Source: Octopus vulgaris (taxonomy: Eukaryota). From it: DNA of 64,000 bases. Below, piece after piece: positions 1 to 64,000 of this stretch (its first letter is position 1; each line of letters begins with the position of its first letter). A program made the position numbers and the translations under genes. Under the pieces are notes generated by a model. That model was not told the DNA's origin, made no database searches, and saw only the letters and a program-made list of their open reading frames with translations. The stretch covers positions 104,098,001 to 104,162,000 of the forward strand of contig OX597815.1 of assembly GCA_951406725.2 (NCBI GenBank), given 5' to 3'.

Positions 1-1194
1 AGGTAAGAATGTTGTTCTAAGAATACCAAAGCAAGATATACATCCATTTCATGAATGCTGCCACATTCGTACATACAAAATAGCTATGCATATTCACATA
101 TAGGCAAACATGTCCAAATATATAAACACAAATTAACTCACATTCACACATTCATGTCTTTACTCATACATAGAAAATAAAAGGAACTAAAGGTTAAAAA
201 AAAACGCCATTTGGCCATGGTCATGCATTTCAGTATTCAAATGAATTACAGCGATATACTGAATAACTTACTCAGAAAAAATATCTTGGTTAACAGAAAT
301 TTCTCTTTGAAGTGGAGAAGGAAAATAAATATCTGGCGAAAATCGCTAGTATGTGTCACAGAAAAGGGAGATAATTTTAACGAAATAAGAATTAATTTTG
401 CAAAATTCATAGTCATGCTTAGGAGTATTCTGACTTTGTTTGCAGTTAAGAGAGGAAGTTTTAGATATCTTCAGTATGTTTTGAAAAGGTCATAGGAAGA
501 AGCCTTGTCACTGTGTTAATGATCAGCTTAATTTTTGTGGTATTCGTTCGCCAAGTGAGAGTGTGAAACCCTTCGCCGAGGTTGACACCGTAACCTGGTC
601 TTCACATGTTTTTACATGAATAGATGATGCTACAAGTATTTAGATCAAGTATCTTATCTCAGAAGGTGCCATGAGTCATGTTAACACCCCCCATTTTTCT
701 TACCTGTCACTGAAGCACTAAAAAAAAGATGTTTCCAATATTTCTTTGCTTAACCCATAAAAAAACGCATACATAAATATATACCTTAATGCAAACACAC
801 ATGCACACAGACACACATGTATATACGCTCACACACTTGTGCGTATGTATGTGTGTATGCGTACATACATGTATGTATGCATGTAATTATATATGTATAT
901 ATGTATGTATGAATGTATATATGCTTGTTTGTATGTATTATGCAAGCATCATTCATATTTCATTCATCAGACAGCCGTACAGATATTCTTATACAAAACG
1001 TTTTTTCATGTGCACAAGCACATATACGTGGATATATAAATGTACATATCTTTCAGTCCCTTTTTCCGTCTATATATCTATTAATCTACCAAAGTATCGG
1101 TCTCTCTACTTACTCATACACATATAGACGCACACACATACATACTTATATTTATTTATATGCATAAATACGTATGCATATGTGTATACGTATG

Positions 1195-1261
<67 letters not shown>

Positions 1262-1949
1262 GTAATTAAATAGGTCTTTAGACAAATGGAAAAAGAGAAA
1301 AAGAGATGCAAGCATATCTATGTGTTGATATGATATAACGTTAGGTATCAGAATATCTGTTCGATTGTCTGATAAATCAAATTATTTGGTGGTGAAAGAA
1401 TATTCATATAAATATAACTCTAGAGAAAAAGTCCAGTGTGCGAAGCTGTTAGCAATAATAGAAGAGTCACATAGTAATCATATGAATATGATTCTTGGTG
1501 CATGAAACCGGAATAGACACGAATGTATAGCAAAAAGACTATTTAATAAAAACAAATTTTAAAGCTGTAGACAGTTAAAAGTGACGGACCTAGCATGATA
1601 TAGAAATGTAAGAGAAATCTACTAGCTGACTTTACCAGTTCATGTTTCCCCAAAAAAATAATATTACTATATTCAAATAAGAATTATGAAGATATGCCAC
1701 AGAGAGCAGATCGAAAATTAAATTAATCAGAACGATTGTACAATATGCAGTGATACAAAAGTCCTTTCTCTTGAAAACAGATTAATCAACATTTTTGATA
1801 TACATCAGTAAAAGGTATCTGTATATCAAAGTGTGGAGAAGAAGCAATTCTAGAATATGTAGTGTGTGTGTGTGCGTGTGTGTGTGTATGTGTATGTGTG
1901 TGTGTGTGTGTGTATGTGTGTGTGTGTGTATGTGTGTGTGTGTGTGTGT

Positions 1950-1995
<46 letters not shown>

Positions 1996-2065
1996 GCGTG
2001 CGTGTGAAGAGAAAAACAACTAGTTTTAAATCTCTGGGAGAGAAATATATAGTAACAGTACCATA

Positions 2066-2465
2066 CAGTAAAGTCTATTTACCAACACCGAGTGGCAGTC
2101 CTAAGCAGGATGATGTTACTACATTTTATCCCCGGGAAAACTGGCTACTGACACATGGTCAGTGTCCGTATACTGTGAGCAAGGGAGTCTATTGCTCCCC
2201 TTCTAGCCTTAGCGATACCTGTAGGCCAATGGTTTCTGGGTTATTTCTTTTCCTCGGTACAGAACAATCGCCGGTTAGAGATGGCAGCCATTCGACCCTG
2301 TTCACAGTATATATTTTTAAAGCGACACGCAGTCGCTTGCTCACAGTATACATACACGGACCATGTGTCGGTAGCCAGCTGGAAAACATGTTTTCCCGGG
2401 GATAAAAAGTAGTAACATCGTCCTGTGCAGGGCTGCCACATTGTGTTGGCAAATAGGCTTTACTA
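2066..2465. mobile_element. Non-autonomous element with ~120-bp imperfect terminal inverted repeats (MITE-like)
   Basis: agtaaagtctatttaccaacac...tatactgtgagcaag (2066-2183) is the diverged reverse complement of cttgctcacagtata...gttggcaaataggctttact (2336-2464). Confidence 0.8.
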
Positions 2466-2476
2466 TACATATATAC

Positions 2477-2530
<54 letters not shown>

Positions 2531-2719
2531 AAATACACCAAGGAAGCAACATATACTACCTCATGTGAAGCACTTTGTCTGTTAAAACGTAAGCATCAAA
2601 ATTGGTCCAATGAAAATAACAGAACTAATGACTAACTGAAAAAATGTACTCTCTCATTAAGTATGGATTACAGATGAAAACACTCTTCAGTGGCAACGAA
2701 ATTATATTTGAAATGTAAA

Positions 2720-3312
2720 CAGATTTGAAGAAAATGAAAGACGAGTGCTGGTCAACAAAAGCTGCCGGGCTCCAAAGAGAAAGGATATAAAAGCCTTCTA
2801 TGAAAGTATAAAAGAGTTCCATGGCCCTCAGCAATGTGAGTCCTTTATTGGTATTAGTATCGAACAGCTAACAGATAAAGTGAAAATCTTAACTTCGAAA
2901 TAGTTTTGAATTTTCCATCTGATGTGTATCATAATGCCATTGACTTAATTCCTTTAAGGCTGGAAATCCTTGAATTGGACTTTAATCCGACATATCTCGA
3001 AGTTAACAAATGGTATCAGGTAAATCGCCCGGTGGTGACGGAAAACCAGCTGAAGTGTACAACTACAGAGGTACTATACTTGTACATAAGCTTTTGGATT
3101 TGTTCGTTTTGATTTGGAAGAATGGTCAGGTTCCTCGGGAATTAAAAGATGCATCTATTACTCGTCTATTTACTACTCAGAAATGGAAAAAAGTAATTGT
3201 TATAATCATCGTGGTATATCAGTGCTTTCTGTGGTGGGAAAGATCCTCGCCCGAGTTGTTCTTAACAGAATAATACTTCATATCGTAGATCATGTTTATC
3301 TGAATCCCAGTG
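2720..3312 (+). mobile_element. RTE-like LINE ORF2 relic
   Basis: Frameshifted motifs GKSPGGDGKPAEVY...IWKNGQVPRELKDASI and CYNHRGISVLSVVGKILARVVLNR, typical of the N-terminal part of a LINE reverse transcriptase. Confidence 0.85.
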
Positions 3313-3319
3313 TATCTGA

Positions 3320-4248
3320 ATGAGATGAACGTACAATTACTCATAAGAGAGCCGTTGAAGCTGTTGACAGATCATTGTGAGATATTCGAAATAATGATGT
3401 TCCAATGGGAGGTGTGGCAGTTGTTCTATCTGGTGATTTTAGACAAACCCTTCCAGTTATCCCAAAGGAAACGAAAGCTGATGAAATTCGTGCATGCTTT
3501 AAATGATCATATCTCTGCACTACATAAAAGTGACAAATGTGTGATGATAGATTATCTGAACAGTTTTTTAATACTGAGAGAAGGAAGAGTAGACAATGAA
3601 GGTGCAATACATCCATCGCCTATTTGCACCATGGGGAAATCAGAGGAAGAAGTTATTAACAAAGTCTTTCCAAATCTCAGTGCACAACATAAGGATCACT
3701 GATGGCTGAGTGAAAGGGTAATTCTAGCCCCGAAAAATATAACAGTGAACGTATTAAACTTCAATCTATTAAAGTACCTTCCTAGAAATTGCTAATCATA
3801 TAGACCTATTGACAGTTATTGACTCATCACGAGTAGTAAACTATCCAGTTAAGTTTATAAACTCACTGGAACCACCAAGTTTACTTCCTCATAAGCATGA
3901 CTTACTGTGAATAAAATTTTGTCACGTTTTATAGAAGTTACTATACTCTCTAGATGTGCAGCAGACAATAATGTATTCATTACTAGAGTTCCATTCTACT
4001 AAATACCTACTGATTTTCCACTACAATTTAAAAGAGTAGGATTTACAATTTCACTACGTTTTGCAATGCCCATCAACAAATCGCAAGGGTAGACATTATC
4101 AGTAGCTGGTCTGCAATTAGAGGAGCCTTGCTTCTCTCATGGACAAGTGTATGTTGGATGGTCATGTGTTAGCAGTTCAAAAGATATTTTGATTTACATC
4201 CCACAGGGAAAGACTCATAATGTTGTATATCAAGAAATTTTATCATAA
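3320..4248 (+). mobile_element. Helitron PIF1-like helicase relic
   Basis: Disrupted motifs MGGVAVVLSGDFRQTLPVIP, WLSERVILAPKN, FAMPINKSQG*TL, PCFSHGQVYVG and KTHNVVYQEILS*. Confidence 0.9.
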
Positions 4249-4402
4249 CTTGCTTTTATGTGTTTTCTATTTCAAACATATTATTGTTGATGATCTCACA
4301 GAATTTATGTCAGTAGTGATAGAATCACTAATCACAATAATCAAGAAAAAACTCATATATAAATTTTTTTAATGAAATCTCATTATCTTTAATCCGGGCA
4401 AC

Positions 4403-4433
<31 letters not shown>

Positions 4434-4614
4434 TGTATGTATGTATGTATGCATGTATGTATGTATGTATGTATGTATGTATGTATGTACATATATGTAT
4501 GTATATATGTGCGTGTGTATGTATGCACCTATGTATTTATATACATATATGTATGAGCATATATGTATGTATGGACATGTATATTTATATATCTATATAT
4601 ATATATATATATAT

Positions 4615-4955
4615 ACAATTGCAGCGTGGAAGGTGTTTATAAGCCATTTAAGAAACACACAAAAGCCGTTCGATTCACTTCAACATTTAAGTTTAATTTG
4701 TTAAAATATTTTCGTCGCTAAAATCCGCGACCTGTTCACTGACAAAGTCCATGCTGCATCACGGACTTTGTCAGTGAACAGGTCGCGGATTTTAGCGACG
4801 AAAATATTTTAACAAATTAAACTTAAATGTTGAAGTGAATCGAACGGCTTTTGTGTGTTTCTTAAATGGCTTATAAACACCTTCCACGCTGCAATTGTTT
4901 TCGTTTCAGCACACGATCTCAGATCAAATTACTTGCTATGCGAGTACATCTCCGT
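4615..4955. mobile_element. Fold-back element with 136-bp inverted arms (Penelope pLTR-like or retrozyme-like)
   Basis: 4615-4750 is the reverse complement of 4763-4898 with a 12-nt spacer; the right arm runs on to about 4955; (TA)n on both sides. Confidence 0.9.
4767..4816 (+). ncRNA. Minimal type I hammerhead ribozyme, G3-C8 core variant (mirror copy at 4697-4746 on -)
   Basis: UUUGUCA-GUGAACA-G-GUCGC(ggauuuua)GCGAC-GAAA-AUAU-UU-UAACAAA: stem I with one mismatch, 5-bp stem II, self-complementary stem III region AAUAUU. Confidence 0.65.
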
Positions 4956-4956
4956 A

Positions 4957-4997
<41 letters not shown>

Positions 4998-5227
4998 TGA
5001 GAGTGTCCCTATGACAATTTGGTTACAAAACATTGATTTACTTGGTTTGCAGTTAAATATGTTAATAGCAGGAAAATATAAGCTATAAATTGAAGTCTTT
5101 ACTTCAGTATTTTTTACTACATTATTTAATCTTCTGAAGACCAAATTGGAGTCATTGGATGGTGTGTGTGCCATTCAATAACTTCAGTTTGATCATCATA
5201 TGGACACTCACATATAAGCACGCACAG

Positions 5228-5270
<43 letters not shown>

Positions 5271-5695
5271 ATATACTTCCATATATACCATATCATTAAC
5301 GGATAAAAACAAAGAAATGGTATTACAAAACTTTTCCTCGCTCAAAATAAAACGCCCTACACGAAACAATCCATCTGCATATAAACTAGATTGGCAGTGT
5401 ATGAATATAATTTGCTTTTCACTCCTTAAGTATTCTTATATCTAAATGAAACTACAGGTCAGTGCGAGATATAGAATAGAAGCTTACATTTCCAACAACT
5501 TTTGTGGGGGACGTGTGTGTGCACGCGTTTGTGCGTGTATGTGTGTGCGTGCGTGTCTGCGTGCGTGTGTGTGTGTGCATTTAGTTTAATAACGAATTCT
5601 TCAATAGAGAACTTAGCAAGATTCTGTGAGAATTCAAAAATTTTCCAGTAGATAGACATATATAAAATGATTATCTCTTAAAGTAAATGAGAAAT

Positions 5696-5891
5696 TACGG
5701 AGATGTACTTGCATAGCAAGTGACCTGATCTGAGATCGTGTGCTGGAACAAAAACAATTGCAGCGGAGAAGGTGTTTATAAGCCATTTAAGAAACACACA
5801 AAACCGTTAGATTTACTTCAACATTTAATTTACTTCAAATTTAATTTGTCAAAATATTTTCGTCGCTTTGATACCGCGACCTGTTCACTGA
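5696..5891 (-). mobile_element. Third, solo copy of the G3-C8 HHR element
   Basis: Homologous to 4772-4955. The motif at 5845-5891 (-) keeps GUGAACA, GUCGC/GCGAC and GAAAAUAUUU, has a different loop II, and has the 3' stem I arm UGACAAA. Confidence 0.8.
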
Positions 5892-5915
5892 AAATTTCAA
5901 GAAATTCAATAATTA

Positions 5916-6203
5916 ATAGCAAAGTTTATTTGCCAACAGAATGTGGTGGTACTAAAAAGGACAATGTTACTATTGTTTAAGCCTCAGGAAAACATATTTT
6001 CCAGCTGGTTATCGACACACTCTCTGTGTACGAATGGTGTTTGCAAGGGAGGTCATCGCTCCCAACCCCAGCCTTACGTGATACTCACAGACCATGGTTC
6101 CTGAGTGGTTACTCGTCCTCACTGTGAGGCAAACACTAGCTGTTGATGAAAGCTTTCTCCACTCACAAACACTATATATTTTTTAAGCGATACACAGTTG
6201 CTG
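5916..6203 (+). mobile_element. Second, truncated and diverged copy of the 2066-2465 element
   Basis: Collinear similarity over the left arm and the internal segment (tatatttttaaagcgacacgcagtcgct versus tatattttttaagcgatacacagttgct). Confidence 0.7.
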
Positions 6204-8117
6204 ATTTCGTATAGAGAAAACTTGTTTTAAATCTCTCTGCAGAAAATTGAATTTTCGTTATATTAAGCCTTTTAACATTTACAGATACGTTTGGGTCTCA
6301 GATTTTCTCAGCCAACCATAGTTTTGTAGTGTGGAACATTTTTCACAAGTAGAGAAAGAGTTACAAAGAATTTTGACCTGAGTAATTTGCATACTGACAG
6401 AATATGAGCTAACAGAAATAATCTTTCTTGGCTCACCTCTATGTCACAATTCTAGGATCTTGTATTTCAGACGTTCGAAATTTGAATAGAATTTTCATTT
6501 TCAAGTCTTTTGTGTAGGTAAAAATGTAAATTATTTACTTGAGTTTGATATAATGTTTTCATTCCTACATATCTGGAATTTTTTTTGTTTTTTGTTGCTT
6601 TTTGTTAGCTGTTTTTGGAATGTTACCTTATAGTAAGTGACATTGGTCGTTTACACTGACAGAAACAAGTAGTTCAACATGCGCATGTTGGTATATCAAT
6701 TTATAAAGCAGTTATGCCCACTTTTTCATTACTTTCGGCTTAACCCTCGCGACAAAGAAAAACAAATTTTATACGAAGTTTGCAACAGCACTTTTTATTG
6801 TGCTATAAAAAAACATATAAATTAAAACCTTAAAGAACGCTATTAAATTACAGTACTTTTGCTATTAGATTGCTTTCACTTCCTGGCTGCTATCGTTTTG
6901 TAATTGAAATAGAAATTTGACTATTAGTTGTATATGAAATTAAGTTGAAACAGGATTTCACGGTTGAATCTATTTAGAATTACAATGTGTTGAATTAAAT
7001 AATCAACTTACTTTCGGTTAGTGTGAAAATAACTCAATTAGATATCAAGTCTTTATGTCTTAAAACTTATTCAGCTGAACAGCTAAGACGAAATAATTTA
7101 ATGATAAGAAATTCTTGGAAACCTTACTAAGGGTTCGGAATAAACTATTTAGGCATTTTGTAATTTCAGAGTAAATCATTCAAATATAAACACCGAATAT
7201 TGTGAAGGTTTCTTAACATAATGACTTATGAACTTGACAGAATAAACAGAATTCTTGAGGGAAGAGTGCGTTAATCGAATTTCACTTAGTAATTTGTAGT
7301 TATTTCACCGACTACAGGTAGACTATTTTAAGTAACTTTATCTGAAGAACTTTAAAGAATTTCATAACACCCACATCGCACTTTATATCCTTAAAATAAT
7401 GATTTCTCATGTGGGTTACAAATCACGTACTTTTGTAATGCTGAATCTACTCGCATTTCAGCAGTGGTGAAATTGAAAGTTGGCTCCTATGTGATTTGAT
7501 CTACGTAACAAAATACCACATGGCAATTATTTCAGTGTGCTTGTGCTTCTATCAAATCATCAGAATTTTGGTTCCTTAAAATAATGTTATACAGTATAGA
7601 TTTTCCTCTCTATAATAATATGCTAGATTATAAAATGGGTCAATGGAATTATTGAATTCTTCCAATAATTTCAATAATTCCAATAATTCCGATAATTTAC
7701 ACTTATATTATACAGGAATTCAAAAGTATGAAAAAAATTTTTTTTTCCTTAATAATGCAATTGATACCCTTCGCTGATAGATTTAAAGGATAAGCTGAAT
7801 AACGGGTGTATTAAGAAAGCATTGAAGCTTATGTGAAAGAATATAGTTATGACAAGAGAAGCTATTATTAGTGTGTAATCCTGTTGATTTTTTTTTAATC
7901 CCAGGAAAATATTGCATTATTTTATCTTAACAAAACGAATTAGAACATTTAAATTCTTTATGATGATAATGATGAGGTGAAAGAATAAAAACCAATGAAT
8001 TAAGAGAAGATTGATGGAGGAGGACAAAGAATGGTAAAATCAGTTATGCAGTGTTAACTGGATGAATGTGAATAACTTTCAGTCAGAGTAAAATTGCATT
8101 TTTAATGGAAAATGGGA

Positions 8118-8190
<73 letters not shown>

Positions 8191-8226
8191 TACATACATA
8201 CATACATACATACATACATACATACA

Positions 8227-8258
<32 letters not shown>

Positions 8259-8305
8259 GTAAATTGATATAGATATTATATGTCCATGTGTTTATTTATC
8301 TGTAG

Positions 8306-8431
8306 ATGCGCCAGTTGAGGCAAATGAACCAAGAAGAAACACCAGGCAGCATCCTTTTAGGAAAGAACATTCGTCCAACGATGCCATTGAACAGAAGAAC
8401 TATAAGGACCAATATAAGCCCAGAAGCACAG
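8306..8431 (+). CDS. Candidate internal exon (126 bp) of an unidentified host gene
   Basis: Acceptor tttatttatctgtag and donor CAG|gtaaga; non-repetitive; open in phase 0 (MRQLRQMNQEETPGSILLGKNIRPTMPLNRRTIRTNISPEAQ) and also in phase 1. Window positions 1-8 (AG|gtaaga) look like the preceding donor. Confidence 0.6.
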
Positions 8432-9011
8432 GTAAGAGGTTTGTGGTAACGACTGTGCGGCGAATGAATATCTATGCTGGTGCTGACACATTAATGTTTA
8501 AGATCGCAGAATGAGATTAGAGGGTGGCTATGCAGGCAATTCTAGTAGATCGAGATAATGAAGAGAGGGATGGTGATTTCACTAGAATTAGTGATTATTA
8601 CTCGTTAAATAAATAGATATCACATAATAAAATTCTTTCAATAAGGAAAGAAATAATTATCCTTATCATCAAATTCATCATAATTTTAAGTTTTGTACAT
8701 GTTTCTACTGCGCTATCAATAGCATCCCCGTATTGCTGAAGCGTGACCAGCATTGTGTTTTGCGTGTGTAGATCTTTGTATACGACATATGTGTAGCTTT
8801 GTCGTAAGATTTAATGTTTCATTTAATTTGCATGTTTGTCTAGTGTGAGTCGTGTTATATTGTTGGCTACATATTTGTTGTTCTTTTTTGCTGTATACTG
8901 TGTGAGTTGTTGATTATTATTATTATTGTTGTTATTATTATCATTATTATTATCATCATCATCATCATCATCATCATTATTATTGTTATCATTATCATTA
9001 TTGAGTTTTTG

Positions 9012-9064
<53 letters not shown>

Positions 9065-9089
9065 GTAACATTCCGTCTGTCTTCATATA

Positions 9090-9460
9090 CTAAGTTTAAA
9101 TTTTACCTAGGTCGACTTAGCATTTTATCCTTTCGGGGTTGCTAAAATAAGTATCAGTCGAGTACGGTGGTCGATGTAATTGACTAGGCCCCAACTCCAA
9201 TATTTCAGGCCTTGTGCCTGTAGTATAAAAAAATATTTATTATTAAGGCGACGAGCAAGCAGAATCGTTAGCACACCGGGCGAAAAGCTTAGCGGTATTT
9301 TGTCTACGTTCTGAGTTCAAATTCCTCCGAGGTTGTCTTTGCCTTTCATCCTCTCAGGGGCGATTAAATAAGTACCAGTTACGCACTGGGGTCGATGTAA
9401 TCGACTTACCCTTTCCCTCCCCGCAAATTTCAGGCCTTGTGCCTATAATAGAAAGGATTC
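9090..9460 (+). mobile_element. tRNA-derived SINE family A: partial copy followed by a full copy from 9246
   Basis: ggcgacgagcaagcagaatcgttagc...gagttcaaattcc (B-box-like)...gcctttcatcc...gtaccagttacgcactggggtcgat; same consensus as the other copies in the window. Confidence 0.85.
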
Positions 9461-9465
9461 TTCGT

Positions 9466-11030
9466 ATTATTATTGCCTTTGCACAGCTTCTAACGCTGGA
9501 GATGTACTACGGTGTCACTACCAGTGAACTAAGGTGACACCTCTTATTTTTCGAGCACCTTCCGGTGTATTCGAGCGGAACCAAGCAGTGCTGTTTTCTG
9601 CAAGTGCTCTGCTCTTATTGCAGACCCTATTTGTTCAATGTACTTCTCAAGGTTTTTAATCACTGTTCCCAGGGCTCCGACAATTATCGGTACCACTACC
9701 ACCTTTTTCATGGATCACAACTCCTGTTACCTCCTGTTAACCTTTTATATCTATCGACTTTTCTTTCTTCCTTATCGCATACCTTGTTGTCAGCTGGGCA
9801 TGTTAAGCATAGTTTGATTTCTTTCTCAATTAAGACTGTCTAGCTTCCTATTCTCTATCTCATGGTCGCACTGAATCATAAATTCCCAGAGGATTTTTGC
9901 ATTATCATTTTGGATGATACCTTCGTGTCTGTGGTCGTACCAATTTTTTTCACTGTCAAGTCCATACTTGTTAGTGTCCAATGGACAAGTTTTGCTATAT
10001 TGTCGTGGCGTCTCTTATATTCCTTCTGGGCTAGTGGCGTACATTAGCTGGTAATATGCCATACGGTTTCGCCATTTTGTCCACAGATTCTGCACTTATC
10101 ACTCTCTGATATGTTGTCTAATCTGTATTTTATGTAGTTTGTTCTTAGTGCTTGCTCTTGGGCAGCACAGATTAGAACCTCCGTTTCCAGTTTTAGGTCA
10201 CTTTTAGTCATCCACAGACATCTTTCTCTGGCTGCCTTATCTTCAACATCTCCTTGAAATTGTCCACGCTTTCTTTTCTTTACCCACCTATTTTCAGTTT
10301 CATTCGTTTTCAACTTCTTGTATAGTGCTTTATCTTTGCAATCTTTCATCCTTCACAATCCTCACCTTCTTACTTCTAATAATAGCGGTTCTGTGGCAGT
10401 TTTTACATACCATGCTATGCTATGTTGTTTTCTTCTGCTCTTCTGTGTTCGCATCCAATCAGTCCTCTTCCCCCTCTTTTTCTTGGTACTTATAGTCTGT
10501 CTGTGTCACTTTTTGGGTGGAGTGACTCATATCTATTTAGCAACTTCCAGGTGTTGATAGCTTCGATCTTATTCCGTCCGTTTAATTTCGACTTAAGTAT
10601 CAGACTCAGTCTGCGCAAGTACGCCACCTTAAATTTTTCTGTCGTTTCTTTCTCAATCAATTTATCCATTTCTAAAATCTTCAAATATTTATAGCCCGTC
10701 TCTTCTATCTGCTTCATAACCTTCCTTGACTGTATCGATAGCCCGTCCATACATTTGATTTTACCTCACTTCAAGACTAACACGCCACACTTTCTCAGTC
10801 CGAACTCCATACTGATATCAGCACTGAAAGCATACGCTGTATCAATGAGGGAACTGACTTGGTCTTTGTTGACTTTTTGTTGGCGGCTTCTGAATACATA
10901 CCCAGCTTTTACTTTCCTCAGAATTAGTGTCAGTGGTATCAAGTACAGTACAAAGATCAGTGGGGACATGCAGTCCTCTTGGAAGATTCCCCTCCTAATT
11001 TCTACTGTCCCTAAACTTTTTCCGTACACG
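9466..11030 (-). mobile_element. R4/Dong-like (restriction-like endonuclease) non-LTR retrotransposon, 3' part
   Basis: Motifs [35 protein letters not shown] and zinc knuckle CRICGQNGETVWHITS*C; short (AAT)n tail near 9466. Confidence 0.9.
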
Positions 11031-11032
11031 GA

Positions 11033-11537
11033 AGACAATTACAGGCCGATATCCTATTTGCCACTTATGTGGAAATTATTGACTGGAATACTCACAAAGT
11101 CAATGTACGAACATCTGGGGAAAAAATGGAGTCCTGTCACATGAGCAGAAGAGGTGCAAGTGTAAGTGCAGACGTACCAAGGATCAACTCCTGATGGATA
11201 AAACTGTACTTAAAGAATGCAAGAGGAGGAAAAGTAACTTAGCCATCGCATGGATCGACTATCGTAAGGCGTATGATATGATCCCCTCACTCTTGGATAA
11301 TGGAATTTATGAACCTATTTGGTATTGCATCGAATGTTGAGCGATTGCTTCAAAAAAGTGTGGCGAATTGTAGGACGGACCTGACAGCATACGGAAGTTT
11401 AGGAACAGAAGAAATCAGGAGGGACATCTTCCAAGGGGACTGCCTGATCTTTGTACAGTGCTTGATATCAGTAACACTGATTCTGAGGAAATCAAAAGCT
11501 GGGTATATATTCAAAAGCCGCCAGCAAAAAGTCAACC
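11033..11537 (+). mobile_element. Inverted upstream RT segment of the same R4/Dong-like family
   Basis: [45 protein letters not shown] and RRDIFQGDCL; ends at QQKVN, followed by (TAT)n. Confidence 0.9.
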
Positions 11538-11557
11538 TATTATTATTATTATTATTA

Positions 11558-11631
<74 letters not shown>

Positions 11632-12015
11632 TAATATTATTATTATTATTATCGTTTGGTCTTCAAAGGCTTTGCATCAGCCCCCGAAGCTTTGTTAAAT
11701 TTAGTTGAAATGATATCCTTATTGCGAAAAATTTCTTGGATAAGGACCGTACATCACTGGATGAAGAGGAGGCTGTCAACAATTGCCATAAAAGGCACAA
11801 TTTCTGTAATATTAATTTGCTTCTGACTTTTTGTTTTGACTCTTTGGGAAAACGGCAACGACAACAGATTAATTAAGGAGGTAGCATAGAGATCTCCTCA
11901 TACTACAACAAACTTGCTCCAGAACAACGAAAAAGATGGTGTGCGGATGGAAAGAAGATTAACTTTTGGGGCAAAACTTTTCTCATATATATATATATAT
12001 TTATTTATTTATTTA

Positions 12016-12139
<124 letters not shown>

Positions 12140-13405
12140 TTTAATCCTTTCGATTGAAATACAATAGTACTAAATATTCAATATAGTATTAACAATAGCT
12201 TATTGAATATAGAATTTTTTTCTCGATATTCAACAGCTTTTGAGGTATATTGATATCTGATTCTGCATAAATAAGTGAAACCTGTAAACTTAGCATTCCA
12301 AATATAAATAAGTTTTGATCTCTTGACCAAAAACGTTACAAATATCTACGTTATCATCTTCAAAGATATTCAACTATAAAAGAATATGGAAGGCTAACAA
12401 CTGACACCATTTTTTTATTATTCGTTTTCAAATGGTGCTACTGCAGTCTGCATTTGCTGAATAGTTGGGATTATACTTTCACTATGTTCTTTCTGCTTTA
12501 ATATTTTCCAGTTTAACTATAAATGCGAAACTATTTTTAACTGAACATTCAGTTTGTTCGTTTATCGCACGTGTTTCATAAATAACTAACCAACCACCTA
12601 GTTCTTTAAGCAAGGTTACTAATACTAGTAGCCTTACATAAAGTTTACTAGTGTCTAACAGTAAGATATGATTTAATTCAATATTTACAGCGACAATTAT
12701 TTCCATGTAATCATAGCTTTAAGCAGTGTAAATATAAAGTAAGATCTCCTTACTCCTGCAAGGCGATTGCAAATTTACAAACAAGCCAAGTAAATGTAAA
12801 GATTTAATGTAGGTTGAGAATCAGATAAATTTTTTCGTCATAAACATGTTTAGGTGAATGTAATGTTTTTAGTCGACGCTGTAATATTTTTTAGACATAT
12901 GTTAACAAATGCTTGCTAAACATCGTCGGACATAATAAACGAGATTTATTTGGCCTGGTTTCGAAAGATGTTACATCCTCTTTAGAATTCATATGCTCGT
13001 CTCTTCGTACAGAATTCCAGTAAATCCGTCTGAATTGTAAAATTCCAGTAAATCCGTCAGAAATAACGCTTTGCTGGTAGCAAATTCATTAGCACTTGCA
13101 TTAATCAGCATCTATAAATAATTTTTAATGTGTATCAAAGTTAATTTGTTTTAGATACTTTGGACAAATGCACACAAATAAGTATTGATATCTCTTCCAC
13201 GGATAGAAAAAGGTACATCGATTTGATCTGGTTTCAAAGATTGTTGGATTCTCCTGAAAAGTCACTAACTAAAATTCAAATAGATGCAGTGCAAGAAGCA
13301 GTCAGTTGTTCAAATAAAACTTTTTAAATAGTGAAAACTAAATTCAACAGCTTTTGTTTGCTTTTAGCCTGTTAAAAGGGCTCTTCCAATATGTGTGTGT
13401 GCGTC

Positions 13406-13639
13406 TTTTACTTGTTTCAGTCATTAAACTGCGGCCATGCTGGAGCACTGCCTAGAAGATTTTTAGTCGAACGAAATTACCCCAGTACTTACATTTTTGC
13501 TAAACCTGCTTCTTATTCTGTCAGTTCTTTTACCAAACTGCTAAGTTACAAGGATGTAAACACAACAACACAAGTTATCAAGCGGTGGTGAGAGATACAC
13601 AGAGACACAAAGACATACACACGCGCGCGGTCACATACT

Positions 13640-13727
<88 letters not shown>

Positions 13728-13875
13728 CGACGGGCTTCTCCCAGTTTCCGTATGGCAAATCCACTCTAAAGGCTTTGGCCGGTCCGAACCTATAGTAGGA
13801 GGCACTCTAGGTTTCACGCAGCGGGACTGAACCCGGAACTATGCAAGCTTCCTACCACACATCCACACCTGCGCC
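13406..13875 (-). mobile_element. tRNA-derived SINE family B, with internal microsatellite
   Basis: Head ggcgcaggtgtgga...gttccgggttcagtccc, (TA)/(TG) middle, tail ...gtgctccagcatggccgcag...gactgaaacaag. Confidence 0.85.
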
Positions 13876-14297
13876 TCCATATATGTGTATGTATTACAGT
13901 ATGAGTGCCTGTACTTATACTTGTGTACAAGGACGTTATTTTATATTTACATGTACACGAGTAAGTGGAAAACTATGATTTTTTAAAACTTCTTCCTAAG
14001 ATATTATTATTGCTTTGGTCAAATTCAGCTCTGATCGAACGCATTCATAATGAAATGAATTGCAGCCATAACGAGCCTTCTATTTGTTCGCCTAAAAATA
14101 TAATTGCCAATAGTTCCTGAACTTTATGACGATAGGATATGATCTGATGGAGATTTGGTTGCCATTCCTAGCAACTTGAGTGACTGCGTAGGTTTTTTTA
14201 GGGTGGTGTTGTTGGGGAGAAATCGGTAAATATATAGTTATTGTTTGAAGGAAATAAAGTTGCATTTTGTTGCTCTCTCTCTCTCTTTCTCTCTCTC

Positions 14298-14335
<38 letters not shown>

Positions 14336-14870
14336 CTTCGACCTCGTTCCCTCTTCCTCTCTTTCTCTCTATGCCTTTCTTTTACTTTGATAGTTATCTC
14401 TTTCCACTTTAAATACTATTGTTATAAAACTATAACCACTTTATCTATTATTATAAACAATAACTTTAGTTATGTCAGAATAATATATCAAGACTGCCGA
14501 GAAAAATTACTATACACTGAGAAAACGGTGAAATCTAAGATATGAGTTAAGAAAGAGGGGAGGGTATTGCAAGAATGAGGAAGATGAATTGATATGAGAG
14601 ATGAGACAGGGGGGTGAATGAGTTGATGATAAATGTATTAGTATCGTTAGATACTACATTTACTCAGATTAGTAATATGTGCTGTTGAAAAATGTGTTTT
14701 CTAAGACATCTCGTAATGAAAGTTAGATAAGAAAACTTAAAGGAACTGATCTTTTCACCATCTATTTTGATCTGAGAGAAACACTGAAAATATTTATCTT
14801 AAGCCATTGATGTATTTCTGAATGGTTTTACACATTTATTCTTTGCAATCTAATCTTTCTGTATTTTCAG

Positions 14871-14910
14871 TCGAAAGAATGTTCAATAAAAAAAGAATTA
14901 TTTTATACTG
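14871..14910 (+). CDS. Candidate 40-bp exon
   Basis: Strong acceptor tctttctgtattttcag and donor TG|gtaagt; phase 0 reads SKECSIKKELFYT and ends in phase 1. Confidence 0.55.
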
Positions 14911-15138
14911 GTAAGTAGTTACTTTCTATATTTAATATTTTTATTGTGTTTTATTATTAGTTTGTTTTTTTTGCAGACTCCTAGGAAACTTAAATGAGAA
15001 ATTGTGTACATGCTTAAAGCGATATATGTATGCGTGTGCGAATGTGTGTGTGTGTACGTGCGCGCACATCTGCTGGCGTCTCTTTCTCTCCCTGCATGAG
15101 CCTGTAAGCATATATTTCAAATATATCTAGATAAACTC

Positions 15139-15195
<57 letters not shown>

Positions 15196-15253
15196 ACGCA
15201 CTCTTAATGTTAGGTCTAATCCACAAAGTTTTTTTCAATGGAACGTTGAAATT

Positions 15254-15500
<247 letters not shown>

Positions 15501-18020
15501 TGAATTTATGACAGTTATTTGTCAACTTTTGTTCAGAATGTAATATTATAGCTGTTATCAGCTGAGAGATACGGAACACCTTTCGTTTTTTGTTTTTGTT
15601 TTTGTGGGGGGTTTTTTTGAAATTATGATACAATTTATTTTATCATGGAACCAACACTCATTTGAATACTTCTGCGAAATTTTAAGGACATTGCAAGTAA
15701 TTTTTTTTCACTCTTAAAGAAGGTCTTTGGCTGCGAAAAGCTCTATGGCATGTTTACTTATAAGAAGTACTCGATATGGCATTCACAAAGTGAACGATTC
15801 AACTCAAGCCATTTAAGAAGCATAACACCAAAGAAAAGGAAAGCTTCCATTTTTGAAATTAGGGACTTATTATTCATAATCATTGCACAAACATAGTTTA
15901 CAATAATAACGTATAAACGTATGTATAATAATGTATAAACGTAATTTTGATTTGTTTTAAGTCTCTATTCTTCCTTATTTTCCATCATAATCTGTCATGA
16001 TGTATTAGACATTTTTTTCAATTTTTAATGCCTTCACTCTTTAAGATATACTTGTTCTCTGTAAACATATATTACTCTATAAGAGTTATTCTCTACAGAA
16101 TGATTTAAGCTGTATATATTGTAAGCTATGTATATTAATATTAATTAACAACGTTTGAAATTAATGTTGCGGTGAAGTTAATACACTGTCGCTAACTCTG
16201 AACAAATATGGCCCTGTCTACTTCGTAATCATTCTGCAATAAGTTGGACATAACCTCCGGCGACTTAAGTCTTCTGAGACAGTGAACCTGAGTCGGACAC
16301 TCTGCGGAAGAACGTCAGATAACATAGATTGTCCTTGTGTGAAAGACTTAATACGTTCCCCAGTTAAACACCATATCTTTTTGAGTACCTTCAACGGAAT
16401 TCACCATGCTTTTGCACCAAGCCTACAGTCTAAGGGTGATTCATGTTCCTTTTTGCTTCCCCTTTCCTGCCGGTTTCGGGAACGATGCAAAACAATATAA
16501 TAACTCTAGCTCAACAAGAAAAAAAAAAGAATGTGAAACTTTTCAGTATTTAATATCGTACTTTAAATCATTATCTTGAAGTTTTCAGTTCAACAACACC
16601 TATGTGTAGAAATTGGAAAGGTTTCATTTTCTCAAAGAAAATTGAGCCAAATACTCCATCGATGACAATATGTTCGGTTTGGATACTACTTGTTATATTG
16701 TTATGTTCAATATTCTAAATAGATTTCACGTGTTTAGTATTAGATATAAAATACATCTACAATTACACTGAAGGCAAGTGTTGCCTCACACACATCAAGG
16801 CTATACTTTTTCAATGATCTTTAATATATAGTGGTGCTATTAAGGATGTACACATACACACACACACTCACAGGGGGAGAGAGAGGGGGATACAGACAGG
16901 CAGAGACGTCTAGTTTCGCAAATATTAATGAATTATTATTTTAATATCAATAGCTTAAACAACGGCCACACTAACTCTATTGCAGCTATAAACGGACTAA
17001 ATATATTCGGTTTCGTAATCCTTTTTCAAATGGTTATTAGGATCAAAGTAGAATGATGGAGAAAACAAAATGTGTAAACGTCATTAAAATAGGATTTGCT
17101 TTTATCCCATAATCTTGCAGCTGCTCTTGTGAAGGCATACACGCACATACACATTTTCCATGATATTCCTTAAACTATGCACGGTTTGCATCTGTTAGAA
17201 GTAACAGAGAAACGTTGATCTTTTTTTATTATTGAACTATTAACCCCAGCTTTTCTGTTTTACAGCAAATCTCTCTCACTGCTTAAAATGGTGTAGTCTT
17301 CATTCTTCAACGTGTGCTATGTATACAACCCAACAAATGAGGCTCTATGCGGTAACTGAACCTGCAAGAAATAGCAACCAAATTACCTTCGGTTCACACC
17401 GTTCTGTATTTATGAAAATAAAATGGGGTTGTTAGATTAGGTAACGAAAATCCTAAATATATATTGCCTAAAAAACAAAAGACAAGCTGGTCATATCTGG
17501 GGCAATGTTTGCCATAGGGCTGCCCAATCAATGCTGACTTGGGGCTCATTAACAATAACAGCGTGCAATGTTTAGGTATTTCCACGGGAGTGGAACGTGT
17601 ATTGAACGAATATTTCCAGCAACACTATCCACTATGCCACAAACATGTGATTGAAATATTTTTGAGAATATGTGAAGTTAAATTCAAGGTAGCCAAATTG
17701 AACTGAAATCAACCCTAGATTATCTCGTTTTTTGCGTTAAATAACAAACCTGTAAACTTCATCATGTTATCTTTTATAAATTCAGCATGCATTATGCAGA
17801 TATATTTAAACCAGAGTGGTATTTTCTTTTATCAACCCAAGAAAATGCAAGTTGACCTTATCAGGATTTGAACTGAGAACGTTAAGTACTATAACGAAAT
17901 ATTGAAAGGTATTTACAATATCATTTTATATATATATATATATATATATAACTAATAATAATATTAGGGAATAAATCCAAACTTACAGGGAAAAATTAGA
18001 TTTAGGATTAAATCCAATAT

Positions 18021-18172
18021 TATATTATATTAAATTAGAGATAAAACCACTATTAGGCAAATCAAATAGTGAAAAACATAAGCCAATACATAAAATTAAT
18101 TTTAAAATATAAAAGTTAAAAATTTAAAAATAACTTAAATAATTTAAACTTATAAATTTTAAATATATATAT

Positions 18173-18222
<50 letters not shown>

Positions 18223-18390
18223 ATTTTTATATTTATATATTATTTATTTATTAATTTATTTATTTATTTTTTTTATATTTATTTAAATATTTTTTTAAGT
18301 TTTAACTTTTATATTTTTAAATTAATTTTATGTATTGGCTTATGTTTTTCACTATTTGATTTGCCTAATAGTGGTTTTATCTCTAATTTG

Positions 18391-18400
<10 letters not shown>
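18021..18400. repeat. Inverted repeat with ~120-bp arms around a (TA)n-rich spacer
   Basis: attagagataaaaccactattaggcaaatcaaatagtgaaaaacataagccaatac in 18021-18140 is mirrored in 18280-18400. Confidence 0.9.
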
Positions 18401-18462
<62 letters not shown>

Positions 18463-18481
18463 TGTATGTATGTATATATAC

Positions 18482-18647
18482 ACCAGGCTTCTTTCAATTT
18501 CCGGCTACCAAATCCATTCACAAGGCTTTGGTCGACCCGAGGCTATGGTAAAAGACACTTTCCCAAGGTGCCACGTAGTGGGACTGAACCCGGAACAATG
18601 TGGCTGGTAAGCAAACTACTTACTACACACAGCCACTCCAGTGCCTA
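18482..18647 (-). mobile_element. SINE family B head
   Basis: Reverse complement reads gagtggctgtgtgtagtaagtagtttgcttaccagccacattgttccgggttcagtcccactacgtggcaccttggg. Confidence 0.85.
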
Positions 18648-18672
18648 TAATACACACACACACACGCACACA

Positions 18673-18744
<72 letters not shown>

Positions 18745-18756
18745 AATATATATATA

Positions 18757-18831
18757 TATTAATACTTAGCAGAAGTAACAGAGTAGCTCTCGGAAGTTGA
18801 GTAACTCTGTTACCTCTGCTAAATATTAATA
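18757..18831. repeat. Short hairpin with 33-bp imperfect arms
   Basis: ttagcagaagtaacagagt ... actctgttacctctgctaa, embedded in (TA)n. Confidence 0.85.
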
Positions 18832-18888
18832 AAAATATATATATACACATTTTTTAAATTCTATTTTTCCTGTTTGCACTAGAATATC

Positions 18889-18950
<62 letters not shown>

Positions 18951-19302
18951 TACATACACACACACATACATACATACATACATACATACATACATACATA
19001 CATACATACATACATACATACATACATACATACATACATAACGCAAGCACCAATGGCGTTTATAATTTACGTCGAGTGTGTTTCGTTAGAATTTTATTAG
19101 TGCATTCACAGAAGATTGTATCATAACATATAATCTACCATTTGTGCTTAACTTATACCTGTGGCACTCCAAGGACCAACCCACTTTTGAATCTACGGTA
19201 TAAACTGGATATGATATGAAGGATGCTGAAATGTTCCTGGTTTTAAGGATGTCGTGCATGGTCTGTCTGTCTGGAGGCCCAAACTTCCGAGTTCTTTTAT
19301 AT

Positions 19303-19337
<35 letters not shown>

Positions 19338-19738
19338 AGACATTTTTTCTCTCTCTACCCTAAGGCATTTTTCTAACTCGCCAGCTCAAAGTTTACTCGT
19401 CCTGTCGAAAGACGCCTGTCTGTGACGTCTTGTTTTTGTTATTATTATTATTATCATTATTGTTTTTACGTATTTTTGTATTCTTATTCGTGTAACATCG
19501 TCCGTTTTTCCGTCCTTGTTTTGTATACATTCGAGGCTTTCTTCTAAGGAATCCAATGCGCTCGGCTTAGATTTTTCTTTGGGGCTGGCCAGATCGGAGC
19601 AATCTCAAGATTAATCAGCCGAAATTGCGAGGATGATCCGGTTCTTGACTGAAGATTGAAGGCTTCGAATGTCCCGTCCGTGTTTTTTGTATCGTCTTCT
19701 AAATGTTTTGCGTTCTTGTTCCAGTTTGTATTTTTTAC

Positions 19739-19860
<122 letters not shown>

Positions 19861-19894
19861 GGATAGATAGATAAATTATCTATGTTGCAATGTA

Positions 19895-20800
19895 TTTATG
19901 TGTCATGATCCTGAATTGGGTAAGGGACGTATGGACCGTGAATTCTGAAACAAATGTTGAGGTCGTTTGGGCAATGCTGGAGGTATGTTCTCCACATCAT
20001 GCAAATGATGTATCATTCACGGTGGCGTGGGAATGAATAGTGTTTAAGGCGATCCCAGTAAGCAAGATCAGTCATGCTCTTAATTCTTTTAGTGAATGTC
20101 CTCTGGAGTAATTCAATTTTCAAAATGTTTTGTTTTGACTAGGGAGACCACAGGGGGCAGCATTATTCGAGGTGTGGCTGTACAAAAGAGTAGAAAAGAT
20201 GAATGATGACACCTTGTTCTCTGGACCAGAAGATTCTTAAGAGCCAGGAGCCTATCCTACGAGCTATATCGACCTTATTGTTGAGATGGGAACTCCAGCT
20301 GAGATTGTTATTAATAATAACTCCTAGGTCTCTGATATTATTAGATGCTGTGAGTGGTTTCCCTGAAGGGAGAGAATATGGTTGTTTTAGGCATGGTTTT
20401 TCTTCCAAAATGCATCAATTCAAATTTTTCCTCGTTTACTTGCTTTTTATTTTTATCTGCTCATTGACTTACAGCATGTAGATCGGACTGGAGTTCACTT
20501 CGGTCTTCTCCATTGATAATTTTCTGGAGCTTGGCGTCATCAGCGAATATTTTAACTTTGCTGTGTTTCATGACGCTAGAAATGTTTATATAGGCTATAA
20601 ACAGAAGCGGGCCCTAAGACAGTCCTCCGAGGGTGACTTTTGCTGGACTTGAGTGGATTCCACCGATCACAACAAGTTATATTCTGTTCTCTAGGAAATA
20701 TTTAATCCAGAGTGGTAGTTTTCCACAGATTCCAACATTTGACAATTTTGACAGTAACATATTGTGGATGACTCCGTCGAACGCTTTACTGAAGTCAAGA
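19895..20800 (-). mobile_element. CR1/L2-group LINE RT relic
   Basis: YLDFSKAFDGV, TVLGPLLFIAYIN, KIFADDAKL, IRDLGVIINNNLSWSSH and FVQPHLE. Confidence 0.9.
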
Positions 20801-21171
20801 TATACATAGATATATATACATATATATAGATACATGATATATATATACAGATATAAATATATATATATATTGATGTGAAGATTGCATTGTTCTACATCAT
20901 TTTATTCCTTCTGGAATAATACCAATGTTTTTTCGAAACATATGTCGGTAGTATAAGGATTTGAATAACATCTACTTTCAACTGCATTTATTTATTTATA
21001 TATGATATATATATATATAATGTGTATATAATCTATATAATACATGATATATATATTTATATATACATATATATAAATGGCGGTGCCCCAGCATGGCCAC
21101 AGCTCATGAGCTGAAACTAAAAAATCAAAATCAAAAATCAAATATATAAATATATGCATATGCATATATAC

Positions 21172-21240
<69 letters not shown>

Positions 21241-21242
<2 letters not shown>

Positions 21243-21709
21243 CCCTCGACTATCGCGGGTGTTACGTTCCATAAATTCCCACAGAAATAATTAAAATCTA
21301 AAATATATAAATAATTATCAGCCGCAGAACCCCGGTTATACTGAGGAGTCCATGATATAAAGGGCGGCGAGCTGGCAGAAACGTTAGCACCCTGGGCGAA
21401 ATGAGAAGCCGTATTTCGTCTGCCGTTACGTTCTGAGTTCAAATTCCGCCGAGGTCGACTTTGCCTTTCATCCCATCGGGGTCGATACATTAAGTACCAG
21501 TTACGCACTGGGGTCGATGTAATCGACTTAATCCATTTGTCTGTCCTTGTTTGTCCCCTCTGTATTTAGCCCCTTGTGGGTAGTAAAGAAATAGATATAA
21601 ATTTTTATATATGAACCAGTAAAACCCGCGATGTACTGAGTGCGCGATAGGTGAACTGTTATGTACTGAGTGCATGATAGGTGAACCGCGATGTGACGTG
21701 GGAATACTG
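21241..21709. mobile_element. pogo/Tigger-type MITE interrupted by a SINE A copy
   Basis: Left atccctcgactatcgcgg versus right ccgcgatgtgacgtgggaatactg (reverse complement cagtattcccacgtcacatcgcgg); subterminal ~28-bp tandem repeat at 21627-21693; TA-rich flanks. Confidence 0.6.
21362..21597 (+). mobile_element. SINE family A, full length
   Basis: ggcggcgagctggcagaaacgttagc...gagttcaaattcc...gcctttcatcc...ccccttgtgggtagtaaagaaatag. Confidence 0.9.
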
Positions 21710-21718
21710 TGTATATAC

Positions 21719-21770
<52 letters not shown>

Positions 21771-21827
21771 TGCATATAGATATATACATACATAATATAT
21801 ATAATATATATATACTTATATTTACAC

Positions 21828-21873
<46 letters not shown>

Positions 21874-21936
21874 TAGATTCAGATGCACCAGAATTTTGTA
21901 CGGTGTTATCCATATAAATCCATGGCGTGATTATAA

Positions 21937-22062
21937 TCAAAGTAAGCAACAAGAATATCTTCGGTAATTTGGTACGATAGTTTCACGCTAATGTTTAATA
22001 AAATGGTGTAGCGTGAAACGATCGTACCAAATTACCGAAGATATTCTTGTTGCTTACTTTGA
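21937..22062. repeat. Hairpin with 54-bp arms (one mismatch) containing an HHR 3'-half-like motif
   Basis: 21937-21990 mirrors 22009-22062; GAAACGATCGTA at 22015-22026. Confidence 0.85.
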
Positions 22063-22063
22063 G

Positions 22064-22124
<61 letters not shown>

Positions 22125-22377
22125 GTTTAAATATTTGTTGTGCAAGATTTTTTATGTGAAGTCGTGTGTTGACGGTTAGTAAGGAGAGACACAAATAAGT
22201 AAGAAGAAAACAAAGGACCACTGATGCGGTCACAGGAGTGTGACAAAAGAACTCTGGCCGAAATAAGATTAAGATTAATGTAAAAAATAAATAACACTGA
22301 AGCAAAGTAACACCAAATATATAGTGCGTGTGTTTTTATTGGCTAAACTGGCAAAATAACCATTCCTAAATACAACA

Positions 22378-22411
<34 letters not shown>

Positions 22412-22677
22412 CAAATAATGAGGGAGATAAATTAATATTAATTTTAATATCAATTTAAAACCAGTAGTCTAGCATACAAAAAATCTGAGAAATCAGAGAA
22501 AATTCTAATATATGTGTATATTGGCAGGGCAAGACTGCTAGGTAGTCGGCCGTATGCTAGAAATAGATCATCAACGATCAAACTACAAAGAAGGTTCTCT
22601 AGAGGAAAAATTCAGCGTACACCAGAACCAAATTTGGCGGGCAGGACAGATGAAAATTTATATAAAAAACAGAATTA

Positions 22678-22754
22678 ATTGCATACTTCGGTTTCGGCCT
22701 TTAACAAAAGAATTATTTATATAATTCAAATGTCCGTGGCCTCATCAGTACAAT
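22678..22754 (-). ncRNA. Type I hammerhead ribozyme, opposite-strand copy
   Basis: Reverse complement AUUGUA-CUGAUGA-GGCC...GGCC-GAAA-CCGAAG-UA-UGCAAU. Confidence 0.8.
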
Positions 22755-23487
22755 CGTTCAGTGTAAATGCAACTTAAAAACTAACCCCAGCTTTCTGTGT
22801 CAAAACAGACACGTGTTTAGTTTTACCGATTACATTAGGTATAAGATTTCAAATGGCTTAGTTCCGGCGCGCTAAAAAATTCCTGAAGCGAAGAACTGCA
22901 GTAAATAATTCACTGCATTAGTGCTTGCATCTAGAGAACGTATTTATTTCAATATTTAAATAATGAGGGAGATAAATTAATATTAATTTTAATATCAATT
23001 TAAAACCAGTAGTCTGGCATACAAAAAATCTGAGAAAACAGAGAAAATTCTAATATATGTGTATATTGGCAGGGCAAGACTGCTAGGTAGTCGGCCGTAT
23101 GCTAGAAATAGATCATCAGCGATCAAACTACAAAGAAAGTTCTCTAGAGGAAAAATCCAGCGAACACCAGAACCAAATTTGGCGGGCAGGACAGATGAAA
23201 ATTTATATAAAAAACAGGATTAATTGCATACCTCGGTTTTAAATTGATATTAAAATTAATATTAATTTATCTCCCTCATAATTTAAATATTGAAATAAAT
23301 ACGTTCTCTAGTAGCAAGCACTAACCGCAGTGAATTATTTACTGCAGTTCTTCGCTTCAGGAATTTTTTAGCGCGCCGGAACTAAGACATTTGAAATCTT
23401 ATACCTAATGTAATCGGTAAAACTAAACACGTGTCTGTTTTGGCACAGGAAGCTGGGGTTAGTTTCAAGTTGCATTTACACTGAACG

Positions 23488-23564
23488 ATTGTACTGATGA
23501 GGCCACGGACATTTGAATTATATAAGTAATTCTTTTGTTAAAGGCCGAAACCGAGGTATGCAAT
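23488..23564 (+). ncRNA. Type I hammerhead ribozyme, canonical core, extended stem II
   Basis: AUUGUA-CUGAUGA-GGCC(38 nt)GGCC-GAAA-CCGAGG-UA-UGCAAU; predicted cleavage after GUA at 23558. Confidence 0.85.
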
Positions 23565-23721
23565 TAATTATGTTTTTTATATAAATTTTCATCTGTCCTG
23601 CCCGCCAAATTTGGTTCTGGTGTTCGCTGAATTTTTCCTCTAGAGAACCTTTTTTTGTAATTTGATCGTTGATGATCTATTTCTAGCATACGGCCGACTA
23701 CCTAGCAGTCTTGCCCTGCCA

Positions 23722-23780
<59 letters not shown>

Positions 23781-25164
23781 ACATATATATATATATATAT
23801 ATATATATTTGTGTGTATGCATACATACATAAACCTTCATAGCATGAAGGGGTGCATTGTGTCAGGAAATGAAAAGCTGAAGTCTTTGAGTTGAAATATT
23901 GAACAATATTTAGTTTCACCATTCGATCTTATGAATTAACTCTCAATGATCTTGTTCCATTTCTCAGAGTTGTTGAATATATGCCCCTATTTTACTGTTC
24001 TTAGGCCTAGTCCATTAAAATTCACTTGCAATTTGACTGTCTGCTTACACCAAAAAAAATTAATATTAATTATTTGACAAAAGGAAACATTTCCTTTACC
24101 ATGCTATTCTTGCACATAATATTGCATTTAGTGATTTTTAAATTAAAAAAATCGCTTAGAATATGTAAATATGAGGAATATATTAAATCCGAGGATTTCT
24201 GTTTGATTTCCTAAACCAACATGTTTTGGATTTCTGTTTTCTATACTAAGAAAAAAGAGCTAGGGATAATATAAAAGAACATTACAAACACAAAACTGAC
24301 TTTTTCCCTCCAGCTGAAATCAATAAAATGCAGTTGAGAAGAAATGATAGATAAACCAAAATTGTAAATAAAGAATTCACAGCTGTAAGTCATAAATCGA
24401 AAGAAGAGTAATAGGAGACAAAGACTGAGCAGGAGAATAGACAAATTATATGAGTCGAAGTAAAGACGAATATCTACGCAAACTCCAATTATAGATTAGA
24501 CAGCAGATACAGAGTAACCTGTTAGATTCTGTGTTGATCTTCCAGACACAAAATAGATAAATTCACAGGGAGTTATATGTTGTTTATATTGCCTACTTAT
24601 TTAATTTTATTCGTCATATATCTCACAAGAAAACAACTATCTCTGTGATTAGGTTTAAAAACAAAGGAATACATTTTAGGTAGCTTAGATATAAAAGTCT
24701 AAAATTATCCTGGCGGACACGGCTTATTAAAAGATGTATGGGAATTAAAGGCAAAGAATACACTATTTGGTCTGTGGAAATCTCCATCTAGGGAGACACT
24801 TGAAACATACAACCAACATATAATGTTCATAACCCGGTCGGTATTGTTTACTGATTCAGTAAGATAATATTTTATAAACTTTTATTTTATTCAATAACTA
24901 GTAATACTATTTTAATTATTTCAGGAAAGTTATTTCTCAATATAATTCTAGTTTTCTATATCAGCCACTATACATGGTTGCACATTCACTTGATACGGTA
25001 ATATAGTCGAATGGTCAAGAAGTTCACTTCGCAGTCACGAGGTCCTGCGCTCGATTACACTGTGGGACATCTTGGGCAAGTGTAATTTTATATAGTCCAG
25101 AGTTGTCTTACGTCTTGCAGGTGAAAATAGGTACAGGGCAGAGCAAATGAGAGATTGCATCTAT

Positions 25165-25456
<292 letters not shown>

Positions 25457-25489
25457 GTGTGTGTGTGTAGAATGTTGAAAAGGAACACA

Positions 25490-26509
25490 CGAGGTCATCC
25501 CATAAATAATGCGTGTTTTTCAATTGCATGAACCAAAAGTCGGAGGGGACGGGATAAACAATCTGCATCAACTTGCTATAAAAGCATGTAATAATTGTAC
25601 CGGAAACTACAGCCTTGAAGATGAGCCTCGTCCTGGAAGATCTGTAGAGCACGACGAGGACGCCCTGTAAACCCTAATGGAACAAAATCTCAACGTAACC
25701 GTTGAGGAACTAGCAGAGAAGCTTGGATTTGGTCATTCAACCATTCATCGACACATGCGTGCCAGTGGCAAAATCAGGAAATGGATTCCTCACAAACTTT
25801 TCGAGCCTAATCGCGCGCCGGCAGTGAATGTATGCTCTTCGTTGCTCTCATGTCTTACGAACGAATCTTTTTTGGACCGAATAGTGACTGGTGACGAGAA
25901 AAGGATTTTCTATGAAAATATCAAACGCCGAACACAGTGGATAGAGAAAAGAGAAACACTCTAAGCAAAAGAAGGTCCTCACCCACATAAAGTATTGTTA
26001 TCTGTTTGGTGAGATATGGAAACTTTAGTCGACTTTTGATTTTTAAACCCAAACCAAACGATAACAAAGGTGATCTACTGCGAGCATCTTGGGCGGCATA
26101 AGTCAGCACTGGAAGAAAAACGAAATGTATTCTTTCATCGGGATAATTCTCGGTCCCATACAGCAAGGATGACTTTCCCAGGGCTGGAGCAGTTTGAAAC
26201 GATGCCCCCACCCATTATATTCGCCGGACATTGCCCCATATGATTATCATTTATTCTGCAGTCTTCAAAATCATTTGGACGTAAAATATATGAATTCAGT
26301 AGACGAGGTCAGAACAGTACTGGAAGAGTAGCTTTCGTCATGGACAAGTGAATTTTGGAAGAGGGGCCTTGCAAGTCTATCAGATAAATGGAAGAGCATT
26401 GCAGAAAATGAAGTAAAGTATATTTTAGATTAAAAATTAACTGTTTATCTTGGTTTTGAAAAATAAAAGGAGTATAAAAGAACCGCATTATTTATGGGAT
26501 AACCCAATA
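25490..26509 (+). mobile_element. mariner (DD34D-type) element, internally deleted and frameshifted
   Basis: TIRs ggtcatcccataaataatgcg and cgcattatttatgggataacc; motifs WIPHKL, RIVTGDEKRIFY, FHRDNSRSHT and YSPDIAPYDYHLF. Confidence 0.92.
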
Positions 26510-26879
26510 CATATATTTCTCAGTTTGTTTGTAACTGAGGTGTCTTGTTTTGTCTTGCATGTGTGTACGTAAGTATGTATGAATTTATGTATGCATATCT
26601 GATGAGTTGAAATTTTAGTCAAATGGAGCTGAGTCAAATTGTCATTAAAAATATATATATGTAATTCCTATCACACGTGTTCAGTGCCACGTTCTCTCGT
26701 ACGGAATATCGCTATGTATGTTAAGTTCCCTTCCATTTCTAATTATCTGAAGTCTTCCTGTAAAGAAGCACTGGTTTCTAACAAAAGACACAAATCACCT
26801 TCGCTGGAATGTAGATAACAAAAAACAAATTCACATTTTGAACGCGAGGAAAGTCCGTCATAGTTTTACAGTTCTGTTC

Positions 26880-27915
26880 AAAGATTGTGCACAAAAGCAA
26901 GTGCAATATTTATTATTAGTATGAATATGAATTTATAATCCGGTTATAGAATCTGAATGTTTCAAAACGGTTGCCTGTAATTATGTTCTTTTCTTTGATT
27001 TTCTTAACAATATCAGGCCTGTTATGTTTCTACTTGGTAGAAGTTTTGATAGAAATGTCCCAACCATATTGTTCATGTTGATGTTTATGTATGTATTCAA
27101 TAACAGAGAAGTTCTCTATATTTATCTCAGAACAGTATTTTTTCGGATGGCATTATTGGTTTCAACGACTACGTCCTGTATTAGGATGCAGTACCTTGAT
27201 GACATTTTGATGACATGTATGATATCTTCCACAGAAGTGTAACACAATCGACAGTTCTGATTGCATTCTGTTGCTTCGAGGGCTTCATAATCTCTTGTTT
27301 ATTCGGTGTTTTGTAGCAATTTCCTGTTCTTGCATTGCAAAAGCGTTACTTTCGAAATGTGATGTGCAGTGGTCACGAGTTCAAGAAAGCTGTTCTTCAT
27401 ATCGATATTACCGTCATGTTCAAATCGCTTTATTTATTTATTTGATATGCTGTGTGTTTCCCGACCTGGTCTTCTTTGAGGTTCGTGCGGCTGGTTGGGA
27501 TTGTATGGAATGTCATCAGAAAGTGAGAGCTTCTTGGGAAGCTCACTGCTGATACATAGAATGTTTTCTCTCACTTTTAAGCATAAGGTTTATGTATTTA
27601 TTTCTACTGTTGTTTTTAATCAGGTGTTGTCTGAAAGACACTATACGACGTTCGAAAACTTTCTGCTCTGATCTCAAACCTCTACTACCTTCATCTCTTC
27701 TATAGGTAGAATCTGTCGATATCACTGTTTATGTAAATGTTTTCAGTCGATGTTAGGATCTTAAGGGTTAATGTCTATAGAGGGACCTTCGTCAACAGAC
27801 CAGTTAAGTATCCCATTTGCACTGGTACTGCAAATGCATTGCGGGATATTGTCTTGTTGCAAGAGAGTAGTACTGACATATTAACAGTACCTTCATATAT
27901 GTTTTCCTCAATACC
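26880..27915 (-). mobile_element. Older, internally deleted R4/Dong-like LINE copy
   Basis: Shares blocks with the next element (ttattattagtatgaatatg at ~26910 and ~28155; gcactggta.tgcaaatgcattg.gggatattgt at ~27819 and ~29169); FERRIVSFRQHL. Confidence 0.75.
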
Positions 27916-27921
27916 AAGGTA

Positions 27922-27956
<35 letters not shown>

Positions 27957-28079
27957 CCCTTCTACTTTTTAATTATCAAAAATCTTCCACTCAGCGGGAA
28001 GCCGGTTTCCAACAGAGATACAAGGCTCCATCTTTGGAACTTGAGAAAAGTCTTGCATATTTTTACTGTTCCACTCACA

Positions 28080-31000
28080 AATTGCACTTGTAATGAACGA
28101 ATCAGTCGGTCAAATTCTCCTCTAAGCATTTACTAACAAAACCTAGGGCTCCAATTATTATTAGTATGAATATGTATTCATAGTCTAGATAAAGGAGCTG
28201 GAGGTTTCGAAGCAGTTATCCATAGATATCTTCCTTTTCTTTGATTTTCAAAGAGATATATGTATCTGCAGGGCAGCTAACCTCTATGATGGTACCTACC
28301 TTTTACCCTCTGTCTCAAATAACAACATCTGGGATGTTATGATTACATTTGACAGAAGGATTGATGGGAATATTCCACCGGTATTCCTTGAGTTGATGCT
28401 TATGAATGCATTCCATAACAGAGGGATTTTCTCAGTGTGTTTCAGGACAGTCTTTTTTGCGGATGGCATTGTAAACTGTTTTAACAATATCGTGCCACAT
28501 AGGGAGGTAATATCGTGACGACATTTTAGGGCAGCTGCTAATCACATGCGTAATGTCTTCCACAAAAGTATGACATAGCCTACACATGTGGTTGCATCTT
28601 GGCATTACAAGAGCATCACTGTCTTTCTGTTCACTAGGTACTTCGTAACAATATCTTGTTCCTGGATTGCAAGCGCATAGCATAGCCTTCAAAGTGTAAT
28701 GTGATGTAGTGGTCTTGTGTACAAGAGAGGTTGTGCTCCGTGTCAATTCTACTGTATTTTTCAAGCTTCCGGGCAACATAAACATGCATGGTCTTTTTTT
28801 TTATGTTGAGTGCTTTCCATCTAGGTCTTCTCTGGGGTAAGAGAGCCCAGCTGTTTTGGGGCTGTCTAGGAGATCATCAGGACGATAGTGTTTCTTGGGG
28901 AGTTCACTGCCAACTTGTACAATGTTGCTCACTTCACTTTTCTGGACTGCACTAACATATTTATTTTTGCTGCTGTTGTTTAGCCTGGGTGATACCATAC
29001 GGCATTCGAAGGCCGTGTGCGCTAACCTCAGCCTCTACTACTTTCATTTCTTCTTAGGTAGTGCCTCTGTGGAAGTTCCCATTTGTTGTCAGGATTATGC
29101 GGGTTTTTATGTCTATGGGGTGGATTTTTCTTCCACAGACCAATCAAGTATCCCAAATGTTGGGATCAGCACTGGTATTGCAAATGCATTGTGGGATATT
29201 GTTTCGTTGTAAGAGGAGAGTTCCGACTGTCATATTTTACTAAGTCTGATGTAATATTCTTGGATCACTCTACCTTTATTCACAGTGCTTTCGTATGATA
29301 TATTTTCATCTATGCCTATGTACTTGTAACATTCTTTGTGTGGAATGGGGGAGATAGAGAGACCGTTGATGCACAAGTTTTGAGTTTGGGGGACTGATTT
29401 TCCACGTTCAATAACGAAGTATGAATATTTCTTTTAGCCAAATTCCATGGTTATATCAGCTGAAAATATTGTTATTAATTCCAGTTGTATTTTGGCATTG
29501 TTAACATTTTTAGCATAAATTTTCAGATCGTCTACAAAGAAATTATGAGTTACATTGATATTTCTAGCAGTCGAAGATCCTAACATGTAACCATTTGTTT
29601 TCTAAAATTGGAACAATAATGGATTCAGTGCCAAAATGAAAAGAAGTACAGAAAGACTATCTCCCTGGAATGTTCCCTATATAATGCCTATAATATCAAA
29701 AACAATTATTCTGTTCTCAGTTATAATGGTAAGAATAGTTTTCCATGTCTTTGTGAGTCCCTCTATAGCAGAAATTAAGGTAGTAGTTTCTTTTGCCAGA
29801 TGTAGGCACTTCAATAGCCATGAAATGAGGAATATAGTCGAATGCCTTCTTATAGTCAAGCCATACTTTCACAAGGTTTCTGCGTTGTTTTCTTACTTCA
29901 GACAATACAGCTTTGTTTATTAAAAGTTTTTCAGCATATCTCAACGCTCTATTCTTTCCACCAGCCTGTTCATCAGTCACAGTGTGGTTCGACTCACAAT
30001 GGTCCAGCAGGAATTGGTTGGGGCAACTTCTGTACAGTTTGTACATAAAGTTTAGGCAAGCAATGGTCCTGTAGTTTCCTCGGTGATTTCATTTTTGGCA
30101 ACAAGATTTGTCCAATTTCGTATATCAGTCTGACCTTCCATAGTCCTTTTGAACATACATAACAATTGGTTTCTATAAAATGTCAGCTTCTTGTACCAAT
30201 ATCCAACTATTAAGTCCCTTCCAGATGCCTTTCCATTCTGCAGTTTGCCTGCTGCTATAGTGAAGGTTTCCGTACCAATTTTGTATGTTTTACTGTTAGT
30301 GTTGGTACAGTATTCTCTCTCAGCTGTATTTAACCATGATCCATTCAAGTTGAAACCCCTCATTTCGTTCCAGATTTTTTACCAAAATGATTGTAGATCT
30401 TCTTAGGAAAGAGCTTTCTTAATGGTAATATTTTCCTTCCTCATCTCTCTGGACAACGTCTGTGGGTTGGAAACAAACTTACGATTGATTCTGACTCACT
30501 CAAAAATTCGTTTGTGATAACAGAGTTTCTCGCTCATCGTCCTGATTTCAAGTTTTGAAGTGATTGGCTTTCCCTCAAGGGCTCGGTGTGAAGAGTTGCC
30601 ATAAAGTTTCGTTAGTTTTTGTCTAAGGTAGAGTTGGTGAGGTGTAAACTCATTTTTTTCCTTACGTTTTATTGTTGTAGTTAATCATCCGATATGGCGA
30701 AGCACGTTATTGATGTTTTCTTCGAGTTTTTGTTTTCCATCTAGGTTGTTTCCGTTTAGTAATTTCGTTACTTTGTTCACTGTAGATTTCTCCTAGGTGT
30801 TCTTTAAGAGTAATAACGGATGTGTTTATAAGAGTATTAATAAGAGTTTTATTTAAAAGCTATATTTGCACCAGTAGTTGTTATTCCAGTAATTAACATC
30901 ACATGATTCCATGTGCCCTCCAACAACATTGCTGATAACCTTAAACATTAGATCGGTCGGATTTTTTCTCACTCTTGTTGGGAATAGTCTGTTGCTCAAC

Positions 31001-31130
31001 AAAAGCTTTGAGAAAGTAGCAAAATATTTTGCGAATTGTAATTTGAAAGTGCTTTTGGGTTGGATGTATTCCACAGTTTGGAGACATACTCTAATTTAGC
31101 AATGGCGGGAGCAGTGGTTTATTTACGTTA
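28080..31130 (-). mobile_element. R4/Dong-like non-LTR retrotransposon, about 3 kb, decayed
   Basis: EQAGGK, VWLDYKKAFDYIPH, FQGDSLSVLLFILALNPL, HNFFVDDLKIYA and zinc knuckle CRLCHTFVEDITHVISSC. Confidence 0.92.
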
Positions 31131-32754
31131 TTTTTTACGCCTCTTCTGGCAGATGTTGACCCATTTTCAGTCTTTTGGGAGGATCAAGTACCAGTTAATT
31201 TGTTTCGTTAGTTTTTGTCTAAGGTAGAGTTGCATGTGTGTGTGTGCCTATGTGTGTGTATGTATGTATGTATGTATGTATGTATGTATGTATGTATGTA
31301 TGTATGTATGTATGTATGTATGTATGTATGTATGTATGTATGTATGTATGCATGTATGTATGCTTGTATATATCAATGTATGTATACGCATATTGTGTAT
31401 GCCGAGTCCTGGACATAGCTGTTTCTGCTGCCTTCAGTAGAGAATATATTTGACACATTTTCCATGACCTCTTTTGATAAAGATCACAAACAAGTTATTT
31501 AGTAGAATTTATACAGCACTTATTTGTATGATACGATATTCTTTTTATTAAAAAAATGATAAATATGCACAACAGGAAATTAGCTTTAACTGTCAGCTAA
31601 ATGTATATGCGCCATTGTTAAAGATCTGAATTATTTATGTATAATGTTTCTAATTCATTTTCAGACAGTTTTATTTAAAAGCTATATTTGCACCAGTAGT
31701 TGTTTTCTTTAGTCTGTGGATCACCTTACAGAAGTATAAACTAGCTTTGATTCTAAATCAATCGTGGCAGTTAAACACTACATTAAGAAACATTGAAGAA
31801 TGGTATTTTCTTTTGCAACAGATCCACACATTTTTTTATCGAGAACTTATTTCTCATACAAAGATGTCTCATGTCACCTGATATCTCATATTTCAATCCA
31901 AATCATATTGTTACACTTCCATGTATTTACGTGCGTCTTGACAAATGTTTTCATGTTTGTAAACTCCTCTTTATTTCAATATAAGATGAAATTTAAAGAT
32001 ATGACAATATTTATTTAGTGTCATGATATCCTTTTGATATAGTTTAATGATATTATTTTACAATTCACATTAGATTCTACATTCAAGTCAAAATTTTAAT
32101 TGAAAATAAATTATTAAATATGCGTAATTTGAAAACTCGGAAGCGATTTTCACTCCAAAATCATTTCCACCAGAATCGCCCTTATTTTGTGAAGAAGGTG
32201 CCCCAGCATGAGATCGATCGTGTAGTTTTGTTTCAAACTACAGCTTAAAGTAGATTGAAATTTAAATGCATTGATTTCTAGTTGGTAGTTAATACACTTA
32301 TTTTTAAACCGACAAGTAATTATTTAGAGTCATTATATATAAAATTAAATAACACAGCAAATTGTATATAAAATTAAATAACACAGCAAATTATTTAAAA
32401 AGAAAGGCTCACTTACTGGACAGGCTATACAATACAGATCCAATTTTTTGGTCATTCTTGACTAAGTCGTCGTTTATATTTGTGCTTATATAATAACACA
32501 ACTAATGCGAATGTATAAATTCAACATTTGATTTACTAAATAAATATATAATCAATGCTCTTGGTATTTAAAATATTATTCAACTCATCAAATTTATAGT
32601 GTGGTCTTAAATTTGTTAAAACTTCTTTTTCAATAGACGATTGAGGTGTGAAGTAGTAAATTTATTTTTCAGAATCCTTTCTTCATGTCTGGTGAATGTG
32701 TCACGTTCAGAATGTTCTTGTTATTGTATCATGTTGTTGCTCTATTCTGTTCAG

Positions 32755-32884
32755 TTGGGGAGAAATATCAAGGACTGTCGACAAAGAAAACCAAGATAAC
32801 CACTGAAGAGGATGCAAATAAAGAAAGTGTTGACAACATTTCGGAGACAGACGCTGATAAAGAGGAAAATATGGAGGGGAAAAT
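32755..32884 (+). CDS. Candidate 130-bp exon, acidic and Lys-rich
   Basis: Acceptor ctattctgttcag; phase 1 reads VGEKYQGLSTKKTKITTEEDANKESVDNISETDADKEENMEGK; donor AT|gtaaat, or alternatively terminates at ATG TAA. Confidence 0.55.
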
Positions 32885-33899
32885 GTAAATATCTTTCCTT
32901 TGTTGTCCATTGTTCAATACGAATGCTGTCATCGTTTTTGTTTATGGATTTTGTCCTCTGCCATTACTTCCTATTATCGTTTATAGTCTTCCTATAATCT
33001 GTAATCCTAAACTGTCTTAGTCTGCATTGTATTCTTGAACTTTACCGTTTGGTTGTCTTCCTTGATATTGTTATATTATTATTGTCGTGTATTCATTTAA
33101 ATTACTTCTTGTGTGCTTTTAATGCTTACCAGAAACAAAACAATTTATGGCAACTAATCAAACTGCAGCTTAAATATAACACTCTCTTATTGCTCTCCAT
33201 CAAATATGATGATAAGGATATCTTGATGGAATATTCCTTCTCTAAAACTGCTACTTTTGCTTGAATTTAGCTTTTACCTTTTCTATTCTTGTCTAGTATT
33301 GTTCCTTTCATATAATATTTTAGCTTAAATAATAAGCATTACATTTTGTTGTTTTTTTTCTGTTTGTCATCTATTGCCTTGCTGTTAATATGGCAATATA
33401 GCATAAACCAAATATTATTTCAAAACTACATACTCTCCAACAGGATTTTAATTTTTTTATTTTAGAGAATAATGGTTTTCGCCGAAAAAACTAAGAATGT
33501 TTTATCGAGTATGGGTGGAATCAAATGGATGTAAATGGTAAGAACTACTTTTAGTAAACTCCGAAATTATTTCTCTGTAAACTTGCTTAATTCATAAACT
33601 ATCTTTGAGGACACATACACTATTCTTCGTTTTTGTTTTGTTTTTGATTTTGGGTTTTTTGCTTTTATTTTTTTGGGGGGGGCGCTTTGGTTTAGTTATT
33701 TTTTTTGCTAATGAACTCAAAAAATTTTAAAAGTTGGAAATACCTGGTTAAGAGTTTTACGTATCCTTCAGGCAGAAATTATTTTGAAGAAAATTTTGGT
33801 TAAATATTTGACACAAATTACATTTTTAAGGAACCTCTTAATGATATATATAAGCAAAAGTTTTAATGAGTCATAAACTAAATTTAATAACAATATAAT

Positions 33900-34491
<592 letters not shown>

Positions 34492-35471
34492 AATATAATT
34501 TATATATGAAATAGTTACAGAAAGAAAGAGTCTAAACATATTAAATACTTTCAATGATGTGTTCTCATTTTGTAAAGGACTAGCAGTGGCTATTTATTTT
34601 GGTTAGGTAGATAGTGCCTTCTGAAATAATCTTTCAAAAAAATCAGAGTAACCTTTTCTATTTCAACATTTCCATAAAATCTTTAAATGCCATATAATAC
34701 ATATCTCTGATTGCCAACCGTTAAGCAATTAACTCTGTTTATCATGCTAGCTTACAAGAAAGAATGAACTTTTCCAGCCATTTTTTTCTCTCCTATTTTT
34801 TCTTCCCAAAGTCAGAAACTTTCTGTAACTGTTCTAATCGGGACAGATATACTGAATGGAGTTTTGTTGAATCCATCTTAAACGTAAAAGAAATTATTGA
34901 GCAGAAGTAAAAAAAAATAATAACTTATTGACAGAAGAAACTTATAATTCGAAGTGTCATATTCAATCAAATTTATTTAGTATGCTGGAAAATGGAAGAT
35001 TACAAGATATACGCTTGTCATTTTGAATATGATCATTAATGAGAAGCTATTAAAAATCTCTCCATTTTCTATTTTTAACCTTTTAAAGCACAACTTTTTT
35101 ACTTAAATAATAAAAATTGGTCATTTAGATATAATTACTAAATAAATTACATCAGAGCATAAGTCAAGTTCACTTTAATGTGTACATGTATGAAGCCTTT
35201 TTCGTTTATTATTAGGCGAGATTAGTATTTTAAAGATTTATTTTGTAATCGGTAAGGAAATTCAATGATTAGCACGAATTTCTTTTTAAAATATTTTATC
35301 TAATATTGACTTGAATTTATTATCCCTTCTTACAGATCCTGCTATTTTATGTACAAGATCTAGTCTTCCCTGAGAACACCTGATGATCTGACGTTACAAA
35401 TATAAAGAACAAAAATATATTAGACCAAAAGGTGCTATATCGAGATTTGGACTAGTTAAGAATTTATAATT

Positions 35472-35569
35472 TTACAAAGACATTGTAATATCCTGCTTGC
35501 GGCCACCCATCTCGTCTGCTTTCTTCAATTCCTTTTGCCTCCTTTTCGCGCCTTTCAATCGCCGTATTC
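35472..35569 (-). CDS. Candidate terminal exon of a nested antisense gene
   Basis: Minus-strand pyrimidine tract followed by ...ggatag, then a non-repetitive, locally GC-richer frame (G)IRRLKGAKRRQKELKKADEMGGRKQDITMSL*. Confidence 0.3.
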
Positions 35570-35836
35570 CTATCCGGTAAATAAAAGGAAGTGATAAAAG
35601 GGAAAGACATCTACAACGCTCAATCGCCAAGTAAATCGTGCCCTATATACTAATGATTTCATTTCATATTTTTAAATCGACGCAAGAAATCCAGAGTCGT
35701 TTTGTATGCTTTGCTTTATACGCCAGTCGAAAACATTTTTATTTTGTTGAAAGGTGGTTTTTCTAAATTGCGCCGTTGTAAACCTGGCAGCATGTGATCT
35801 ATTATTCCCTAAATGGTGTATAGCTTTCTCATAATA

Positions 35837-35911
<75 letters not shown>

Positions 35912-36354
35912 TTATATGTATATGTTTGTCTATACATGTGTGTATATATTATATACATATATGTGTGTGTGCGTGTGCAATATGTGTATTTCTATGTGTG
36001 TGTGAGTGTGCGAGAGAGATGAAGTGTATATGCAATGATTGTAAATGTATCAATATATCTAATGAGGAGATTAACAATGCTTATGTTATAAACATATACT
36101 GATGTGTAGATATGTAGACATGTATCCTTTTAAAACTTCATAAACAGGGAATAACCATATATTCATACAAGCAATCAAAAGTTCGAAGATATTTGTATAA
36201 AAACACATGCAGCATTATTTCTCTAAGCTTCAATAACAATATATGTCACATTATGTCGATCTGAGATTCAGAGATATTTGAGCGAAATAATATCATTTGC
36301 CAAAGTGTACGCTAATAGCTTTGCTACACCTGTACCTGAGTATACATCTATGTA

Positions 36355-36396
<42 letters not shown>

Positions 36397-36421
36397 TCTG
36401 TGTGTATGTATGTATGTATGC

Positions 36422-36468
<47 letters not shown>

Positions 36469-36822
36469 TATATGTATATATATATATATATATATTAATT
36501 TTTTGATTGTTTTTTATATAAAAACTTCACTGTGCGTTGCGAAATCATCAGTCCAATATAAATATCTTCGGTTCTTTAAATGGAAATTACATAAAGTAAA
36601 ATTCGGCTATTTATTCTCTTTTTATTTATTTATTTATTTTTGCATAACTTCATACACCTCACACGTTTATAAGTGCGAGTTAGAGAGGGAATAAAAGCGT
36701 TTGAGTGTGTGTGTGTTTCTGTGTGCATGTGTGTGTGTATGTCTGTACAGACACTTAATGACCGTGTAGAAGAGCCACATTGATTTTATCGTATAAATTA
36801 AAATTCGGCCTATTATTCTCAG

Positions 36823-36877
<55 letters not shown>

Positions 36878-37031
36878 CATAGAACAACCCACGTACTGAT
36901 ACATGTGTGCATGTGTATGAGTGTATACGTACATACATATACACACACGTACGCACACACGCGCACACACACTTACACACACACATATATATACATATAT
37001 ATATATATATGTCCGTGTGTATGTAGTTTTA

Positions 37032-37109
<78 letters not shown>

Positions 37110-38111
37110 ATGAGTGTGTATGAAAATTTTGTTATTTTTTTAACATTCATCACATCATAAATCTCAGCTTCTCAGTTGTAATCGTACTACTTATACGTGA
37201 TTTAGCTATCATTTCTTCACTATGATATAACATTATATTATGTCAAATAATACCATATCGTATCATATTATATATAATATTTTAGATGTAAACGTGATCT
37301 AAATTTTATCCGATAGAAATCCATAGAGAAATTGGGCTCACTTTATTTAATGCTTACGTTTCAAAACTGTTTTTATTTTCATTCTCTTTTGTCTATTTCG
37401 TTACTTAAATATATGGCGGAAGAATCTGATAACATGTCTCATACTTCATATTTCGTAGTTGTTATTGTTAGTGATGGTGATGGTGCTGTTGCTGTTATTT
37501 TTTTTATTTAACTGTTTCTTTCTTTTAAATTTTGAAACTTTTAACGACTTAAGTTGCATATTCAGAATTTGGTACTAATCATTTATATTATTTGCGATAT
37601 TTTCTCGTTTCCTTTGCGAATTTTCACTGCAAAACTAATACAGGTTGGAAAATCTGTTTTATATTGATGAAATTACATGAAACAAAATACCCATTAGTTT
37701 TGTTAAATTTGCAATACTATACAAAACGGAAATATTAACATTTTTCCTTCATTTCTCTTAAAATATTTTATATGTTAATAAGATGTTCTGAAAACAAGTG
37801 CATTAGTATTTTTAATAAAATTTATATGATACAATAAGGTTGCTATATCATAAAATAACAATGAAATAACAATGAGACATGAATGGCAATAGATTTGAAA
37901 TGCGACAAAATTAACTTTTAGCGCGGAAGAGTGAGTGTATGGAAATTATATCGTTGAAAGTTACGAATGATATTCCCGATATTTCTGTGATATAAAAAGC
38001 ATATAATCGGATCAGACATGGCAATAATAATAATATTAATACTAATACTATCACTACACTAATAATAATAATATCAATGATAACATTAATATTAGTAATA
38101 ATATTAATAAT

Positions 38112-38200
<89 letters not shown>

Positions 38201-41004
38201 CAACAACAATAACAACAGCAATATACAGTCGCTTGCCTAATCGGAGAAATAAGGGGCAATACAGAAAGAGGATAAGAAAGAGATAGTGTTTCTTTGTAGT
38301 AGAAATGTCACGAAGCATATAAAACAAAGTGCTTCGGAAAACACTTTTCAGAGAGCCACGGAACCTTCACAAAGATAACCGGCGTGGAAATATCCCATGA
38401 AATATTTCACAATTTAATCAAAACTGTTTTGTAACAATTGATAGTCATAACTAGTAAAATATGAATGGACCCCGAATTGTTGAAAGCATAACATATGACT
38501 TTTCTTTGAAACTAAAAGTACTCCTTTATCACTCTGAAATATAAAAACCAATGAAAGTCTGTAGAGGATTGTTAATGAGCCCAAAATTTCTTATGGATAT
38601 CATAATGAAAGGTTCTGCGTTATAAGGATAACACTGGATGAACAAACGCAGAAACGATCCTATACGCAATTGCTTGAAACACTAAATATAACTAGCAAAC
38701 TTCACTCAAATATTACGTACTTGAACAAAGGAGAGGATACATTGAAAATGTATTTGTGGCTTAGAACTAAACAATAACAACGACAGTGATAATGATGATG
38801 ACGATAACAGCTATGAGAAGGAAAAAAAAGAAAAAAGTGTAGACCAAATTCGATGGAAATATTAACAACAGAACAGTGTATAAAGATACATTATGAAATC
38901 GCGAATTCATGTTCAGTGAAATGCCTTGTTGAGGATGAAACTTGTTAAAGGTGGGAATAAAGAACAACATTACGTAAATTATTAACACATAGCATGTTTC
39001 AAACTCACTCTGAAAATTACTATTTGTCATCTCTTCGAACGAATACCCATGACTGTATTCAAAGTTTTCTTTTGAACTAGAAGCAATGCTGAGAAAAGAT
39101 ACCAAAGTAGAATTATGAAATATTTGGAGGAGAACAATTGTACATGACAACAAAAAACTATATTTATAATAATATTATATCTCAGTAAAGTAAAATGATT
39201 GGAACTCCCAATAAAGATGGCGACTTGATAGAATCGTTTTAGTATCGTCCAGAATGTTTTGTGGAATATATTTTGCATCTCAACACTCTGCGTTCAAGTC
39301 CTACCAAGCTCAACTTTGCCTTTCATCCTTTCTGGGTCGATAAAGGAAGTACCAATCCAGTTCTTGCGTTGATTTGTTAATTTCTCTTTTTCTCATTCTC
39401 CCTCTCTTTCTTTCTTTCTCTCTGTCTCTCTCTCTATCTCTCTCCCTCTTTGTGGATTGTACTTGTAACTCAAAGGTCTATTTATTCCACATTATCATGC
39501 TGAATCGACCTGGGAAGTGTGTTCACAGCATACATGCCTGTGGAAATCCACCAATGTCAATAGGTTAACCTTGTGTGTGTGTTTACGTATATTTGTGCGT
39601 GTGTGTGTGTGTATGTGTGCAGTCTGACGTTCAAGTTTATGTGCAAACTGTAATATCAAGGCCACTTTGGTGTTTTATTAATTACTGTCTTGATTCACTT
39701 ATCAACTTTGCGAAGAATTATGAGTTTGAGCTTGGGAAACAATATTTACCTCCGTTATTAATCTGTTATTTATGATGTTTTTAGACTTCTTCGCAAAACT
39801 AGAAACGTCAAAATAAAATAAATGAAATTTTGATCTAAACCCGAATGATATGGCCTTATCAATGACAAGGAAATTTTGGAGTAAAAGTTCATCAGTTTTG
39901 AGAGCAGGAACTAGGCATTATTGTATACAAAACGTAAGAAAATGTTGCTTTAATATATTACACCTTATGGAGCAGTAAATTCTGTGCTGTCATCATTAAG
40001 GAGTGTGAAGCAGATAACGGGAGGTATTATTTATATCAGTAAAAAGTTAAGTAGTTATATTCAGAGCTGTTAAACTTATTAAGTTTTTCTATGTACTCTC
40101 AGTAACATATATCAATTTGCAACCACAATAATTAGACTGGAATACAAAGAGGTTTTAAATAGATAAATCTCAGGCTTGTAAATTTCCGATTCACACTAAC
40201 ATCTTTAGTACTAGTAGTATTAGTAATGATAGAAGATTGTATTAATTCAGTATTTTACTGGTATTTAATATCATGGGAGCCATGAAAAATAAAGTTGTCC
40301 TTGGTGAGCTATATATATCCAAAACGTAAAAAGCCAGAGCAAGTACTACAAGGTTCTTTGACTGGCATTCAAACCATTAATAATATCAAGAAAAAGGAAA
40401 AGAACAACTCAAAAGTAAATATAGTACATGAAACATATTAAATATTTTGGTCCCGGCTGATCAAGACGTCGCTTGAAAAAGGATGGACAATCTGTCACAG
40501 TACAAAGATTGTTAAAGTGAAATATGCACGTTATGGGAGTAAGCTGTTAATAGTACCAATTAGTAGAACACTATATATGGTAAAGAAATGTTTAATTCTT
40601 AAAAAACAAATATCAGGGCTACCGAGTTTACACATAGTTCAAAAGGAGCCCTGCTACATATAGCACACATTCTACGCAAGATACGTTAATTTCAATAGCA
40701 CAATTCTAACTGTACACTCCCTGTACACAGCACATACCGTCTACATTCATCACTGGATATTAAAACACAGCACGTACTCTACCCAAATCTCCAGTGGAAT
40801 AGGACAACTACTTTACACAACGTACGTAGCACTGAACTAACAACAGAAAATCAAAACGAATCCCACAACAAAGAAATTTAATGCAGTATACAAGTTCAAT
40901 TGAATATACTCAAAAGACAATGCTGCACACATCTGGAACACAGAGGTACACATGGTGATGCTGTACAAAAAGCATAAATTGTTGAAGCTTTTTAGAATTG
41001 TACG

Positions 41005-41165
41005 ACAAGGCCAACAATTTTAATGGGAGGAACCTAGTCAATTACATCCATCCAACTCCTCAGCTGGTATTTATTTCATTAACCCTGAAAGGATGTGAGG
41101 CAAAGTCGATATCGGCGGAATTTGAACTCAGAACGTAAAAAGCCGGAAGAAAAGCCGCTAAGTAT
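41005..41165 (-). mobile_element. SINE family A, diverged
   Basis: gaaaggatgtgaggcaaagtcgatatcggcggaatttgaactcagaacgtaa matches the reverse complement of the family A consensus. Confidence 0.75.
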
Positions 41166-42052
41166 TTTGCTAATAACGGTTTCTAATTTAAGCTGAAAGC
41201 CAACAGTTTTAAGAGGATGGCGTTAGATGATTCCATTGATCCCAAATGTGATTGGTACTTTATTTTATCAACCCCCAAATATTTTATCAGCAATAACAAT
41301 GAATATCATAACGATAAAAAGATTTACAAAATAGAAATCTGTATAACAGACAAAAATGCCAACCACAACAACAACAGGAACGACAGCAAAAATAAACAGG
41401 ATATTGAGTTAATTTAGGAAAACTTAGGCAAATAAAGAATATATTTCAAATTAAATGCTTTCAATTGTTTCAGCTTTAAAGCTGCGGTCATGGTAGAGCA
41501 CCACCTTTGGGTATGTACATGCTTTAATAACAAATACCTATGGTCTGCAGCTGAACATTACTGGGATAAGCAAACCAACTGCAACTTCATATCGAACCAT
41601 AATACTATATGAAATGCACTCATCTATAACGCAGGAGCTATACCTACGCAGAAATGGCATCCCGCAAAGAATGGATGGAAATGAAGAGGGCAAATCAAGT
41701 ATAGATACCACAACTGAATAAAGAGAAGCCTATTGTTATAAATTAAGTATTAGTCCAACATGGTATATATATATATTACTATTACTACCACTTTTCTTTA
41801 TTAATTAATTAAATTAATGTTTTACTAGTGCAAACAACCAGCTTCTTCCTGTTATTTTCCCTCCGTTTTCTTCTTGTATATAATTTAAACTACGGTTTAC
41901 CCGCTGAATTACCTGCTACCGTACACCTTTTACCAAGGACTGTACCTACGCAGCTAATCACCAGGAACGCTTTTGAATTTAACCATCTCTTAGAGGCTTT
42001 AAACACCTCTAACTTATGTATATATGTGTGTGTGTGTTTGTGTGTGTGTGTA

Positions 42053-42118
<66 letters not shown>

Positions 42119-42169
42119 GTGTGTTGGATGAGACACAAATTCAACACACGAATTCACATCAAGAATCTT

Positions 42170-42331
42170 GTAGGAGTGGCTGTGTGGTAAGTAGCTTGCT
42201 TGCCAACCACATGATTCTGGGCTCAGTCCCACTGCGTAAGATCTTGGGCAAATGTTTTCTACTAGAGCCTCGGGCCGACCAAGCCTTGTGAGTGGATTTG
42301 GTAGACGGAAACTGAAAGAAGCCCGTCGTAT

Positions 42332-42425
<94 letters not shown>

Positions 42426-42728
42426 GATAGATAGATAGATAAAAGTTACTTGGAAATGGATGTGTGGCATTCAATCATAGAATAATATAAATAATATATA
42501 TATGCATATATACATACATATATGTACATACTTACATATATATGTATATACATATGCATACGTGGGCACAGGACGTCACAGAACGTAAACAACATGAAAT
42601 ACGAAATACGAATACATGGAATATGAACTTTTTTCGAACAACGAAAGAAACAAATGGAAAACAAGACACGCAACATAAATAACGACACTTCATCAGTTGT
42701 TGGCTGTTTTTCTATTCCGTATTTCGAG

Positions 42729-42761
<33 letters not shown>

Positions 42762-43208
42762 TGTATGTATGTATGTATGTATGTATGTACGTATGTATGT
42801 ATATATTTTTGTGTGTCTGTATTTGTCACCCCAGCATCGCTTAACAACAGATGCTGGTGTGTTTACGTCCCCGTAATCTAGCAGTTGGGAAGAAAAACCC
42901 CGATAGATTAAGTACTAGGCTTACAAAGAATAAGTTCCGGAGTCGATTTGCTCGACTAAAGGCGGTGCTACAGCATGACCGAACTCAAGTGACTGAAACA
43001 AATAAAATAATAAAAGAATATATATGCGTGTATTTATCACCCCACAATCACTTGACAGCCGATGTTGTTGTGTTTATATCCCCGAAACGTAGCAGTTCAT
43101 CAAACGAGTATTAACCTTACAGAGACTAAGTCCTGGGGTCGATTTCTTCAACTAAAAACCCTTTAAGGCGGTGCTCCAAAGTGGCCGCAGTCAAATTACT
43201 GAAACAAC
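42170..43208 (+). mobile_element. SINE family B with a nested insert and a duplicated tail
   Basis: Head 42170-42330, (GATA)n, unrelated insert 42475-42730, (GTAT)n, tail 42812-43015, second partial tail 43030-43208. Confidence 0.85.
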
Positions 43209-44497
43209 TTTATATATATTGATATATATATATATATATATACATATCAGAGATTCCAAGATAGCTGGTCTACTGCCCTGCCATACATAGAGCCAGTCAA
43301 AATGACCGACGTCAACAGCTGAACTTGTTATGCCTGGACAAATGAACAAGATTACTATTATGTCGTACCATTTGAAGAGAAATTAATGTTCTTTTATCTT
43401 AATAAATACACTTTACAAGATTGCATCATAGTATTATCTATAATTATAATAAATCTATAAAAAGAAAATTGCAACTGCAAAAGTTTACTAATGAAATGCT
43501 AAAATGACTTTTGAATCGCCCGAACATTGTCCTATACTTTCCCTAGTTACTATACATATTATATGTCAGTATATACATATCTATATATGTATATGTATGG
43601 ATATGTATATATATATATATATATCATTTAAATATGTGTGTGTGAATGAACATATATATATGTAACAGATGTATTTTAATTTCAGTTACACACATGTATT
43701 CCCTTCCCCCTCATTCAGTTGTTCAGGCTGCAATTAAGAGGCATTATAAACATTGAGATATTTTAATCACTAAAATAATAATTCTTCAATTATCATTTAA
43801 TACGAAGCAACTTAGTAGAATTGTATCAACTTCGAAGAATAATATCAATTTTAACACATTTATATCACAAATTTAACCCAATTAAAGTTTCATAATTACT
43901 ATTAATATTTAGATGCATGATATTCATAAATCTTGGCTCAATTTGAGAACACTATGCCTTTCATAGTTTAATTAATTGCTTAGACCTAGAATCTGGAAAT
44001 TCATTTCAACAAATAAGCAAACTCATGTTTCTAATTCTGATATATAAGAAGACTACGGAGAAATTTTTTATCAAAATTAAGGTGAGATATGTTTTCTAAT
44101 CGAATGTCATAAGATAAGCTATTAACTGTTGAATGTACTTTTTATAACATAAGGATAAGATTGAGAATGCATGCTAGGTATTTTTTGCATTATTTTTGCT
44201 ATATTTTCTATTTTCAAGACACTAATATCAGATCCGAAAAATATCAAAGTATATGTGTATTTTTACATGTATTGGTGCATTATTTTAATGAATTTTTTAA
44301 CAACAATACCTCTAAAAAGAGGTTTAGCTTAACTGTTTACCTTCCATGATCTGGCCATTCTCAAAATTTTCCATCCTGGTTTGTTTATGGCAGTATACCT
44401 ATAATGAACGTATAAATAGAATATTCCAACTTTATATTTTCTTATAACACACAATAAACATCTTTCATTACTCCTTTTCTCATTTTCTCTCTCACGT

Positions 44498-44557
<60 letters not shown>

Positions 44558-47500
44558 ACACTCTCTCTTTCTCTTTCTCTCACTCTTACTCTATCTGTTT
44601 ACCTATCTCACTCAGGTTCTCTCCTTTCTCATTCAATTTTTGTTCATCTAAAAACTTCGAACTATCAATTATTGACAATTTTTTTGTTTTCTTATAGAAG
44701 CAACATTTGCCATGGCTTCTAGTGAATAGCATTGTGCCACAAAATTATAATAGAGTTCAGAGACTAAAGTCTCTCTGAAAAATATTATATGAATAATGAA
44801 GTGTTGTTTGTTTTTCTTAATACAAAATATCTTTATACCAATGTTTTTTACACGTTGTGTTTATTTGAGATTGTAAACAGATATTGTATGAAAAGAAATA
44901 TTAATTTCTTTCTTAAAAACACATATTCAGAATAATATTTTTCGCATCAGTCCCAATTAGTTTTCTCCAAACAACAATTGTATGATATTTACAATATAAA
45001 GCGAAATTATTGTAACACACTAATATTTATATTAATTACGATTTCAGGATATAGATTACAAATTAACTATAAAACCCTATTATGTTAATTATTAATATGA
45101 ATTATTTTGTTATGTAGACTTATGGCTAATAAAAGAAACCGTAATTAATATTATTAATTACAACGATAATAATAGACATCGATTTGTTCTGTTCTTCTAT
45201 AACTACATTCGTGTGTCTCTGCGATTATATTATCAATGTCTTTCATAGCTGAGGTGAGAAACATTGAATGAATATTTATTTTGTAGGTCAGTAACTCAGA
45301 AAAAAATGTTTTGGAATTGAATTACAATCACATGACCGATGGGAAGCATTGCACATTAGCTATAACCGAAACTGTAACTTCCTTGTTTACACACAACATC
45401 TTTAGCGTCGTGACACACCAAATTTCCAATGCGTGTAAGGTAATAACTGACTCAAATGTTAATAAATATTCAACGACTCAACAATGGCATAATGTCTTTG
45501 AGTATGCAAATAATTTTCTTTAATTCCCCGTGATTATCATTTGACACATTCAATGGCGTAAATGCAAAATTTGAAAAATGCTTTGGACTGAAAAAAAGCG
45601 ATGCTTTTATTGACTATTCAGTAGGATTCTTGTAAAATGCTCAGAGAACGCAGTACATGATGGGTTTTAATTGAACGATTGTGATCGATATTTGATGTTG
45701 GCAAGCTTCCATTGTGCAGGTGAATAATATGGAACACGAAATTACTACTGCTTAACGAATGTGCATAAGAAGTTAAACTGAGCCAGATAAAAACTACAAT
45801 AATTAGAAAACTAAAGAACTTTTTCATATAAGAAACTAAAATGTGTCTTTCCGATGAATAGGCTTTTTTTTTAATATACAACTGTATGAAAGATTTTCTC
45901 CATGCAAAAGCTTCACTGAGCTATTTTTGATTATTGCAGACATATTCAGGCAACTGCTCCATCGTAACGATTGAAATATATCGTCATAATGATGGGTTAC
46001 TACAGTAATCTTATAAAAATCTCAGTATTTATACGGTGAAAACAACGTTTCTAGTATATGGAGAGATTATTTGCAAAGTTAGGCATTAAAATAACTGGTT
46101 TGCTCCAGTGTAAGAGTTAAACAGGATTGTATATAAAAATTTTGTAGCTTTCAAATGATTATGTTTAAACTATATGGAATTCTAATGCCTTTTAGACGGC
46201 ATCACTATCACATATTCATATTCACATACTATATATAAGAAACAAATACGACCACAGATTTAAGATGTCAGCTCAATCTAAAGTCATGAAATAATGTTCT
46301 AAGCTAGTCGAGATTGAAAACTGGTTCGATTTTCTAGTTGAAACCGTACAATTACTTCTAACCAATAAATTTTAAAATTTCTCACCGTTGATGAAATACA
46401 TCACTACTTTTCATTTCCACACGACTAAAACTTTAAGAAATATGTATTTTATCTTTAGGAATGATAAATATCAACAAATTAAACATGCCTGTTTGTTTAA
46501 TATTTGAAAAAATATAGTATTTGAACTAAGAAGCCATGTTGCAAAATTGAGGATTAAAATAACTACCCAGCCAAATTAAGACTTTTTAAGTTGATTTATT
46601 TTAATTCTTTACATTTGCCATGCTTTTATTTTTTTACCTTGTTGATTTTATACATGCAAATGAATGAAATAAAATTCTCCTATCTGAAAATTCTCCTTGC
46701 TAATACTATATTGTCACGACGATCAACTATTACTCTCTTGTTTATTTTCTAATTAATTATTTTAATCATCATTGCTCAAAGAAAATTAATAAAAATCTGC
46801 ACCATATAACATATACCTTATCACAAACAATTACGTACACATACACACACACACACATGCGCATACAACATATACATATTTATACATGCAAACACATATA
46901 TACTCACTCATATATATGCACATACACAAACACGCACGATGCTTAATTTCGACCAATGACACAATTGGGGCAGACGTAATCATAAGCTGACGTTATACAG
47001 ATTTCCTCTTAATTTTAGTGGCGTCTATCAATTGTTAGTTGATCTGGTATCTTACTCTTTGATATCGTCGATAGCATCAGTCACACAGCAAAGTTAATGA
47101 GAGTCTTAAAACAAAATTCAATAATGTTAATAAGGCAGTAAACTATAATTAGGTATCGATGAATAAAACTTTACAATTGATACTGCTCACTTTACTGTGG
47201 ATTGCTTCTGTTCTGACGTTAGCCTTTGATTTCTGTTCGTTTAAAATAATCACTAGAATCTAATTTTCTGGTGTGACAAGTGTAGAGCGAACGAAGTTAG
47301 TTTCTTTGTGGGTGCAATTGTCAATTAAATCCTTGTGCAGCTAAACACACATTTTTCAAATCAAAAAAACTTTTACCAAAATTTTTGCTGTTTGTTTAGG
47401 TTGGTGCTTGCTGTAGTTTTGATAAATATGTGCGTTATGGTGTGTATATGTATGGGAGTGTTTATGTGTATGCAGGGCTGCAATGTGTTTTTTTTTTTTC

Positions 47501-47654
47501 ATGATATATATATATGTGTAGTCGTGACACTCTCTTCTCTTTCTTTACCTTTTTCCTTCTATATATGCATATATATATATATATATATATCACACCGACT
47601 GTCATTTCCTTTGCATCTTTTCTCTTCTTACTTCCCCCTCTCTATATATATTTA

Positions 47655-47686
<32 letters not shown>

Positions 47687-49583
47687 CATGTATACATACA
47701 CGTATATTATATATTATAGATGTATGAGTGTGAATTTGTTTACATTGTGCACGAGCGAGTGTGTGTATCTGTGCGTAAGAAGCAATTCCAAAGCCACTAT
47801 ATGATACTATGTATATATTTATATATACATGTATATATTGTTTATAGATATATATTTATTCTTTGACTCTTCAGCTACCATTTCAGCACCTACCGCTTTT
47901 CTTCTTGAACTGAATTTATTATCACTTCCCTCTCTCTTTAATCCATCATTCACAATATATCGTATCTATGAAGTCCTTGTTAGACACTCTATAAAATCCT
48001 TCCTCTCACAGTACTGGGGTTGACTCGTTCGATCAAAATACTTCAAGGTGGCTGCAGTCCAATGACTGAAACAATTATTAGATAAAATATATACGTTATG
48101 AAGCTCATATTTTCTATTAAAATATTAATAAATTGTTAATGTTGTTGCTGCTATTTCTGTTGTTGTTGCGTGTTCCCAGTCAGTCGTGATCGAGCCCACC
48201 TAGGCATCTCTGTGTAAACGTATCTTTTTATATAGTCATAAACACATCGCCCAGGATGCACTTCATTATTAGTGTACGATATGGAGAAAGATTTGGTTGC
48301 TACTCCTAACAAGCTGAGTAACTATTTGCTCCCTCGCTAGTTTAAAAACATCAAATTGGTGCAAGCTGACCATAAAATATATGGTTCTGTATGAACCTGG
48401 AGATACGACGATCACAATCCTTGGTTGAATTATTCAAAAGATAGCTTCTTACTATTGATTGGATGACGTGCGACTGGTTTGGGGAATTTCATAGTTTTTG
48501 AGATTCATTAGTAAAAAGAACTGAATTCCACCATCATACATAGTTAAATTCGATTAAATGGAACTCATTCATCAATTATAAATCTACTTGCATTATGGCT
48601 TTATGATTTATCGACAGATTATATGACGGTTTGAAAAGATCTTATTAGCTGCAAAACTGCGAACTCATCGTTCTGGACTTGTGGTTGTGGCGAAGGCAGA
48701 AGGTGACAGTTAGCGGCCGAAATAATGTCAACAGTGTTCTATAATTCTAGACAGTCTGTAGATATGCAATATCAATTCATGTACTGACTCTAAGTCTCTA
48801 TTTTGAAGCCTTTGTGGTTGTTGCTTTTTTATGCTTTTTTTGCTTTTGTATTTGTTTCTTTGTGTTTTTTTCGCCCTTCCACTATCATGTTTGATTCTGC
48901 AGTTCTATTTGTTCTATTTGCTGTTATGTTTACGATTTTGAACCACTTTACTGATTAGATCTTCAGTTTTAAGGCACTTTGTGTTACTGTTGCGTCATTT
49001 ACTGTTATTGGTGAATTGGCAGAATTTGCTCTGATTCCTTATGTTCTAGGTTCGAATTCCGTTAAGATCAACGTTGTTTTACATCCTTCCGGAGTAAATT
49101 AAATAGTGTGTCAGTAAAGATTTGGAGTTGATGTATTCTAGAGTTGACTCCTACCAAAATTTCTAGTTTTGTGCCTATTAGAAGTCATTATTATCCTTCC
49201 TCTCATCACGCCGTCATCTTTAACCTCCTCCTTATCATCACAGGATAACAATAATTCCTAGTACCATCAATATCATAATAATCAAAGTTACTGTCTCTAT
49301 TATCATCATCACTATCTATATCATGCACCCGTTATCATCATCATTACCTCCACCTTCATCATTTCTTCCTTCGTTATTATCACCATCCACCTCATGCAAC
49401 ACCATCCACTCTTAAATAGAGGCCAATGGTCTATTACGTCGAAATATAAAACATGAAGATAATAAGCGAAACATCTTCGATAACACGTCTTCTGGATTAG
49501 GAATTACCTGGTGGGAAGTGGGGGCGTGAAATAGCAAACATTTATTATAATTGTTTTTATGCTTTTAATATTTCACTAATATA

Positions 49584-49800
49584 AGGCGGTGAACTGGCAG
49601 AATCGTTAGCCTGCCGGACAAAATGGTTAGAAGCATTTAATCCGCCAGTACATTCTGGGTTCACACGCGGTCGAGGTCCACTTTGCTTTTCATCCCTTTC
49701 GGGGTCGATAAAATAAGTACCAGTTGAGCACTGGAGTCGACGTAATCGACTTACCCTCTCACCCAAAGTTGCTGGCCTTCTGCCAAAAATTTGAAACCAA
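49584..49800 (+). mobile_element. SINE family A
   Basis: aggcggtgaactggcagaatcgttagc...gctttcatccctttcggggtcgataaaataagtaccag. Confidence 0.85.
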
Positions 49801-50404
49801 TATTTCACTGGTATTTACACACTAACAAATAAATTATGAATTAACAGCTTTGATTTTAGTATAAGTGATAAGCCTGTTAAACACAATTTCCGGACAGACC
49901 AAGAAAGTAGTAACTTTCTTCCCGACAGGGCGCGAAATATTTATTATTCGTTTGCGATACCAGTGCATCTAATGCCGAAATATTAGAAACTATTGATCTG
50001 TTTTCTCTCTTCTTTTTTTTTTTTGTTGTTTCTCTGGGTTGAGATCATACTGAAGTAACATTTACAATGCTAACTGGACTATATTTTTGGGATGAGGGGT
50101 GAGATATTATGTGAATTTAGCATTAGAGATCCTTTCTAAAAAGCAATCGTGAGTTTGGCATGAACGTAGCGCTCATATTACAGCGCTCTTGATATTTCAG
50201 AGAGAGAAACTATTCTCAAATTGAGCACCTAGCTCTGGGCCAAGTGACTTGCAAGTCTTCTAATCGGTAAAATTAGTTAATCAGCTTACTATATTATTAA
50301 AAGTAATAAAATTTTTATTACTCAGTTATTTTTGTTTTGAAGCGTAATTTTTTCTTTACCCGGGTTCCCATATGTAAATCAACATTTCAACCTCACCAAA
50401 TATT

Positions 50405-50607
50405 GATTTCAAATTTTGGCACAAGGCCAGCAATTTCGGGGGAAGTGGTGAGTCGACCCCAGTAATCAACTGGTACTTATTTTATTGAACTGAAAGGATG
50501 AAAGGCAAAGTCGACCTCGGCGGAATTTGAACTCAGAACGTAAAGACAGACGAAATGCCGCAACACATTTTGCCCGGCGTGCTAACGAGTCTACCAGCTC
50601 GCCGTCT
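50405..50607 (-). mobile_element. SINE family A, inverted relative to the 49584 copy
   Basis: gaaaggatgaaaggcaaagtcgacctcggcggaatttgaactcagaacg...gctaacga...ccagctcgccg. Confidence 0.85.
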
Positions 50608-51174
50608 TAACCACACCAAATATTAAAAAATATATCCAAAAGGAAAAGAGAGTGAGTATACATATGTGTGTGTATGTGGTTTGATTTAACTATCACTAAG
50701 AACGCATACATAAAGTGGACAGACAGACAGACAAACAGATAGGCACATGATGAGGATGCGAGAAACAGACAGAGAAAGGAGGGAGAGAGAGAAAGAGAGA
50801 GAGTCTGATATTTTATGAATATAATTAAATACATATCCTTCGTGTTTAAACAGACATTACTCGGATTTAAAGGTTACATAATACAAAATTAATTTACCGA
50901 TAAACATTTACAAACTTCCATTATTACACATTTAATTTTTTGAATGAATCTGGGCTATTCTGCTTTTGCTTTTGGGATTTTTGCGTTCATATTTCCTTTC
51001 GAGCAGACTATACTAGACTAAATTTAGAGTTTACTTTTACCGTTAAAAATAAAATATATTTTGGAACCAGTGTTACGTTTCTGTATTTGTCAAATAAGTG
51101 GTATAGTTTTCTACACATCTTATCGCTAAAGAAACTAACACAAACAGATACAAACGTAGTACATACATACATAC

Positions 51175-51274
<100 letters not shown>

Positions 51275-52402
51275 ATTGAGAAAGAAAGAAAGAAAGAAAG
51301 AAAAAGTGAGATGAGTAAACAGAAAGATGGAGACATGTTTACATACAATATACTTGTTTCAGTCATTATGCAGCTTCCAAGCTAAGACATCATCTTGAAG
51401 TGTTTAGTCAATGCAAATCGACACCAGTTCATTTTAAGTAGAGTACTAACTATATTGGCTCTTTTTGCCGAACCGCTAACTTACAGGGACGAATGACACA
51501 TCCATTATTCTCTTACGGCTCGCACTGTATGTTGTTTTAGCATCAACACCAAGCCGCAACGACCGGATGTATGTACGTAAGCATGAGTATTAAACTATGG
51601 TTGCAGAACAAACAAATATAAGGTCATCCACCTAACATTTCACATCTCGAACATTTAATCACATAATGATTTTTCTTTCATATAGAATATACATGCATAA
51701 AATCACGGAAGATGAAGCACAACTCATCAATGCAAGCATATAAGAAAAATATTAGAAAAATGTGTGAATATAGTCCATCGTAAGCATGAATATTGATGTA
51801 CATACAAACGTATGCATGAATACACACACACATAGATATATATGAGAGTATGCGTATATGTATTTAAGTACGTATGTAGTACTTGTGATACAACATGAAT
51901 GTTTATTACTGACTCTCCTCCTAGAAATGTTTTATTGTGTAAAGCGAATCGAAGCCCTGGACTGAAAGTTAAAACAAATCTCACTTCAAAGAGGATTAAT
52001 GTAATTTAATTCGTTGATACGTCTCGCAAAACCATTTAAATAACCAACTATATTTCTCTTAATTCCCATTTGTCTAAACACTTATCTTGTTCATTATGTT
52101 TTAGTATTAGTATCACAGTCGCGAATATACAATGTAAAAGGTATGATATACACAATATACTAAATGCGTTATATTCTCGTTGACTAATTCAAAGCTATGT
52201 TGCATGTGTCAGACTCATTTAAATTTAATGACTTGCTGTGTATAATTTACAAGCGACCAACTCGATCAACATTAACTGTCAAAACTTAAGTAAAGTTTAT
52301 TGGTAATATGATGATATAGGTCATCGAATATAGATTTGATCACAAGAATGTTTATATGTGTTTATGTATGTGTCTATGTATATATGTATATCTTTATACA
52401 GT

Positions 52403-52568
52403 AGAGGCGCAATGGCCCAGTGATTAGAGAAGCGGATTCGCGGTTGTGGGATCGCGATTTCGACTCCCAGACCGGGCGTTGTGAATGTTTCTTGAGCGAA
52501 AACACCTAAAGCTCCATGAGGCTCCTGTAGGGAGTGGTGGTGAAACCTGCCGTACGCTTTCACTACAA

Positions 52569-52636
<68 letters not shown>

Positions 52637-52832
52637 TCTTGTTTCTGTTGTATTTGTATTTCAAAGGGCCAGCCTTGTCACACCATGTATCACGTTGAAT
52701 TTCCCCGAGAACTACGTTTAGGGTACATGTGTCTGTGGAGTGCTCAGCCACTTGCACGTTAATCTCACGAGCAGGCTGTTCCGTTGATCGGATCAACTGG
52801 AACCCTTGTCGTTGTAACCGATGAGGTGCTAC
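52403..52832 (+). mobile_element. tRNA-derived SINE family C with internal (CT)n
   Basis: A-box-like tggcccagtgatt and B-box-like atttcgactcc, followed by a GC-richer body distinct from families A and B. Confidence 0.75.
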
Positions 52833-52917
52833 GGATCTTTAAACATACATACACTAACATATACATTTAGATATATATACTTATATATACGTACTCGCAT
52901 ACATACATACATACGCT

Positions 52918-52962
<45 letters not shown>

Positions 52963-53171
52963 CTGTATCTGTGTATGTATATATACATATATGTGTGTGT
53001 GTGTGTGTGTCTGCATATATATATATATATATATATATACATTACATATATGTCTATCTGTAAGAGTGTGTACGCGCCAATCTGAATACAAGACACATAT
53101 GCATGAATTTGTAAATTAATGTACACATAGATATGTAGTGTTTTTGTTTCTAATTATTTCAATTTTTCCAG

Positions 53172-53197
53172 TGAAGGCCATTTGAGCTCATTTGCTG
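53172..53197 (+). CDS. Candidate 26-bp microexon
   Basis: Acceptor ttttcaatttttccag and donor CTG|gtgagt; phase 2 reads EGHLSSFA, compatible with the previous candidate exon. Confidence 0.45.
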
Positions 53198-53723
53198 GTG
53201 AGTAAAAAGAAAATCTTTTAAGCCTTAAAACTTTTACTGTTTCATCTAGATGGAATTTACAATTTGCTCGTTAACCGGTTATTTTCTCAGCATCAAAAGC
53301 CTCAATAACTCGACTTTGCTACTTACATATTTCGTAACCCTAACCAAGTGCAGCAATAACTTACGTGTACAGATATGCAGATATGGTTAGAGACACTGTT
53401 TAATATATACATTAGATACGTGGTGTTATCGTCAACTAATTCAAAGCAATGTTGCATGCATCAAACTTCTTAAAAATTAATGAGTTGTTGTACATAATTA
53501 ACAAAGAGCTCAGCCATTTTAACATTAACGTTGCAGCTGTCAAAACTCAAATTATAATTTATTGATGATATAGGACTTCGAACATTAATCTAATGACAAG
53601 AATCTAAGTATTGTGCGATTATAGATTATATCTGATTATATATATGCATGAATATATATATGCATGAATGCGTAAACATAAACAGACGCAGATATACGCA
53701 TATATATGCACACACACACACAC

Positions 53724-53990
<267 letters not shown>

Positions 53991-54019
53991 TATATATATA
54001 TATATACATATATATTTAC

Positions 54020-54240
54020 ATATAATAATATATAAATATATGCATATATACATACATATATGTACATACCTACGTATATATGTATATATACATGCATATA
54101 TGGGTACAGAACATAAAAAAAAAAAACGTTAAACACAATGAGAAACGAAAACATAAAAGCAAAAACATAGAAAACGAACTTTGTTTCGAAAGACGAAAAA
54201 AAAAACAGAGAAACGAGACATGCAACATAAAGAATATGCA
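54020..54240. repeat. Unclassified repeat related to the 42475-42730 insert
   Basis: Shares tatatgcatatatacatacatatatgtacatac...ggg.acag.ac...aaacga...gcaacataaa with the 42475-42730 segment. Confidence 0.65.
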
Positions 54241-54276
54241 TTCAAATAAATGTGTGAGTATATATATATATATATA

Positions 54277-54339
<63 letters not shown>

Positions 54340-54957
54340 TATATATATATATATAGGGTGTGGTTTGTATTCAGTTGCCGTGTAATAAATTCCACTCACA
54401 AAGTAGAGGTTAAACCGATGCTACTATTGGAGACAGTATTTAAGGTATCGCGCCGTAGGAAAAAAAACAGAACTAGATGGTTGCAAAACAAAATTGTTAA
54501 CTACAAAGCAAAACTATGATCATTTTCATTTCCCAACTATTCGGTATTCATTACTGAAACACTGGTAAAATAAGTCTTTCTAAACTCATTTTCGAAACCG
54601 TTTTGTTGTAATTTAGCTTCACATTTAACATTGCATATTGAGTTCAAGGAAAATTTGAATTCATTGCATAAATAATTTCTGTAGATTTGACATATAATAA
54701 TGAAGCTAGTGCCCACGTACGACCGCAATACAATAACTGAAATTAGTAAATATAATAGTTTGTAATAGTGTTGAATTAACAAAAATTGTTTATGCTTTAT
54801 ATTTTCAAGTGCGTTATTAATAGGAATGATATGTGCCCGACTAAAAATCGAACTCAAATCCAATTCATATTCCAATACATAATAGAAAATATCTAGGGTT
54901 TTTGGAATTTAATTCCGAATTCAAAGAAAATATGTGTGTGTGTGTATACATATGCAT

Positions 54958-54988
<31 letters not shown>

Positions 54989-55127
54989 TGTTTCAGGCAG
55001 AGAATAAGCTGTTCAAAGCTTTGAGAAGCAAATAATTCCACTTCCTCTTAAGGGATCTTCATCATAACTAGTCGAGTGCTTTACAAATAAAACCTAGGTA
55101 CCGAACAGGATTAACTCAGTAATGTAC

Positions 55128-55204
<77 letters not shown>

Positions 55205-55257
55205 GTGCACACATACATACATATATACATACATATATATATATGCATATATATATA

Positions 55258-55420
55258 CTGACTCTGTTTATTTCTGTGTTCTTTTCTCTTGAAGAGCGTA
55301 GGCTCGAAACGTAAAAGACTTTCTCACTTACTGAGCGTTAAAATTATACATCTGTTTGTTGTTTACATACCCGCCTTCGTCAATTGTTTTGTTTTTGTTT
55401 TTTTGTAAATTCAAACTATA
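55258..55420 (+). mobile_element. Short (TA)n-embedded element with a degenerate HHR-like motif at 55280-55319
   Basis: UCUUUU-CUCUUGA-A-GAGC(guag)GCUC-GAAA-CG-UA-AAAGA: HHR layout, but core positions 5 and 6 are non-canonical. Confidence 0.5.
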
Positions 55421-55421
55421 T

Positions 55422-55499
<78 letters not shown>

Positions 55500-55509
55500 A
55501 AGATGTACA

Positions 55510-55911
55510 CTTTTACTCTTTTACTTGTTTCAGTCATTTGACTGCAGCCATGTTGAAGCACCGCCTCTAGTCGAAGAAAGCGACCCCAGGACTTATTCTT
55601 TGTAAGCTTAGTACTTATTCTATCGGAATCTTCTGCCAAACCGCTAAGTTTCGGGGGCATAAACACACCAACATCAATCGTCAAGCGATGGTGGGAGGAC
55701 AAACAAAGACACAAAGGCGCACACACATATATATATATTCATATATATACAAATATATATATATATACCACGGGCTTCTTTCAGTTTCCGTCTACCAAAT
55801 CCACTCACAAGATTTTGGTCGGCCCGAGGCTATATTAGAAGGCAATTACAAATGCCACGCAGTGGAGCGGAACCCGGAACCATGTTGATGGGAAGCACAC
55901 CCACTCCTGCG
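55510..55911 (-). mobile_element. SINE family B, near full length; more degraded copies follow to about 56265
   Basis: Tail cttgtttcagtcatttgactgcagccatg, central (TA)n, head cgggcttctttcagtttccgtctaccaaatccactcac...actcctgcgc. Confidence 0.85.
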
Positions 55912-56289
55912 CTTATAATACGTCTTTTATCTTTTATTTGTTCGGTCATTAGACTGCAGATATGCTGGGTAACGAATCAACCTCAGTACATATTTTATCT
56001 AAACCGGGTACTTAGCCTATCTGGTCTTCTAACGAACTGCTAATTTTCAAGGGTGTAAACACGCCAAGACCGGTTGAAAAACCCTTACAAACATGCCCAT
56101 ACATACGGATATACAAACATATATATATATATATATATACACGACGGGCTTTTTACAGTTTCCATCCCAAATTTACTCACAACTCTTTAGTAGAAGACTC
56201 ATGCAGTTAGAGTGAGCCCGCAATTATGGTGTCCAGAAGCAAACTTGTTACTCCACAGCCACTCAAACACATATATATATATATCTTAT

Positions 56290-56331
<42 letters not shown>

Positions 56332-56345
56332 CTTATATATATATA

Positions 56346-56418
<73 letters not shown>

Positions 56419-56575
56419 TCACATATATATACATACGTATATATACGTATCATATATGCATACACACCATACACTTCTTTCGTTTGTCACTCCTTTTCCG
56501 TGGAATAGGAGTATTTTTGACTTCTGCTTTTAGCGACGCACGTGCTTATGTAGTACCCTTGTGTGTTTGCATATA

Positions 56576-56639
<64 letters not shown>

Positions 56640-56642
<3 letters not shown>

Positions 56643-57172
56643 GGTTATTCAAAATGAATGAACTGATTTCACTACGCAATATCTTAATAAGGAAAAGTAA
56701 TAGAAAACTCCAGCTAAGTCACAAGTATTTACTCACAATTAACTTTTATTTCCTGTCTATCAAGTGTTTAATGTGGCCACCCCCTGCAACACGGCCAACA
56801 TCAATGCGATAAGAGAATTCCTCCCAAATGCATATCAGTATACCACGATCCACTGAGTTGATCGCTGTTGTGTTATTTTTTCTTGTGACGATATGTAAAA
56901 GATCACGTTTATGTTCCACCGGTACCCACTAACCTCGATAAGCTTAAACATCGAATAACAACAGTGATCAACCCAGTGGATTGTGATATGCTGATATGCG
57001 TCTGGGAGGAATTCTCTTATCGCATTGATGTTGACCGTGCTGCAAGTGGTGGCCACATTGAACACTTGTAAGACAGGAAATAAAAGTTGATTGACTTAGC
57101 TGGAGTCTTCTGTTGCTTTTCCTTACTAAAATATTGCGTAATGAAATTGGTTCATTCTTTTTGAATAACCAT
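56640..57172. mobile_element. Tc1/mariner-derived fold-back MITE built from two 3' ends
   Basis: Arms of about 220-230 bp (ggttattcaaaatgaatgaac... / ...gttcattctttttgaataacc); the + strand reads YVKDHVYVPPVPTNLDKLKHRIT...VWEEFSYRIDVDRAASGGHIEHL*. Confidence 0.88.
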
Positions 57173-57646
57173 ATATATATGCCCATGAGTTTGCTTCACA
57201 AGCTAAACATAACATATATAATATTAGAAAATGCAGTTTTTATCATTTGTGATGTAACCTGGGATGTTCATGTAATAGTGTTTCATTAGGCTTTGTTATT
57301 TACATAAAGAATGCTGTTCATGATGGCGCAAATCATATATTCCGTCACGTGGCGATGCCGTTTAGTGTGTGTGTGTGTGTCTTTTCTTCGCAATTTATTT
57401 AAGTTCTTTTTCATGGAATTCAAGTCGATAACTAGCAAAGTGACAAGCATTTTCGAGTAAAGATATTTCCCGGATTTTGCAAATATGTGACTGGATTAGA
57501 ATGTGCATATATGTAAATGCAGGCATCTGCACTGATGCAGGTGAATCTGTCTCTTTAGAAATTAGATGCTTTGTATGTGTGGGTATCTATGTATATAAAA
57601 TGTGTATTTGTGCGTGTGTGGATGTGTGTAAGTGTGTGTGTGTGTG

Positions 57647-57689
<43 letters not shown>

Positions 57690-58011
57690 TTTTATTTTGT
57701 TCCAGTACAGGTCATATCGGCGCGAAACTCCGAGTAGGCTATCTACTTTTGATATAATAAACATATTTATTCTCATGTATATAAGTAGTTATACATGTGT
57801 GTGTGTGAGTGTGTGTGTATGTATTACGTATTTATAAATAAATGTATGTGTGCATATATATATACACTGATACATATATACATATATACACATATATACA
57901 CGCATACATGTATGCATACATACATATATCACGTAAACAAATTATGAATCTATTGTTTATGGATTTAACCAAACCAGCTTCGTTATACGTTTTCTTCAAT
58001 TATTTTGACAG

Positions 58012-58045
58012 CATTAGACAAGCAGAAAATTTCTGTATTTCGGTG
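58012..58045 (+). CDS. Candidate 34-bp exon
   Basis: Acceptor ttcaattattttgacag and donor GTG|gtgagt; phase 1 reads ALDKQKISVFR, compatible with the chain. Confidence 0.4.
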
Positions 58046-58375
58046 GTGAGTGACGACAGAGAAACTACATAATTTAACTAATACAACAAATCACAAATAC
58101 AGAATTTACAAATAGATTTCATTATTAAAATTGTATTCTCCTGACTGTCAAATTATTATTAAAGCCATGATTTAAAAGGAATAAAGATCTAAAATTATTT
58201 AAAAGTATAAAATTTTGAAGAAAATAATAATCCACATAATTTATTGATATTTAATAAAATATATTTTATGAAACAATTCGTTTGCCTTTTTTTTCTCGCG
58301 AAAAATGGAATCTTAAAATACTTAAACATATTTCAAGTTACAAAGTTTGTACTTATATACATATATGTACGTATG

Positions 58376-58421
<46 letters not shown>

Positions 58422-58433
58422 TTTATTTGTTTA

Positions 58434-58472
<39 letters not shown>

Positions 58473-58571
58473 ATATATGTATATGAATATATCTATATCA
58501 GTACATATGTATACATACAAACACACACAGACACATATATACAAGTGCGTAATATACATATCTTCATAAAT

Positions 58572-58637
<66 letters not shown>

Positions 58638-59143
58638 GAATACAAACGAATATGTGTGTGTGTATGTTTATAATTGTAGATATATATGTGTGTCTGTCCG
58701 TACGTATGTTTCTTTGTTCATATGTGTTCTTCAATGTATGTGTTTGTATACCGGTCTCTATGTACATAAAGATAGAAAAAGAGCAATAGTGTGTATTTTA
58801 ACATTACGTAGAAATTACTTTTTATATTCTATTTATATTTATAAAATTTCTTTATTTCAAGCAACATTTTGAAATTCCACATCGATTTCGTTTTAATAGC
58901 TGCCAAATGTAAAGGGAATTATCGACTAGTAAATCTGCAAGGGAAATGTAATGCTAACATGGAACAGAATTAGGGATTTATCCACTAGGAAGGAATAGTT
59001 CATATTGGCAAACAATTGTCAATAATGTTTTGCAAACATTTCTAATTAATTAAAAAGAATCTCATCATGAATTCTATTGCAGATTCCTTCTATTTCAATA
59101 CGAAATCAGAAATAGATTAATATTTAAAAGATTGTACATATAC

Positions 59144-59200
<57 letters not shown>

Positions 59201-59349
59201 GAGAGAGAAAGGGAGAAAGGAGGGCGAGAGAAATTTACATATAATTCATGTATTCACATATATATCTATACTTACTCCCGCGTGTGCATATACAATCAGA
59301 TGCACATACACGCGTACGTACGTATGTATGTATGTATACATATACACCA

Positions 59350-60120
59350 TCAGGTAGGTGCCTCCCTGTATGCAAGGGACGGCTTGCTAAAACTCACCTC
59401 TACCATACAATCACCAATCAGCCACGACGTTCTTGATTCCAATTCATTTTTATATGCCGTTATTCCACAAATGTGTTTGATGGTTTCTAGCTCTCTTCCC
59501 TTCAACGCTTCCTGTCCAAAACATGACAGCTTTTTAAACATGACAATGGGGATATTTGAATTATTAGCTTTTCTTGTACTGCAGCATTTTTAGCTTATCC
59601 TGCCCAGTCTTCGAAAGATCTATATCTCAATCGTTTCTAGCTTTTTCTCCTGACTTGTTTCTGCCCCATATAGGACAATTGGCCTTACCATTTATTAATC
59701 TCAGTTTTAGACACAGCGTTGTCTTTTGAGCTGAAGATTTTAGTTTTATTCATTTCATGAGTAACTTCTTTCCTGCGATCTTCCAAGTTTATTTTTTATA
59801 GAAAATGCTTGACGTTTTTTACTTGCTCAAGCTTGTGACCTTTTGGTTCTATATTTACTTCCTTTCGTTCTGTATTACTAATAACCATTCTTTTTGTCAT
59901 TTTTGCATTCATATTTAGATCTTTCTTGTCACTTTGCTCTTTTGCATCAACAATATCTTTTGATTTTTCATTGCTGTCTACCATTAACGCTGTATGATCA
60001 ACATATCTTATATTGTTTAGGTTGATTCTGTCACATTTGACTCTCCCAATATTAAAATTGATATGGGGATAACACACAGCTGTATCATACACCTTTTATT
60101 ACTGCTGATTCTGATGTCCT
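59350..60120 (-). mobile_element. RTE-like LINE RT relic
   Basis: NLNNIRYVDHTALMVDS (degenerate NNLRYADD) ... LNMNAKMTKRMVIS ... LEQVKNVKHF. Confidence 0.8.
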
Positions 60121-60454
60121 TTCTAGTTGAATTTATTTAAAGAGATGACATGCTCTCTAAACAGAAAATAATGTATGTATGTATGTATGTATGTATGTAC
60201 GTATACACACACACCCACACACACACACACACACAGATATATATATATATATATATATGTGTATGTGTGTGTGTGTGTACAAGTGTTTATATGTTTGTTG
60301 TGTTTGAGTGTATGTGTGAGTTTGCTTATATACATAATGTGAGCAAGAGGAATAGAACATAATAATACATGCTCATATATATAATTTATAGTTACGTACG
60401 TGTATGTTTTATGAAAGCATATATATCCACATATGAGCATCATCAACAATCTTT

Positions 60455-61350
60455 TATTCTTCTAAGCGTTTCAGCCCAAAGGCTGTGCTGAGAGCACCAC
60501 CAATATCATCACATGGCGACCCTCACGTGATTGGCTGTTAGCTTTTGAGTTTCTTGCCGTAATGAAGGTTCATCTGGGATCTTAGACAGTAGAAGATCAA
60601 GGTGCTTCTTGAAAATATCTATCCCCCACTCCATGCATCTCTTTCAGGCTTTTTGACACGATATTAAATAGCTGTCTGCCTTTGAATCCTAAGCTATTGC
60701 ACTACCTGTTTCTAAAACTATGACATGGATGAGACCTTAGGAACAGTGCAGAAATCTACTTTCGAAGACTGGTATAATTTTCGATGCCAAACACTCTAGG
60801 ATCTTCCATATGTATATTACCGCTTATCTTTCCCATCTTCGCCCCAGGGAGTAGAGCCGTAATTATTTTAGTTTCTTCGAGTAACTCAACTGTTTCATTG
60901 ATACAATCTTCTTCATAGCTTAGCACCACTGAACTAACTCAAGTGCTAATATTAATTTGACACTCAGATGACTAGTTTTGAAAGCAGTAGGCCAGACGGC
61001 GGATAAATGTCCTCCATAGGACCAACATGGTTTCCTGGTTTCTTGTTCTGTCGAGGATTAGCAGGGTCCTTGACTACTTGTCCTACTTTGGTATAGTCGG
61101 TATAGCTTGTAAATATGGCTGTATGTGTAACTAACGGCATGTCCAAGAGAACCAACACGAACAGCAGCGGTCCCAAGGCAGTTCCCTGTGACCCTTCACT
61201 CGCAAGTACTGCCTCTTTGGTCAGGACCTCATTGACTGCCACAACCTGGGGTCAGTCTTTTAAGAACACATGTAACCACTACCCTAGTTTATTGACTGTG
61301 CCGTGTCTTCGTAGCTTGTGGTATTTCATCCCGTGATCAGCTTCTTCGTG
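60455..61350 (-). mobile_element. CR1/L2-group LINE 3' relic including its 3' tail
   Basis: GSQGTALGPLLFVLVLLDMP...SYTDYTKV (degenerate YADD), later LYSLGRRWER and NSLGFKGRQLFN; ends in ggtggtgctctcagc...gctgaaac. Confidence 0.8.
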
Positions 61351-61504
61351 ACAACTCGTTCGATGACTTTTTTTGACTTGAGGTTAAAGAGACGGGCCTA
61401 AAATATTTAGCAGCCACTTATCTGCCTTCTTTATGGATAAAATATATTATGCCATCCTTTAATTTTGCAGAAAGTCAACCACTTGCATATACATACACAT
61501 ATAT

Positions 61505-61506
61505 TT

Positions 61507-61547
<41 letters not shown>

Positions 61548-61860
61548 TTTACGTCCGCTTTCCATGCTGACATGGGTTGGAAGGTTTGACAGGAGATGGC
61601 AAAGCAGAAGACTGCACTGTACTTCACTGTACGTTTGGATGTGGTTTTTATGGCTGGTTGCCCTTTTTAACACCAACAACTCAAAAAAGTGAACTGACTG
61701 CTTTTTTATGTGGCACCAGCACAAGCAAAGTCAGTTTTGGCATGGATTTTACAGTTAGATGCCCTTCCATACGTCAAGCACTTTACAGTGTGAACTAGCT
61801 GCTTTTTACTTTTTACGTGACATGAGCACTGGCAGGGTCCCCAAGTAATTTCCAAGACAA
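61505..61860 (-). mobile_element. Retroposon 3' end with a (GAT)n tail
   Basis: (ATC)n followed by tttacgtccgctttccatgc...tttatggctggttgcccttt, a layout typical of RTE-type SINE/LINE tails; family not assigned. Confidence 0.55.
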
Positions 61861-62392
61861 ACATGTGCTTTGCTTTTTTTTAATGTAAAAATAATTTAAC
61901 ATTAAACTGAAGGTTCACTCAATAATTTCTAATGCATCCATACGTATATGTGTGTGTGTGTGTGTGTGCGTATGTGTGTGCATATATATATATATATATA
62001 TTAATTATACAGTTCTATATATATATTGCTACAAAGAATAAGCTAATAATGACTTCAAACTTTGGTGAGTCTCTAAAACTAAATAAATATGTATGTATGT
62101 CCTTCTTGCATATATGTATGTATATATGCTTGTATGTATTTATATATATATATATGTATATATGTGTGTGTGTGTGTGTGTATGTATGCATGTATGTATA
62201 TACATATATATATATATATATGTGTGTGTGTATATACATATATATGTATGTATGCATATATATATATATATATATACATTGATATTAAGAAATTAGTGGC
62301 AAGAATCAAGTACAAAACAAAATATGGAGTGTGTTCGTATAGACTGCGAAAAGTAACATATAATATGTACGTGGGTTTATATTCACACAAGA

Positions 62393-62535
<143 letters not shown>

Positions 62536-62778
62536 CTGTTTATAATTTTAACCTTTAAAGGTATTTTTTAATATGCTGGCCATTGATAAATTTTTTTTTT
62601 CGAAAAAATTTTATCCTACATTAAATATATATATATTTAAATATATATTTATATATATTTAAATATATATACATATATTTAAATATTTATATATAAATGG
62701 CGGTGCCCCAGCATGGCCACAGCTTGTGAGCTGAAATTAGATAAATAAATGAAAATAAAATAAATATACTCTACTTTG

Positions 62779-62829
<51 letters not shown>

Positions 62830-63324
62830 AAGTTGCAAGGTACCACACGAGTATATAGGGAAGAGGATTTGAAAATGCAGAAGTCATTTAGAGATGTATA
62901 TTGACTTGACTAGTTTCACATTTTTAAAAACAGATTATCAAAAGTAATATGTAAAGCTTTTTGATAATGATAAGAAAATGTTAGGAAAATATTTTTTGTT
63001 AAATAGTTTAGATGAAAGTGTTCAAAATAGGTAGTAAAATAAATTTTAATTATTTTAAGTTCATCAAAATTCATGGTTTTATAGAAGTGTATATACAGAA
63101 GGAATTATATTTAAGAATTTACACAGAATTTTAAGGGAATGGCCAATTTTCCATCCATTATCTTCTGTCTTGTATTGTATATAAAAGAAATGTTTGTTAT
63201 TTTTAGAGATAGCGTGGGGGGTTGGTTGGTGGGGGAGAGCATTGTGGAATCAAAAGGATCTTTTTGTTTCTGGGCTAGTCTGTCATGGTTCAGTAGTTTT
63301 TGGGACTGGTCTTAGAGTTCAAAA

Positions 63325-64000
63325 TGGTGTGAGTGTGTGTGTGAGCCTCTGTGCACGTTTCTATGTGTGTGTATATATATGCGCTTGTGTTTGTGTGTGG
63401 GGGTTGTTTTTGATTGCTCTTAGAGTTCAGTGTGGTGTGTGCATGGGTCTGTGTATGCGTGTGTTTTATATTTAGCAGGTTGGTGCGTGTATATATGTGC
63501 ACGTTTGTGTGTATGTGTGTGTATGATTTGTATTTGTCAGGGTGCTGTGTGTGTGCATGTGTGTGTATGTGTTTGTTCGCGTGTGTGTATGTGTGCGTCT
63601 GTGTGTGTGCGTACGTATGTTTGTGTTTGTCGTGTTGGTTGGGATGTAATGTGTGTGTATGTAAATATGTGTGTGTGTCTCTGTTTGAGTGTGTCTGTGT
63701 TGTTATAATTGTCCGAGTGGTGCGTGTGCGTGTGTGCGTGTGTGTGCAGCCGCATGTGTGTTTGAGGGTGCATATGTATGTGTGTGTGAGTTTGTTGTAT
63801 TTATCAAGGGTTTTGTGTGTGTCCATGTGTGTTACATTTATCCAGGTGGTGCGTATGTGTGTGCGTGTACGTACTGTGCATCTTTGTACTGAGTATGTGT
63901 TTGTGTGTGTGTATGTATGTAGCTGTGGTTTATGTAGTCTTCGTGTGTGTGTGTGTGTGTGCACATATGCAAGCACCACATACACACTTGCACTCACACG
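63325..64000. repeat. Long degenerate (GT)n-rich low-complexity tract
   Basis: Directly visible; explains the 235-aa His/Thr-rich ORF. Confidence 0.9.

What the first reader, a model, noticed from the sequence alone, without database searches (positions are those of the whole stretch)
22413..23722. ~545-bp HHR unit in head-to-tail tandem, with a strand switch inside the ribozyme
Seen: unit 1 (22413-22957) is followed by a partial unit 2 that stops at ...gcatacctcggttt, inside HHR stem III and a few nucleotides from the cleavage site. The sequence then switches strand through a GGTTT microhomology near 23236-23240, and the inverted copy itself crosses the head-to-tail junction. Complete HHRs lie on both strands. 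Inference: the template was a multimeric or circular RNA of about 545 nt, as proposed for retrozymes and tandem Penelope pLTRs.
Basis: partly seen in the sequence, partly recalled or inferred. Interest (0 to 1): 0.8.

Follow-up and report, generated by a model that had tools for sequence, protein, structure and literature searches.

The report
Rolling-circle hammerhead retroelement with Penelope ends
This is one copy of a 545-base mobile DNA unit that carries a hammerhead-ribozyme motif and inserts into TA repeats with two fixed ends; repeated laps within one insertion share their mutations, so it is likely copied round and round a circular RNA by a Penelope-type reverse transcriptase, a step long proposed for animal retrozymes.

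Summary
In detail: a 545-bp unit, a partial second unit, a 5-nt microhomology inversion 6-11 nt upstream of the hammerhead cut site, and an inverted arm crossing the unit junction. It is one insertion of a dispersed, non-coding retroelement family (at least 225 exact unit junctions; 2,730 matches to a lineage-wide 16-mer). Copies are not circularly permuted: 151 of 163 arms end at one of two fixed 3' sites about 95 nt apart, in (TA)n, and inversions pair one end of each kind (41 of 42 classifiable). That is the Penelope-like-element signature (5' truncation, partial tandem, head-to-head inversion, tail), so this is a PLE-mobilised non-LTR retrozyme. The HHR on both strands is only a consequence of the inversion, and the ribozyme is one of several truncation hotspots. 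The new point: laps and both arms of one insertion share lineage and private variants (sister subfamily 34 of 35 lineage variants concordant), which needs a monomer that is re-multimerised during reverse transcription, most likely a ligated circle. Cleavage, circular RNA and the helper PLE are not shown.

The parts
22385..22411 (.). (TA)n target, left flank
   Evidence: sequence; 96 of 98 T ends have a microsatellite within 30 nt vs 10% background
22413..22957 (-). T arm, lap 1: full 545-bp unit (RNA sense is the minus strand); its 3' end at 22413 is fixed site T
22413..22507 (-). 'Tail': about 95 nt between initiation sites T (u1) and A (u96-105); holds a predicted 13-bp terminal hairpin (22428-22457)
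   Evidence: end statistics; fold
22508..22517 (-). Site A in unit 1 (TA-like stretch where the second arm of most inversions ends)
   Evidence: 50 of 163 arms end at u96-105
22677..22755 (-). Type I hammerhead motif, 7-bp stem I, long stem II, 2-bp stem III with tetraloop; predicted cut 22684/22683
22958..23239 (-). T arm, lap 2: 5'-truncated unit u1-282, stops inside the hammerhead 6-11 nt 5' of the cut site
   Evidence: 97.2% to unit 1
23235..23239 (.). Head-to-head inversion junction, 5-nt microhomology GGTTT
   Evidence: 15 of 53 junctions share 4 nt or more vs about 2% expected
23235..23724 (+). A arm: u50->1 (lap 2) then u545->107 (lap 1), ending at site A; alignment runs on into the CA repeat to 23730
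   Evidence: 96.4%
23487..23565 (+). Type I hammerhead motif of the A arm; predicted cut 23558/23559
23725..23808 (.). (CA)n/(TA)n target, right flank
   Evidence: sequence; 45 of 50 A ends have a microsatellite within 30 nt

Best explanation
This is a dispersed, non-coding 545-bp retroelement with a hammerhead motif and the insertion pattern of Penelope-like elements, and it is likely reverse-transcribed from a self-cleaved, re-ligated circular monomer by a PLE enzyme acting in trans. Shown by the sequences: two fixed 3' ends (T and A, about 95 nt apart), variable 5' ends, (TA)n targets, head-to-head inversions with one T and one A end, arms up to about 3.3 unit lengths, and one haplotype per insertion. 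Inferred steps: (1) a tandem copy is transcribed and cut by two hammerheads into a monomer, which a host ligase closes; (2) a PLE RT/GIY-YIG protein nicks both strands of a (TA)n target; (3) one nick primes at T and the other at A, on the same molecule or on RNAs of the same source locus (twin priming); (4) each RT runs on round the circle, giving laps with the same haplotype, until it drops off, more often at structure boundaries or at a ribozyme-cut end; (5) the two cDNA ends are joined by microhomology, giving the inversion. The window copy is one such event with both arms past one junction.
For: Ends: of 163 arms in 108 young insertions, 101 end at u1-8, 50 at u96-105, 12 elsewhere; 51 two-arm insertions are all head-to-head, 41 T/A, 1 T/T, 0 A/A, 9 with one odd end (binomial 1e-11 for 41 of 42). 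Same pattern in a subfamily 64% identical: 14 of 25 loci have an inverted arm, all ending at q93-111. Independent priming: 14 of 47 A arms are not contained in their T arm and 7 solo A arms exist. One source per insertion: laps differ 2.6% and opposite arms 2.6% vs 4.0-4.3% between loci, shared minor alleles 42 vs 9.3 and 47 vs 6.2 expected. Sister subfamily, 20 loci: lineage variants concordant across laps 34 of 35, across all segments 49 of 50; 14 arm-level cases (11 variants, 7 insertions) of private variants present in every lap vs about 0.06 by chance; L212 has four private variants in all 4-6 covering segments. A linear multimer passes a new mutation to one lap only, so many distinct homogeneous haplotypes need repeated monomer bottlenecks (inference). 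The cut site is seamless: 92 of 93 contexts have the same length across it. 5' ends are enriched at u260-282: 14 vs 5.3 (p=0.001, AT-adjusted). Hammerhead core invariant and stem I with double changes in 3 of 7 pairs over 15 copies. The unit folds at z -4.3 to -5.5 as a circle in five copies. Young RT + C-terminal GIY-YIG elements inserting in (TA)n exist in the genome.
Against: No cleavage or circular RNA is shown. No helper shares DNA similarity with the unit among 35 GIY-YIG loci. In the window's own (older) subfamily the signal is noisier: lineage variants 28 concordant vs 30 in one lap only; private variants 4 in all laps, 1 in some, 60 in one; and 5 private variants are shared by 2 of 3 segments, one of them in this very insertion (u181, both lap-1 segments but not lap 2), which fits a mixed template, fold-back or gene conversion better than a pure monomer. 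'Private' means private within 20 or 108 sampled insertions, and 8 of the 20 sister loci were picked for having several junctions. Other windows are as enriched for 5' ends as the ribozyme (u106-128: 8 vs 1.7; u29-51: 10 vs 4.3). Antisense folds too (z -1.4 to -7.9) and 1 of 8 control stretches reached -3.05; the alignment fold has almost no covariation energy (-0.03). The first stem II pair is broken in 8 of 13 copies. In the PAc element hammerhead cleavage was dispensable and uncut RNA was the main substrate in vitro (PMC11167929).
Confidence: 0.6

Rival explanations
1. Same PLE-type integration, but the template is an uncut linear head-to-tail transcript of a genomic tandem; laps look alike because masters were young or were homogenised by gene conversion.
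For: 46 of 60 arms pass the cut site; PAc uses unprocessed RNA (PMC11167929); 5 private variants in the main subfamily and 1 in the sister set are shared by only some segments; loci with 2-3 same-strand hammerheads exist as possible masters.
Against: Lap differences hardly recur between insertions (116 differences, 6 kinds recurrent, 3 of them in an alignment-ambiguous stretch); variants are nearly all in every segment or in one (sister set: 16 all, 1 some, 42 one), which conversion would not give; no array longer than 3 junctions among the first 100 of 225.
Confidence: 0.15
2. The template is a ribozyme-cut linear monomer; the RT starts at T or A, reaches the cut 5' end and jumps precisely to the 3' end of the same or a sister monomer, so laps arise without ligation.
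For: Explains the monomer bottleneck and the excess of 5' ends at the cut site; predicted long-range helices would hold the two ends together.
Against: The cut site shows no scars (92 of 93 same length; no deletion at u271/272 in 76 segments), whereas end-to-end jumps by non-LTR RTs usually leave added or lost bases (recalled, R2).
Confidence: 0.13
3. The inverted arm is made by fold-back or self-priming on the first cDNA or an antisense template (the model proposed for rotifer Penelope), not by a second priming event.
For: 33 of 47 A arms are contained in their T arm, including this one; the u181 and u433 variants shared by the two lap-1 segments here fit copying of the first strand; opposite arms are more alike than laps in the sister set (0.9% vs 1.4%).
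Against: 14 of 47 A arms are not contained, L212's A arm is longer than its T arm, solo A arms exist, and palindromic junctions are not enriched (7 vs 4.5, p=0.14).
Confidence: 0.1
4. Local duplication, DNA rearrangement or assembly error.
For: The locus sits in microsatellite-rich DNA.
Against: The segments differ by 3-4%; the same architecture recurs at about 50 other loci and in three subfamilies.
Confidence: 0.01

Closest known systems
Metazoan non-LTR retrozymes (Cervera and de la Pena 2020, PMC7229834; Li, Clavereau and Pollet 2026, 10.64898/2026.07.22.740005)
   Same: Short non-coding AT-rich tandem unit with one type I hammerhead (2-bp stem III, tetraloop), compact predicted fold, co-occurring with autonomous PLEs; 545 bp lies within the 51-972 bp range of the 2026 survey.
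   Different: Mostly dispersed, 5'-truncated 0.3-3 unit insertions rather than arrays; the parts of those papers that I read describe no fixed dual ends, inversions or lap haplotypes, and leave circle-templated reverse transcription as a hypothesis. Expression as a circle is shown there and not here.
EN+ Penelope-like elements, pLTR/tail architecture (Craig 2021 PMC8557442; Arkhipova 2013 PMC3846280)
   Same: 5' truncation, partial tandems, adjacent inverted 5'-truncated copy head to head, optional tail on one end, (TA)n target as in Neptune and Naiad, hammerhead near the 3' end.
   Different: No RT or GIY-YIG ORF; tail about 95 nt instead of 30-40; no DNA similarity to the autonomous families tested.
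Poseidon PAc of Anolis (Frangieh 2024, PMC11167929)
   Same: Two internal reverse-transcription start sites that bound the tail, downstream of a hammerhead; AT-rich target cut on both strands.
   Different: There no difference in start site between the strands was seen in vitro; here the two sites are strictly split between the two arms. There the ribozyme was dispensable.
Non-autonomous Chlamys elements such as MRC1 (PMC8557442)
   Same: Non-autonomous PLE derivatives with multicopy head-to-tail insertions.
   Different: Most Chlamys lack hammerheads and their non-autonomous forms resemble an autonomous family at the 3' end; no such partner was found here.
LINE-1 twin priming (recalled)
   Same: Both target strands prime, products joined head to head by microhomology.
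   Different: In L1 the second site is variable and the arms barely overlap; here it is fixed and 33 of 41 T arms run past the A start.

Membership tests
Type I hammerhead ribozyme | CUGANGA, GAAA and NUH core | tested here: met
   core columns invariant or nearly so in 15 copies of several subfamilies; intact in 67 of 70 young segments
Type I hammerhead ribozyme | Three helices with stem I open | tested here: met
   92% of cells paired, stem I 98% with double changes in 3 of 7 pairs, slid controls 30-40%; structure was drawn from the window copy and rows are related
Type I hammerhead ribozyme | Match to an Rfam hammerhead model at its cut-off | tested here: not met
   none at gathering; 16.2 bits, E=6
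Type I hammerhead ribozyme | Loop I / loop II tertiary contact | not tested
   not examined
Type I hammerhead ribozyme | Self-cleavage | not testable with these tools
   indirect only: 5' ends enriched around the cut site
Non-LTR retrozyme | Short low-GC unit in head-to-tail tandem with a type I HHR | tested here: met
   545/546-bp period; region GC 0.32
Non-LTR retrozyme | No protein-coding capacity | tested here: met
   longest frame inside the element 76 aa; 0 Pfam families for the two longest frames tested; tblastn of PLE ORFs gives nothing meaningful
Non-LTR retrozyme | Two consecutive units with complete HHRs (the 'active' definition) | tested here: inconclusive
   not met at this locus (one HHR per strand); met at L008, L023 and L212, L213, L214, L219, L222, L224, L225
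Non-LTR retrozyme | Expressed as monomer and circular RNA | tested here: inconclusive
   one 573-nt contig in run X2 (only guessed to be RNA) closes on itself as a 543-nt cycle, but the joined form also stands in run X16 and in genomic tandems
Non-LTR retrozyme | No PBS or PPT; target-site duplication when present | not tested
   PBS/PPT not searched; duplications cannot be read in (TA)n
Penelope-like element (insertion signature) | Fixed 3' end, 5' truncation, partial tandem | tested here: met
Penelope-like element (insertion signature) | Adjacent inverted 5'-truncated copy, head to head | tested here: met
   51 of 108 insertions, 0 tail-to-tail
Penelope-like element (insertion signature) | Optional tail at one end (30-40 bp) | tested here: met
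   present, but about 95 nt
Penelope-like element (insertion signature) | Microsatellite target bias | tested here: met
   96 of 98 T ends, 45 of 50 A ends, background 10%
Autonomous Penelope-like element | RT plus GIY-YIG ORF | tested here: not met
Non-autonomous derivative of a known autonomous PLE | Terminal sequence shared with an autonomous family | tested here: not met
   no similarity in 35 GIY-YIG loci; PLE fragments near copies are separate insertions; only the best 150 of 6,136 GIY-YIG candidates were scored

The most novel reading that the evidence does not exclude
The genome holds a fossil record of rolling-circle reverse transcription: a Penelope-type enzyme loads on one ribozyme-made RNA circle at two fixed sites, one for each strand of the target, and runs round it for up to three laps. 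This would be direct genomic evidence for the missing step of the retrozyme life cycle, a rule for how the PLE tail and inverted repeat form, and a 545-nt minimal substrate for testing both.
Probability: 0.45. Interest if true: 0.75.

Novelty: new variant of a known kind. Interest (0 to 1): 0.55.

Why it matters
Animal retrozyme circles are known, but that they are the templates for new insertions, and that PLE enzymes do the work, is stated as a hypothesis in the papers read (PMC7229834; the 2026 preprint says it has limited evidence on the life cycle). PLE tandem/inverted/tail structures are also unexplained (PMC8557442). This family joins the two: a retrozyme-type unit with the full PLE insertion signature, a strict one-site-per-strand rule that holds in three subfamilies, and lap haplotypes that need a monomer-to-multimer copying step. 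It makes both questions testable with a small RNA and with population long reads. The single locus is ordinary for its family.

Tried and rejected
Circular permutation of copies: rejected, ends are fixed. Ambisense ribozyme pair as in viroid-like circles: rejected, only the two arm-sense motifs are found. Long satellite arrays as masters: none longer than 3 junctions among the first 100 of 225 listed. Helper search: GIY-YIG loci, a lineage-wide 16-mer sample, HHR-bearing copies, a distant subfamily: no copy runs on into an ORF. A loose end seen in runs X1 and X5 led to two loci with an old copy in apparently host sequence: dead end. Sequencing runs: no RNA holder listed; runs X1 and X5 cover only a short part of the unit, and contigs cannot show ends or strand. 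Palindromic junctions (self-priming): not enriched. Rfam miRNA hits are hairpin and microsatellite noise. No Pfam family in 12 window ORFs tested of 100 listed. Earlier scan notes: none for this genome.

Full report
Observation. Unit 1 (22413-22957) is followed by u1-282 of a second unit (97.2%), then by an inverted arm u50->1, u545->101 (96.4%) that crosses the unit junction; the arms share GGTTT at 23235-23239. The element is flanked by (TA)n and (CA)n(TA)n. A hammerhead motif lies in each arm in that arm's sense (22677-22755 minus, 23487-23565 plus); a pattern scan of both window strands found these two and one unrelated weak match. Rfam does not call it at its cut-off (16.2 bits, E=6). On 15 copies from several subfamilies the core is conserved, 92% of cells pair, and stem I shows double changes in 3 of 7 pairs, against 30-40% pairing for slid controls; the first stem II pair is broken in 8 of 13. 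The predicted cut is between u272 and u271; the partial unit stops 6-11 nt on its 5' side.

Family. The genome (2.8 Gb, 227 contigs; probably an octopus, my inference from size and microsatellite load, named by no call) holds many copies: 153 exact matches of a 22-mer, 47 of a ribozyme 22-mer, 225 of the head-to-tail junction and 2,730 of a 16-mer kept across subfamilies 63-94% identical; reversed controls gave 0. I clustered hits in the fetched loci into 179 groups, kept 132 that were non-redundant and not cut by a locus edge, and analysed the 108 with at least 90% identity and 60 nt (24 older or short ones dropped). They lie about 2.5% from the column majority. The unit has no coding capacity.

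Ends. In RNA sense, 101 of 163 arms end at u1-8 (site T), 50 at u96-105 (site A) and 12 elsewhere; 5' ends are scattered. 55 insertions have one arm, 51 are head-to-head inversions, 2 are complex, none is tail-to-tail. Of the inversions 41 are T/A, 1 T/T, 0 A/A and 9 have one odd end; in the 75 insertions found by the 22-mer alone it is 35 T/A and 1 T/T. 96 of 98 T ends and 45 of 50 A ends abut microsatellite, against 10% of random window positions; 15 of 53 junctions share 4 nt or more, about 2% expected, measured from BLAST overlaps. A subfamily 64% identical repeats the rule: 14 of 25 loci (chosen for a full T arm) have an inverted arm, all ending at q93-111. This is the PLE signature as described in passages of PMC8557442 and PMC3846280, and the two sites match the two internal RT starts that bound the tail in PAc (PMC11167929, parts 1-2 of 4 read). 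The tail here is about 95 nt. So copies are not circularly permuted, but with internal priming fixed ends say nothing against a circle.

How the inversion forms. 14 of 47 A arms are not contained in their T arm, 7 solo A arms exist, and palindromic junctions are not enriched (7 vs 4.5, p=0.14), so fold-back cannot be the general route; two priming events, one per target strand, fit. A arms are usually short (median 5' end u179), which coincides with the boundary between two predicted RNA domains near u175-182; that link is inference.

Role of the ribozyme. With left-truncation for ascertainment and adjustment for AT content, 14 arms end in u260-282 against 5.3 expected (p=0.001), but 46 of 60 arms pass through, and windows at u106-128 and u29-51 are as enriched. 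The site is seamless in 92 of 93 contexts. So some templates were probably cut there, most were not cut or were re-joined, and the window's junction inside the ribozyme is a modest hotspot event, not the mechanism of the switch.

Template. Laps of one arm and opposite arms of one insertion are closer than copies at different loci (2.6% vs 4.0-4.3%; shared minor alleles 42 vs 9.3 and 47 vs 6.2). In 20 loci of the younger 546-bp sister subfamily (8 picked for several junction matches, 12 single) laps differ 1.4%, arms 0.9%, loci 2.6%. Variants that mark lineages are concordant across laps in 34 of 35 cases and across all segments in 49 of 50; private variants are in every lap in 14 arm-level cases (11 variants, 7 insertions; chance about 0.06) and in one lap in 31. 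L212 has a 3.3-lap A arm and a 1.8-lap T arm with four private variants in all covering segments. A linear multimer hands a new mutation to one lap only, so many different homogeneous haplotypes need a monomer that is multimerised again during copying: a circle, or scar-free end jumps. Against: in the window's older subfamily lineage variants are 28 concordant and 30 in one lap, private ones 4 all, 1 some, 60 one, and 5 private variants are in 2 of 3 segments, one in this insertion. Lap differences seldom recur between insertions. The unit folds at z -4.3 to -5.5 as a circle in five copies, but antisense folds too and one of 8 controls reached -3.05; the alignment fold has 27 of 125 pairs with a double change, a covariation term of -0.03, and one row (L075) that is not homologous in its last 120 columns.

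RNA data. In run X2, only guessed to be RNA, one 573-nt contig covers the unit once and overlaps itself by 30 nt, a closed 543-nt cycle of a related subfamily; the joined form also stands in run X16 and in genomic tandems, so this is a weak hint only.

Helper. [quoted passage not shown] Three such families end in (TA)n and two show partial tandems or inversions. None shares DNA similarity with the unit, so the helper is unnamed.

Comparison and novelty. It works like a non-autonomous PLE and meets the sequence criteria of a non-LTR retrozyme (PMC7229834, parts 2-4 of 6 read; 10.64898/2026.07.22.740005, parts 1-3 of 5 read); circular expression is untested. Eight library searches (listings only unless named above) showed no description of this family, of a one-site-per-arm rule or of lap-haplotype evidence; an octopus repeat annotation (PMC13282606, passages) lists recently active Penelope families and does not mention ribozymes in its main text. 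I read no supplements; that paper's library, file S1 of PMC8557442 and the closed preprint supplements may hold the family, and subscription papers are not searched. Verdict: real, a new variant of a known kind; PLE-mobilised retrozyme about 0.9, circular template about 0.6; interest 0.55.

Noticed in passing
window 21878-22062: Inverted insertion in (TA)n of a second, unrelated hammerhead-bearing family (1,405 first-look candidates). Its junction also falls inside the ribozyme (stem II), and copies show the same asymmetry: one arm stops shortly after the ribozyme, the other carries a tail of up to about 90 nt.
   Followed up: partly
window 18021-18400: Another long inverted repeat (122-nt arms, 94%) next to (TA)n, with very AT-rich filler; the same sequence flanks L011. 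Possibly a third family of this kind.
   Followed up: no
L212 (G000:C3:96536878-96539673): Very young sister-subfamily insertion with six segments at 99-100% identity, 3.3 laps on one arm and 1.8 on the other; best natural construct source for cleavage and circle tests.
   Followed up: partly
L128 430-5724; L138; L139; L131; L134: At least three young RT + C-terminal GIY-YIG families in (TA)n with pLTR-type partial tandems or perfect inversions; one has a 781-aa frame preceded by a second 360-480-aa frame without Pfam match of note, and degenerate hammerhead-like motifs near the 3' end.
   Followed up: partly
L081 2893-3844: Complex insertion with two successive strand switches (u1-502, u34->1, u1-34, u513->131).
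   Followed up: no
L204 3-281 and 1280-1609; L006; L085; L219: Copies nest in the (TA)n flanks of other PLE or family insertions, so these microsatellites collect repeated insertions.
   Followed up: no
L210 3547-5069 and L211 3560-5098: A 96%-identical duplicated region on two contigs carrying an old copy of the element; reads from two organisms' runs cover it.
   Followed up: partly
window 21363-21590: A SINE-like dispersed repeat upstream of the element (recalled resemblance to octopus tRNA-derived SINEs, not tested).
   Followed up: no
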